A stretch of DNA of 64,000 nt, counting the filler, from Circinaria calcarea (taxonomy: Eukaryota): NCBI GenBank assembly GCA_051942165.1. It is 6 parts of 6 records of this genome, joined end to end, with 100 filler letters (N's around TTAATTAATTAA, not from the genome) between each part and the next. Parts side by side here need not be neighbours in the genome. Positions count along the whole stretch, not along the records: positions 10,790 to 21,475 come from JAVECS010000775.1; 5 more parts are not named here. One strand, given 5' to 3'. The notes beneath the pieces are model-generated. The model worked only from the letters and a program-made list of their open reading frames with translations. It was not told where the DNA came from and did no database searches. The translations under genes and the position numbers were made by a program. This document shows positions 1 to 64,000 of this stretch, piece by piece. Every line of letters begins with the position of its first letter. Within the stretch, counting starts at the first letter, position 1.

Positions 1-53
1 AAGATCCCCACCCATCATGCTGGGTGCTCCAATTGGGCTAATCGACGTGCCAG

Positions 54-654
54 GCTACTTCTCACTTAACCATACCCGGATGGCGACAATGAGCGACTTT
101 TTCGGGCAGTTGTGGAAGGAATACGCGCTTTCCGACTCCCGGTACCTTACTTCGGATCCCTTTGTGTTGACTATGGAGACTACCACGGCTGTAAGCATCA
201 GGAGTACCTTGGCTGCGGTCGAATACAATGTGATGCTAACAAATGAGTCTTAGTTTGCTTGGGGACCTCTCTGTTTCATTGTCGCTTGGTTTATCACCAC
301 TCAGAATCCACTCCGCCATCCTCTATCCTCCATCGTATGTGTCGGACAGATGTACGGTGACATACTGTACTACGCTACAAGCATGTTCGATTATTATTAC
401 TCAGGCGTTACATATTGTCGACCCGAGGCATACTACTTTTGGGGTTACTACGTTTTCATGAATTTCATCTGGATGGTCATACCCGGATGTGAGTCGACAA
501 GTCATGAATTTTAGAGACGCTCTGTCGTGTTACTAACTTATTGGTGCTAGTCCTTTTATATAGAAGTGTCACCGCAACCGCCGAAGCTTTCAAGATAGCA
601 GAGAAGGCTTTGAAGGCTTCGAAAGGCAACGGAAGCTTGAAAAAGTCTATATAG
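54..654 (+). CDS. EBP-family sterol delta8-delta7 isomerase (emopamil-binding protein), 3' part; exons 54-190, 254-488, 551-654
   Basis: Spliced translation GYFSLNH...FFGQLWKEYALSDSRYLTSDPFVLTMETTTA/FAWGPL...GQMYGDILYY...YFWGYYVFMNFIWMVIPG/FLLYRS...* carries the EBP motif WKEYxxxDSRY. Introns have GT-AG ends and CTAAC branch sites. The 5' end lies outside the window. Confidence 0.9.
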
Positions 655-1681
655 TATGGCGAAGCCAGATCTTGTGCATGGCTTAAGCAGAGTCTTTGGC
701 CGAGATTGAGTCTCCCGCATGGGCTGCTACATTCGGAGGGTCCTTGCGGCTGTCCGCTTCCATTACCTGCTCCCCCGATCGTGTAACCAAAGTATAGCAA
801 AGGCATAGCGACGGCGATGGCACAGGCTTTTACTTTTTGAAGGCGGAGGGAGCATGAGGGAGATACTCATGTGTATAGATTATTGTATCTAGATAAGCAA
901 TATACGCAATATAGTTCATTGTCAATACTGCCTATTTGGTACAAGGCCTTGAAATCATGTAACCCTACCTCGCGAGGGTTCGGGCCTGGGGGATTTGTGG
1001 CCGCGTCATCTATAATTCAAGCTGATAGAAGTGACCTGTCCTATGTTTTGGGATGCTTTGTCAAACCCAACTACGGAGGATAGCTGGCGAGTTACATGGT
1101 GGTGACAGTTGACAGGAGGCAGGTACCCGTAGCTTCACCGAGATGCTGCTTGTAAAGAGGAAGTAAACACACCTCTGCTTTGATAATGCGAATCCGTCGC
1201 GCAGTCCTAAAATAGGCCTTAATCAACATCATGACCCTCACTTTCCGGATAGCTGTTTCAAACATGGTTATAAGATGATCAGCTGAAGCAATTGTCATTA
1301 TTAGTCTATCGAAGCAGGCCTTGTTGCATTATCATCACGGCTAGCGCGCTTTGTTGTTGGTACGGGGCCTCGCCGTGCCTTGAATATTGAAAACCGCCCT
1401 GACCGGCTGGTTCCTGGTCTGGGGTCTTTTTAGCTATCCAAGCCAGAACATCAATTCAATCCTGAATCATGACAGAGTCCATCGTGATATTTTCATCTCA
1501 TCCAGCATCGACTTGAAAGCATGTTCCAGGACCTTTCCTTAAATCTATGGGCAAGAGGTCACAATTCCCAAAATCGCAAATCCGACCTCTTGATGATACG
1601 CCGCGTCATTCCTATCTTTGACGCACTGCTACTCCCTTCAGTCACCATTAATGACGACTAAACATTTCTTTCTGGGATCCA

Positions 1682-4600
1682 ATGCCATCTCCTTTAACTC
1701 CGAAGCGTACCTTAAATCGACGCGATAGCAAGGGCACGCCTACAAAGCCAAAACCTGTCGACCTTGGCAAGCCCCTCGGTCCCTACGATACCAATTTGGT
1801 TCGTGATCGCGTTCGGCAATGGCAGTCGCAAGGTGGGGGAGTCGTGACGGCTTCGGACATATGCGTGGAAGAGGAGGAAGACGACGTTGTTTGCAAAAGT
1901 AAGGTGTCGCGCGAGAACCCTAAAGACGACGTTGTAGATACTGAAGGAAGGACGCCCAAAACGCCGCGGAACAGGAGCAGCAGGCGGAAGAGCAGGATCG
2001 AAGAGGAGGAAAGGGATCGAAATCGGAGTGGAAGCGCGCCTAAGAAGCGCGTTGTCAGTGATAAGCATTGGCGCAAGCAAAGGAGCCCTCCGCGGACTAC
2101 AGACTCGCCAAAAGCCTACAAGGAATCTACTCCGACAAAGGTCTTTCCGGAGGATGGAATTAGAGTTAGGGCAATACCTGATGAGGAGCAAAGGAAAAGC
2201 AGCTCGTATGGGAAGGATACGACAGCAGCCAAGAGGCCAAGCGTGGGCAATGATGACGGTATCAGGGTCTACGCAACTCCGCCTGGATCACGGAGACAGT
2301 CAGAGCATATACAAGTTCTTCGAGAGGAAGAATCTGGTAGCAGGAGCGAAGACAGTGATGCCGGGAAGCCGAGTTCAAGGACTACCCCTAGTCCTCCACG
2401 GAAGCATGCTCTTAGTAGAAGGCAGAAAGATACAAGCCCTGAAAAAACACCAAAACTTAGTCCATCTGCGACGAGAGATCCCCCCAAAAAGCGAAGATCT
2501 AGCCAGCGCAGGGAGGGAACTCCTGAGAGATCCCCTCAGTCCAATCAAGAAACGCCCTTTGAAAGGGGAGCGAGTACCAAGTCTTCAAAGCTGAAAATCC
2601 TCAGTCATGTCATTGACGAGTCGAAGAAGCTACTTACGAGACCTGAGATCATCCCGATTGCCGTTCCCAGAATTCCAACCGTTGAAGCGTGGCTAAGCGA
2701 AACCCCAGATCCTTTCATAGATGGAGATGATCCACCAGTTGAAATCCCTCCACCTCTAAACACGGCTTCAAGGCGTAGGAGAGAAGCTGAGTTGATTATA
2801 CCCGAGGACCCCAACAAAATCTGGGAAACGCTAGAGGAAAAGCCTCGCGTGAGGGATGGGGCCACCGGAAGTAAGCGCCGTCGGCGTGTTCCCAGTTCCA
2901 CGCTCTATGAGGACAACCCTTTTCCAGAGGATATGCAATCTGCCTCTACCCCGGGAGCCTCCAGCTACGGCAGTATTTCGGCAGCAAAGCTGGTTGATCT
3001 CGTACATGTACAGGTTGCACCGGAACCCTCCCCTCCGACCCTGGAGCGGAGAGGAGCAAACAGAGATGCTTTTAAGCGACCGAGAGAGCGCCGTAAATCT
3101 TCACCATTGAAGGAGTCCCCCACTAGAAAAGACGATAACTCAGTTGTGTCGGCAGCACAGAGTACATCATCTGTTGAGCCTGTAAATTCCAGAGCACCGT
3201 TACGACCACCTGGTCTGAATATCAGACGGCAGTTCCCCTCTACAGGTCTACATAGATTATCTACGATTGCTTCTGTGGAGACCTTTAGTTCCCGAGTTCA
3301 GGAGCAAAGACCACCTTCACCATCTGATTTGTTAAAAGCTACGCAACAATCTGACCTTCCAGATGAAGAGGACACTAGATCAGAAGCTCGGGATCACTTC
3401 GATTCCAATGGTCTGAAAAGAAGAGCGAGCAAGAGTAGAGTGACGAAACATGCCGATCTCATATCAGTTCTGTCCCTACCGAGAGCTGGGAGTAGGAGCA
3501 TACAATCTGCCCGGAGTATCCGGACAAATCGAAGTAGGCTTGCTACCGCGACCATTCAAGATTTGATGTCCGAGTTGGCCAATGACGAGAGCAAATATAT
3601 ACGGGAACTTCTTACCTTGGTCGATGGTGTTATTCCAGTGCTGCTGACATGCGTGCTCTCAAAATCTGATTCCTCTATCGCGGCTGGTCTCTTCAGTCCT
3701 CTGGGGAGCGCCAAAAAAGATCCTCAGTTCACACGTCCGATCGTTGATATGGGGATTGCACTCGAAATGTTGAAGACGCTTCATAAGCGTATACCTCAAT
3801 CAGATTCCGATGCCCTCCTGAGCTGGGCACGTGGCGCCCAAAAAGTTTATTCGGAGTATCTCAAGGCCTGGCGGATGGGCTTCCAAGATGTCGTTGTCAA
3901 CTTGGCACCTGCTTCAGATGATGCAACTCGGCCTGCAAAGTCTCCAAGTGCGGAAAATGATGGTCTGGAGGAAGGGCTTCCGAGGAACAAAGATGGAGAT
4001 GTTGTAAATGCTAACGGCGAGCGAGTCGATGTTGCATTCTTACTAAAAAGACCGCTGGTTAGGCTTAAATACCTAGCAAAGACCTTGAAAGGTATCAATT
4101 TCATCAAGCCATCCGTGGAAGCCGAGAACCTGGCTACTAAGTACCAAGATCTCGTCATAGCTGCTCGACACCGATCAAATGAGGAGCGCGCACGGCTAGA
4201 AGATGAGGCTGCAGCAAATATAGATCCTACACGAGCTCGAGATCCACGTACACTTGGACCTCTTGCTGAAGTCAGCATTGATGGGACACGTCGTGTTCGA
4301 GCGCGAGATTACTTCAATCTTGATCTGAAACACTCCAGTGGTCAAAGAATAGACTGCCGTGTTGAGTTTCTCCTCCGGGACGATCCTCCAGATCAAGGTG
4401 CCAGCGGTGATGTCTTGATATGTGAAGTCGATGGTACTGGTCGATGGCTTCTCCTCCCTCCAATACAGTCTGGCCGAATCTCGGCACGCAATGGGGACAT
4501 GGAAGGGGAAATTGTCGTAATGATCCGTGGCCTACAGACCTCTGGTCAAGAATGGCACGAGTTACTATCTTTGCGGACTGATGATGAGCAGACTGGCTTC

Positions 4601-7257
4601 GAGTGGGTACAAATGCTTGGATTGAATCCAATTCCACCGAAAATTGTGAGATCTCAAAGCTTCATCAACAAGCAGGACAGAATGAAAGTTCTCCCGGCGC
4701 CTCCTGTATCGGAATTAACAGTGCCAATCATACCCACTACCCCGACCAAGAGTCGTACTCCAAGTCCCGGGGAGATTGAGATTCCAATTGGAGAGCGGGC
4801 AGGCGAGACTTCCAAGACTTGGACTGAGTCTCTTAGCAAACCTGCTTTACCAACCATGCCTGCAGCGACGCCTTCAAGGGAACGGAATCGATTACAAAAG
4901 ATACTACGAGACTCACCTTTTATTACATCTAGGAGACCCACTAGCAACTCGCCGTCAATGCCCACCGACCTTCAGTCTCAGAGATCTGACAGTCCGACGA
5001 TATTACCTGATTCGCCTTACTCGCCTAGGAATCTCAATGAGGCACTAAGCATGGCGGGTAGTAGTTCAGCTCCTGGCTTGCGGCGAGCCAAAGCGAAGCG
5101 GAGGTCCAGGCACGCCGATGAGACGTCAACTAGTCCTCTATCAACACCTTTGGGCGAGGACGAGAATCTTCACAAGCCGTACGTTGAGACTACCACATTT
5201 CCAGAAGTACAACCGGACAGTTTAGTCAAGCCCCGGAGTTTGCTCCCAGAGGCAATAGAAATATGCCACGACAGTAGTCACAAACGCAGTCCCGGCAAGG
5301 CCAAAGGTCAAACAAGGCCTAGATATCATCGATCGATGTCATCAGTTCCTTCATTAGAATTACCTGTAATTCCAAAGATTCGGAAAGATAGCCCACCTCC
5401 TACCCCGACCTTTGAGCCTGAAGAAGAGCCGGATTGGCCTACTCCAGGCGCTGAAGACGCATATCCTCCCAGCACACCTTCGAAGTTGACCAAGAAACGC
5501 CAAGGGGGTTCACCAGTAAAGACCGAGGTGCCTCCTTCACCCCCAGCACATCGATCTCCAAGTCCCGTCCAGATTAAAGGATCTCGGACTCCGGATCTTA
5601 GTTCGGCATCAGCCCACAAAGCACGTCGAAGATCCTCATCGCCTCTGAAGCATGAGTATGAGCCGTCCACTGCATCGGAGTCGTCTTCTGACTCCGACGC
5701 ATCTACAGTCGCGCGCAATGAGGCGGCTTCGATATCGGACTCCTCCGAAGACGAGGAGCTTGAGGATGGCGATGTCCCAACACCTTTACTCCCCTTGGGC
5801 GTTTTGCAGCGTATTTCAAAGGCATCCCCACAAGAGTCTCTATCTTCGTCGGCGAATGATACGTTGTCGCCATCTCAATCGGCCTCTCAAGCCCCATATA
5901 AGAGTGTTCCGTCTCAGCCAAGTAAAGCTTCCAAGACGATTGCATCCATCTTCTCCTGGTCTGACAAAGGCTGTTGGCAGAGTTTACATGCCGAGGAATG
6001 CAGTATAGTAATTACCCCTGGCTTGATCGAGGCGTTTGAAATGTCAGCCGCACATTCTGAAGACTCTCCTTCCCCGCCGCCACCCGAGCCCGATGACGAT
6101 TCTGAGCTTTCCTCAAGCCAAGTTGAAGAACCAAAAGTAGACAAACCTCTTATCGGGCTAGAATTGACGCCTCTGGTCCCCATTCGCCGCGGGACAGCCC
6201 TTGATATCTCTATCCGCTCTCCTCCAACCTCCAACTCTAAAATCACGTCTGGAAACAACATCATGTTTCGCAGCCGGAACCCAGAAGAATGCGAAGCCCT
6301 CTACGCCCTGATAAACTACTCTCGAATTAACAATCCAACCTATATCGCCCTCCAAAACGCCCGCGTAACTTCGTCCTTTGGTCCTACTTTTGATCGCAGC
6401 AACTCAGTCCGTCCTCGAAGCAGCAGTTGGTTTGGGTTTGGCCATGGTGGCAGAAGTAGCTACAGAGCCAGCAGCGCCCCTACGCCTAGTATCGCTCCTA
6501 GCGAAAGCAGCATCGGTAGTATGTCAAGCGCGTTCTCGGCACTGAAACGCTTTGGCAAAGGAGGTAGCATGTTCAACATTGCTCGCTCGACTATCACCAG
6601 CCGCACCGGCAGTCGTGCTAATAGCGTCTACACCTCCTCCGACAACTCGAGTGGTAGCGGTGCCAGTTCTCCCCTTCCTCCAGGGCTTACACCCCCTATT
6701 CCCATGAATGCGAACGAAGAATCAAAATCCTCACCTTTGGGTCTCAGTAATGCAAAAATCCGTCTTTACATCCGTGAAACGGCTTCCAAATGGCGAGATC
6801 TTGGTTCCGCCCGGCTCACTATCATGCGCCCCACGAACTCCTCACACCCCCTATTAACGCCAGCTTCTGCTCAACGGAATGCGCAGTCGCAAGATGAGAA
6901 AAGGATCTTGGTCCGGGGAAAGGCGGCAGATACATTACTGCTGGACGTTACATTGGGGGAAAGTTGTTTTGAAAGGGTAGCCAGAACCGGGATTGCGGTG
7001 AGTGTCTGGGAAGCCTTTGAGGGGGGAATGGTGCAGAAGGAGGGCGGGGTTGTGGGGGGAAGTTTGAAGGTGTACATGATTCAGGTATGCCGAGTTTTCT
7101 TTCTTATTTGTTGGCCATGAAGAGGTGTAGCCTAGGTTTAGAGGGCATTTCGAAGATACTACGGTAGAGACCTGTACTGACTGGCGGTGGGTTACAGATG
7201 AAGAGTGAAGCGGAGACGGCTTACACGTTTTCGATTGTGGGCAAGTTGAGGTACTGA
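1682..7257 (+). CDS. Large conserved fungal protein (~1820 aa), Ser/Pro/Arg-rich, with a DH (RhoGEF)-like helical block and PH-like domains; exons 1682-7084, 7198-7257
   Basis: 1812-aa ORF. The block ELANDESKYIRELLTLVDGVIPVLL...FLLKRPLVRLKYL is DH-like and the C-terminal KIRLYIRETASKWRDLGSARL block is PH-like. Intron GTATGC(7085)..CAG(7197) adds MKSEAETAYTFSIVGKLRY*. Confidence 0.75.
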
Positions 7258-8178
7258 TGGTGTGTGCTCGGGGGGGTAAATAATGCATGGGTGAGGGGTT
7301 TGGGCTGTCATGTATCTACCGGGTCCAATGTTTTGCTTTATACGCTTTGTAATCACTTCTCCCACTTCACCGAGCGCATCTTCTTTGGGTATTTGAAGCT
7401 CTGTTTTCAGTGTACATATCAGAATCTGAGAAGAGTTGGTGGTGGTGGTGTATAGTGAAGGCTTTACTTTTGACTGGTCAATTTGAATATCCACGCGAGG
7501 CAGATGATCATCGGTACATTGCAGCCGCTACGTTCTTGTGTGTCCAGCTGGTGTACAGGATCCGCTTGGATCGAGGCATGATTGGCTAGGGTAGCACGGT
7601 CGGCTGTGGGTATGGGACAAGCTCTTGGAGCATTGGAGCCTGGAAGTGGAGGTTATGGCGGCTGGGGACATCCTAATACGGTACATACTAGACAGGCGTG
7701 GCGGAAAGCGGAGTAGTGACAATCGGCTTGTCTGATTACTCGAATACGTAAACCAATCTCTCAATGTCTGCCTCTCAATGTCTGCCTTGCCTGCCTACGG
7801 TAGGTGGGTTCTTTGGTGTGTATGATAGTGCGTTGACGTGATCTTCCATGCTATAACTGATGTTCGAGGGGTCAACATTCCAGAAGAAAAAACGAGGGAG
7901 AGCGACTTCGGAGGCCCTTCTTTACCCCACGATAGGCTAAATTACCCCAGACTTGATGTAACGTGGTAATAATCACCTACCGTATCTAGGCGCTATAGAT
8001 AATTTTCGGTCCGGTTTGGCTTGACTGGCCCATAAAGAATCCGATCCCGTCAACCTTTCCGGACGTTTCCCGTTGCTGTTCGGTCTTCCCCAGAAAGCGC
8101 TGTTCCAAACGGCCCCGTTGGGATACTGCTGCATGTAAAAGGTACTGTGAAAGAAATTGGGGTTAGGTACAGAGCAAG

Positions 8179-10302
8179 ATGCCCATGTTAGTCCTCAATC
8201 AATTCACATACCCCACAAACTGATAGCCAATGTTGACCCCTAGGCTCAAGGACCCCTCAAGAAAGTATCGCGCGTTCAAACCTCTCGACCTACCCAATCG
8301 CCAATGGCCTTCCAAAACAATACAGAAGCCTCCACGATGGCTGGCCACAGACCTTCGAGATGGGAACCAGTCCCTGGTGGACCCAATGGTGCGTATAGAC
8401 ATTTTTCAACCCCCCAAAAAAAGAAGCAGCACGAGGGCTGGGCTTCAACAACTTGACAGTGAGACTGAGATTATCAGGACGGGGACCAAAAATTCCGATA
8501 CTTTCAGAAGCTAGTTGAGCTCGGCTATAAAGAGATCGAGGTATCCTTTCCTTCGGCATCCACGACGGACTTTGACTTCACAAGACGCCTAGTAGAGACT
8601 CCCGGGGTCGTCCCTAACGATGTGTGGCTACAAGTCCTTTCTCCGTGTCGGCAGGACCTCATCCGAACAACCGTAGATTCTCTCAAAGGAGCCAAGAAGG
8701 CACTCCTGCACCTTTATCTCGCCACGAGCGAGTGCTTCCAGCGCATAGTCTTTGGCTTCACTCCGGAAGAGAGTGTGGAACTGGCTATCAAATGCACAAA
8801 ATACGCCCGCTCAATAACAAAGGATGATCCCTCACAAGCTGGCACGGAATGGGCTTACGAGTTCTCGCCCGAGAACTTCTCCGACTCCTCGCCTGAGTTT
8901 GTCATACGTGTTTGCGAAGCTGTCAAAGCTGCATGGGAACCTTCGGAAGCTCACCCGATCATTTTCAATCTACCAGCCACGGTCGAACTATCTACTCCGA
9001 ACATCTACGCCGATCAAATCGAGTACTTTTGCACTCACATAACAGAACGTGAAAAGATTTGCGTATCGCTTCATCCTCATAATGACCGTGGTTGTGCAAT
9101 TGCTGCTGCTGAGCTTGCGCAGATGGCTGGCGCTGACCGAGTGGAAGGCACTCTGTTTGGTAATGGTGAGCGAACGGGAAACGTCGATCTCGTCACTCTA
9201 GCCTTGAACCTGTACACGCAAGGTATCCACCCGAACATTGACTTTTCTGATATCAGCTCTGTCATTGACCTCGTCGAGTCGAGTAATAAAATCCCAGTGA
9301 ATCCCCGGGCCCCATACGGCGGCCAACTTGTCGTCTGTGCCTTTTCAGGTTCGCATCAAGATGCTATCAAGAAGGGATTCCAAGCTCGCAAAGTGGCAGG
9401 TGCTACAGACGAAGATCGTTGGGAAATGCCATATCTGCCTCTCGATCCGCAAGACATCGGCCGTACCTATGAAGCCATCATCCGAGTCAATAGTCAGAGT
9501 GGTAAAGGTGGCGTCGCCTGGATCATCCAGCGGAGTCTTGAACTTGACCTTCCTAGAGGTTTACAGGTTGCCTTTTCACAAATTGTACAGAAACAGGCGG
9601 ACAAGGTTGGCCGGGAGCTTCTTCCACGAGAAATCCAACAGTTGTTCGAGGATGCCTACCTGAAAAAAGAATATCGCATTTCACTTGTGGACTATAGTAT
9701 CACGGCCGACCGTTCCCTCAGCCCTGCACCGCCGGAAAAAGGAAAAGCCCAGAATACACAGAACCTAAAGAGGAGGTTTGACGGCGTGATTGCCATAGAT
9801 GGCACAGAGCATAGTATCAAAGGCGAGGGCAACGGACCCATATCCTCCCTCGCAAATGCCCTCCATACCCTGGGCATCGACCTCGATGTGGAGGATTACA
9901 AGGAACATTCCATTGGCGGCGGCAAGGATGCGACGGGAAGGGGTCGCGGTCGGGATGTCAAGGCGGCAACGTACATTGAATGTTCAGCCGTGGGGAGAAA
10001 GGAAAAGGTGTGGGGAGTGGGTATCCATGAGGACGCGGCTCAAGCGAGTTTGATTGCGTTGCTATCCGCGGCGTCTTCGGTGAGTTGATTTTCCTTTTCT
10101 TGCATCACCAAATATCAAGGCCTAATGCATTTCCCCCCCGGGGCTATAGTTTGTCTCCAGTCGATCCGCGACACCTGTGCCATCAAAGAAGAATGGACTG
10201 TCCAGCAAGGTCGAACACTTGACGGTGAATGGAGTTTCCCCCAAGGGCCCGGAGGCGGTGGGTGTGTTGGAAATGAAGGTGAATGGGAATATAAATGGAT
10301 AG
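8179..10302 (+). CDS. LEU4: 2-isopropylmalate synthase; exons 8179-8186, 8244-8388, 8478-10079, 10150-10302
   Basis: [11 protein letters not shown]...[59 protein letters not shown] and regulatory-domain GNGPISS. All introns are GT-AG; the first exon is 8 nt. Confidence 0.97.
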
Positions 10303-10689
10303 ATGAAATTGTCCTTTTTCTAGGATGGAGTATTCCTGTGTTATTTGGGAGCTATATATTCTCTCAGTCAACCTTTAGTTGGGGGCCACAAGGGAAGAAA
10401 AGTTTTCAAAGTCTATCCAATCCGTACACGACAAGCAATCCAAACCTATTTTTTCCCCCTTATTTTTCATACCGAGCGAAGAAATTAATTTCCCCGTGTA
10501 TCAGTCCCTTCCCTTTCCCAAAATTTACTCTTTGTGCAACCAAAAACCCCTTGTTATTTTGTTTCTTGGTTCTGTTTCTATTTCTAACTATCCTTAGGTA
10601 AGCTAAGGAGGGAGGTAGGGAGGTTGTTATCACTGATGAACGTCCCCACCCCCCTCCCTTTTCCCACTGGGCTCTCCTAATCCCCTGAC

Positions 10690-10789
10690 NNNNNNNNNNN
10701 NNNNNNNNNNNNNNNNNNNNNNNNNNNNNNNNNTTAATTAATTAANNNNNNNNNNNNNNNNNNNNNNNNNNNNNNNNNNNNNNNNNNNN
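10690..10789. other. Artificial contig-joining spacer (N44-TTAATTAATTAA-N44)
   Basis: Exactly 100 bp, stop codons in all six frames, identical at five places in the window. Confidence 0.98.
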
Positions 10790-11369
10790 GGGAGGGAGGG
10801 GAGGATCAAAGGAAGCATTAGAACGGAGAATAAGCGGAGGTGCAAGATAGGGAGCGGTTTTCAATATTGTGGGTATTACGGTTATACCCCACCGCAGTAC
10901 CCGCCGGTGTTCACCGCAGCACCCAGTACAACAATATCGTGTGCCATCTAGAACCCCAGACGGTCCGGCTACCTTGTGTATGGCCGAAACATGGCTCCAA
11001 TCACAAGGGGAGACCCAGAAATAGCAGACATAGCGGGCGAAGGAGTGGAAGAAGAAGGCAGCTCAACATTCGAAGACAACGTGTCCGAAGGGAGTAGCTG
11101 AGGTAAGGAGCGAGGGGAAATTAGTAGTAGAATGGTAAGAAATCACATAGTTATGAAGAGATATAGATGGCATTAGATATAGTATATAGTATAGTATGTA
11201 TATAGTGATGCAACTTACTCTTACTATTGACGCTTCCGCTCGTTTCATCCCCACTTCCCCTCCCAATTCTTCCGTAGTGTTCTCTTCCTCTCCTCTCCCC
11301 TCTTCCGTCGCGCTTCACCACTGTAATCCTCCCAATCATCATCCAATCAACCACGGAAGTGCCCGCGTG

Positions 11370-12350
11370 GGAGGAGTGCCCCTTAGCGTAATGTAGTCCA
11401 CGGCAAGCCCGAACAGCTTCGTAAGTAAAAAGGCGGAACTCCATCATATCAGGGAGCTCTAGTTGGCGCTCCATTCAATGCTTAATCACCGAAAGAGGTC
11501 CTCTATCGGGTTGTAATTGTGAGAGTAGGGCCCGAGGGGAGGAAAAGAACGTCGGCGCTCTCGCGAAGGAGTCAAACTTCCCGGTGAAATAGTTAGTAGA
11601 TAAGAAATATATAAGGGAATGATGTATCGCACAGTGAATAGAAGCATTATCCATTACGAATCGATTTTAGACCGGATTGCAACAAGAAAGAACTTAATCT
11701 GGAGAAAACTACTCATATCGGGCACCATTAATACATTTGATATTGACAACGACGAAGGATGCCGTCCGACATACAGGCTGGCAATAAATTCCACCTCATT
11801 GACCGTTTTACTGGGCCTGTTACCGGAGGGAGAGATATCAAAGGCGGCCCACCCGTACTTCCGGTCTTCCGTATGCTTATTCGCAAAACTCTCACCAAGG
11901 AAGACGGACCGGTTGGCACTGTACCGGCTTGTTCGAAGGATGCAGTCGTCTTTTACCAGCTGAAAACATTCCTTGGCTACCCGCTTCATGAATCTCCGGC
12001 TTATTTTCATTCTTCCAATGGCCCTCGAAACTGTAAACCTCGAAAAGAATATATAAAATGCGTCGAAGAGTTATAATAGCATCGTACTCTACTTAAGCAG
12101 GGCTTAGCCACTATAAGGCGAGTAAGCTGGCTCTCATTCTGGCATTCAGTCGACGAAGGAGCCTTGAGCAGCATTGATCGGGGGGGGCGCTCTCGCGAAA
12201 TGTCCGCAGGGTCACTAGAAAGGTCCGAACAACTTTCTCCGACACGCCTCCTACATATATCTACTAACCCGGGGTCTTGCCAGTCTAATCTGAAAATGGT
12301 GTTGATTCAAGTTCCTTGCTCGTTTAACAGGGGAGGTATGGTATATTACG
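11370..12350 (-). pseudogene. Degenerate Tc1/IS630-type (DDE_3) transposase; boundaries approximate
   Basis: Minus-strand fragments across frames: FTVSRAIGRMKISRRFMKRVAKE...VFLGESFANKHTEDRKYGWA (cf. VFLDES..N....RKYGWA), KRSMRWNLLPA, VMDNASIH, PYSHNYNPIE. Stops and frameshifts are present. Confidence 0.8.
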
Positions 12351-12819
12351 GCACCTAGCCTCATCAGTATATGCTTCCGAAAAGAGGCAAAAGACGTACA
12401 CAAGGTTAATTTCATCCAAGCATGCTTCAACCCGTAGAAGGGGTTATCACAAGCTTAGGGCCTGTTCGGTAACCTCTGATTATTGGAATGGATTCGGTTC
12501 CTGAAAATCTGCCAAGTGAGCGTTCGGGTGACACATTTAATTTAGGCGTAAATACGTCCTGACCTATTTATAGAGATTTTCGCTGACGATTTTGCGTTAA
12601 ATACACAACAACATCCACGACAAAATGGATGACATAGATGAATTCTATGCGGAACAGGCAGTAATCATTATTCTAGCTTACCATATATCGAATCATTATG
12701 TAAAAACCTTTGTAATAGTTCTATTATGACCGGTGAAGCATATCTAAATAAGTTGCCTACTGTTGCGAATCATAAACGCCTGCAAAAACGATTGCGTATG
12801 CTATAGTATTGCTTCGTGG

Positions 12820-15255
12820 CTCCACAAGCATGGTGGGAAGCCTGACTCTCGCACCTTTGAACAACCGACAGTTTCGCGAGCTAGTCCCCCCTCCGCCAAA
12901 CAGCTCTCCCCCCGATCAGCGTCGTCAGCTGCTTCAGAAGCTGAATAGCGAAGCAGGCGACAACTCCGAGGCCAAGGTTACAAAGCGTTTGCATTAAAAC
13001 ATGGGCGATATCCTCCACAGACGGAAACCGGGCTCGACGTCCTAGTGCCTGATGGTCTGCATAGGCACTCTACGAGACCAGCCCCTTCATATCGGTGCAT
13101 ACCCCCAGCTCTTTAACATCATGGATTGCCTCGACCACGCAAACCCCAGTCTCAGCATCCTGGAAATCGGGGCTGGAACGGGTGGTGCAACGCGTGTAGC
13201 GATGAAAGCCTTCATCGGTCCGCACGGCATCAAGCGCTACGCCGACTGCACCTTCACCGATATTTCAGCGGGCTTCCTCACATCTGCGCAAGAGTCCACG
13301 TCTGAGTTCCACAATATCAAGTTCTTCGTCTTTAACGTAGAGAAGGATCTGCAGCAGCAGGATATGAACCAGTCTACAACCTGGTCATGGCACCACAGGT
13401 CATACATACAAAGGCCAGCATGGATAGGACTTTTTGGCGAACTGCCGGAGGTTCTAAAGCCATGCAGAAAGTTGGTCTTGGTTGGGAGCACCCGCATGCG
13501 ACGCTTACCCGGTCTCCTGTACGGTACCCTGACCGGATATTGGCTTGGTATCACCGACGGCCGTTCGGAGGGCCCTTTTGTCAATCCTCAGACATGGGAC
13601 TTGCGCCTGCAGAGAGTCGGATTCTCGGGGATTGAGCTGCATTTGGACGATTATCCTCGTCCACACAACACTACCCCCCACTACCCCCGTTCTTGTGTCC
13701 ACTCGTCTTGGAACAGAGGATGCACTAGAAAGTATCAATTGTGGTAATAAGTGTTGGCGCTGGGGTTTATTTTTTCCATAGTGCCAAGGCTACTCTACTT
13801 GTTCTACACTACCTCGCCCAGGAACCTTCAACGCTGTGGCATCCCATCCAAGACAGCTCCGTTTGAAGGGGCGTTGGTTATCGCATCGACAAATCGCCGT
13901 CGTGGCTTTCCCGACAGCAAGAACCTCATGCTGGATGCCGACGACCATCGCCTGAAGCTCTTCCTGCATCTCGCCCGTGCTGCGAGTAAGGTCTGGTTGA
14001 CGTTTAGCGGCACCGTTAAAGGCCGCAATCCCGAAGGCGGTTTTTTATCGGGCTCCTTCGGACGATGAGCACGAAGAACCCTGCAGGCCGGTTTTTTTAA
14101 AATCGATATCGACGCCGAGGTGTTTGACACCGAGAACGATGATTTTGTCCGCGGCATTGTCGACCACGAGGTCGCTCTTCAGGGCCAAGGAGCCGACGAC
14201 GAGAGCGAAGACCGTCAGTTTCTCGGGTAGGACGGCTTCATATGGGTAAGCCGCGTTGCGCCTGACGCAGGGCTTGAGCCGTATGCCAAGACTATCAAGA
14301 TGCTAAAGAGCCGTGGCGCCGAGCTGCTACCCTGGAAAGCCAAGGACCCGTGCGTGCTGCCTTCGGGGACGCCGGGTATTCTCAGCTCGCTGTACTTCCG
14401 GCACTACACAGAACTATGGCAGCCTCTAGCATAGGACTACATCGAGGTCAAAGTTGGCCCCTTAGGCCTCAACTTAGGCCTCACGTCAAGCCGATTCGAT
14501 GCCAATAGCAACAACCTCCTGTCCGAGTACGCCGCCGTCGTGACCAAAACGGGCGCGGATGTGGCCAGCTTATCTGTTGGTGACTGCGCTAGGGCATGGA
14601 GTGAGGGCATTTTGGCAACTACACGCGCGTGCCGGCTGCGTTTGCGCAGAAGCTTCGGCCCAGCGACGATCTGGTCGAGATGACCACAATTCCAGTGGTT
14701 TAGACGACTGCATTGTATTCGTTCAACCATGTCGCCCGGCTCAGGAAGAGGCAAAAGGTCCTAATCCTGTCAGCCATCGGAGGTCTAGGATCCAGCTTGC
14801 GTGGTCCAAAAGGGCCGAGGTGTATGCCATTGTAGATACCATCGAGAAGGCCCGCTTCCTTGTCGACTCCATGGCCATCACGTCTCTCACATTGTTTCCT
14901 TGCGGGACCCTTCGCCCTTGTTCCGGGCTGCGAGCATGACGGGCAAGGCCGTCTTCGATGTCATTCTCAGCACTGTTATTGGAGGAGATTTGCTGTACGT
15001 GTCTCTGAAAGCTCTCGCACACACAGGCCACCTGATTGACGTAGGCCGGCTGAACTCAAAGACGGTAAGTCTGGAACTTTTCCAAAAGAATGCCAGCTTT
15101 TCCTCATTCGACCTGAACCTTATTCTGAATCCTATTCTTAACCACAATCAGGAGCTCAGCGGGCAGCTGATGAAGACTGTAGACGAGCTCTACTGTGCGG
15201 GACACATCGCTTCGATCCATCCGCTATCTACTGCGGACGTCTCCGACCTGGACGT
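12820..15255 (+). pseudogene. Highly reducing PKS fragment (C-methyltransferase + enoylreductase region), frameshifted, no KS/AT/DH/KR/ACP seen
   Basis: HANPSLSILEIGAGTGGAT (SAM-binding motif), CTFTDISAGFL, LYGTLTGYW, FGTPGILSSLYF, YIEVKV..LGLN, GHLIDVGR, LELFQKNASFSSFDL, spread over several frames with in-frame stops. Confidence 0.88.
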
Positions 15256-15393
15256 GACGGACGTCCTTGTGCGACGGATAGAATTTAAGTGTTGCTGATG
15301 TTAAGAAGGCTACGATGCCGTGCCTCGTCAAGAAGTGCGGCTTACCAAAGATCGACAACGTTGTGGCAAAGCTCAAGAACACCTGCAGGTCAT

Positions 15394-15495
15394 CACGCGG
15401 GTGACAAAAAAGTTGGCACGGTCGAAATTGTATTTGGTGTTGAGTTTGGGTGTCGCTAAATGCTGGACCGTGCCAACTTTTTTGTCACCCGCGTG
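15394..15495. mobile_element. 102-bp MITE: perfect 30-bp TIRs, 42-bp spacer, 5-bp TSD GTCAT
   Basis: CACGCGGGTGACAAAAAAGTTGGCACGGTC (15394-15423) and its exact reverse complement (15466-15495). GTCAT flanks both ends (15389-15393, 15496-15500). Confidence 0.88.
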
Positions 15496-16469
15496 GTCAT
15501 GTGCCAGAGGCGGATGCACCACTTGGCGGTGGGCAGCGAGCAAGGCTTGCAAGCCCGAAGGTGACTTTTCTTGTTGCTCTTTGATCGAAGTTTAAGCCGT
15601 GTGGCAGTAAAGATAGCCGGGGGACTGATCATGCGGAGCGGTATTCTGGAGTCCACATCATTCTTAATGAGTCATGTAATTATCTATAGTCCTATGTATT
15701 TCCAGAAAGCTTGAGTCCATGGGTTTGCAGCGACTTAGTAGGAACTTGAAAGAGAACTCTGTCAGGCCTTTTGGGCTAGTCACTCGGGCGTATGTTATTC
15801 CGAGCGCCCACACACCCATAGATAATTTCTCTTGCGGTATTGCAAGCAGCAGAGCATAGCAACCCATACACTTACTCTTACTCCTTCTCGCCTCTCATTT
15901 ACATGCGACCAATGCGAATCCAAGTCATCCTTATATAACATGCTGTGCTCGGCCAATCTCAAGAACACCACAACGGCATGGCACACGGCATTGGTAGGTT
16001 GCGCACATCAGATATCTTCCAGCAGCGCCTTCCTGTTATCTGCCTCTCCCTTTGCCTCAGTGCCACCTCCGCAAGCTCCGGAGGCCACAGACTTCTTTCG
16101 TACTAGCTCCACGTAAAAAAGTTATTCCGATCCGGTATTATGTAATCCTTTTTTGAAAGAAGTCTGAGAGAAATATCCACGAAACATATGGAAGTCGCGA
16201 CGTTTGTTAGCGATTTATATACAAAGTGTCGCGACTTCCCCGCGCTCCTAAAACACGATTTTTATCAACCACGTAACCACCACGCATAATTCATTAAATT
16301 CGCTCTAATATTCTCTTCGAAATAATTATGGCTGTATATTAATCAACTTTTTATTGAATTTGACCTGGTTTTTATCGAATAAAGCGGGGTAAACGTGCAC
16401 GAAAAAAAAAATTATAAAACGCTAATACTTCTAGAGCCTCAACTCGAAACACTAATAAATTTGGCTCTG

Positions 16470-16603
16470 TGTTACGTCCCTAAGCTTCTTAGGCAAAGGC
16501 AATGCTAGTCACTGGTATAAGGCAGGGGCTCTGTCCGACAGGTCACGAGGTTCTATACCAATGACTAGCATTGCCTTTGCCTAAGAAGCTTAGGGACGTA
16601 ACA
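16470..16603 (+). repeat. Putative 5' LTR (134 bp, TGTTACG...CGTAACA) forming a 51-bp inverted repeat
   Basis: Arms 16469-16519 and 16554-16604 are complementary with one mismatch. TATAA lies at 16516. The gag ATG is 47 nt downstream. The 3' LTR is not available to confirm. Confidence 0.72.
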
Positions 16604-16650
16604 CGTTGACCACCCGACCCTCCTAGGTACCGACTCTTGTCAGGAACGAC

Positions 16651-18327
16651 ATGGCACCGAATACAGTAACCAGCCCCACTCCGACAGTGGCGGGCGGTTC
16701 CGGTCAGCATACAGCGGCACAGCTTATGGCTCTGATCGAAGGACTTCAGTCTCAGATAGGGGACCTGTCGGCACAGAATACGGCCCTACACGAGGAGTGC
16801 AACGACATCAAAGAGAAGTATGACTCCGCTCGAAGAGCTAAAGACATGAAAGTCAAGGAACCTCAGACGTTCCATGGAGATCGCAAGAAGCTTAAGAGCT
16901 TTGTGACTCAGTTGGATCTGTGGATCCATACTCACCAGGCGCATTTCGAAAGCGAAGAAAGCAAAGTATTCTTCGCGTCTACCTACCTGAGGGACACTGC
17001 GTTCGAATGGTTCGAACCAACTCTGAAAGATCGGTTGAACAACACGGAACGCACCCAGGATGAGGAAACTAAAAGCGTATTCAAGGATTTCGACGTGTTC
17101 AAGGAACGAATCCAGCAGGTGTATGGAGACATCGATGAAGAACGGACTGCAGAAAGACAGATAGGCGCGCTCGTCCAGAAGGGACCTGCCTCCGCCTACG
17201 CAGCCGATTTCCAACAGCTCGCATCACGAACCAATTGGGATGATGCAGCACTAACGAACCAGTTCTATAGGGGACTGAAGGATGCAGTCAAGGACGACGT
17301 CGCTAGAGGCGACCGACCGGATGACTTGCAGGGCATGATCGCCGCAGCAATCCGGATTGACAATCGACAGTATGAACGCCGATTGGAGAAAAAGAACAAT
17401 CACGGAGAAGTGGTGTATGCGTCCAAGAAACAGAAGAATAGTAGCAAAGCCTACTATGGACCGCAACCCATGGAAATTGATGCAATGCAAGCACGACGAC
17501 CATTTAGGAGGAATAACTCCCAGGCCGTGCAGAAAGCGGAAAGACTCTGCTTCAATTGCAACAAACCCGGACATCAGGCTAGAAATTGCAGACAAAAGAA
17601 GCAATTTAACGCCACGACTAGGACAGCCCGGAGGCCACAATTAAATGCAACAAAACCGGCTCCCAGTCATGCATCCATGTCCTGGACCGCATGCTATGAA
17701 GATGCATGTGAGATACACAGATCCGAGAAAGATGGATCTGGATGGTACCCCAAGCAGCCGAGAAGGCGTGCAAGCCTTTGCGCAACTCGAACAGTTGGGA
17801 AAGGGAAGCAAGTTGGCTACAGTCAACAGGGACCATCCCAAGTACAAGAGGAGTCAGAAACCTCTGAGGAGGAATCTTCAGAAGAGGATACGCTCGATGC
17901 GGACACGATCGAAGCGTTAGAACAGACCCACTTGCAGCAGTCTCAAGCCGAGGAAAAGAGCTTGACAGAAGAGATTGAATCCGCGACGGAAGGGATTAAG
18001 AACTTGATTGAGCAGTTTTCTAGACTCAAACAAAGAGTCGATCAGCTCAAAACCGTCCGATTCACTCCAGAGACTAGAGGCGAGGCCCCTAGCACTAGTT
18101 TTTACGGCATCATACAGGAAGTTGTACCGCCAGGAAGCAGGTTTACCAGGAACGGAGGATATGTGACGCCTAACAATGGCTATATCTCCCACGAACTCCG
18201 AGAGCGTGTGAGAGGTCTGAAGATCCTCTACCGCAAACAGGATCCACAGGAGCATCCCAGAATGGCAGTGAATCCGGCCAGATTCCAGTTTGCCAGGGAC
18301 TCAGGGAGTTCGAGTTCAAAAAACTAA
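16651..18327 (+). CDS. gag: Retrotransposon Gag (capsid + CCHC zinc knuckle + C-terminal extension)
   Basis: PQTFHGDRKKLKSF, KVFFASTYLRDTAFEWF, QFYRGLKDAVKD, GPQPMEID, CFNCNKPGHQARNC. Confidence 0.95.
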   Translation: MAPNTVTSPTPTVAGGSGQHTAAQLMALIEGLQSQIGDLSAQNTALHEECNDIKEKYDSARRAKDMKVKEPQTFHGDRKKLKSFVTQLDLWIHTHQAHFESEESKVFFASTYLRDTAFEWFEPTLKDRLNNTERTQDEETKSVFKDFDVFKERIQQVYGDIDEERTAERQIGALVQKGPASAYAADFQQLASRTNWDDAALTNQFYRGLKDAVKDDVARGDRPDDLQGMIAAAIRIDNRQYERRLEKKNNHGEVVYASKKQKNSSKAYYGPQPMEIDAMQARRPFRRNNSQAVQKAERLCFNCNKPGHQARNCRQKKQFNATTRTARRPQLNATKPAPSHASMSWTACYEDACEIHRSEKDGSGWYPKQPRRRASLCATRTVGKGKQVGYSQQGPSQVQEESETSEEESSEEDTLDADTIEALEQTHLQQSQAEEKSLTEEIESATEGIKNLIEQFSRLKQRVDQLKTVRFTPETRGEAPSTSFYGIIQEVVPPGSRFTRNGGYVTPNNGYISHELRERVRGLKILYRKQDPQEHPRMAVNPARFQFARDSGSSSSKN

Positions 18328-18376
18328 CAGGCACCTCTCCGCAGAGACAGGAGGAGGCTTGCCAAAAGAAGTCTCT
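18318..18376 (+). promoter_or_regulatory. -1 programmed ribosomal frameshift signal (A AAA AAC + predicted H-type pseudoknot)
   Basis: The slippery heptamer 18318-18324 directly precedes the gag TAA. The pol frame is -1 and open from 18324. Paired stems follow downstream. Confidence 0.85.
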
Positions 18377-21300
18377 ATGTGCGACGGCACTAGCAGATCA
18401 GATCAAAGTTATGATCAAGGTTGGTGGAGGAGTCGTCGAAGCAATGATCGACTCAGGAGCGAATGGTAGCTACATGTCGCCGAAGTTTGCAAGAAGCAAC
18501 AGAATCCCAATTCGAGAAAAGGCAGAGCCCTATCAATTGGAAGCCATCAACGGGACCATGGTCAATTCAGCCGAACAAGGCGTACACCAGGAAACCCACG
18601 AGGTATCGATGAGTATCGGTACGCACCAAGAAAATATCAGTTTCGATATTGCAGAGATGGGTGAGCACCAAGTAATCTTGGGAATGTCATGGTTGAGGCA
18701 GCAGAACCCGCAAATCGATTGGAATACCGGCCGCCTGCAGTTCGGAAGGATGCAGAGCAATTACGAAGAAGTTAACCGCAGTCAACTTAGCCGAAGAAGC
18801 AATAAGGCGTCAATACGCAGCTTATGGTGCAAACTGGACGCGTGTGTAAGATCCGCAGAGGACCTCTCACCGCCAGAACAATACAAGCAGTTCGCAAAAC
18901 TATTCGAAGAAGACAAAACAGCAAATGCCTTACCAGAGCATAAGCCATGGGATCATGAGATACCCTTGGAAGAAGGTACCAAACCAACCTACGGACCTAT
19001 TTACGCCTTGTCAGCGAAAGAACTTGAAGTACTGAAGGAGTACTTGGATGAGAACCTGAAGAAAGGGTACATACGACCCTCGGTTTCTCCAGCAGGTTAT
19101 CCAATCCTATTCGTCCCGAAGAAGGATGGTAAACTCAGACTGTGCGTGGACTATCGACAGCTGAACCAGATCACCATCAAGAATCGATACGCACTACCAC
19201 TCATATCGGAGCTGGTTGATCGATTACTGGGCAAGAAGTGGTTCACCAAGTTGGATCTCTTGGGGGCTTACAACTTGATACGAATGAAAGAAGGTGAGGA
19301 ATGGAAAACGGCGTTTAGAACCCGTTACGGCCATTATGAGTATATGGTCATGCCATTCGGTCTCACAAATGCACCAGCAACCTTCCAGATGTTAGTAAAC
19401 GAGATACTACACGAGTACCTGGATATATTTGTGGTTGCTTACCTGGATGATATCTTTATCTTCTCAGATACAGAAGAGGAACACGTCAGGCACGTCACTT
19501 CCGTCTTGGAGAAGTTAGAAGGAGCGAACCTCAAGGTAAAGCTAGAGAAGTGCGTGTTTCACTCTCAGCGAGTTGAGTTTCTAGGACATATCATCACACC
19601 AGGAAAGATAGAAATGGACCCGGCCAAGATCACAGCAATCATGGAGTGGCCTACGCCAAAGAACGTAAAGGATGTGCAATCGTTCTTGGGACTAGCCAAT
19701 TTCTATCGACGATACATCAGTGGCTACTCGAAGGAAGCGACGCCGCTGACGAACATGACCAAAAAGGGCTATGCCTTCCGTTGGACGGAAGAGGAACAGC
19801 GGGTGTTCGACGGACTCAAGCAGAAGTTCGCCGCGAAACCCGTACTCTATGAATTTGATCCAGAGAAAGAGATCACCGTGGAAACCGACTCCTCCGATTA
19901 CGCAATAGGAGCCCGGATTAGTCAAGCGGACGAGAAAGGGAGGTTACACCCCATAGCATTCTATTCGAGGAAGCTATCTCCAGCCGAGTTGAACTACGAT
20001 ATCCACGACAAAGGACTGTTAGCAGTTGTGGCAGCATTCGAGGAATGGAGAGTTTACCTAGAAGGACCCAGGTACGAGGTCAAGGTACTCACTGACCATA
20101 AGAACTTGCTATACTTCACTACCACGAAAGTATTGAACAGACGACAGGTTCGTTGGGCCGAAACCTTGTCAAGATACAACTTCCGGATCACTTACAGAAA
20201 AGGATCGGAGAACACTCAAGCAGACGCGTTGAGTAGGAGGCCAGATTACCTTGAAAACAAAACACAGGTTTCGCATGCAATATTTGTGGAGAAAGCATTG
20301 GTTTATAACCGTCCACAGCTAGCAGCAACCATGCAGATCGAAAACAGCAATTTCGAGGAGGTAATCAAGAAAGCAAACCAGGATGACCCCATTGCAAAAG
20401 AAATGATTGAGAAAACACCCGATAACGAGAACTTCGAGGTAAGAAACGGATTACTAGTGTTTCAGAACCTAGTGTACATCCCGGTCTCTCTCAGGAAACA
20501 GGTAGTCGAAGACTACCACGATGCTAAGATCAGTGGTCACCAAGGTGTTGCGAGAACACTGGAAAAGTTGTCAAGGATGTACTACTTTCCAGGCATGCGG
20601 AGGTATATCGAGAAGTATATATCCCGATGCGATGTGTGCAACAAAACGAAGTCTGCAAGACACAAACCACACGGGGAGTTGAAATCACCCAGAGCACCAG
20701 ATCGTGCGTGGGGTTCAGTGGCTATGGACTGGATCGTTAAGTTGCCAGCATCAAAAGAACCAATGACAGATATCGTATACGACTCGATTCTGGTCATTAC
20801 GGATAGACTCACGAAGTACGGTTATTTTCTACCTTACTTGGAGGCATCCTCAGCAGAGGACTTGGCATACAATGTCCTACGAGTGATAGTTAGCAACCAC
20901 GGGTTACCCGACGAGTTCGTGTCTGACAGAGACAAACTACTCACATCAAAGTTTTGGCAGTCACTAGTTGCACAACTAGGGGTGAAACATAAGCTATCAA
21001 CAGCTTACCATCCACAGACTGATGGCCAAACGGAAAGACTTAACCAGACGCTGGAGCAGTATCTACGCTGCTATGTCGATTATCAGCAAACCAATTGGGT
21101 AACGTTACTTCCCATTGCACAGTTTGCATACAATAGCGCTGAATCAGAGACGATCAAAACATCACCATTCTTTGCCAACTATGGGTATCATCCAACGATA
21201 CAGAAGGAACCAAGAGAGGTACTAGCAATTGTACAACAAGCCAACATGAAGGTTGAAAAAATCCAGTTCCTCCACAAAGAATTGAGCCAGGACATTGCAT

Positions 21301-21475
21301 TTCTAAGTGCAAGATCAGCGATCTATTACAACAGGACCCACGGGAGTGGACCCGATCTAAAAGAGGGGGGTAAAGTATACCTACTTAGGAGAAACATCAA
21401 AACAACACGACCAAGCGATAAACTGGACTTCAAGAAAATTGGACCATTCAAAATTCTGAAGAAGCTATCCGCAGT
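18324..21475 (+). CDS. pol: Retrotransposon Pol (aspartic protease, RT, RNase H, integrase), 3'-truncated
   Basis: MIDSGA, LRLCVDYRQLN, MPFGLTNAPATFQ, YLDD, ETDSSD/TDH, H-H-C-C zinc finger, SDRD, HPQTDGQTERLN. Confidence 0.96.
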
Positions 21476-21575
21476 NNNNNNNNNNNNNNNNNNNNNNNNN
21501 NNNNNNNNNNNNNNNNNNNTTAATTAATTAANNNNNNNNNNNNNNNNNNNNNNNNNNNNNNNNNNNNNNNNNNNN
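21476..21575. other. Artificial contig-joining spacer
   Basis: N44-TTAATTAATTAA-N44. Confidence 0.98.
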
Positions 21576-22010
21576 GAGTATATAGTATAGCACGGAAAGA
21601 GCATGCAGCATAGCATGGAATAAGCATGTAGTATAGTATGGAAAGAGCATGCAGTATAGTATGGAAAGAGTATATAGTATAGTATGGAAAAAGCATGTAG
21701 TATAGCATTGAGCATATTATAGCGAAAACACGCGGCATAATATAGCGAAAGCACGCAGCATAGTATAGAGTATAGCACGCAGCATAGTATAGCTGGCGGC
21801 ATAGTATGGAAATGGCACGTGGTATAGCATGGAAATAGCACGTGGTATAGCATGGAAATGGCACGTAGCATAGCACGCAGCATAGCATAGAAATGGCACG
21901 TAGTATAGCACACAGTATAGCATAGTACGCAGCATAGCATGACTCGCAGCATAGCATGGCTCGCAGCATAGCATAGTATAATAAGAAGTATAAAATAGCA
22001 TAAGCTCAGT
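21576..22010. repeat. Degenerate satellite-like tract of short units (ATAGC/ATAGT/ATGGAA/GCACG)
   Basis: Repeated GCATAGTATAGTATGGAAAGAGCAT and ATAGCATGGAAATGGCACGTGGT variants. The ORFs over it are Tyr/Cys/Ala low-complexity artefacts. Confidence 0.85.
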
Positions 22011-22058
22011 ATAAAAGTTAGTACGCTACGCTGAATGTAGTAGAGTTTTTTCCTATTC

Positions 22059-22160
22059 GAGCGAAAAACTAGGCTCAATTGAGCGAAAAACTAGGCTCGA
22101 ATTGAGCGAAAAACTAGACCCGATCGAGCGAAAAACTAGGCCCGATAGAGCGATAAGCTA
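22059..22160. repeat. Tandem array of 22-23-bp units GAGCGAAAAACTAGGC.. (4 full + 1 partial)
   Basis: Units start at 22059, 22081, 22104, 22126 and 22148. Confidence 0.9.
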
Positions 22161-22299
22161 AACCTAATAAGGTAATTTTTGCGGCCAGAGTGAGAACACC
22201 GCAAAATTTTGGTTCGGTTCGGAAAATCTTGCGCCGAAGTTAAACCCTTCCACTTCGTTTCACTTCGTTTCAGGGCAGACGCCGGCCCCCCCTCGCTGC

Positions 22300-23553
22300 T
22301 TTCCCATATTACTACTTTCCTTTCGTAATGCGTCTGGTCGGCGATAACCTTAGAGGGAGAGGAGACGGAGGCAATTTGCAAGCCGAGAAGACCCTAGTGG
22401 ATGGCCTTGCCGCCTTGAAAATCTATCATGTCTTCTCGCCGCCTCCTTCCACCTCGGATTCCTCTTTGGTATCCACCGGCTATGAGCGTCTCTCGTTGAT
22501 GCCCGCGGTGCGCGAAGCTCCAACGCTTGTGGGGTATCTTGATCCACGAGGCGCATGGCGTTCAAGTCTTCCTGGAGACGTATCCCCCAGACATATTTTA
22601 TATGTTCCAAGGAGTGCACGATGATCTGTCAAACTATCAGTGGCGTGTCTTGCGGGCACAGATGAACTCACATCATCGCATTTCATGGCAATGATGGTGT
22701 GTCACATGTCGAGATCCTTCCCCTCCCCAGAGGCCTGTGAGCTCTGAGAGAGAATCTAAAGCCGCCGTCACATCATGGTGCTGAAGAAGCTGGCTCAAAT
22801 ACCGTTGCTGGTGTTGAATCAACCGATCTCGCCATCGCTGCTCGGAATACCAGTTTCGCTGAAAGTGGTATTGGCTTATCTTGCGGTATAGATCGCCGTT
22901 GGTTGGCTTCTCATCATTGGCATGTTCCTCTATGAGGGGCGTTCTTAGGCCGCGGTCGATGTTTACTGGAGGCTAAAGTCAGAAACATGAACACACCACG
23001 CAATATCAATCGTACCTGCATACAAAGGTCAACTGTCTACCACTCGTCGCTCGGTAAAAGGACCTCCTTTCGCAGCTTGAATACGGTGTCGTCCGTGTAG
23101 CCAGTCTAAGTGATAGCCGTCCAGGAAGACCAGCTCCGAATATCCGTCCCGCGGCCTCAGCAGTTCCCCCACGGAAATATTGGACAGCTGCACAACGGTA
23201 TCGAGGTCTTGCCGTGCAATAAAGGCCGGAATATGGTTGTGAACGTCAGGCCGACGACAGTCATGTCGGAAAATAGATTTCAGTCTCTCGACATTCATGG
23301 CATCGAGCTTCCTTGGCTCGTTCCATAGGAAATGCAGGTATGTGAGCCGGATGCGAGCAGTTCCTTGCCCATGCCTGAACGGCATATCTCCAAAGTACTC
23401 AGGGTAGGGCACCAGGGCTCCCGAGTGCCAATTGCTCCAATAAGTACCACCTTTCTCACCTCCTGCCACCCCCTATACAGCCCTCTACCGCTGCGCAATC
23501 TTTAGCTGCGATCGTCAGCTTTCTTGCTCTTTTATAACACCGAACCATTCCAT
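22300..23553 (-). pseudogene. DUF3723-family gene (Starship accessory type), frameshifted and 3'-truncated; boundaries approximate
   Basis: GTARIRL..LHF...RKLDAMNVERLKSIF..CRR.DVHNHIPA, LDWLHGRHRIQAA, LRTPLIEEHANDEKPTNGDLYRKISQY, MKCDD, LEHIKYVW...VDQDTPQALELRAP, found in different frames. Confidence 0.82.
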
Positions 23554-25105
23554 ACCTAAGCGAAAGAACCCCTTTTAACATCAACTTTGCAGTATGGTCT
23601 GTGGCCTCAGATCTGCCGACTTACATTGGTCTTAATTAACTAACAATTTCTCCGCAACTAGAATACTCCACAGTCTATGACGCCGTTGGGTGAGGTTGAG
23701 AAGACTTTTCCCCAACGAGGCTCTTTGTGCTTGCAGCGACTTGTTAAGCGTACAACCTTCATTTGCCATCGCTGCAGCCGTCGAAACAACATCAAAGCTC
23801 GTCGCCTACGCTGAGGACAAATGGGATGAACCCTTATGCAACGGCTGCTATGGTGATTTCCTGTGTATATATGAGGAAGAAGGGCAAGCATTAAAAAAAT
23901 TTGTACTGGATTGTGCTTGAGAAACCGTACAGTAACTGATGTCAGCTTGGACGAGATAATAAGACAAGCCATATTTCCTGGACGTCTCAACAATTGTCCA
24001 TTGCCTGCCGCTTGATGCCGAGACACTTAAAGTCTAAATGAGACCCTGGTCTATTGTGAATTATCAGCTCTCATCGGCGTGACCCTGGGCCGTGACCATT
24101 TATTTATTTTTCTATCTATTTTGGTTTACGATTCGGAGCGGAAAATAACAGCGGGGCATACGAGGATGCTCCATGGGGTCCCTGCCGTGAGAATCGTACC
24201 CCAGGTCATCTACATATTTCATGGTGTGTGTGCAATTCGATCTACGGCTTCATGACAATTGAAGTGCATGTATTAAACAATACAAGTCCGGTTCAGTGGC
24301 GGAGTCTGGGTGCTTGTCGTCAAGTGAAGCGCCTATTTGTTCACCTCGAGCCACCTACACAACAATTACTAGGCTGGTCTCTTGGCAGCCTGTGTTGAAG
24401 TCCACAGACGGCCACGACGTCAAGAAGTGCACGTATCTCTGCCTCACCCGTTCGTCCTAGTTTCACCTCGAAGCAATCCCGATTTTTTGCCAATAGCGTC
24501 CACATCTAGATGCGGCGCTTCCGTTTAAGTCTTCATGGAGTTCATGTACCACGGTTCTTTAGCGGAATCGCGTATCAATCGCTTTATCTATGCATTTCTA
24601 CAGGTGTTTAGCATAAAAGGCCACTTTTATAGGCGTATCGATACGCGTAGGTTTACACAGGCTATCGTTACAAAAAAGGTATCTCGCAAGAGTTGAAGGT
24701 GGTCCGCTGATAGTGCTCACCTCATCAGACTCCACGGTGACATACGGCCATCTAGCAACAGGTAAAGCTTTGTTCGTAAGCAGAAAGGCCTCTATAGCTA
24801 ATTTGTGTTTGGCACCGCTGACTCTTAGGGTGACGACTGCCCAGCCACCTTTTTCGTTACTGATGGTTTTGGAGCGGTCGATGACTGCCAGCATAAGGCG
24901 AAGATTGAGGCAAATAGGATCGATTATTCCCTCATTGGAAAATTTACGGAAAATCATGGAAATAAGCACCAATAATCCTCGGTAAGCATCATTATCCATA
25001 ATGCTGACCGAGGTATTCCCAATTAGTTACCACATTAGGGCCCAATAAACAAATTCCACCTGCGCAAGGGCTCTTATAGCTTCCACATCACCCAATTGCG
25101 ATTAG

Positions 25106-27085
<1,980 letters not shown>

Positions 27086-27619
27086 AGCTGCCTTCTTCTC
27101 CGGATCCAAGAAGCTATCCAGGTCTACAGTAGTGGTTTATATACACGACCGGTAGGACGGACGAGAGAGTTTCATAGTATTCTCGAACGCACGATGCCCT
27201 ACAGACTCCACACCCCACCTAGACTAGAATACCTGCGACACGATAGACTGATAGCCTGTGCTGCCTGAATAATAGACTGGAATGCAACATAGAAGAAATC
27301 ATGTATTTGGCAGTATGTAAATCGAATCGGACAGCTATGCAATACACGTGACTATATATTTCTGGAGGACTTCTATCTGCGTCCATGCAGCTACGGGTGA
27401 AGCTCATAAAAATTGGTTCGCAGCGACTCCACTTCACCTCCTCAGCCTGCGGTCGTCACCTCCATAAGGATGCGCGATTATGCGGCCAATCAGTACAGAA
27501 CTGCCACTGCGGTGTAAGGGAAGATAGGCGAGCATCTCTCTCTCAGACATCGTCTTCTTTTCCTCACATTCAACTGCTTGTTTTTCACCCTGGCGACGCT
27601 CTCCGCCAACTTTTCCTTC

Positions 27620-27684
27620 GCTGTTGTTGCTGTTGTTGCTGTTGTTGTTGTTGTTGTTGTTGTGTTTGTTGCTGTTGCTGTTGT
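27620..27684. repeat. (TGT/TGC)n trinucleotide microsatellite
   Basis: About 21 imperfect triplets. Confidence 0.9.
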
Positions 27685-28527
27685 GGTATTTAGCGCCAGG
27701 GGATCAAGCCACTGCTAAGTGGCGATCCTGGCCGCCCATGGGGCATGTGGGCGTGCTGTAGCTAGGTCTATACAACCCCTTGAGCAAAACTTGCCAGACC
27801 ACTCGTAGGCCTACGGCCAATCTATCGCTGTGTCCTCTGACCTCCGTTTGCCAGTAGGTATCGGCCTCCTTCCAAACAGTCTGTAGGACTGCTACGTTCC
27901 TGTGGTGCGCATTGCGTTCGCACGTGTGTTGACACGGTGTTTTGCCGCGTAGGGACTCAGAGCTGTAGGCTCCGGCCTTGCAGCCCCTATTAGTTGGTTT
28001 CGTTCGTACACCCCTTCTCCTAATGCCGATACGACCTTCGTATCAGATGAACCTCCGCCGAGTTTTCCCCCTATTACTCTCCTGTCCTAGTGTCTTACCC
28101 TCCTCTCACCTCCCTCCATATCTCGTCGAGTATTCGGTTACTTCCACGAACCTCTTGAACTTCTCTGGGTCGTCGAGCAGGACTCGGAGGTACTGTAGCT
28201 GTTCCCTATCTCTTCTCGGCGGCCAGGGAGCGGCCTTATCCTTACTCACATCGATGCTCGCCGTGACAGCCCTCGTCCGTATCAAGGAGCTTCGATTCCT
28301 GTTTCGTTCGCTAGCTTATCTGCGAGCTCGTTCCCTGGTATGTTGCAGTGTCCCGGACACCACTCGATTTTCATGTCTTGCGTGTAGCGTAGTGTTGGAT
28401 TCTTGCGCAGCAGCTCGGCCATTTACGGACACTATCTCTTTGTTAAAGCAGCCAGAACACCGAGGGCCCTGGCAGCCCTGCGTCGGATAAACCTCGGACC
28501 GGCACACAAGGAATTGGGATCTGAATC

Positions 28528-31369
28528 ATGGACGCTCTTTCTGGCTCCCCTCCACAAGCAAGTGGACATAAATGGAGCCGTGCCCCCCCTTCATCATGGC
28601 CTTCCTCATCTTCTCCTCGCCACACAGGTACAGCAGCCTTGCATTGCTCGCTTCGCATACCAAAGTCTATCGTACCGCCAGTCCCAAGTGGAGCCCGCTT
28701 CCCTCAGGCGCCCTCTGTGCCATCATCGCCCTCACTCTGTCCTCGACCGCTGCGCCGTCCGCATCCTCTATTGCAGCAGTGGTACACCGGCAAAGCGGCG
28801 CAGGCACGTCGCAAGAACCTCAAGCGACCGCCCAGTTACTACAAGAACCTCCGCCGAGAACTCCAAACGAAAGGTCGGACTGCCCCGAAGCATTCGGACA
28901 ACACTAAAAGGAGCACCGCATCACTTCTCAAGAAATGGAACAGGTCAGTCACACTAGATTCTCTATCTTGGCCCTCTGTGACGGACCGAGAGGCTGATCC
29001 TGCTGGGCTAGATTTTGCTCCGACATCGATGAATTCCCCGAAAGCTTCCTTCAGACAGCCGTTGCAGAGGATTTCAAGACGTTTCTACGGTGGACCTTAG
29101 ATCGCTACCCGAGAATCCGAGCCAGCGAGAGCCTCAACAATTACTAGCGGGTTTTGAACATGCACATCCTCGATCAAAGCGGTTGCGAGCTGGATGACAG
29201 CATCCGCAGAGACGTGACCAATATAAAAGACCCCGCTGCAAAGAATTAGCCTCGCTAACGCATCCGTCGTCGATAGTACAAGAAAGTCCTTATGGATGAA
29301 TACCAGCTCCGCAGACTCCCAAAGAAGCGACACGTCAGTAGTGTCGATAATCTCTATCACGTCCTCTTCTACCACTGGGTATATGATGATACCGTGTATC
29401 GAGATGAACGACAACGAAATTACGTGGCCACGGGCTACCTTATGGCTTCATATTTTGGTTATCGATCGGTCTCTATATTCGACACGAGGATCAAGTTCGA
29501 GGACGAAGATGACGCTCGGAAGCCCGCCGACCATGCTATTGGCGTATGCCTGACGGAAGATCATAAAGACAACCCGAGGGGCCAAGAGACGCCGCACGAT
29601 CTGGGCTGGGACGAGGAGCAAGCGGCCCTTGTCGATTCCGATTCCGATCCCGATCCCGATAACGATGCCCGCACGTCCTATGACCATGACGGCGACACTA
29701 ATAGCGACAGCGGCACCGACGATGGCGTTAATGCAGGCGTCGATAACACAGGGTCTTTACTTTAGAGACACATCACTTTTATCATTGCCCGCAGCTGCAA
29801 CCCCGGAGAATCTAATCTCCTCTTCGCCAAGGTGACGATCACTCATACGAAAGGAGAAGATAATTGCCCTCGAAAATAGGCCTAACCCTCATTACTCCGA
29901 ATCTCTAACCCTATCGCTGACCCTTCCCGAATAGGAAGACCTTCATCGTCGAACGAGAAGATAACCCTCTCCTCTACCTCCTCGACCACCTCCTCTCCCT
30001 AGCCCTCTCCGATAGCGTATTCGCCGCCGAACCGTTGCGCAACATCAGCAACATTTTCCGAGCCGAAATCCCCTCCGGAAAGAAATCTCTCCAATTAAAG
30101 ATCAAACGCAGCGCCTTAGATACTCCTGTCTTCCGTGAGCCGGGGCGCGCCGCGGATGAATATCGCACGTCCCCCTCGAAGCCATTGCGGTCGAAAACAT
30201 GGCTTCGTTACCTCACCCGACTCGGTCGCAACTCCGGGTTGGAAAAACGCTTGACCCAATATTGTACACGACGGGGCTTAATCAATACTATAAACAGTAA
30301 TTTAGTTCTCCTGCAGAGCCCGTCCAGTATCTATCGTCCCACCGACTCTAATTTCTGTCCACTGCCGCAGACCAAGCACCATCATCGGTGCGGGACTAGA
30401 TTTTCGATCATCAATCGAATACGGTCCGATATTACCTTGACCGGGAAATCTGATTCAACACCATGGCCGCGTTCTTAGGCCGTCCGTCTGATAATGTCGT
30501 CCAAAAGCTAGCCCGGCTGATGACATTAACCGTTAACCTCAACGCCCCTACCAGATTATCCGCGGAGCTATCGAAGAAGCTGGCCAACAACAAACGGATC
30601 GTTCAGCTCCGTCGCAAGAGCAAGGCATTCACCGAGAAACTTAAGCAGAAGTATACGCTCATCCGAAAGGCTCTTCCGGGTGACCCATGGCTCCAAGCCA
30701 AGAATCAGGTAGACGCGGCTTTACACCGGGAACGAAATAACCGGCGAAACCGAATGCTCGAAAAGGCCCGGAAGCGATATTTTTGAAACGCCGACACTAG
30801 TATCCTCGAGGCTCAATTTGTCGATTCGTCTCCTATCGCGTCCGACGAAGGCATCCAGTCTCCGGTAGCCCTCCACTACGATATTCCCGAGCGTAATCAT
30901 CTAGTCCGGTTGACCTGCGAGCCGATTTCCGATTTAACCGATTACGAGAAGCATGTCCGGAGGCTCGCAACCCTGCAAGCCCGGGTCGCATCTTGCGACC
31001 GACAAGAGAGTCGGCACCGCTCCCAGTTACCGTCGAGTCACCCATCGACGGAATTATTATACCCGCTCGAAAAGACCTCGGAGGACCGGAACGATGACCA
31101 GGAAAACGACTTCCCTCTGAAGTGCCGGCCCACCCAATGCATTTTTCTGCTTGGGGGATGAACGCAAATCTCATCATGGCCGAAATTCCGAATACTCTCG
31201 GCCCAACAAGATAATGAATGAGGTGGAGAGACACCTACAGATGTTTACTCCTAACGATCCAATCCCATGTCCGCATCCCAGGTGCAAGGCCAGCAAAATC
31301 GTCCTGCCACATACCATGGCGTTCAAAAACCATACGGCAGAAATACACAAGATCGTACTACGTGCTTAA
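28528..31369 (+). pseudogene. DUF3435 tyrosine recombinase (Starship captain-like), inactivated by transition mutations; start codon uncertain
   Basis: LKKWNR/FC, NNY*RVL, HWVYDD..YRDERQR..., FGYRSVS, LL*RHI, THTKGED, LLSLALSD.VF, TPVFR, RLGRNSG...LTQYCTRRG, VRD*IFDH..TVRYYL, AFLGRP, C-terminal CPHPRC...FKNHTAEIH. At least 5 premature stops plus damaged splice donors. Confidence 0.9.
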
Positions 31370-31829
31370 GCCCCGCAAACTTTTCCGAAGAGCCTAAGGA
31401 CGGTCCCCCCTAAACGAGTTCTCTACGTATTATATATAATATCCACGTTCTTTAATCTTGATATTCTGATCTATCGTCGTCCCTAAGATCCAGCCCCAGC
31501 ATCTGCTTCACAGCCTACCCGTTTAGGGTTCTGAAATGTACTCTGATTGCGGCCTCGAATGTAGCAGATCCTTTTAACCTGATATAGAGAGTTGGGATGG
31601 ACGCAAACGATATTTCCACAAGGCTGAGGCCTGATCGCTGCACAACCGAATAACGATCTAAACCTTAATAAAAGCCGCGTCAGTCGAATAGCACCTTTTA
31701 TTTAGGCGCCAACGGCAAAAATATAATAAGCTAATCTAGGCGGCCCCAATACCTCCATTAAAAAACAGATCAAAATCAACGTTGTAATTAATTTTTATAA
31801 AGTTAGATTTCCTTTTCCTTTCAATAATA

Positions 31830-32255
31830 ACTCTAGGGGTTTTTATTACCCTGGGGTTCGCGTTGACCCTAGGGATTTTTATTACCCTAAGGTTTTTTAT
31901 TACCCTGGGGTTTTTTATTACCTTAAGGTTTCCTATTCCAGGCTCCCTACACTTCCAAAATCCTCACTTCCTAAAATTTTTTATATTTCTAGGCTCCTCA
32001 CACTTTCAGAATTCTTACTCCCTAAAAATTTTTATTTTTATAAAATTTTTATTTTCTTAAAGCTTTTATTTTATTTAAATTTCTAATTCTTAAAATTTTT
32101 CAAAATCTTTATTTAAAATATATTCAAAATTATAAATACTCCTATTTATAACTCGCGTTTTATATTTTAAAAATTAAAAATATTAATTTATAATAAGTTT
32201 TAAATTTAATTTTATACTCGTTTTAATAAAATTAAAATTAATAAAGTATTAAAAT
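31830..32255. repeat. 18-bp tandem repeats (TTTTATTACCCTRGGGTT) grading into extremely AT-rich, RIP-like degraded DNA
   Basis: About 5 units at 31830-31930. The 32040-32255 segment has very little G/C and is TpA-rich. Confidence 0.75.
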
Positions 32256-32355
32256 NNNNNNNNNNNNNNNNNNNNNNNNNNNNNNNNNNNNNNNNNNNNT
32301 TAATTAATTAANNNNNNNNNNNNNNNNNNNNNNNNNNNNNNNNNNNNNNNNNNNN
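32256..32355. other. Artificial contig-joining spacer
   Basis: N44-TTAATTAATTAA-N44. Confidence 0.98.
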
Positions 32356-33599
32356 ATCAAAGCATCATCACTCCAGATAGCTTCGAGATAGACTACGACA
32401 GTGTCGATCCTGGCACCACCAAGCCCACAAAAGCCGCTATCAGAGTCAATGATCTCTTGGAGACTATCACAGGTATATTCTTTCGGTACACGACTATCAC
32501 GAAATTTTCACTAATCGTAGCCTAAATAGACCGCTACCGTCCCTTGACTTCGTTCTCGCAGAAGCTACACTTCCTAATTGACATTCAGATTGCCATTTTC
32601 GATCAGTTCCATGATCGCCTCAACTCGTCTCTAGACGCTTACCTAACGCTCACCTCATCAATTGCTCGAACTGTTCAAGGTGTTTCAAAGGATGAGCAAT
32701 CCCAACTGCAAGGTCTGGGAGGACTGGAACGTCTCTGCCGTGTTTACGGTAGCGCCGAATATTTGGAAAAGAAAATGCGTGACTGGAGTGATGACGTGTT
32801 CTTCCTGGAACTCTGGGATGAGTTGCAATTTCGCGCTAGGAAGAACACTGTCTCTGGAAGGAAGCTGGCAGGTCAGATGAGTGTCGAGGACGTAGCTGAA
32901 CGAACGTCAAGCGTCGTAGGCTCAGATGAGGATACAGGAGCATTATTCGATGAAACTGCAGGGGCTTTCCGAAGGCTTCGTGAACGGACCGAGATTTTAG
33001 TACAAGATTTGCTAATCAACAACATTCGCGAGGCTCTTCGACCTTATGGACGAATAAACCCATGGTCCTCTGTATCATCCGATGTTGTTGATGTTTCTAC
33101 GATAGCTGTTACGGCTGAGCTGGACCCTACAATCCAGCTGCTTGAATCCTACCTTTCATTCTTGTCAAAAACCTTGGCCGAAGCTCCTTTGCGTCGCATC
33201 ACTCGCCAACTGACCCTCTCAATCCAGACCTTCTTATGGGATAACGTCCTCATGCGGAATAACTTCTCTACCTTTGGCAGTGCACAATTCATGCGTGACA
33301 TCTCCGCCATCTGGGAAGCTTTCGACCGTTATCTCGGTGTCGGGCAAGGAGAGAAGGGGATGAGAAAGCTGCGTGAGGCGGTCCAGCTGTTGGCGGTGCC
33401 TGTCAAGGACGAACAAGAAGTCGCAGAGGCAGAGAGCGGAGAGAATGGGAAAATCAGCCTTGGGGCTCAGGCAGTGGAGGAACGGATCTTTCGGAGCAAT
33501 GAGAGCGCGAGGGAGGTATTGGAGGAGCTGGGGATGGAGGTGTTGACGGAGAGCGAGGCACGGCATGTTCTGGAGAGGAGAATTGAGTTGGGTAACTGA
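32356..33599 (+). CDS. TIP20: RINT-1/TIP20 family (Dsl1 tethering complex) protein, C-terminal part; intron 32473-32529
   Basis: KPTKAAIRVNDLLETITDRYRPLTSFSQKLHFLIDIQI, LERLCRVYGSAEYLEKKMRDWSDDVFFLELW, GALFDET, FSTFGSAQFMRD. 5'-truncated by the contig start. Confidence 0.9.
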
Positions 33600-33908
33600 A
33601 CTGAACTATCTGTGCTATGACGAGCCGAGATTCAAGTTACCTACTCGTTTCTACCGCTCGTAGAAGTTGTGCCTGGTTGCCTTTTCCCGTGCGGTACAGA
33701 GTAGTGTTTCCCTAAGCGATAGGTTCTGTACCCGGCAAGGCTAACCGGATATGTACTTCCGGGATTAATAAATTATTCGCTCTTTAAATACAAATATACA
33801 GGTTACAATGTCAAATCCCCCAGTAAAGTTGCGTTTTACAAGGCACATGGCTCAATCTATCTATCACTAACTCAGAAAAAAACTTCCGTCCGCAATCCCC
33901 AATCTGCG

Positions 33909-34007
33909 CCTTTCCCCTTTCCCTTTTCTTTTTCTTTTTCTTTTTCTTTTTCCCTTTTCCCTTTTCCCTTTTCCCTTTTCCCTTTTCCCTTTTCCCTTTT
34001 CCTTCTT
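33909..34007. repeat. Polypyrimidine microsatellite (TTTTTC)n-(CCCTTTT)n
   Basis: About 100 bp of pure pyrimidines. Confidence 0.9.
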
Positions 34008-36101
34008 GTTGGAAGTCATAGGGCTTGCCGGATCACGTGTTACCTACCGGTAATGCGTGGTCCATGCTCTACATTCTCCACACACCCCATAAAAGCACTT
34101 TTTCGTAGTATAGGTAGTTTACTTAGTTATACACGCTCAGGTAGCAATACATGCCACCATACATATTGCTGCTCAACATCTCTTAGGGGCCCCCTTCCAC
34201 AATCCCACCCCTCTTAACTGAAGATTGATCTTCCATCCTACCCTCATCCTCACCTATAATCTCACTTGAGTGATATCCCATCCACCCACCGAGGGTCTAG
34301 GTGAGAGTTCTTGGACAGGACAATGAAAGTTTCAAGCGGAAACAAATAGATGGAACAGATGGGCCCCGCTCGCGATTCTATGGTACCGTTGGAAGAGGCG
34401 AAAGGTTGTACGGTGTACGGTGTAGGCGCTTTTTTGGTTTTGCTAGTTGCTAGTTGCTTTGATTTTGGTTTTGGGTTTGGGTTTTTTAGGGGAACTCGGC
34501 GCTTGTACCTAGGTTACGATGTTGGATTCTCATACCAGTAAGCCTTCCTCCAATGGGCTATGGCTACTATGTGGGATTTGAGAGGTATACGGAGTACACC
34601 AATGGCTATTGCGTGGGTATGGGTATGGGTATGGGAATGGGTATGGGTATGCATAGTGAGTCTTTAGTGCGTAGCAACGGAAAAGGGGCTATTCAGGTCA
34701 AAACGAACAGCGAACAACCTATGTCTAACTGCGTCGGGCGAGAGTGAAATGGGAGGGTTTTTCCAATGGGATGCTGTTTAATATCTTGCGGTATATTACT
34801 GGCCTTGATGCCCATGTATGATAGATGGATTTTATACAACGTAAGCGGTAATACCGGTATGTCTTAGCTTTTTTAACATGCGAGGGGGAGAGGGAGAATC
34901 GTAGAATGGCAGGGTTGTGGAGTTAAGCTAGGGGATGGAAGGGATTTTTTTTCCGGAATGGAGTACGGCGGGAAGGGGGAAAGTAGTACCTGTTTACCTT
35001 CTTATTCTAGAATCTTCAAGGGATTCCTGCCTCCCTCGGGAAGGTTTTCACCCCTTTTTCATTTATTAACTGGAAGCTCGTACAAGGAGATCCCAGTTCC
35101 CGGGGGAAAGGATCGTGATAGTAATAGCGTGGTGCGGTGTGAGTATCTGTTCGTTTTTGTTGGTTTGAGCTCCATGTTCCGGTCGCTTAAAGTCAGCAAT
35201 ATTGAAGTACTTCTTTTAATTTCCCCCCGTGGGAAATTAGAGTGTGAGGAGGGGGAGGAAGTAATCGATGGATGTTCTAATTGAAAACGGAGAATGGCAG
35301 TTTTATACCCCTTGGGTGTTTGGGTTTTGAGATTATACAGAGGGAATGAACCTAGAGGTGGTGAAATCCAAGCTGTTGCTACATTTATGGCGTTAGTTGA
35401 TGTCTTCTCTAGTTGTTCTGAAGGGTTTACGCTTTTTGAAGTTTATAATCTTCGTCTCTAGGGGTCTGAGTAACTTGACAGTTTTCTGCAATGCGCTCGA
35501 GGTATGATACGTAGTACTACCTGTAAGCTCTCTGAAAGCTCCCAATTGTGCTTCAATCGGGTTGGAAGGATTGCTTGTGTAGATTAATCGAGTAGGGAAA
35601 AGTGGTTGAGTAGTGATACGTCCTTACGATGTGCGTGGGAGCGGGCGGATACGTTAGTAGGATCACTCGGAATGAGAGGGTGGACTATGGGTATGGGCAC
35701 AGTTAGGGAATGTGCTTTGCAAGTTTCCGTTATAGTACAACTGTAGCCATGAGATACTGACAGTGGTCTTGGGAATAGTGAAATAGCCGGAATAACAGCT
35801 GCTTGATAATAATGTTTCTACCGCCAGTGAACTCACTTGCAGTTGTTTATATCTAAAGTCACTAGTCTAGAAGAGGAAATAAATGAACTTGCAAAGTAAG
35901 GATTCAAAAGTGCTAATTTTTCGAATAGCAAGCTGTCAAACTGCAAATATTTCCGTTTTTTGAAGCTGAACCAATACCGAAATGGAGTCCCCCAAGCTTG
36001 GCTGTGAAAAAGAACAATCGAGAAGCAAATGAGAGAAAGCTGATAAAAGCCCCATATCATAAGAGTTAAGCCCTCCCGCTGATAACCTGCAAATCGAGAG
36101 C

Positions 36102-38586
36102 TCATCCGTGATGATACTCCACCGTGTCGACAAAGATCTCGTTGCCATCTTCATCCTGATCGCCCTGATCGCCCGAGGTGCCTCCAGCTCCCCTATTATC
36201 TTGACTGCCTTGATTCCCGTTTTCTCCACTGTTCTCCTCATGTAGAGTGGTAACGTCCGGGCCTTCACAGTCGCGTTTGATACTCCGCAGTAGAGCCTCA
36301 AAAGCTGGAAGCCATTCATCACAAACCCCTTTCCGTCGCTTTGCGAGTTCTAAGGCCGTGGATCCTCGAAGCTTCTCCTCGATTTCAATGCCTATGAGAT
36401 CAGCTCTTGTCAATTCTTCCAGGACAGGAGTATCGGAGTACAAAGCGGCAGCTTGGAGGATTGTACCGGTTTCGCTTGACGTGGAATGATACGGGGCTCC
36501 TCGCTGCAGTAGTAAGCGTACGATTCTGCTTTCATTCCCCATGACGGCGTTATGGACAACGGTATCACCTGTGTTTTCCGCAACGTGTAGATCGGCGCCT
36601 TGTTCTACTAAATACTCTGCAAGCTGGAAACGCCCATTAAAACTCGCTTGCAGTATGGCTGTTGCACCCGTGCAGTTTCGAGCGTTGATATCAGCTCCAT
36701 GATCAATAAAAAGCTTAGCAATGTCCATTGCGTCGATTTGCTGCGATGCTGTAATCAGCGGTGTTGCCTGGCATAGTCCTCGGCAATCGACTTCTGCGTG
36801 GGCATCAAGGAGTAATCTGCAACACGAATAGTTTCCGGAGTATGCAGCGGTGTGAAGCGGGCTATGACCCTTTTTTGTAGATATACCGGGATCAGCTCCA
36901 TGTTCAAGCAGTATCTTGAGACATTTAGCATCCCCCCTTCTAGCAGCCCAATATATAGCTGACCTCCCTCCTGAGTCACATTCGTTAATGAGTGACCGCG
37001 ACATTCCTTGGAGTGCAATAGAAAGATTGAGTGGCAAGATACCAAGGACGATCTTATGTAATAGTGTGAATTGGAAACCTTCAAGCGTTTCCGTGTCACT
37101 GAACATAAGTTGAAGTTTTCGAGATGTCTCTATAGGAAACTCGTTACCTAGTATCACAAGCCAAGCAGAAACGTACGGTACTCTATATTTATTAACACAA
37201 GTCTCAGAACATGTATGAACTGCAGATGGACTCACCTGGGAACGCTTTCTTCATACGGATCAGCTCCGGCATGCAGTAGAACTTTACAAACCTCAATGTG
37301 TCCACCTTGAATAGCATACTACATAGAAATAATGTAATATTTAGTTGCCAATCTAATAGAGTGAATTTTACAACTCACGATTAGTACCGAATAACCTGTC
37401 TTAGAGCCAACATCAAATGGTGACCCGCGACCTTCTCTTAGAAGCCTCTTTATGCCCTCAACATTACCTTTTATTGCATATATCATGATTTCGGAGCTAT
37501 CAGTCACACGTCTTATCACTCGAAGAAGCTGCTCCGGGCCAAGATTTTGTCGGTGCTTTATTTGAATTTTCAGAATCCTCATTAAAAACCAGGCTGGAAA
37601 GTAGTAGATGAACGATAAACTGAGACTGCGCTGTTGAAGGCAATCACGAACGTCGCATCTTGGGCCCATGATGGGAAGGCCAACGTAGCCAAGAAATACA
37701 GTTCCGAGCAATCGATCAAGTATTGAAGGGCTTCTCCAGCGCTGACGGCGATGGCATATGCACCCACAATCATGCTCACAGGGTTCCTGATACGAAGTCG
37801 AAATCCTGATTGTTTTAGACATAGTATCATTTGAATAACCTCCAGCACTTAGTAGTGAATGAGGAAGTTCATTTATCCCAGAAGTCGCAACGTTCGGCTC
37901 ATTAGATGGGCGAGCTAATGCGTTATTGGATTCGTCAGCCAGAATCCGATGCCTGCCAAGATGGGTTTCAAGCAGTTGATCCAAGGTGCCTTCGATGGCT
38001 CTTTGATGATGAGCCAAGGATTGTGATGCCTCCTGCCGTTGGATTCTGCTCGTATCATCCATAACGAACTGGATTCGCTCCAGTCTCGTAACAATGCGGT
38101 ACGAAGTGGAGCTTCAACGCTAGTTAGACATGATCCATAATCGTGGGGGCCAAGACACGCTTACGCGTTAAGCAGTCCAAGGGCTGCAACTAGATCGAGT
38201 CGGATAGAACGTAGATCGCCCTGAATCCTCTGTACAGTGGTCTGTTGACGTGCCCAAGCAAATCGATTCACAGTAGCGTTACCATGATCGCCCACAATCA
38301 TGATCTGGTATTCCAGGATCCCCTCAAGTTCTAATAACTTTTCCTTAGCTCGCTGTAATGAGCCACTTAGGCTCTGATGAAGAGGAGGTCCACTTGAGTC
38401 AATATCTCTTCTCAGCAACGTATCGATCTCTTGCAGAAGAAGTCGAAGGTCTTCGATCTCGTTGTTCAAGGCCCGAATGGTATTGGGAGCTCCACGAAGC
38501 AAAGCAAGCTTACCTAGGGTTCGACCGACACTGCTCGCAGCTCCAACGACTGCAACAATACCAGCAGTGACGGATAATGGATCCAT
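36102..38586 (-). CDS. HeLo-like/fungal STAND N-terminal domain + Cys/His motif + ankyrin-repeat protein; exons 38586-38165, 38111-37379, 37318-37236, 37182-36102
   Basis: MDPLSVTAGIVAVVGAA...APNTIRALNNEIEDL N-terminus, CEHDCGCICH motif, and ankyrins (GRSAIYWAARRG, GHSPLHTAAYSG, ATPLITAS, GDTVVHNAV). Three phase-consistent GT-AG introns. Confidence 0.85.
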
Positions 38587-39591
38587 AATTTATATATAGT
38601 AGGAAAATGGTATATTGTCGAATGGCCAAAAAGAACAATAATATTTAAACTATGGCTTTGAGAACAATATACACCAAAGACAAAGTGTGATAAGGAGGAA
38701 CATAATGATTATAGGTGTCTCCTAACCCACGCATGCTTTGCCTTAACCTTTTAGCAGCACCTATCATCTCAACGGGTCCCCTGAGGTTACACAGAAACGG
38801 CACAACTACTGCAGCTATCTCTCAACCACTGAATGATCGAATGAATGGACTATGCAAGTTCATTATGTGATGCATGCATATGCAGCTGGGACACTCCCAA
38901 CAAGGCACAGGTTATGAAGGTAGAATGTTAATGCACTGGCAAGGCAAACCCTCATACAGAAGCAGGACGAGACATAAGATCGTATAGATACCTTAGAGCA
39001 AAGCGATCTTCTGACTGGTAATACTATTTCTTAGGCCATTTCGACCTAGACCACAGCAGACACTTCTAGGCCGTATCGGTTTGAAAGGTACATGAATCCA
39101 GGCCTCCTGCTCCTTTGTGAAGCAGGATGTAGAATATCATAACTACTTAAAGATTGGACCCATCGAATTGGGAGATAGCAGGACAGCAGTAAGTCGAGGA
39201 GATAAGAAAAGTGGGAAAGTTACGTGTGCATGTCACATACTTACAGCAAGGCTGTTGTATATGCTGCAAGTCCAGAATAGCCTCGTTGGCATACTGACTT
39301 GGAATACCAGCTGGATGTGGTGGTCGCCCCATCGGGGTGGAGGGCTGCAGTTTTTTCCGTTGTCTTGCTCGACTGGAGTATCATGACTCTGCCTGGGAAT
39401 GCGTAGGTTCTGAACATTGATTCGTGATAACAGGTCCTCAGCCTTGTGCAACCACCAGTGGCAGTGTCATCTACGAATTCATTTCGTTTTCTCCAGAGCG
39501 CTAACTGAGGCATGTAAATACATCTGCCTTCATGCTCTAGAGCGACTCTGCAGGCGAGAGGCTGTATTACACAAACCCCAAATCAGGCTCT

Positions 39592-40314
39592 TCACCAAGG
39601 AATCTCAGCCCCCTCCCTCGAGAAAAACTTCCCCGTATGGTTTTTCCCAAACTTGTCAATCATCGGCATCATCATCTTAACGGCGTCCTCGGCATCAATC
39701 GCCCCCGGCTCCCGCATAGTCGGCACCATCCTCGACTCCACCTTGCCCGGATGGATAATAGTAAAGGTAATCTCAGGCACATCGATGGAGAAGGACTTGA
39801 TCAGCGCGTTCAGGGCAGCCTTGGAGGCACGGTACGCATACTTGGACCCATCGTGATTGGACGCGATTGAACCCATCCTCGATCCCATGATAACGACCTT
39901 GCCGCCTTGCTTCGCCGCCTTGAGGTTCGGGATCAGCGCCCGAATCAACAGAAAGGAGCCCACGACGTTGATCTGCAGCGTCTTCATCATGGTCTCTGCG
40001 TCCATGACTTCCATTGTCTCCGCCGCAGCGGGGTCTTTTTCCTTTTCGGTCATTGCAGGAACGAGGCCGCGGATTGCGGCGCTGTGGATGAAGAGGTCGA
40101 CGGGTTGGCCATTGATGGATTTGATGAATTCATCAACGGAGGATTGAGAGGAGGCGTCGATGGTGTATTCATGGACTTTGGCAGGTACGTCGTGGATCTT
40201 GTCTGGAAATTTGACATCGAGGGCGTAGATGGTGTTGTTTTCATCAGAGGCGAGGAATTTGGCAAAGGTATGGCCGATCCCCGAGCCAGCGCCAGAAATG
40301 ACAATTGTCGGCAT
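39592..40314 (-). CDS. Short-chain dehydrogenase/reductase (CsgA/C-factor-like)
   Basis: SGAGSGIG, INVVGS, SRMGSI, YAYRASKAALN, IHPGKVES; single exon, 240 aa. Confidence 0.92.
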   Translation of the reverse strand: MPTIVISGAGSGIGHTFAKFLASDENNTIYALDVKFPDKIHDVPAKVHEYTIDASSQSSVDEFIKSINGQPVDLFIHSAAIRGLVPAMTEKEKDPAAAETMEVMDAETMMKTLQINVVGSFLLIRALIPNLKAAKQGGKVVIMGSRMGSIASNHDGSKYAYRASKAALNALIKSFSIDVPEITFTIIHPGKVESRMVPTMREPGAIDAEDAVKMMMPMIDKFGKNHTGKFFSREGAEIPW

Positions 40315-40476
40315 TACTGATGGTGCTTTTATCTATTGGTAATGATGAACGAATTCAATTGTAGGGAATTATCCTACCGAAAGAGGATAGAAAATGTACT
40401 CGTTGAACCCTATGACTATTCACATCTGCAGAATGGTGATGTGACGTAACGAGTGACTTCATTTGGTGTAGGCCCG

Positions 40477-42113
40477 TCAGGCTTCTACGTCCGGATGGAC
40501 CTTCTCTAAATCCGCCTTTCCAGCCCCTTCAATCGCCTTTAACAACCCGTCCACCGTCTCCCTCCTTGTGTCCCTATTAACTACCACCCTAAAGAACCTA
40601 CCCTTCTCTCCAGGCGCATAGTCAACCATGAACCCCTCTCTAATTAGACGCCCAGCAATATCCTCCGTCGCTTTCGAGTTGCCCTCCGGTTCAGGAAACA
40701 GCTCTCCGTGAGGAGCGTAGTAGAAGCACACTTGCAAACAGGGTGGAGGGTTCGAAGAGACAAGTTTGAGGTTCGGGTGGGTGGAGATGCATTGGGCCAT
40801 GTAGGCAGCTGTATCAAAGGCTCGGTCGACTTGGCTAGCGTATCCTGTTTTGCCATAATAGATCCAGCCGAGAGCGAGTTTCAACGAGTCGCCTCGCCGG
40901 CCACACTGTAGAGTTAGGTCTGCAAGATCGTACACTTCTGTGTTTTCGTTGGTCCCGGCCTCGCTATGGAACAGGTATCCAGCTGGGAGAGTGTTTGCCT
41001 TGTGGAATTTGTGCATGTCGGCACCTAGGAGAAATGAACAAGTGATAGGAACACCCATCATCTTATGAGGGTTAATTGCGATGGAGTCTGCTTTCTCCGA
41101 ACCTGCCATTTTGTGGGCATGCTTGGAGGAGAATATAGCTGGACCACCCCAGGAGGCATCGATATGGAACCAAAGCTTATGCGCTCTGCAGATTTCGGAT
41201 ATCTCATTGAAAGGGTCGTAAGATCCAAGGACAGTCGTCCCGGCTGTTGCGTTAACGTAGAAAGGTGTGTAGCCCTCTGTTTTTGCCTTTTCGATTTGCG
41301 CTTTGAGCTCCGATGCTTTCATTCGTCCCTCTTCGTCAATAGCAACAGACCAGACAGCAGCACTACCAAACCCAAGCATTTGCGCCGCCTTTTCGATACT
41401 ATAATGGCCGTGAGTGCTTGTAAATAGGATTAGTTTTCGACCTGAAGCAAAATTGCCATGTTCCTTAGTCTCTGGAAACAATGTGTTGCGCGCAATCACG
41501 ATGGAGGTTGTATTCGACGCTGAGCCTCCTTGCACGGAGATGCCTCCAGCGTGAGGTCCGCATAGACCAAATAAATTTGCCAGAGTCTTCGAGGTTGTCT
41601 TTTCGGTGATCGTCAAGGCGGGCGAAACTTGGTAGACGTGAAGGTTTGTATTAAGAACAGCTAAGATGAGCTCAGACGCAACACCCGGAGCGTCTGTTGA
41701 CGCATAGAGTTTGTCAAGGAAACCCTGATCCCAAGTATTTACAGAGTATTGTAGTATCTTCTGCACGAATTTCAGGAATCCGTCTTGTCCTTCACTAACG
41801 TCTGGCAGTTGTAGATCGAGCAATTGTTCTAGCTTTTGTGGTTTGTGATGCTCTACGAGAGCCGTCCTGGGCCCACCTCCTTGAACCGCCAGCCCATGCC
41901 CTGTCGCTTTTGTGCCGGCATCTTCATCCGCTGCTCGTATATACGGGATAATGAGGTCTTGTACAGCATTGAGTAGCTAAATTTGATTAGCCTTTATATA
42001 CAAGTCTATCATCACTGAACTGGAGTTTGACTGACAGTAGAAACCTCGTCCGCACGGTTGAGCATTTGTCTTCGGCTTGACCTATTTGGTATTTCTCCCA
42101 TATCTCCGGACAT
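40477..42113 (-). CDS. Group II PLP-dependent decarboxylase (glutamate/cysteine-sulfinate/aspartate decarboxylase-like); exons 42113-42036, 41976-40477
   Basis: QGGSASN, HYSIEKAA, ATAGTTVLGSYDP, HIDASWGG, NPHKMMG (PLP lysine), TLQCGRRGDSLK. Confidence 0.92.
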
Positions 42114-42312
42114 CGTCAAACACCGAACGGAAAAGAAGCAAGATTAGCAACAAAAAGAAAAAGATTGGGCGTAACAGCAACAAAAAGTTGCAAAGAGAGC
42201 GAGAAAAACAAAATCTTATGTAACATCATCATTGACCGCCTCGTGCATTAGCTGCCGGCGCTATCGTCCAACTAGGAGGTGATCTCTAAACTCTAATTGT
42301 TGCTCCTGAAGT

Positions 42313-43019
42313 TTATTTCCGCTTTGCCTTGTTGGCTGCATACTTTTCTCTTGCCAGCTCAATCCCGCTTTTATTTGTTGCGTCGTAGTTGACCACTCCT
42401 CTGGACTCTGAGTCATTCACACCATTAGCACTGCTCTTAGCCTGGGATATCCATTCGAGTCTGCGTCTCTTGTAGAGATCCATCATCCAGTTCCTCCATA
42501 CCGCTCGCCCAGAGAAAGATTCCTTCAAGGCGGACTCGTACTCCAGCAGCTCTTGCGCGAACCGCTCCCGGATAAAAAACAGACCTTCAGTAGCTGTCCA
42601 AAGCGTATCAACAACATGCGACGCTATTGGATCAACCGCGAGTTCTGACAGGTGTCCTTGAAATCGTTGCACAGTTTGGCGAAGAAATAGCTTCGTCTGA
42701 CCAGAACAGGTAAGAGCCCTCTGCAACACGTGCGTCGCGGTTCGGTTCTTGGCCATTGATACAAGGTCATCTGTTGTCATTGATGTAATACTCTCTGTAA
42801 TCATCTCACGTAACGGACCTGGGGCGTCTAGCATTGCCTGAGCTAACAATGAGGCATGGGTCTTTCCGATATCTTGCACCTCAAGTTGTTTCTTACGCTC
42901 CGGAGCCATACTATCCACATCATGTGCTTCTAACTTCAGCATCTTTAAAAGTATACCAGTACGCTCACCACCGTAACCTCGTAGGATTGCATTTGCAACG
43001 GGATCCGTCTGTACTTGCC
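42313..43019 (-). CDS. NOP9: Nucleolar protein 9 (Pumilio-repeat), C-terminal part
   Basis: HASLLAQAML, ATHVLQRAL, ASHVVDTLW, RERFAQELL...ESFSGRAVWRNWMMDLYKRRRLEW, KSGIELAREKYA. 5'-truncated by the contig end. Confidence 0.88.
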
Positions 43020-43119
43020 NNNNNNNNNNNNNNNNNNNNNNNNNNNNNNNNNNNNNNNNNNNNTTAATTAATTAANNNNNNNNNNNNNNNNNNNNNNNNN
43101 NNNNNNNNNNNNNNNNNNN
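43020..43119. other. Artificial contig-joining spacer
   Basis: N44-TTAATTAATTAA-N44. Confidence 0.98.
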
Positions 43120-44154
43120 TTGACTAGTTCTTGCGGTATTTGCCTTGCACCCTGCTCACCACTGGCTCAGCACTCCTCCACCCATTCCTATTCCCATTCC
43201 CTGCTTCTCTCCTTTCGCGTAGGAGTTTAATTCTCTAGCACCGAGCGCATAAATCTTCGAGCCGTATACAAGTAGAGTGGCAGTAAACCCCCTTCGGCGC
43301 TTGACGGAGAAACATTAGGCCAGAACCAAGCTCCTCACGCCTCGCTCTAATTAGGACCTTCCAGCAGCGGCTTTTCTTCGAGTTTCAAATATTCTGCCAG
43401 TTATAAGCCCGGCATACGGATAACAGTTCGAACTCCCCTCTAGCGACCCGCACGGGCGAGTCCTTACAGGCGGTCACTTGATCCACCAGATTTTAAGGCC
43501 CGCAATTTCAGCCTCCTTCCAATATCAGCCATCTTTTTTTATAATACTTCGAGTCACTTCCTTCCTGCGTTCTAGTTGCATCGCAGTTGAGCTTCATAGG
43601 TCGGACGGATGTATTGAGGTTGTTTCTACGCACGCCTTTTAATAAACCTGTGGCGCATGTAAAGCCACTTTGGCCCTGTCGATTGCATGTGTGTAATAAG
43701 GGTTATTATGTGAGCGAGTGACTGTTGAGCGAAATTTTCGACTAACTATACTGCCACCTCCATTTTCGCTCCTAGACTGCGCGCGATAGTGACGGCGATT
43801 TATATAATAACTCCGGAACATCCTCATCATACGATCTTATAAGTACTGGTCTTCAGCACCATGTAGAGGTGGTCACCGCGCTGGAGTCAGTTCTCTATTT
43901 CAGCTTAGAACTTAGTTTGACTGGGCAGAGAGAGCACCTACTTTAACCACTTGAACACCTGCCATTAACGAGGAATGACGTATTTTCACATGCAGCAATG
44001 CAACTCAGATCCATGCCGAGGTTGATAAGGCAGTGAGCTTCGCATATATTTTTGAACGTCTGCGTTCTGCACTCTGCACTCCTCAACTCTTATACCCAAG
44101 TAAGATCGTAACTGTCAAACGCATAATACCGAACAATCAAATTCATAAGTCGCC

Positions 44155-45475
44155 ATGGCTGAATCTCCGCTAAAGTTGCCACCGGAAGTTATGCAAGTGC
44201 ATAAAATCATCCCCCAGGCGAAGATTCCTGCTTCCCTACTCACGCCTCTTTTAACCAATGGAAAAAGTTCTCTCCCGATAACACCAGAGAAGGAGACCAT
44301 CCAACAAGTCCTACAGATTTTCAAGAGACATCAACAAGGTCTTTGGGAGGATCGAGACTTAATATTATTACCATTACGACCTTCGTCCTACAACAAATTA
44401 CGGGAACAACTCGAGGCCGATGATTCTCTCCGAGAATACGTGGATGATGATATCAGGTAGAGATAACTATTCTTTTAAACGTCTTTAACTAAGTTATTTA
44501 GACTTGAATACGATCCGGTATCAGAATTGTTAACCATCAAGATGCCCTCCAGCCCTGCGCACGAAGCAGTCACTTGGACGATTATCGCATCCGTTTTTAC
44601 ACAACTACAAAAGCTTGGGACGGGAGATGGTCCGGTGGCCACATACGCTCGAGAAATCTTGAACTTGAATACTGCTCGTATCTGGCTTACACATGGTGAA
44701 CTGGTTTTTGAAAAGTCCCCTGATAGTCAGTTTATACATTCAGAGGCGTTTTTCCCTGGAGTAATATTCGAGACTTCATACTCTCAGGATAAGAAAAACC
44801 TGAAAAGGTTAGCCAAGACTTATATATTAGGCTCCAATGGAGATATTCGAGTTGTTGTCGGAATAGATATGGAGTATCCAGATATTTCATCAGCCTCAGT
44901 ATCCCTTTGGCAGGTAAAATATACAAAGGAACCTGATACAACGATGCGCACTGTGGAGGTCGATTCGATAATAGAGGATCAGGTAAGAATCATATGTATA
45001 TTAATATACATAAGTTAAAGCAATATAGGTCATCTCAGACTCCATTAATCAGGACTTCAAGCTTGTTATTACTCTAGACAAGTTTGGGCCCGAGGAACTC
45101 GCCTTGGACTTAAAAAAGACGGCTATCGAAAAAGTCACCATCACTATGACGGATTTGGCTCGAGCTGTTCAACGAGCGAGAGCAGGTCGGTCCAGAGAAA
45201 GTCTGGCTCTAGCTGTTCAACAAGCGAGAGCAGGTCGGTTCAGAGAAAGTCTTCGACCGGCTATTAGGACTATTTCCGAGGTAAACCATACACCAGGTTT
45301 TCCACTAGAGCATGAAAAAGTGTCGGAATCGGACGACTCGAACAGCGAGGCGGAGAGCGGGCGAGAAAACCGGGAAATGGATAAGGATCCTGATTACGAG
45401 GATCCGAGTCCTAAACGATCTTCCGAGTCAAGTGAGGGAAAACCTCATCCATCAAAAAGAAGAGGAAGAAACTGA
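44155..45475 (+). CDS. Fungal PD-(D/E)xK/Uma2-like nuclease-fold protein; exons 44155-44456, 44502-44982, 45029-45475
   Basis: RLEYDP...IKMPSSPAHE, KSPDSQF...PGVIFETSYSQ...LAKTYILGSNGDIRVVVGIDMEY. Two short phase-consistent introns (45 and 46 nt). Confidence 0.7.
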
Positions 45476-45854
45476 ACATTGTCTGTTCTAATGCGGTGGA
45501 GCCAGAAGCAGTTAGTCTGGAAGGCATGGGTTTCGGTACTTCTTTTGGCGCAAGAATCAAAGGACATGCTGCAAGAAAAGTGGTTTTAGGAATTGGACTC
45601 GCTTTTCGCTCCATATCTCAGCCATCCCCCGAGTGCGGAGTATTCTTCCACGGAACAACACAATCCCACACACACACCACACACAAGGCCATAGACCACA
45701 TCTTTCACATAGTTGGTAAGCCATTAATGCTGCCTAACCAGGGGAGCCTGTTGGTTCCTGTATGTTCTGGCTTTTCTAAACGGTTGCTAATTCTGTCTAA
45801 GCCATAGTTAGAATCATCTGCAGTCTATAATCATAAACATGGGAGAAGCTTGAT

Positions 45855-46325
45855 ATGCGCTGGAAAGAATTCGCGCGGCTCCTCTTGGAAATATCCCATA
45901 TCACTGATGTAGAAGTCTCTCCACGCTATGCGTTTGGAGAGATGCGGCTCACACGCCTCAATTTCTGCAGCCGTATCTTCCTAGGAAGGCTTGTTTTCCG
46001 CAACATTACAGGTCAATATTCCACATACTTCGCTGGCTTTTATGGACCTCTGATTTTTATATTTGGACTGCTTAGTATTATACTAAGCAGCATGCAGGTG
46101 ATACTGGCTTCTGATATATTGCCCTCAGGGTCTCATACTCTGACTCCTGCTCACAACATATACCGTAATTTTTCAGCCGGCGCTATTATTTTTATTTGTT
46201 TGATAGGAGGGTTACTTTTCTCGGGTTTAGTGATTGGTATTCTTAGAGAACTGATCTTTGCCTGTCACGATCTGTGGTGTAAAGGACGGACAAACAAATC
46301 TCGTGGCGAAGGAGCAACCATTTGA
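45855..46325 (+). pseudogene. DUF6601-like membrane protein, C-terminal fragment
   Basis: VSPRYAFGEMRLTRLN, FYGPLIFIFGLLSIILSSMQV, plus a second hydrophobic helix. An in-frame stop lies just upstream and no N-terminal half is recognisable. Confidence 0.6.
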
Positions 46326-47301
46326 GAATTTTGTATTGCGGGCCTAAATTGCGAGCGCTCGTCAGCACACAGCTACAACCAAAAGAAATTTCAATTCCTT
46401 TGACCGTCGGATTAGGGTGAGCACAACGGCTTTGAAGAATTACAATCAAGCTATTTTCACTACTAGATTGGATAGAAACTTTCCCTTCACGGTCGCCATC
46501 CGGAAAGATAAAGCTTCATCGGAAGATAATGATAAATCCCCAAAACCTCTTTGGCGAAAGAAGCGAACCGGTCCCAGTAGCTCCCAGACGATAGGCCCCG
46601 TAATTCCAGAACTCCTAGCATAAAACAACCTAAGGGGAAAATATTCCAGCACAAGTTTCCTTGCCGCTTAAGCATTGATCTAATCAAGAATTTAGGGTAC
46701 TGGATGGTCAATGCTCGCCCCTTTGCAATGAACCGAAATAGGTACTGGCATTAGTCGCCTCTTCACCAAATTGATAAGTTATTTATAGCTGGTGTAATAA
46801 TGATGGGCGCTCGTTTGCGAAACAAGATGAGTATAACCTAGTGGGCACAAAGAAGCACCGGATTAGTCGCTGATAGGAGATAGGGAAATTTAACCAACCA
46901 AAAAGTCACTTGGCGGTACGTGAGCAATCAAGCTCAAACAGGAAAATCAGCGGAAAGATGGCCTGGAGACAGTCGGGGCTCTCTCCGCAGGGGAGTTTTT
47001 GCAAAGCAATACGAGATCGAAGATAACCTCCGCGGTTTACTACTTAATGCAAACTAAATTAAATGATGTAAGCAAATCTGTAACTTGTCGGATACACTTG
47101 TGTCTGGTAATTACTGTGAAACGGCTTATTCGTCTTTTAAAACACTTGTTATCAGGATACGGAAGATTATTCAAACATATAGGTTTAGCCGGGCTTCTAT
47201 GCGCCAGCCATATCAGGAGAACCACACACCATCAATTGTCTTTCAGTCCTCGTTTTTCTTTTTTACACGCATCCATTTCCTCGGCGCCGTGGCAACTAAA
47301 T

Positions 47302-47833
47302 ATGACACGTCCTGGATGGCAGACTCTTGCGCAATCCACAGCCATTGTGGATCCGCCCAATTACGTTGCCTGTAATCGAATTTACGGAGAGGGTCTCATA
47401 GCTCAAGAGTGCTACCAAGCCGCCGATCGATTGCCGCATGGAGCTAATCCGAGAGCATACCAAGTAAGACGTGGGGATAATCCACCTCCATATTATACCA
47501 TACCATTCAGTATCCAACAAGGTATGTTGGAGAGATCCCCCCCCGCCCCCCCTTCTCTTCAGTTCGTTCTCTGCAACGCCCGGATTTTAATTATTACGAG
47601 GCGGGTGCTATATCTCCGTTGAAATTGCTGGGCCAACTCTGCTTCCCGCAATCCTGTTAACCCCAGACCGGCTACGTTTGAAAGCCGCGGAAACCATTGA
47701 CGCCTGCGTGAACCGCCAAAATGGTTCGGGGGGCTTTGGGACATATGGGATCGCCAACCTGTTCGGCTACCTCCTCGCCGTCGCCGATTCCCAAGCTCCC
47801 GTTCAGCTTCCCTCGTCAACCGCCTTCGTGACG
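47302..47833 (+). pseudogene. Cys-patterned small-protein family member, apparently truncated (intron 47522-47600)
   Basis: VACNRIYGEGL...C..A...LP, IPFSIQQG/GCYISVEIAG, AAETIDACV....GGFGT. Resembles secreted-type families I associate with lichen fungi. No signal peptide, atypical GAG acceptor, and the frame runs into repeat-like DNA at 47834. Confidence 0.5.
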
Positions 47834-48377
47834 TGTTGGAGCACTTGCCGACTGAATCTTCGGCTAACTGCGGTTATCGGTTGTTGTCGATGTTGTTGTT
47901 GATGTTGCATAATGTGGGGATAGAGGACATTTAATTCATCTCTTGCAGTATTCTGCTGTCCTAGCTAGATCTGGTCCTTTTCTCATAAGATAATTGAGCT
48001 TCCTCAAGCTCCTTCAAGAGTCTTCTTGCTTTACGGACCATCCGTAACCCTTTCGAGGCTGATCGACCGATATTTAGGTCCAAAGGATGGTAAGCGACCT
48101 ATGGTCTTCGGCCAGTGCAAAAATCGCTGCAAGGGAAAACCACACGAATCGAGGCATACCTCCAACACTTAAAGACCACATGGATAGTCGAGAACGCTGC
48201 AGCCAGAGGAACATGGATTAACAACCATAAGGATGCATTATTAGACCGAACGGGACCCAATCAGGCACTCTAGCGTGATCTGCCTTAGATATCGGCTTAG
48301 ATTTCTCAAGCATCCCAGCATATAACTGGATCCTTTCTTCAAATTCGACCAGAATAGAGCTTGCCGGATAATATTTC

Positions 48378-49556
48378 CTAGAGAGCCATTATAACCGCCT
48401 CGAGCTCCGCTCGAAATCGGTGATCTTCGGCAGGAATACTCATTTGCCCGGCTTCAAATTGAGCCCCAAAGCATATATAACGTTCGTCGGACATGCAATA
48501 GATGAATTCTATACAATCCATCAATGTTTCGTCACGAATAAATTCCAAAAACCTTCGCCATGGCTTTATGTATCCGGTGAGATCCACAGCGTCGAGCGTG
48601 ATACGACGCAAGGTGTCTCGATGACGTTTGATGAGAGCGGACAAGTCATCGTAGTGGCAGTCTACGCAACCTAGAAGGAGTATGACTATCCCCTCGATGC
48701 GTAAACCCTGGGCTATCGACGAGAATTGGGCCCGTGTCAGACGCGGCTGAAATGCCAAATCTAGGTCCTTGAGAGACGGAAACAATTTGAGGAAGTCGAG
48801 TAGGCAAGGCTCCCAACCACCCCTATCATCATCAATCTTAAGACCTAACATGAGGCTCAAGGAAGGTAAATTGGAGAAAGGATGACCAAGCATGCCTGAG
48901 GAAAGTCTCGAGAGTTGCTGGATACCAATACCTTCATCCACATCGCTAATGGAGAAGATCTCCAGCATGCAGCCAGATGCATTAATTGCTGCTATAGTCA
49001 TTGATATAAGTTGCTTCACAAAGTCGATGCTTGCTGGTAGTGTCATTCTTGTAGTCAACAGCCGACTTGCTTTGGACTTCTGGAAATTGCGATCGAAGTC
49101 GTCTAACTGGTCACTGACTTCGACAGCAGTGCAGTTTGGCAGATTTTTCAAAGCTAGAGCAAGGCAAGCAGTGGCCTGACCAGACTCTATAAGCCATTTC
49201 TGATCTCTCAGCAACATGGTGTATTGAGGATGATTCGATACCGCCATGCTACGCGCCTCGCTGCCCATGTCCTCGAGCTCAAAATCAAATTCCGCTTCTG
49301 GAATATGATGAATGCAGACGGCTAGAGAAGTAACCGAGGCGCGATATTTTTCAGAAAGAGAGACTTGACGAAGGATTTCCAAACTCTCGATACTGATGAA
49401 GACGTTTCGATGTCGAAAAAAACGCCGAAGAAAAACATAATGTATTGTAGCAGATATGCTTTTGTTGACCAAACGAAAATTTAAAAGGGTTTCAGAATCG
49501 AAGAAGTTTACTGCTTCAATAAGGACTTCTCCCGGCAACCTTTCCAGCAATGACAT
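48378..49556 (-). CDS. F-box domain protein with LRR/RNI-like C-terminus
   Basis: MSLLERLPGEVLIEAV...LLNFRLVNKSI F-box; FPSLKDLDL and HRDTLRRITL repeats; single exon, 392 aa. Confidence 0.8.
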   Translation of the reverse strand: MSLLERLPGEVLIEAVNFFDSETLLNFRLVNKSISATIHYVFLRRFFRHRNVFISIESLEILRQVSLSEKYRASVTSLAVCIHHIPEAEFDFELEDMGSEARSMAVSNHPQYTMLLRDQKWLIESGQATACLALALKNLPNCTAVEVSDQLDDFDRNFQKSKASRLLTTRMTLPASIDFVKQLISMTIAAINASGCMLEIFSISDVDEGIGIQQLSRLSSGMLGHPFSNLPSLSLMLGLKIDDDRGGWEPCLLDFLKLFPSLKDLDLAFQPRLTRAQFSSIAQGLRIEGIVILLLGCVDCHYDDLSALIKRHRDTLRRITLDAVDLTGYIKPWRRFLEFIRDETLMDCIEFIYCMSDERYICFGAQFEAGQMSIPAEDHRFRAELEAVIMAL

Positions 49557-50059
49557 TGCTGTATAGTCACGAGGAAAGCTTGATCCTGGTCAAGAGAGTA
49601 GATGTATCATACTGTTTAAACTGGTTAGTAGGCTGTCTTGCCTATTATGTATGAATCGGAGATGGCGATCTTACGGAGCTTGGCCAAAAGTTATTTCATT
49701 TCAGCCTTTTTGCCGCGTTTGATGAATACTTCATTCGCGGGAAGACCCAAGCACTGTAGGGAAAGGGGAAGTTATAGGTCGTCGCAATTATTTCTTTGAT
49801 TAAACGACATTGCGACATATCTCCACTCAAGGTCTTGCGACCCTCTTTAGCGAGTAGCGACAGCTGTCAGCTTCCAAACGGAATAATTCCGGCCCAAATC
49901 CCGCCTCCATCCGCAGCTTGTCCAACTAGCGCGGAACCCCGCTTCCCCGACCGCTAGTGTACAGCCTTGAAGAGGGCACTAAGATGCACAGCGCAGCGCA
50001 CCTAACTAAAGTAATCCCTAACTAAAGTAATCCGTCGATAATCTTTTTCTGCTGGAATT

Positions 50060-50968
50060 ATGTCTTCTCCTCCTAGACAAAGAAACCATCGAGTCAACGC
50101 CAAGATCTCTCTCCCACAATGCGAAGGACCTAAGCTGCATCCCTTCATCGACGATAGAGCACGCCTTGAGTTTGTCCAACTGCTCTCGGATACGATATTA
50201 GATGCGAACGCATATGTGACTGAGGTTTCTATCGGCGGACAACCGTATGCACTGAAATAGTACGTCTAATAGACTCCATCAAATTGCCCTAGGCTGTCAC
50301 TGAATTTAACTTAGTTCAAATACTACAACGATAAAGAGGACGACCTGGCCTTGGATGAGTTGGAGCGAGATCTAGTTAGCCGACCTGTAGCCGGGAATCC
50401 GGCCCCTTTAGATCATCTTGACTATTACTTCGATCCCTTTTATAACGAGTGTCGCGCCTATGGAAAGCTAGTCGAAGCGAAGCTGAACGGAGAGGTCGCC
50501 GTCCGCTGTCATGGGTATTTGATACTGTCGGCCAAACGAGAGGATGACTTAGATCACCGATTTGCAATCACTGGCTGGAACCGACCGATCGAGGAATACG
50601 ACAAGCTACCATCGAAGAGACAGCCGCTGAGGGCCATAGTCAAGGATTTGGTCCTCGAGGATACCAAATGGAGCCCGTTGGTTGCCAACAAAATGTTAAG
50701 AGACTTAAGAAAAACGCGCAAGCACGAAGTCTATGCGATGGATATCAAGCCTGAAAACTACAAAGGCGGCCTGCTAGTGGATTTTAGCATTGCACTTACC
50801 GACCCACATCTTGTCTTTAAATTCAAGCCGGATTGGCAAGTCGAGGGATATAAGAACGAGGATCTTATAGCTTTCGATCCGATGATACGAGACAAAAAGG
50901 TCAAGACAACGATTCGGGCGGTTCGGAATACTGAAACCACGAGAAAACTCCGATCCTACAAGGGATAA
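50060..50968 (+). pseudogene. FTA2/Sim4-domain kinase-like gene with an apparent 1-nt frameshift at the intron (50260-50314)
   Basis: LPQCEGPKLHPF, YALK, DPFYNECRAYGKL, AVRCHGY, LRAIVKD, DIKPENY, LVDFSIA. Exon 1 ends in phase 2 while exon 2 needs phase 0. Confidence 0.72.
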
Positions 50969-50989
50969 GTATGGTAAGCTAACTGAGAT

Positions 50990-51345
50990 CACCACTATTG
51001 ATGCCTTCCTTAAGGAATTGGAAGACAACAAGGAAATCTGGTGGGATATCGGAGCACGATCCAACCGTGCAGGATTCCAGCAGCTGCCAACCCTAGCAGT
51101 AATCAACGTTCGTTTGGCGGAGAAGCACAGTACACACCCGGTTTGTACATCCGGCCAACAGGGTATCAAGTCTTCGGAAGTCAACCATCAGGGGTTAGCA
51201 ACCGGCTCTTTGCACCGCACCAACTTTTCATACCTCAGTTAAGTTCTTTCCAGCCCCAATCATAGTCCTAGTCAATATGGTCAGCAGTACCAGAACCGTG
51301 CGTACCAACCTCACGGCCACGGCAAGGCGGTTCCAACTGTGAAGA
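50990..51345 (+). mobile_element. Possible degenerate retrotransposon gag fragment
   Basis: TTIDAFLKELEDNKEIWWDIG followed by Gln/Pro/Tyr-rich sequence with stops; adjoins a Gypsy pol relic. Confidence 0.35.
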
Positions 51346-51404
51346 AGTAGAGGCTTAGTTGTCTCTTATAGGGACAGTCGGGTAATATAGAAGAATGGAA
51401 TACG

Positions 51405-52112
51405 CGCGGAATCAGAGACGATTCAGACGTCCCCATTCTTTACGAACTACGGATTCAACCCCACACAGAAAGAACTCAAAGAGGTCAGATAAATCGCACA
51501 ATAAGCGAACATGAAAGTTGAAAAAATCCAGTATTTGCACAAAGAACTGAGCAGAGACATCGCATTTTTGAGTGCGAGATCCGCGATTTATTATAACAGG
51601 ATCCACGGGAGTGGACCAGATCTGAAAAGAGAGGGGTAAAGTATATCTACTTGGGAGAAACATCAAGACAATACGTCCGAGCGACAAGTTGGACTTCAAG
51701 AAAATTGGACCGTTCAAAATCCTAAAGAAGGTAACCACGGTCAATATATCGGCTAGATTTGCCAGAATAAATGAAGATCTACCCAGTGTTCTATATTTCC
51801 TTGCTCGAAGTAGTAGACCCCGAAACCCTCATACAGACTGAACCTCCAGAGGTCGCAGCCGACTCGAAAGAAGAATTCGAAGTCGAAGGCATCCTAGATG
51901 CGGGTAAGATTGGAAGAATAATGCACTATTTGGTGAAATGGAAAGGGTGTGATACCTCCGTAAACACATAGGAGTCATCCAAGCACCTTAGGTATTGCTG
52001 GCCGAAGGTTGAGGAGTTCCACCGCCGGAACCCAGAGGTTCCACGGACCCGTCAACCAGGTCGTCACAAAAGGAATCGGGAAGAGAGTGCAGAGAGGAGT
52101 CAGGAATCGTAA
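51405..52112 (+). mobile_element. Degenerate Gypsy integrase C-terminus + chromodomain, related to the contig-2 element
   Basis: Aligns by eye with 21143-21475 (e.g. GAATCAGAGACGAT..., GGACTTCAAGAAAATTGGACC), then IYPVFYISLLE and EFEVEGILD...HYLVKWKG...NT*E. Stops and frameshifts are present. Confidence 0.9.
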
Positions 52113-52159
52113 TACTAGAATCTATCGGAAGAAGGCCTTTGTCGTAGTCGGGGCATAAA

Positions 52160-52830
52160 CAAATAGCAATTCATGAACCAACTACGTTGATTTATGAATA
52201 GACTGGTTCCTTTACAAATCAACTGGGCATTCGTAAAGCAACCGTCCATTTATAAACAAATCAATTTGTACGTGCCCTGGCTAATGCTGCTTTTCCACTC
52301 GGGAAATTGGCAATAAAGCCACTGAAAATTAGCTAGGATCCCCGCTGCTGCCACGTACCTCGCTGCTGCCAGCCTGCCACATACCCTCGCTGCCGTCACG
52401 CATATCGCTGCCGCCACGCCCTTATTATCGCCGCTGTCGCTGTCGCTGTAGCTACGCGTTGTGGCTACGCGCTGTGGCGGCAGCGAGATGTATGGCGACA
52501 GCGAGGTGTATGGCGGCAGTGAAGGTGCGTGGCAGCAGCGAGATGCGTGACGGCAAGCGAGGGTGTATGGCAGCGAGGGTGTATAGCAGCAGCGAGGTGG
52601 TGGCGTGGCAACGGCGTGTATGAATGACGTGTATGTTCGACGTCATGCTCAACGGATTCGGAAAACGCCACGCGGGAGGCTGAAACGACTGAATAGGGCC
52701 TGTTCCTGGTTAGCATAATAGCAGCATTAGTTGATTCGTGAATAAAACGCGCTAAATCAGTTGATTTATGAATCCTGTGTTGATTCATGACACAACCGGA
52801 TCATTTATAAACCACATATATTCACGGGCC
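52160..52830. mobile_element. Foldback-like non-autonomous element: inverted arrays of GC-rich ~18-20-bp repeats with AT-rich repeated flanks
   Basis: CTCGCTGCCGCCAC-type units (52342-52420) are mirrored by GTATGGCGGCAGCGAG units (52470-52600). CTAATGCTGCT/AGCAGCATTAG forms an outer pair and GTTGATTTATGAAT occurs on both flanks. Confidence 0.6.
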
Positions 52831-53628
52831 AACGCCAACAAGCCCTGTCATGTAAGTCCTCCGAGGCTACGACAGCAAAACGATCGGCTGCGCCGCCTCT
52901 ATATTATGGGCGATAGAATAGGGGCCAAAGGCAGCGTTTTTATTGGTCCCGATGGTCTGGTCTGAGACCTAGACCAGTCCAGATTAATAGTCTGAAGCCT
53001 GCTCTGAAAATTGGCTGCAGCATGGTCGTGCAATAGATTAGGAGCTGAAAGAGATGCTGAATAGTCAGGGTGCAGGCAGATGAGTTGGTAACCCTCATTA
53101 ATTGGCTTGGTCGGGTTAGGTGCATTAACAGTCTCCCTCCCCCTCTCCAAAAAGACAACTGTAATCGTGCTCGACCCCTCCAAGATCATATATGGTATAT
53201 GCTTCTTGCAGCAAGCCAGGCTCAGGCTTCATCCTTTGAAGATGGTATTTACAGTGCGAAGCGGGACAGAAGCGGACCCTGACATGCCTTGAGAAGGCCA
53301 TAAAGCCTGATTAAGCTGATATATTTCGGCTTACCCAGACCCTTGCGTTGCCTGACTTTAAACAGGGCAGGCTTGATCGAGAAAGCAGTGGGGCCGTCAG
53401 CCTTCTCGACAGACTGCAGAAGATAGGTATGACTTTGCAGAGAAAAGGCTGGATCACTCGATAAAAGTCGGACTATCTAAAACCTGGCGAATCAGAGAAA
53501 CCTGGTGAGCAGCAGGCTGGATTTAGCAATACTGTTGGAGGATATTACACCTAATACAAGTAGCTCTAGCCGGGCAAGAGGAAGCCAAATCAGGCTCCCA
53601 CCTGCTGCGCCCCTGCACTGCCCCATAG

Positions 53629-53730
53629 TGCTCCTTCTTGCTCCCTCGATGCTCCCCCTGCTCCCTCGGTGCTCCCCCTTGCTCCCTCGTTGCTCCCTCG
53701 TTGCTCCCTCTAAAGCGGCCCTGCTCCCTT
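53629..53730. repeat. Tandem TGCTCCC(TCGT) 10-11-bp minisatellite
   Basis: About 9 copies of TGCTCC near the contig end. Confidence 0.85.
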
Positions 53731-53782
53731 TCCCGGTCAAAACCGGCAATCGCCAATCCTAAGTTCGGGGTGTATATAATAT

Positions 53783-53882
53783 NNNNNNNNNNNNNNNNNN
53801 NNNNNNNNNNNNNNNNNNNNNNNNNNTTAATTAATTAANNNNNNNNNNNNNNNNNNNNNNNNNNNNNNNNNNNNNNNNNNNN
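53783..53882. other. Artificial contig-joining spacer
   Basis: N44-TTAATTAATTAA-N44. Confidence 0.98.
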
Positions 53883-54122
53883 GCTTCATACTATACATTG
53901 ACCCTTCCAAATGCTCTCTCACAACGTGACCGTAGCTATTTCATCAGCAGTTCCATTCCTTGTTCCATATATGCAGCAGTTCCCGGTATTCCACAGAAAA
54001 AGCATACTCTGAACCCTAGAATACTCGAGCACGACGTTTCCAGCTGATATGAGGCGGTAGAGGAGGCGGTGGGATCGGATATCGTGGGTGGTGGGACCAC
54101 CACCCCAAGGGCTACAGAAGCA

Positions 54123-54389
54123 TCACCGAAAAAAGATGCTAAGTTTCCAAATCTTACCCTGGGCCCCAATGTATGAGCCATCATGACGGAGGCACTCCGC
54201 CCACTTCACCGGCACGGGGCTGAGGTGGCACCCCGTGAAGGTGTGATCACCCATCGTGCTTAAGCAGCGCCCGCAAGCCCGGGCGACAAGAGTTCCTCTT
54301 TCCACCGTGAGCACGGCTTGCCTATACTGCTCGCCGCGCTCAAGGGCGCCTAGAATCTTAAGGACGACGCAGGCTCGACGAAACGGCAA
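54123..54389 (-). pseudogene. Possible DUF3716-like Cys-rich fragment
   Basis: QAVL..ERG....ACGRC....HTFTGC.....KWAEC resembles the RG..CxxC..F..C..CAxC spacing, with one Cys lost. Confidence 0.35.
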
Positions 54390-55388
54390 GGTCAGAAGCT
54401 GTCTCTCCCTAGCGGTAATGTTCCGCGGCGCACTCTAGGCAACTGCCTGACTGTTCACGAGCGCGTGTCCTTAGTAATTCATTATTTATTATTTAAACGA
54501 AAGGATTGGCCAGATTTCCTTTTCAATCCGGAGGATGAAAGCCTCCTTTATATAATATATACGGCTCCAGATCCGAGTCGCAGCTGTCACCGGGAGCGCC
54601 ATAAAGGCGGCTGTTGTCCTGGTAGAGTCTTGACAGAAGAGACGTTGTTTCGCGCAAATAATCATAGAGATATTAAGATGTTTCCATCTTTCCCGATATT
54701 ATGCAACCTTGTTCTTGCAAGATGCACAGCCCCATCAGAATTACGTAGGCAGGTGGTCCGGGCTAGCCATTATGAGCAGCCCCGAGAATACTCACAGATT
54801 CCGCTGCCACATTCGGGAAAAGATCTGCCGTGTTCGAAGAACATGGTCGACTAATAAACAAACGTTGCGTTCCCTCTAATTCCAGCATCCATGCGATATT
54901 CTGCTCGTAATGATGTGCCATGTGAAAGTCCGGTTGTAACCGCGGCCTATGCCCCGGGATTACCTCCGACGAAAGGTGTAAAATCTGCCCTACTATATCC
55001 ACCTGATCATCACGAGCTGTGAAGTCCTCCATAAGGGTAAGATACTGGATTTCTATGTGTCTAGCTCTGCTTGTCACCGCATTTCGGCCCACCGCTTCCG
55101 TGCTTGCCGTTACGACTTCTTCGCTTTCTTTATACGTCCCGGATCTGATAGCTGCCCCGTATTTTCTAAGCTTGTCTACCAACTCTGGTCTGATGGCCTC
55201 TGGTGATGGACAATTCTTATTTATAGCAACTTAAGAGTGGTACTCATCGGCTTAACTGCCTCCACCCGACGCTCTTTGAGCGTTAATTATCCACCAAACT
55301 CCGTAGAGCTACCATAAGAACATTGGTTTCTTTATGCCCGGTACGGTATACATAGCGTTTGGCTCGACGAGGCAAAGGGAAGAGTAGT

Positions 55389-55680
55389 ATACCCGGCCGT
55401 AATAACACGAGTAGAGATACTTCTAATCGATAATTATTAGACAGAGAAGATTGACCAAAAATTGGAATAAAAAGCCGACCGAAGCTAGACGCTGATAACC
55501 ACAGCCACGACGTAGGTATAAGAAATACCCGGCTGTAATAACGCGAGCAGATATGATACTTTTTAGCCGACAGGTGCCAGACGTAAAAGATTAATAAACG
55601 AGGGGAATCAGGTGGACCGAAGTCAGACACTGATAACCACCCGTGCGATATAAAGTTAATAAAGTACCTGGCCGTAAAGG
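55389..55680. repeat. Diverged ~137-bp tandem repeat (about 2.1 units)
   Basis: TACCCGGCYGTAATAACRCGAG at ~55390 and ~55527 (partial at ~55665); GACCGAAG..AGACRCTGATAACCAC at 55477 and 55615. Confidence 0.7.
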
Positions 55681-56496
55681 CGGAATAACTGCACACATGC
55701 TTGTTAATAAATTTTTTATTTGTTCGCTCGCATACGTAATAGATTAAAGGGGGAATACGGGGAGGTGAAAGGCGATGGTTTTGAGATTTAAGGACTTGCG
55801 GGATATGGAGTTAAGGGATGTGAAGCTGACGAATATCGAGTTAGCGGACGTAAAATTAACGAATATAAAGTTGAGCCTGAATCTGATGGTTTCGAGAATA
55901 ACAGGCGCCAATCGCCGCTGATAGTATACAACCCGGATCTTTTCTTTAGAGCCAGGCTTAAAATATCACGCTCTGTGGAGTTAATTACTCTTCGCGTTGG
56001 TGTCTTCCTTTTCAAACCTGCGACTCCTATATGACTTGGTAATGTGCAGCCCTTAAAAAGAGACGTAGTAGAATATAGATACCTGAAGGTTTTGGTTCAA
56101 TTGCAAACGCAGCCCTGGGTTTCCCCGCCGGTGCGCGACGATACTTTTCTTCTTTATTCAAGAAATGCCACAAAGAGTGGCTTAACAACGTAATGAAACA
56201 TCTTGAGTGCCGTTTCTTGGACTTTGTCTGTACCTTCTCGAGGTCTGTCTCCGTCTAGAACAACGTTAGAAAATTTTTATTGTTCCCAGCCTGATCTTCA
56301 GCGTCAACAACGTAGAAACCATTTGGAGCATTCCAACCACCAGGTCCCATTGTTATGGCGTCAGGCCATACTAAAGAAGGTTAACTCCGGAACGGAGGGA
56401 CCCTTGGACCGGTTGTTCAGTGTGCTCATGGAGATGAGCAAGGTAAGCACGGAGATTGCTCAGTATGCTCATGGAGGTGAGTAGGGTGAGCAACGG

Positions 56497-56916
56497 ATTA
56501 TATATAGCAGGCTATTCCCACTCTTTAGAATAGCATGCTTATAGACACACAACAGAGTAACAATAGACCAAGATTACGCTCTGGTAATCGTGCGCCACGG
56601 AGTGATTCTATCCCTTATACAAGTCTAGCTTTTCCTAGCATACTTACAGGTTGCTCCTAGTGCTCCCGAGGCTTAATAGGGAATATACGGAGGGTATCAC
56701 GGGAAACGTTCACAGACGCTCCCGGTGATCCCAGGGATTATAAGGATCACCCGGGGGCATAGTATTATATAAGCAGGCTGTTCCTGTTCATTAGAATAAT
56801 ATGCTTATAGATACCATATACGGAATAATAATTGACCGACATTACGTTCCGGTAATCATACACCACGGAGTGACTCTTTCCTTTATATAAGTCTAGCCTA
56901 TCCTAACACCCTTACA
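56497..56916 (+). repeat. Two diverged ~152-bp direct repeats resembling LTR 3' halves (TATA...CTTACA)
   Basis: 56497-56648 and 56764-56916 share ATTATATA.AGCAGGCT, ATGCTTATAGA, GGTAATC, CCACGGAGTGA, AAGTCTAGC, and both end CTTACA. Confidence 0.7.
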
Positions 56917-58816
56917 TACGGCTGCTCCGCTCATCTCTCTCCTGAAGGTGGCGGCACTTGTGAACGCCAGCGAGTATCTCTAGATGGCTGGAAACCCGAA
57001 CCCGACGAAGTTTGTAAAGCTGAATGATTCGCGAAGGCTCAGCTATATGAAGCTTAGTGGGGTACGGTTAAGTAAAAGGGAATGCACATACCATAGTGGG
57101 AACCTTAGTTCTTTCTACGAGCATTGCCATCCTTTCCCCCCAAAGCTACACGCTTTGAGGCTATGCCAACGTATGTATTCCACACCTTGGACAGTCGCTT
57201 AGTAAAGCATGTAATCAGAGGGGAAGATTTTACGGACCTTTTCGGCGAATCTTAAGCTTGTCAATGTTTCGCTCAGATGCTCTTGCAGCCTTTCGAGCTG
57301 CCATCAAAGGAGAACTGCAGCAACATTTGATAACTTTGACAGGCATTCGATCAGGGTGAGATGTCCTCGCTCAACCATTCCATTTGCTCCAGGGTTCTAG
57401 GCGGAAGTCAGCATTCGTGGTATGCCATATAGATCGAGACTCTTTCCCCAACCCCTAGCCGTTGGCAAAGTCCCAGCCTAGTCCTAACCCAAACCCCCCC
57501 TAGCAAAAGAAATAGATACCAAACCCCGCAAACACCGGAATTCGCGATACAATACGCCGAGATACCTATACGGACACAGAGACCATGAAAAAAATCAAAT
57601 AGAAACTCGGAAAAGCATCATATATAAATACGACTCTAGGTGTAGAAAATCGCAAACAGAAAGCAGCTGCCTACAACGGTAGAGAAGAGAAGAGAAGAGA
57701 AGCCCAGGTGATAGGGGGGAAGGGGGAGAATCTGGCTATGTCAAGTAGTGCGGAATGACTGACTGATTTCACGCAGTGAATTACGGGCTTCCCGGTGGAG
57801 TACGGATGAATGCAAAGATGATCGGAATTCACCAGCGGAACTTCCCAACCTTCCCACGTGTCTAGAGTTGGTATATGGCTTTTGAGGATGGTGTAGCAAT
57901 TAGTAGGTAGTAAAATTTATGAGAAATTGCGGTAGCCTCCTCATCAACATTCTGGATGATGCAACTTTAGGGCGGGTGGTAAGGTATTTGGTATTGTGAG
58001 ATATCTGCGGGATAATATGGCAATATCGAGATATAGATCATGGCGTTGTAACTTGCGTTGTGTAGCATATAAAGCACTGACTATCCTATGCAACTCTTTA
58101 TCAATCTTCCGCTTTCCCGACCCTTCCACTAACTCTCGTGTCCAGCTCCTAGTCGCGTCCTCTTGGCGATAACACCCTACCCGTAAATTCTCAAGCCGCT
58201 CGATATGTTGAGTATTCCCAGCCTATAGAGAAGCGTTAGCACATCCTGCTCTAATTTCGAAGAAATTAAGCAGAAAACATGGACGACAATATGCTTCAGA
58301 GACCCGATTCTAAGCATCGACGGCTGCATTTGACGATGCTGCCATGCCTTTTCCGGCTCTTCCTAAGGCTGCACGGGTATCGTATTTCTCATCATGATAA
58401 AGGAGCAGCAAAGCAGGAAATCAAGTTTAAATACCTCGACATTTGTTCCGGAGAGAAACAGCTTTGGAGTTTCTAGTGGGAACATCTACTTCCGGAGTAA
58501 TAAGGCTGGCTTATCGCATAGCAGTAGCCAGTAGTATTGTTAAGGCACTGGGTCTCAACGGCGTCTTCTGGTCGAATTTCCCGAGAACATGATTGCATGT
58601 CGAAGACGATCAGACGAAAGACAAGCAACGGGGAGTTCATCCGTAAATTCTTTGGGAGCCTTGATATGTCGCCACGCCAGGGCTCTCATACTGTATAGCT
58701 CCATTCCTAATATCGTCCAGGGGATTAAACTTCTTCGAGGCCCCCAGCCACGAATACAAGCCCCCAAGGCGTACTCCTTGCTAAACTCAGAGAGGTCGGA
58801 GACTATATCCTATGCT

Positions 58817-61800
58817 TTAGGCAAAACTGAGCTTGACTTCCTGTTCTTTGCCGAAATCGTCATCTTCTTCATCTATCCAAGCATTATGGTCAAGGTCCAT
58901 GCTGGTAACACTCAATGGCATATTGACAGCGGACTTGAGCTCGGGGCGGGATGAAGGAGTAGGTGTCGGCGTCTGTAGACCTTGGTCTTGCCACGCGAGA
59001 ACTGCTGACGGGAGGGGATGAGATGTATCAAATGACATCAAGACCTTTTCCCTGCCATTCTGCAAATCGTCCTCAACGTTCGTATATTCATGCTCGCCGT
59101 TCTCGAAAGGATTTGTTATATGCCCATTAGGTATGATTACTTCCGAATGGATCCCCTCAGGTTTCGGACGCAAACCTAAATCTGCCCCATTGAAACTTTT
59201 AGTTTCTCGAAGGACCGGAAATTCATCCTGCGAGATCTTCTCAGTCGAGGCCCTTGTCCCATTCAAATCGAGTTTCATAGGCGGCAACGTTGACTCCAAC
59301 TGCCTGACCTCCATCTGCTCACTAGCTAACTCTGCTCGGATAGCATCGATGTCGAAAAGAATACAATTCTCTGGCCTGGGACTCCCTGAAGCTTCGCCGG
59401 GACTTTCTTTTGATTTCTCATCATAAGTTTCCCATCCTTTCTTCCTGGCAAGCTTTCCTCTTTTGAAGAAGCCAAATCTCCTTTTCTCGGGCGTAGATTC
59501 AGCTTCATGGCGGGCCTCATCAATCTCTCGAATGAGTTCACGTTGGCGTTTTTCGTGATTGTCAGGATCAGGATCCTCAATCTCAGTAAACTCTTCACTC
59601 TCAACTTCCCACCCAACCTCGCGTAGGAGACGCGGCATAGCCGCCCGGTAGGCCATATGTCCATTAACATGTTCAGTGAAGTTGATGTTCTCAACTCCCG
59701 GAACGTCTTCGACTGGAGCGAGACCAGCTATACGTGATATGCCACCACTTGTGGCGCGGAAAAGATAGCCTAGTATATTCTGTTAGTGTACCAAGGTTGG
59801 TACTGGAAAGGAATCAATACCTAAGATCCAGTCATTGGATGCATATCCGTTGACAAATCGGCCAGAGACCACGGCCCTTGCCCGTATGTACTCTTCTTTC
59901 TTTGCGACGACAGGGGAACCGAACAAGTACACATTTTGCACCAGTCCATGCGCACCTTGGTTGGCCAATTCCCTCAGGCAGGAAAAGATGACCCGTGATC
60001 CGAGAGAGAAACCAACAAGTGTAATGGGCCTGACACCAAGATTTCGAGCCATCAACGAGTCAGCTAATATCAACCCAGCCGCATCTGCTCTGTCCATAGA
60101 AACAGCCCATGGATTGTCGATAAGGTAGGAAAGCTTTGTGAGCACTATCGGTAATGTCAAGGAGGCCATGAGGGCGGTAAGTATCGTACTTGCCAGAACT
60201 TGTTGTAAGCCTTGAGTAAGAGCCTACAGACAGTAAGTATAATCGATGGAGTATCAAGTCGAAGCACCTTACCTCAGTAGCTAATATTCTTATAGTATCG
60301 CCCATGCTCTGCAACATATCTGGCTCCCAGAGAACCGAATACATATCTCCCATGATTGGATCTATGGTACTGAATGGTAGTCGCACATCATCAATCTTAC
60401 CATTCATCCAACCAGATATCGTCACAATGAGATTTACACGTTTGTTATTATGTAAAGGTCGATACTCAAATGTTTTGACGGCACCAGTCCTGCGATGTGA
60501 CGCTCTCACAGCAATCGTACCACCAGACAACACGGCACCGCTGGTTATGAGGGCTGTGCCTCCCGCACCGGCGAGAAACCCGCTGGTCCCAGCAACGCCA
60601 ATGGTCGTAAATCCGGCTGCTAAACCGGCTCCAATCACTGGCGCAAGCAAACCTGCTGAGAGTCCGATGACAAGACTACCACCTACCGTTGCAAGTCCCA
60701 TCATCATATACTTACGCTTCAACGCTTTTTTTCTTCGACTCTCCATATGATCTGCTTCATCCCAATTCTCTCTAGCAGCCGCTTCCTGCATCTCCAAGGC
60801 GTCCGTAACGCGCTTCTCGAAGCGACAGATATCAAGCCATTTAATGTCCATGGCAGCACCGACGCGCTCGAGAAGCACCCTAGAGCGAGCATCGTAGATA
60901 GAATCGGCAATCAACACGAGAAAGAGATCGCAAAGGACAGTCCACCGGAGATCGATGTCAATGCTTCTTGTAGGAGGGAGCATAGTAGGGTTACGAACTT
61001 CTGGAAGGTCATCGTCCTTGTGTATTTCATAGGCGGGTGGAGATGGACATTCCGATATCCTCTCGGCAGAAACAGAAGGGGCGCGAGATGGCCTTCTTCC
61101 ATTACTATTCAGGTTGGGGGATGACACGGAAGACCGGGACGGTGAGGATTCCATGGCCATAGGGTTTCTGACGCGAGAATTTTGCATCAAGGCAGGCGTG
61201 AGATCCCTTGGTTGAACACCATGCTCAGCCAACTGCTCGATCATAACCTGCTCTACGAACTATTAGTGGTATAATAAATATATAGCAGAACGGAACCATA
61301 CCTAAAGAGTTTATCTCCATATGCGTATATAACCGTACCATCATCTTCTGGCTCCACTTTTTCATTGACTCAATGGCAGAAGCAATTTCTTTCTTAACCG
61401 ACGAACTGAGTTCCTTCTTGACAGGCTCTTTTTTATCAGGTGAACTAGTTTCCTTTTTGACAACTTTGGCTACTTGTATACTTTCCAGATATTCCACCAT
61501 TTGCACCATTGCCAGTCGTGTGACTCCAACATATGCAATTCTTTGTCCTTCCGTCAATAAGTCCTTCGTAGCCTGCATCTGAGCCAAGGGATCTCTTTGA
61601 TCCTCATCTTCATCCACCACATTTGTGCCTTTATCTTTAAAAAGGTAGCTGGTGTTTTCATCCATACTGGTTGCCGACTTCGCATCATCATCCACCAGAA
61701 CTCTAGTATACCCCTTTCCTGCTCCCCCAATTCCATCATAGGCATCTCCCTCTTGATCCGAATCGTGTACCGCTCGAGCTACGAGATGCCCCTCGTCATC

Positions 61801-62415
61801 ATAGTGATCGTATTTGCCATATGCCGGCATATCCTGCCATTCATCGTCTTCTTTCTCTTCCTTGACTTCTACATGGTTGGAGGCGAGAACCTGATGTGAC
61901 CATTCGGAGACCCCGCCTGCAGGAAGAACAGGACCGCTTTCAGGTATTCTACCCAGCCTAGGAGACTCGACTATGTTCCCATCCTTTTGATTATCCATGG
62001 ATTGCCGTACCAAATGCGAGGCGTCATGGTCGGAGTTACGAAGAGGTGGAGGGCTTGGAGGGCTTGAAGATGCTCGAGTTGCATCTACCGGACTTTCAGC
62101 TTCAGTAGATTTTCGAAACGCTTGTGACCGCCGATCGCCACTTGAGGGTATCTTTGTTATACTTTCTTCTGCTCTTTCCTCACCCTGTCCTACATCTGAC
62201 GCTCCTGTAATCCCACGTCTTGGTACTCGAGGTTGACTTATTTTCAAAGGCAGACCGAGCTCGTCCAAAATGGGACCCTCCTCCACCGTCGTGGGTGGCA
62301 ACTTCTTTGCCGCTGCACTCGGCTCGACCGATGCCCTTCGTCCTGGGACATAGGCAGAGGGAGGTAAAGTCGCTGGAGGCTTTTCTTTCTCTAGTTCTGA
62401 TAGGCTATCGCTCAT
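58817..62415 (-). CDS. DUF726/TMCO4-family alpha/beta-hydrolase-like membrane protein (Mil1/YFL034W-like); exons 62415-61302, 61252-60273, 60223-59821, 59769-58817
   Basis: DLRWTVLCDLFLVLIADSIYDARSR, GLATVGGSLVIGLSAGLLAP, YLIDNPW, RPITLVGFSLGSRVI (GxSxG), GRFVNGY, GHMAYR. Three phase-consistent introns. Confidence 0.93.
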
Positions 62416-63529
62416 TATGTGACTGTAAGTTACCCATGTAGCCTCCAGCTATACGGGATGACCAACTATTCGATGTCCGCATTTGATTATACGTATAATT
62501 TATGTCGGAGGACAGCCGCTGAACTCAAATCAGCTCTACAAGCAGTGAAAGAACAAAGCGACTTGTGGTCATTGTGCATAGAGCCTGGAGAAATCCCGCA
62601 CGGGCCAGATCTTGCTCGGATCGGAGCTTTTTTGCATCCGGGTTTGGAACCCTTACTCTCATACTTAAACTAATAGTAAAGAAGTGGATTTCATCAACCC
62701 TATAACAAAGATATCGACAGAAGCGAGAGACTAAGTTTGTCAAAATATCTTTCTAAGTAATGAATGCATTCGCGAAAAGAGCCTTGTGAGAGATAAATAA
62801 ACCAACAATTTCATCGATCGAACAGAGCACATCCTAGCTGGAATACACTCTACTAAATCTTTCCAAATGCCAAGACTCGGCTACTAATAGATGCCCTATT
62901 TGTTCTATCGTGCAGAGACGTACTGACATTCTACGAGAATCGATTCACAACTCACAAAGCTTACAAAGTGGGCAGCGTAGACAACTTCAGATTGGAAGGA
63001 TTCGGCCAGAGAATTCATGGCTTCTTGAAGTTTCTATTGATATCTCTGGGATGGCAGAACAGCGTTCTAGTTTGTAAGTGCTATTTGAGTAAATTTTAGG
63101 ATTCACTTTGCTACCTTCGGAAGTAAATGCTACTACTTCTATAAAGGTTTAAAGCTTACAATTGTCCAGGTAACAATGATTTTTCGAAGCCTGTGATTCA
63201 GTCCCTCACACTAGCATCACAGTGGCTTGACAGTTGCTTAAATACCCCACCTCGAACATAGGCAAACGCCGGAGCGAGTCGCGTTCAGACCCACTCGCTT
63301 ATCGAGGCAGAGTCGATGACGGCCTTAAGGTCTTTCTACGAGGGAAAGAAGAGATTCAATACTTTCATGGCTATGTCGCTTTGAGCTGGTAGCAGTGCCA
63401 GGGGGCACAGCGCCGATCTACCGAGGAGCTACCGGAGTATCAGCGAGCAACTCTCAACACATTGACAGCACCGGTCGCTCTTCTATATTCCTCACCTACA
63501 CCCGTACACGTTAGATACCCCTGAAGACC

Positions 63530-64000
63530 ATGGCAGCAGCGGCAACTAACTCTTCTACATTTCCTCTCTTCTCGAGCCTCCCTCCAGAGCTCCGCGACCA
63601 GATATGGCGTGACGCTCTGCCTGGTGAAATCGGGCCAGCTTTGTACTTCTACAGAAAGGGGTGTTGGTGCCCCCGAAACCTATCACCATCTGACGAGGGA
63701 TATGACCCTAAGAACGGCGAGATGAATCTATATTTTGAGTTCCGCCACGATTTGTTAGACGCTGTCCAGCTTGAAGTCCCGCTATTCTTCGTCAACCGCG
63801 AGGCCCGTAACATCGCCTTGGCCTGGTTTGGTGAACATGGTATCGAGATACGCACCCGCGAGGATAAACGGTCTCCTGTCTTGGTGTGCCCTTTTAACCC
63901 AATACGTGATGTGCTGTATATTGCGCTTGACAAATGGGATGAGTTTAAGTGCGAGTATTACGATCGAATGTTCCAACCGGATCTCTTCGAGAAGCTTCTC
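63530..64000 (+). CDS. 2EXR-domain protein, runs off the window end
   Basis: MAAAATNSSTFPLFSSLPPELRDQIWRDAL...PLFFVNREARNIA...PFNPIRDVLY; open to the window end (absent from the ORF track because no stop is reached). Confidence 0.85.
   Translation, partial: MAAAATNSSTFPLFSSLPPELRDQIWRDALPGEIGPALYFYRKGCWCPRNLSPSDEGYDPKNGEMNLYFEFRHDLLDAVQLEVPLFFVNREARNIALAWFGEHGIEIRTREDKRSPVLVCPFNPIRDVLYIALDKWDEFKCEYYDRMFQPDLFEKLL

Follow-up and report, generated by a model that had tools for sequence, protein, structure and literature searches.

A palindrome before gag in a Gypsy retrotransposon of Circinaria calcarea as a candidate fold-back product of self-primed reverse transcription

What is the palindrome that stands directly in front of gag in a retrotransposon of Circinaria calcarea, and could it be a long terminal repeat (LTR)? 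The first-pass annotation of this DNA offered two answers, i.e. a Gypsy lineage with hairpin LTRs or a template-switch product that replaced U3. The window, meaning the whole stretch of 64,000 nucleotides that was analysed, consists of six pieces of about 10.7 kb joined by linkers of the form N44-TTAATTAATTAA-N44 (at 10690-10789, 21476-21575, 32256-32355, 43020-43119 and 53783-53882), and the element lies in the second piece (10790-21475). Features at the ends of the pieces, e.g. the pol gene of this element, are cut by construction and not by biology. Piece 2 ends at 21475 within integrase, and the 3′ part of the element together with its 3′ LTR falls beyond that point.

The element belongs to the Ty3/Gypsy group (Metaviridae), as it has a gag with a CCHC zinc knuckle followed by protease, reverse transcriptase, RNase H and integrase in that order. 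Its gag matches the Pfam models Retrotrans_gag (7e-10) and zf-CCHC (5e-6), and its pol matches gag-asp_proteas (3-97), RVT_1 (235-395; 1e-38), RT_RNaseH (483-589), Integrase_H2C2 (690-748) and rve (793-868). In a search of 5.8 billion proteins the best match to this gag reaches 39% identity, and the few gag matches that carry a name come from ascomycetes (Pseudogymnoascus, Lasallia). The coordinates of the element and of the palindrome are summarized in Table 1.

Two features of the DNA to the left of the element can be noted. A perfect 12-bp inverted repeat (GGAAGTCGCGAC / GTCGCGACTTCC) with an AT-rich spacer of 26 nt occupies 16190-16239, about 230 bp upstream of the palindrome. Farther upstream, at 13046-15298 on the + strand, there are fragments of polyketide synthase (PKS) methyltransferase and enoyl-reductase type in different frames, together with a weak match of dehydrogenase type, so that a PKS gene, either decayed or rich in introns, seems to lie ahead of the insertion.

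Table 1. Features of the element and its palindrome; positions count along the window.
Feature	Position	Strand	Description
Left flank	16100-16468		AT-rich, 30-43% GC; treated as host flank
Left arm	16469-16519	+	Found by inverted-repeat search; reverse complement of the last 50 LTR (U5 end) bases and of one base before the primer-binding duplex
Left arm, inner part	16513-16519	+	TGGTATA, read as one half of a native 7-nt inverted repeat; the outer 43-44 nt are read as newly copied
Loop	16520-16553	+	34 nt, native U5 or its reverse complement; internal pairing imperfect
Right arm	16554-16604	+	Read as the native 3′ end of U5 in the 5′ LTR: ...CGTAACA to 16603, plus C16604
Predicted self-primer binding site (PBS)	16605-16613	+	GTTGACCAC; homologous to the PBS of relatives
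Leader	16614-16650	+	Short untranslated stretch from the PBS to the gag ATG
gag ORF	16651-18327	+	558 aa, intact; Retrotrans_gag, Ty3_capsid, CCHC zinc knuckle
pol ORF	18411-21475	+	Protease, reverse transcriptase, RNase H, integrase zinc-binding domain and core, Tf2-1-type SH3; open to the end of the piece

An inverted-repeat search of 16300-16800 finds a single inverted pair, with 51-nt arms that are 98% complementary and lie 34 nt apart. The sole mismatch sets C16512 opposite A16561 at the eighth pair counted from the loop, and it is flanked by seven perfect pairs on the loop side (TGGTATA/TATACCA) and by 43 perfect pairs on the outside. The whole palindrome measures 136 bp, ends 47 nt upstream of the gag ATG and encloses a TG...CA segment of 134 bp (16470-16603). 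Both the search and the sequence itself bear out the palindrome as it had been described at first pass, with 51-bp arms, one mismatch at C16512/A16561, a 34-nt loop and 134 bp from TG to CA. It had also been called the only TG...CA segment before gag. The 134-bp segment does exist, but TG...CA ends alone do not define an LTR, and here such ends are automatic because the last bases of the LTR (...CGTAACA) are duplicated in inverted orientation.

The palindrome exceeds chance expectation by far. The folding energy of 16440-16680 as RNA is -117.2 kcal/mol, while shuffled sequences average -62.1 (z = -11.9) and none of 200 folds equally well. A 43-mer of the arm occurs at only two sites in the 64-kb window, the two arms themselves, when up to three mismatches are allowed (0 expected from 100 shuffles), no second or solo copy of the palindrome is present in the other five pieces of the window, and an exact 24-mer of the arm has no match in three public collections, i.e. 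of genome, viral and metagenome contigs. Unique sequence borders the palindrome on either side, about 5.7 kb into its piece. An Rfam scan reports nothing over the gathering threshold; the highest-scoring model, mir-645, reaches 31.9 bits where 90 would be needed, and this resemblance is a generic hairpin likeness only.

Related elements were used to establish what an LTR of this clade looks like. The comparison set comprised 116 loci, of which 80 metagenome loci, five genome-record loci and one locus from a viral collection carry related gags and 30 are matches from the L082 record; the relatives from which the native LTR was derived have gags at most 48% identical to that of this element. Wherever both LTR copies are seen, neither is palindromic; they repeat in direct orientation and measure roughly 0.2-0.4 kb, with repeat matches of about 370 bp in L001, L028 and L072, 364 bp in L081, 222 bp in L082 and 431 bp in L086. 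These LTRs start with TGT... and end with ...ACA, and 5-bp target duplications (ACTTC in L028, ATTCT in L072) fix the LTR ends in both of these loci. A motif that joins the LTR end to the PBS, ...T[TA]ACA-C-NTTGA..., is found upstream of gag in 34 of the 80 metagenome loci. The distance from LTR end to ATG is 47 nt in the present element versus about 40-52 nt in L001, L045 and L075.

The PBS of the relatives pairs with their own transcript start. Of the 25 loci with 200 nt or more of upstream sequence, 21 have a 7-9-nt complement to the PBS at a distance of 127-299 nt upstream of the LTR end, as found by a search anchored at that end, and a strict TATA match precedes the complementary site by 36-46 nt in 16 of these 21. 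The four loci without such a site are L014, L065 and L077, which have no complement, and L075, in which the 5′ copy is rearranged; the complement is also present in L081, L082 and L086. PBS and transcript start covary through seven pairings, namely TTGAGCAC/GTGCTCAA, TTGAGCGT/ACGCTCAA, TTGAGCAT/ATGCTCAA, ATTGACCGC/GCGGTCAAT, ATTGATCGC/GCGATCAAT, TTTAGCCT/AGGCTAAA and TTGAACGCC/GGCGTTCAA. Judged from these sequences, the pattern is the signature of self-priming of the Tf1 type, in which an element supplies its own primer when the 5′ end of its RNA pairs with the PBS and is cleaved, as set out for Tf1 and Tj1 in the available part of PMC4600332. An unanchored search for PBS complements proved non-specific (reverse-complement matches of at least 8 nt in 48 of 56 loci, but also in 47 once the upstream sequence was shuffled, and direct matches in 42) and was discarded. 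The primer duplex of the relatives begins one or two bases past ...ACA, and their R-U5 regions are 98-300 nt long. When up to one mismatch is allowed, the longest stems in 24 R-U5 regions from the relatives have 7-11 bp, versus 51 bp here. Since none of the 24 exceeds 11 bp, a long hairpin is no trait of the clade.

Several loci of the comparison set have peculiarities of their own. L015, L028, L030 and L033 combine the PBS TTGAGCAT with the R start GTGCTCAA and carry many C-to-T differences from L001, which looks like transition-rich decay of the kind left by repeat-induced point mutation, with the self-primer pairing weakened. Palindromic or inverted arrays of short repeats lie in U3 just upstream of the TATA box in five loci (L025:94-142, L045:399-477, L046:602-680, L071:237-383 and L059:308-459), and such arrays close to the promoter may be something that members of the clade have in common. 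Genome-bin records filed as bacterial, i.e. L081 and the record that holds L082 (G001:C1, about 4.40-6.54 Mb), contain Gypsy elements of fungal type, and in G001 at least 30 diverged LTR matches fall close together, within about 2 Mb of a single sequence of 6.7 Mb. These records point to eukaryotic DNA in L081 and G001.

Against this background, the copy in C. calcarea keeps one end of a clade LTR. A profile of the LTR-end/PBS junction built from 19 distinct relatives (nhmmer) matches 16587-16620 with an E value of 0.0039, its only significant match in the window, and the motif also fits the end of the right arm when the sequence is read directly. Because of this match, the right arm can be taken to end at the end of U5, and 16605-16613 to be the PBS. 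The bases that follow the LTR, CGTTGACCACC, contain no TGG and thus no PBS of the tRNA type, and a tRNA scan of the window found no tRNA gene.

What this copy lacks is the other end of the LTR. The complement of its PBS is absent from the + strand of piece 2, and no complement of at least 7 nt to 16600-16655 occurs in 15900-16604; its PBS is therefore not paired with a transcript start in its own LTR, as it would be in Tf1-like self-priming. The profile of the clade's TATA/R-start block has no match upstream of gag in piece 2 at E values up to 100, and the left flank (16100-16468) has no significant likeness to the clade's U3/R block, so that no TATA box with a transcript start stands upstream of U5 as a functional LTR would have it. 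The only TATA-like site in the segment, at 16516, is 88 nt from the LTR end, versus R-U5 regions of at least 98 nt plus about 40 nt in the relatives. With both the TATA/transcript-start block and the PBS complement missing, the 134-bp segment could not work as an LTR of this clade. The missing PBS complement is read as a loss in this copy and not as another mode of priming.

Where, then, did the left arm come from? Going by the sequence, we put about even chances on the palindrome being a stub of the 5′ LTR, in which the final 51-85 bases of U5 follow an inverted copy of the final 51, that arose when reverse transcription folded back on itself. That it is a one-off fold-back of some kind, with routes at the level of reverse transcription and of DNA taken together, is probable. 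Of the two answers offered at first pass we favour the second, a template-switch product in the place of U3, which agrees with everything gathered here, as the right arm is homologous to the end of U5 and both the arm edge and the placement of the mismatch fit it. The left arm starts on its outer side with G16469, which is complementary to C16604. As the primer duplex in relatives starts one or two bases after ...ACA, C16604 would be the first base copied from a primer on 16605-16613, and because G16469 pairs with C16604, the left arm would begin where minus-strand DNA begins. The mismatch is also telling. It sits at the inner edge of the part that is presumed to be newly copied, between the 7-bp repeat and the 43-bp perfect part, and a 7-bp repeat, a mismatch and a perfect outer part are what would be expected from a snap-back in which the last templated base stayed unpaired and the rest was self-copied.

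The events can be pictured as follows. Minus-strand DNA would start at the self-primer on the PBS (16605-16613), copy C16604 and proceed leftwards through U5 for 93 nt. The nascent 3′ end would then snap back by means of a native inverted repeat of 7 bp (TGGTATA and TATACCA, 34 nt apart), with the last templated base left mispaired, giving the C16512/A16561 mismatch. Reverse transcriptase would copy the nascent strand to its own 5′ end, and the left arm would stop exactly at the complement of C16604. The fold-back molecule, ending in plus-sense U5 (and in the PBS, if the primer was copied), could take the role of plus-strand strong-stop DNA, and its extension would run on through gag-pol. A plus-sense U5-PBS end is the functional end of plus-strand strong-stop DNA, which would explain how the palindrome came to be joined to PBS, gag and pol. 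The left end of the resulting cDNA would be a second U5 end, with no U3-R, and the cDNA would be inserted either by integrase acting on two ends of the U5 type or by end joining; CTCTG (16465-16469) is a candidate for the 5-bp target site. We infer the order of these events (fold-back, plus-strand priming, insertion) from the finished product. The full course, a chromosomal fossil of self-primed minus-strand strong-stop DNA that acted as surrogate plus-strand strong-stop, gave rise to a full-length cDNA with two U5 ends and was inserted, is possible but rather doubtful. Such a copy should be dead on arrival despite its open gag and pol, because both the promoter block and its own PBS-pairing sequence are missing.

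A comparable structure is present in one relative. In locus L075, positions 1-138 of the contig are the reverse complement of the element's own 3′ LTR at 7117-7254 (137 of 138 positions), while 135-238 are a forward copy of 7151-7254, with 4 nt of microhomology shared at the joint. The architecture is that of the present copy, i.e. an inverted U5 end, a one-sided centre of about 30 nt and a U5 end. The gag of L075 also begins with MAPN, its PBS is of the same subtype as that of this element, and at its 3′ end it has an LTR of the usual kind that contains a TATA box and a self-primer site. The point of fold-back lies 127 nt inside R-U5, away from the 5′ end of the RNA. The structure stands at the very start of a metagenome contig and could be a chimeric read or an unintegrated cDNA. 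If the same architecture arose in this second, independent member of the clade, it would mean that such fold-backs are a recurrent by-product of Tf1-type self-priming. Judged by coordinates only, none of the 30 related-family matches in G001 (16 of which extend past the LTR end) has a U5-on-U5 palindrome, and the inverted repeats of G001 occur either ahead of the R-U5 part that was matched or in other places. The fold-back event, if it is recurrent, is rare.

A similar product could come about without reverse transcriptase. A 5′-truncated cDNA, or an inserted 5′ LTR that was broken, could have been resected at its end and have folded on the 7-bp repeat; a cellular polymerase would have done the fill-in, after which the hairpin end would be opened or joined to the chromosome through end-joining capture or break repair. 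This route yields nearly the same sequence, with an inner native repeat, a mismatch at the priming end and the loss of U3-R, and the 4-nt microhomology at the L075 junction also fits end joining; however, it gives no reason to stop at the primer-junction base (16469 pairs with 16604) unless this was already the 5′ end of a cDNA strand. On the assumption of arms of 100-300 nt, the coincidence of the stopping point was estimated, not computed, at a few per cent, and fold-back at the level of DNA is unlikely. The left arm may also be thought of as an older solo LTR, inverted and placed head-to-head with the 5′ LTR, from which a central deletion left 51-bp arms and an asymmetric 34-nt centre. In favour of this, the outer end of the left arm is a genuine LTR terminus adjoining DNA foreign to the element, and the minus strand has no PBS sequence after this terminus, as a solo LTR predicts. 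Several independent events would be needed, however (an insertion, formation of the solo LTR, a second insertion next to it and the deletion), the arms would have had to remain identical over 43 bp with the lone difference next to the loop by chance, and the window holds no other trace of the family's LTR, all of which makes this history improbable. A chimeric fold-back read or a mis-joined repeat could have produced the left arm during library preparation or assembly, and the sole comparable case, L075, does lie at the end of a contig. The chance of such an artefact is small, as the present palindrome is far inside its piece between unique flanks and a junction with 7 nt of homology cannot arise from a k-mer graph alone.

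The remaining explanations take the palindrome as a regular part of the element. The true 5′ LTR might start upstream in the AT-rich stretch, so that the palindrome would be a normal part of R-U5. By eye, TATAAAA at 16413 and CTCAACTCG at 16439 (CTCAAC) resemble the TATA box and R start of the clade, and the R-U5 region would then measure about 160 nt, within the range of the clade; to judge from the title of Lin and Levin (1998), Tf1 priming needs a stem-loop in U5. Yet the TATA/R profile does not report 16413-16451 even at E values up to 100, only 5 nt pair with the PBS in place of the 7-9 nt seen in most relatives, none of the 24 R-U5 regions of relatives has a stem of more than 11 bp, and GC content is about 50% inside the palindrome versus 30-36% just upstream. 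In addition, 16101-16650 aligns to the LTR side of a related fragment in piece 5 with a local score of 35, inside the shuffle range of 22-45. A native hairpin in U5 is thus very improbable. The hairpin-LTR lineage proposed at first pass goes further, as the 134-bp TG...CA palindrome would be the whole LTR, present at both ends of the element and as solo copies. It has in its favour the TG...CA ends, the right distance to gag and a putative LTR of only about 176 bp in L031, which indicates that short LTRs may occur in relatives. But 134 bp leaves no room for a TATA box, about 40 nt, an R start and an R-U5 of at least 98 nt, the segment has no PBS complement, the other five pieces hold no second or solo copy, and the stems and LTRs of the relatives are short and non-palindromic, respectively. 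Such a lineage is highly improbable, but were the 3′ LTR of this element the same palindrome, the idea would return. The fragment in piece 5 was tried as a stand-in for the 3′ LTR and rejected, since its alignment to 16101-16650 is within the shuffle range and what comes after it looks like a separate inverted-repeat structure.

Fold-back during self-primed reverse transcription can be set beside several known systems. Among them are the self-primed Ty3/Gypsy elements of the Tf1/sushi group, Tf1 and Tf2 of Schizosaccharomyces pombe and Tj1 of S. japonicus, which have the same order of protease, reverse transcriptase, RNase H and integrase and the Tf2-1-type SH3 domain. The likeness extends to the lack of a tRNA-type PBS and, in other clade members, to a PBS that pairs with the transcript start, insofar as PMC4600332 describes it in the portion available. 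It concerns domains and priming layout; gag is a distant relative of any named protein, its best match being the one at 39% identity. The copy described here differs in having an inverted U5 copy in place of the self-primer and promoter. In HIV-1, the cTAR hairpin allows the nascent 3′ end of the minus strand to prime its own copying (Guo et al. 1997; Driscoll and Hughes 2000, both as cited in the accessible text of PMC6088434). According to the same text, the product is palindromic and its outer edge is the primer junction, as is proposed here, and these self-primed products are a dead end in vitro that was not detected in endogenous reactions. The difference is that in C. calcarea the product would serve as a plus-strand primer and reach the chromosome, a step that was not found described in the literature searched. 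Snap-back synthesis by reverse transcriptases of R2 and of the group II intron-like kind is, in the excerpts available, similar in that a 3′ end folds on a short homology and is extended, but these are non-LTR or bacterial enzymes acting in other contexts.

Miniature inverted-repeat transposable elements (MITEs) and foldback elements share with the palindrome a short sequence that is almost wholly two inverted arms, but its right arm is the element's own U5 end. A MITE or foldback transposon was rejected, as the flanks differ (CTCT/G... on the left versus ...C/GTTG on the right), no target duplication is visible and no other copy is present in the window. DIRS-type retrotransposons likewise have inverted repeats at the end of a retroelement. 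They use a tyrosine recombinase, as far as the partial accounts go, whereas this element has a DDE integrase with a zinc-binding domain and an rve core. A search of the literature on hairpin, palindromic or inverted LTRs and on aberrant reverse transcription in LTR elements did not find this architecture described; the term "palindromic LTR" in papers on LTR finders was taken to mean the TG..CA motif.

If the fold-back reading holds, a single genomic copy would preserve a faulty route of reverse transcription that has otherwise been a subject of in vitro work only. Strong-stop DNA that has snapped back would then not need to be a dead end, and a cDNA with two U5 ends could reach the chromosome. 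The native LTR of the family would carry the self-primer within a few bases upstream of the position of C16512, and the 7-bp repeat would lie at the very 3′ end of full-length strong-stop DNA, like cTAR in HIV-1. For annotation, LTR finders that use TG...CA ends and terminal inverted repeats could call such stubs mini-LTRs or MITEs. The set of related loci also reveals a broad group of self-priming Gypsy elements in fungi with covarying PBS and transcript start, and this pairing is useful as a marker of LTR boundaries and transcript starts.

Other repeats are present elsewhere in the window. A degenerate integrase/chromodomain fragment of a related element occupies 51399-52110 in piece 5, with stop codons seen by eye and no pol upstream, and its first part (51399-51736) is 81% identical to 21132-21470. 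After this fragment, at 52346-52598, there is a palindromic array of GC-rich repeats of about 20-55 nt, and motifs resembling GTTGATTTATGAA are repeated on both sides of the array within 52150-52850, where a larger inverted structure is seen by eye; this region may be an element of the foldback type or a U3 repeat array. At the start of piece 3, 21576-21990 holds about 400 bp of imperfect tandem repeats with a unit of the AGCATGGAAA/GTATAGCA type.
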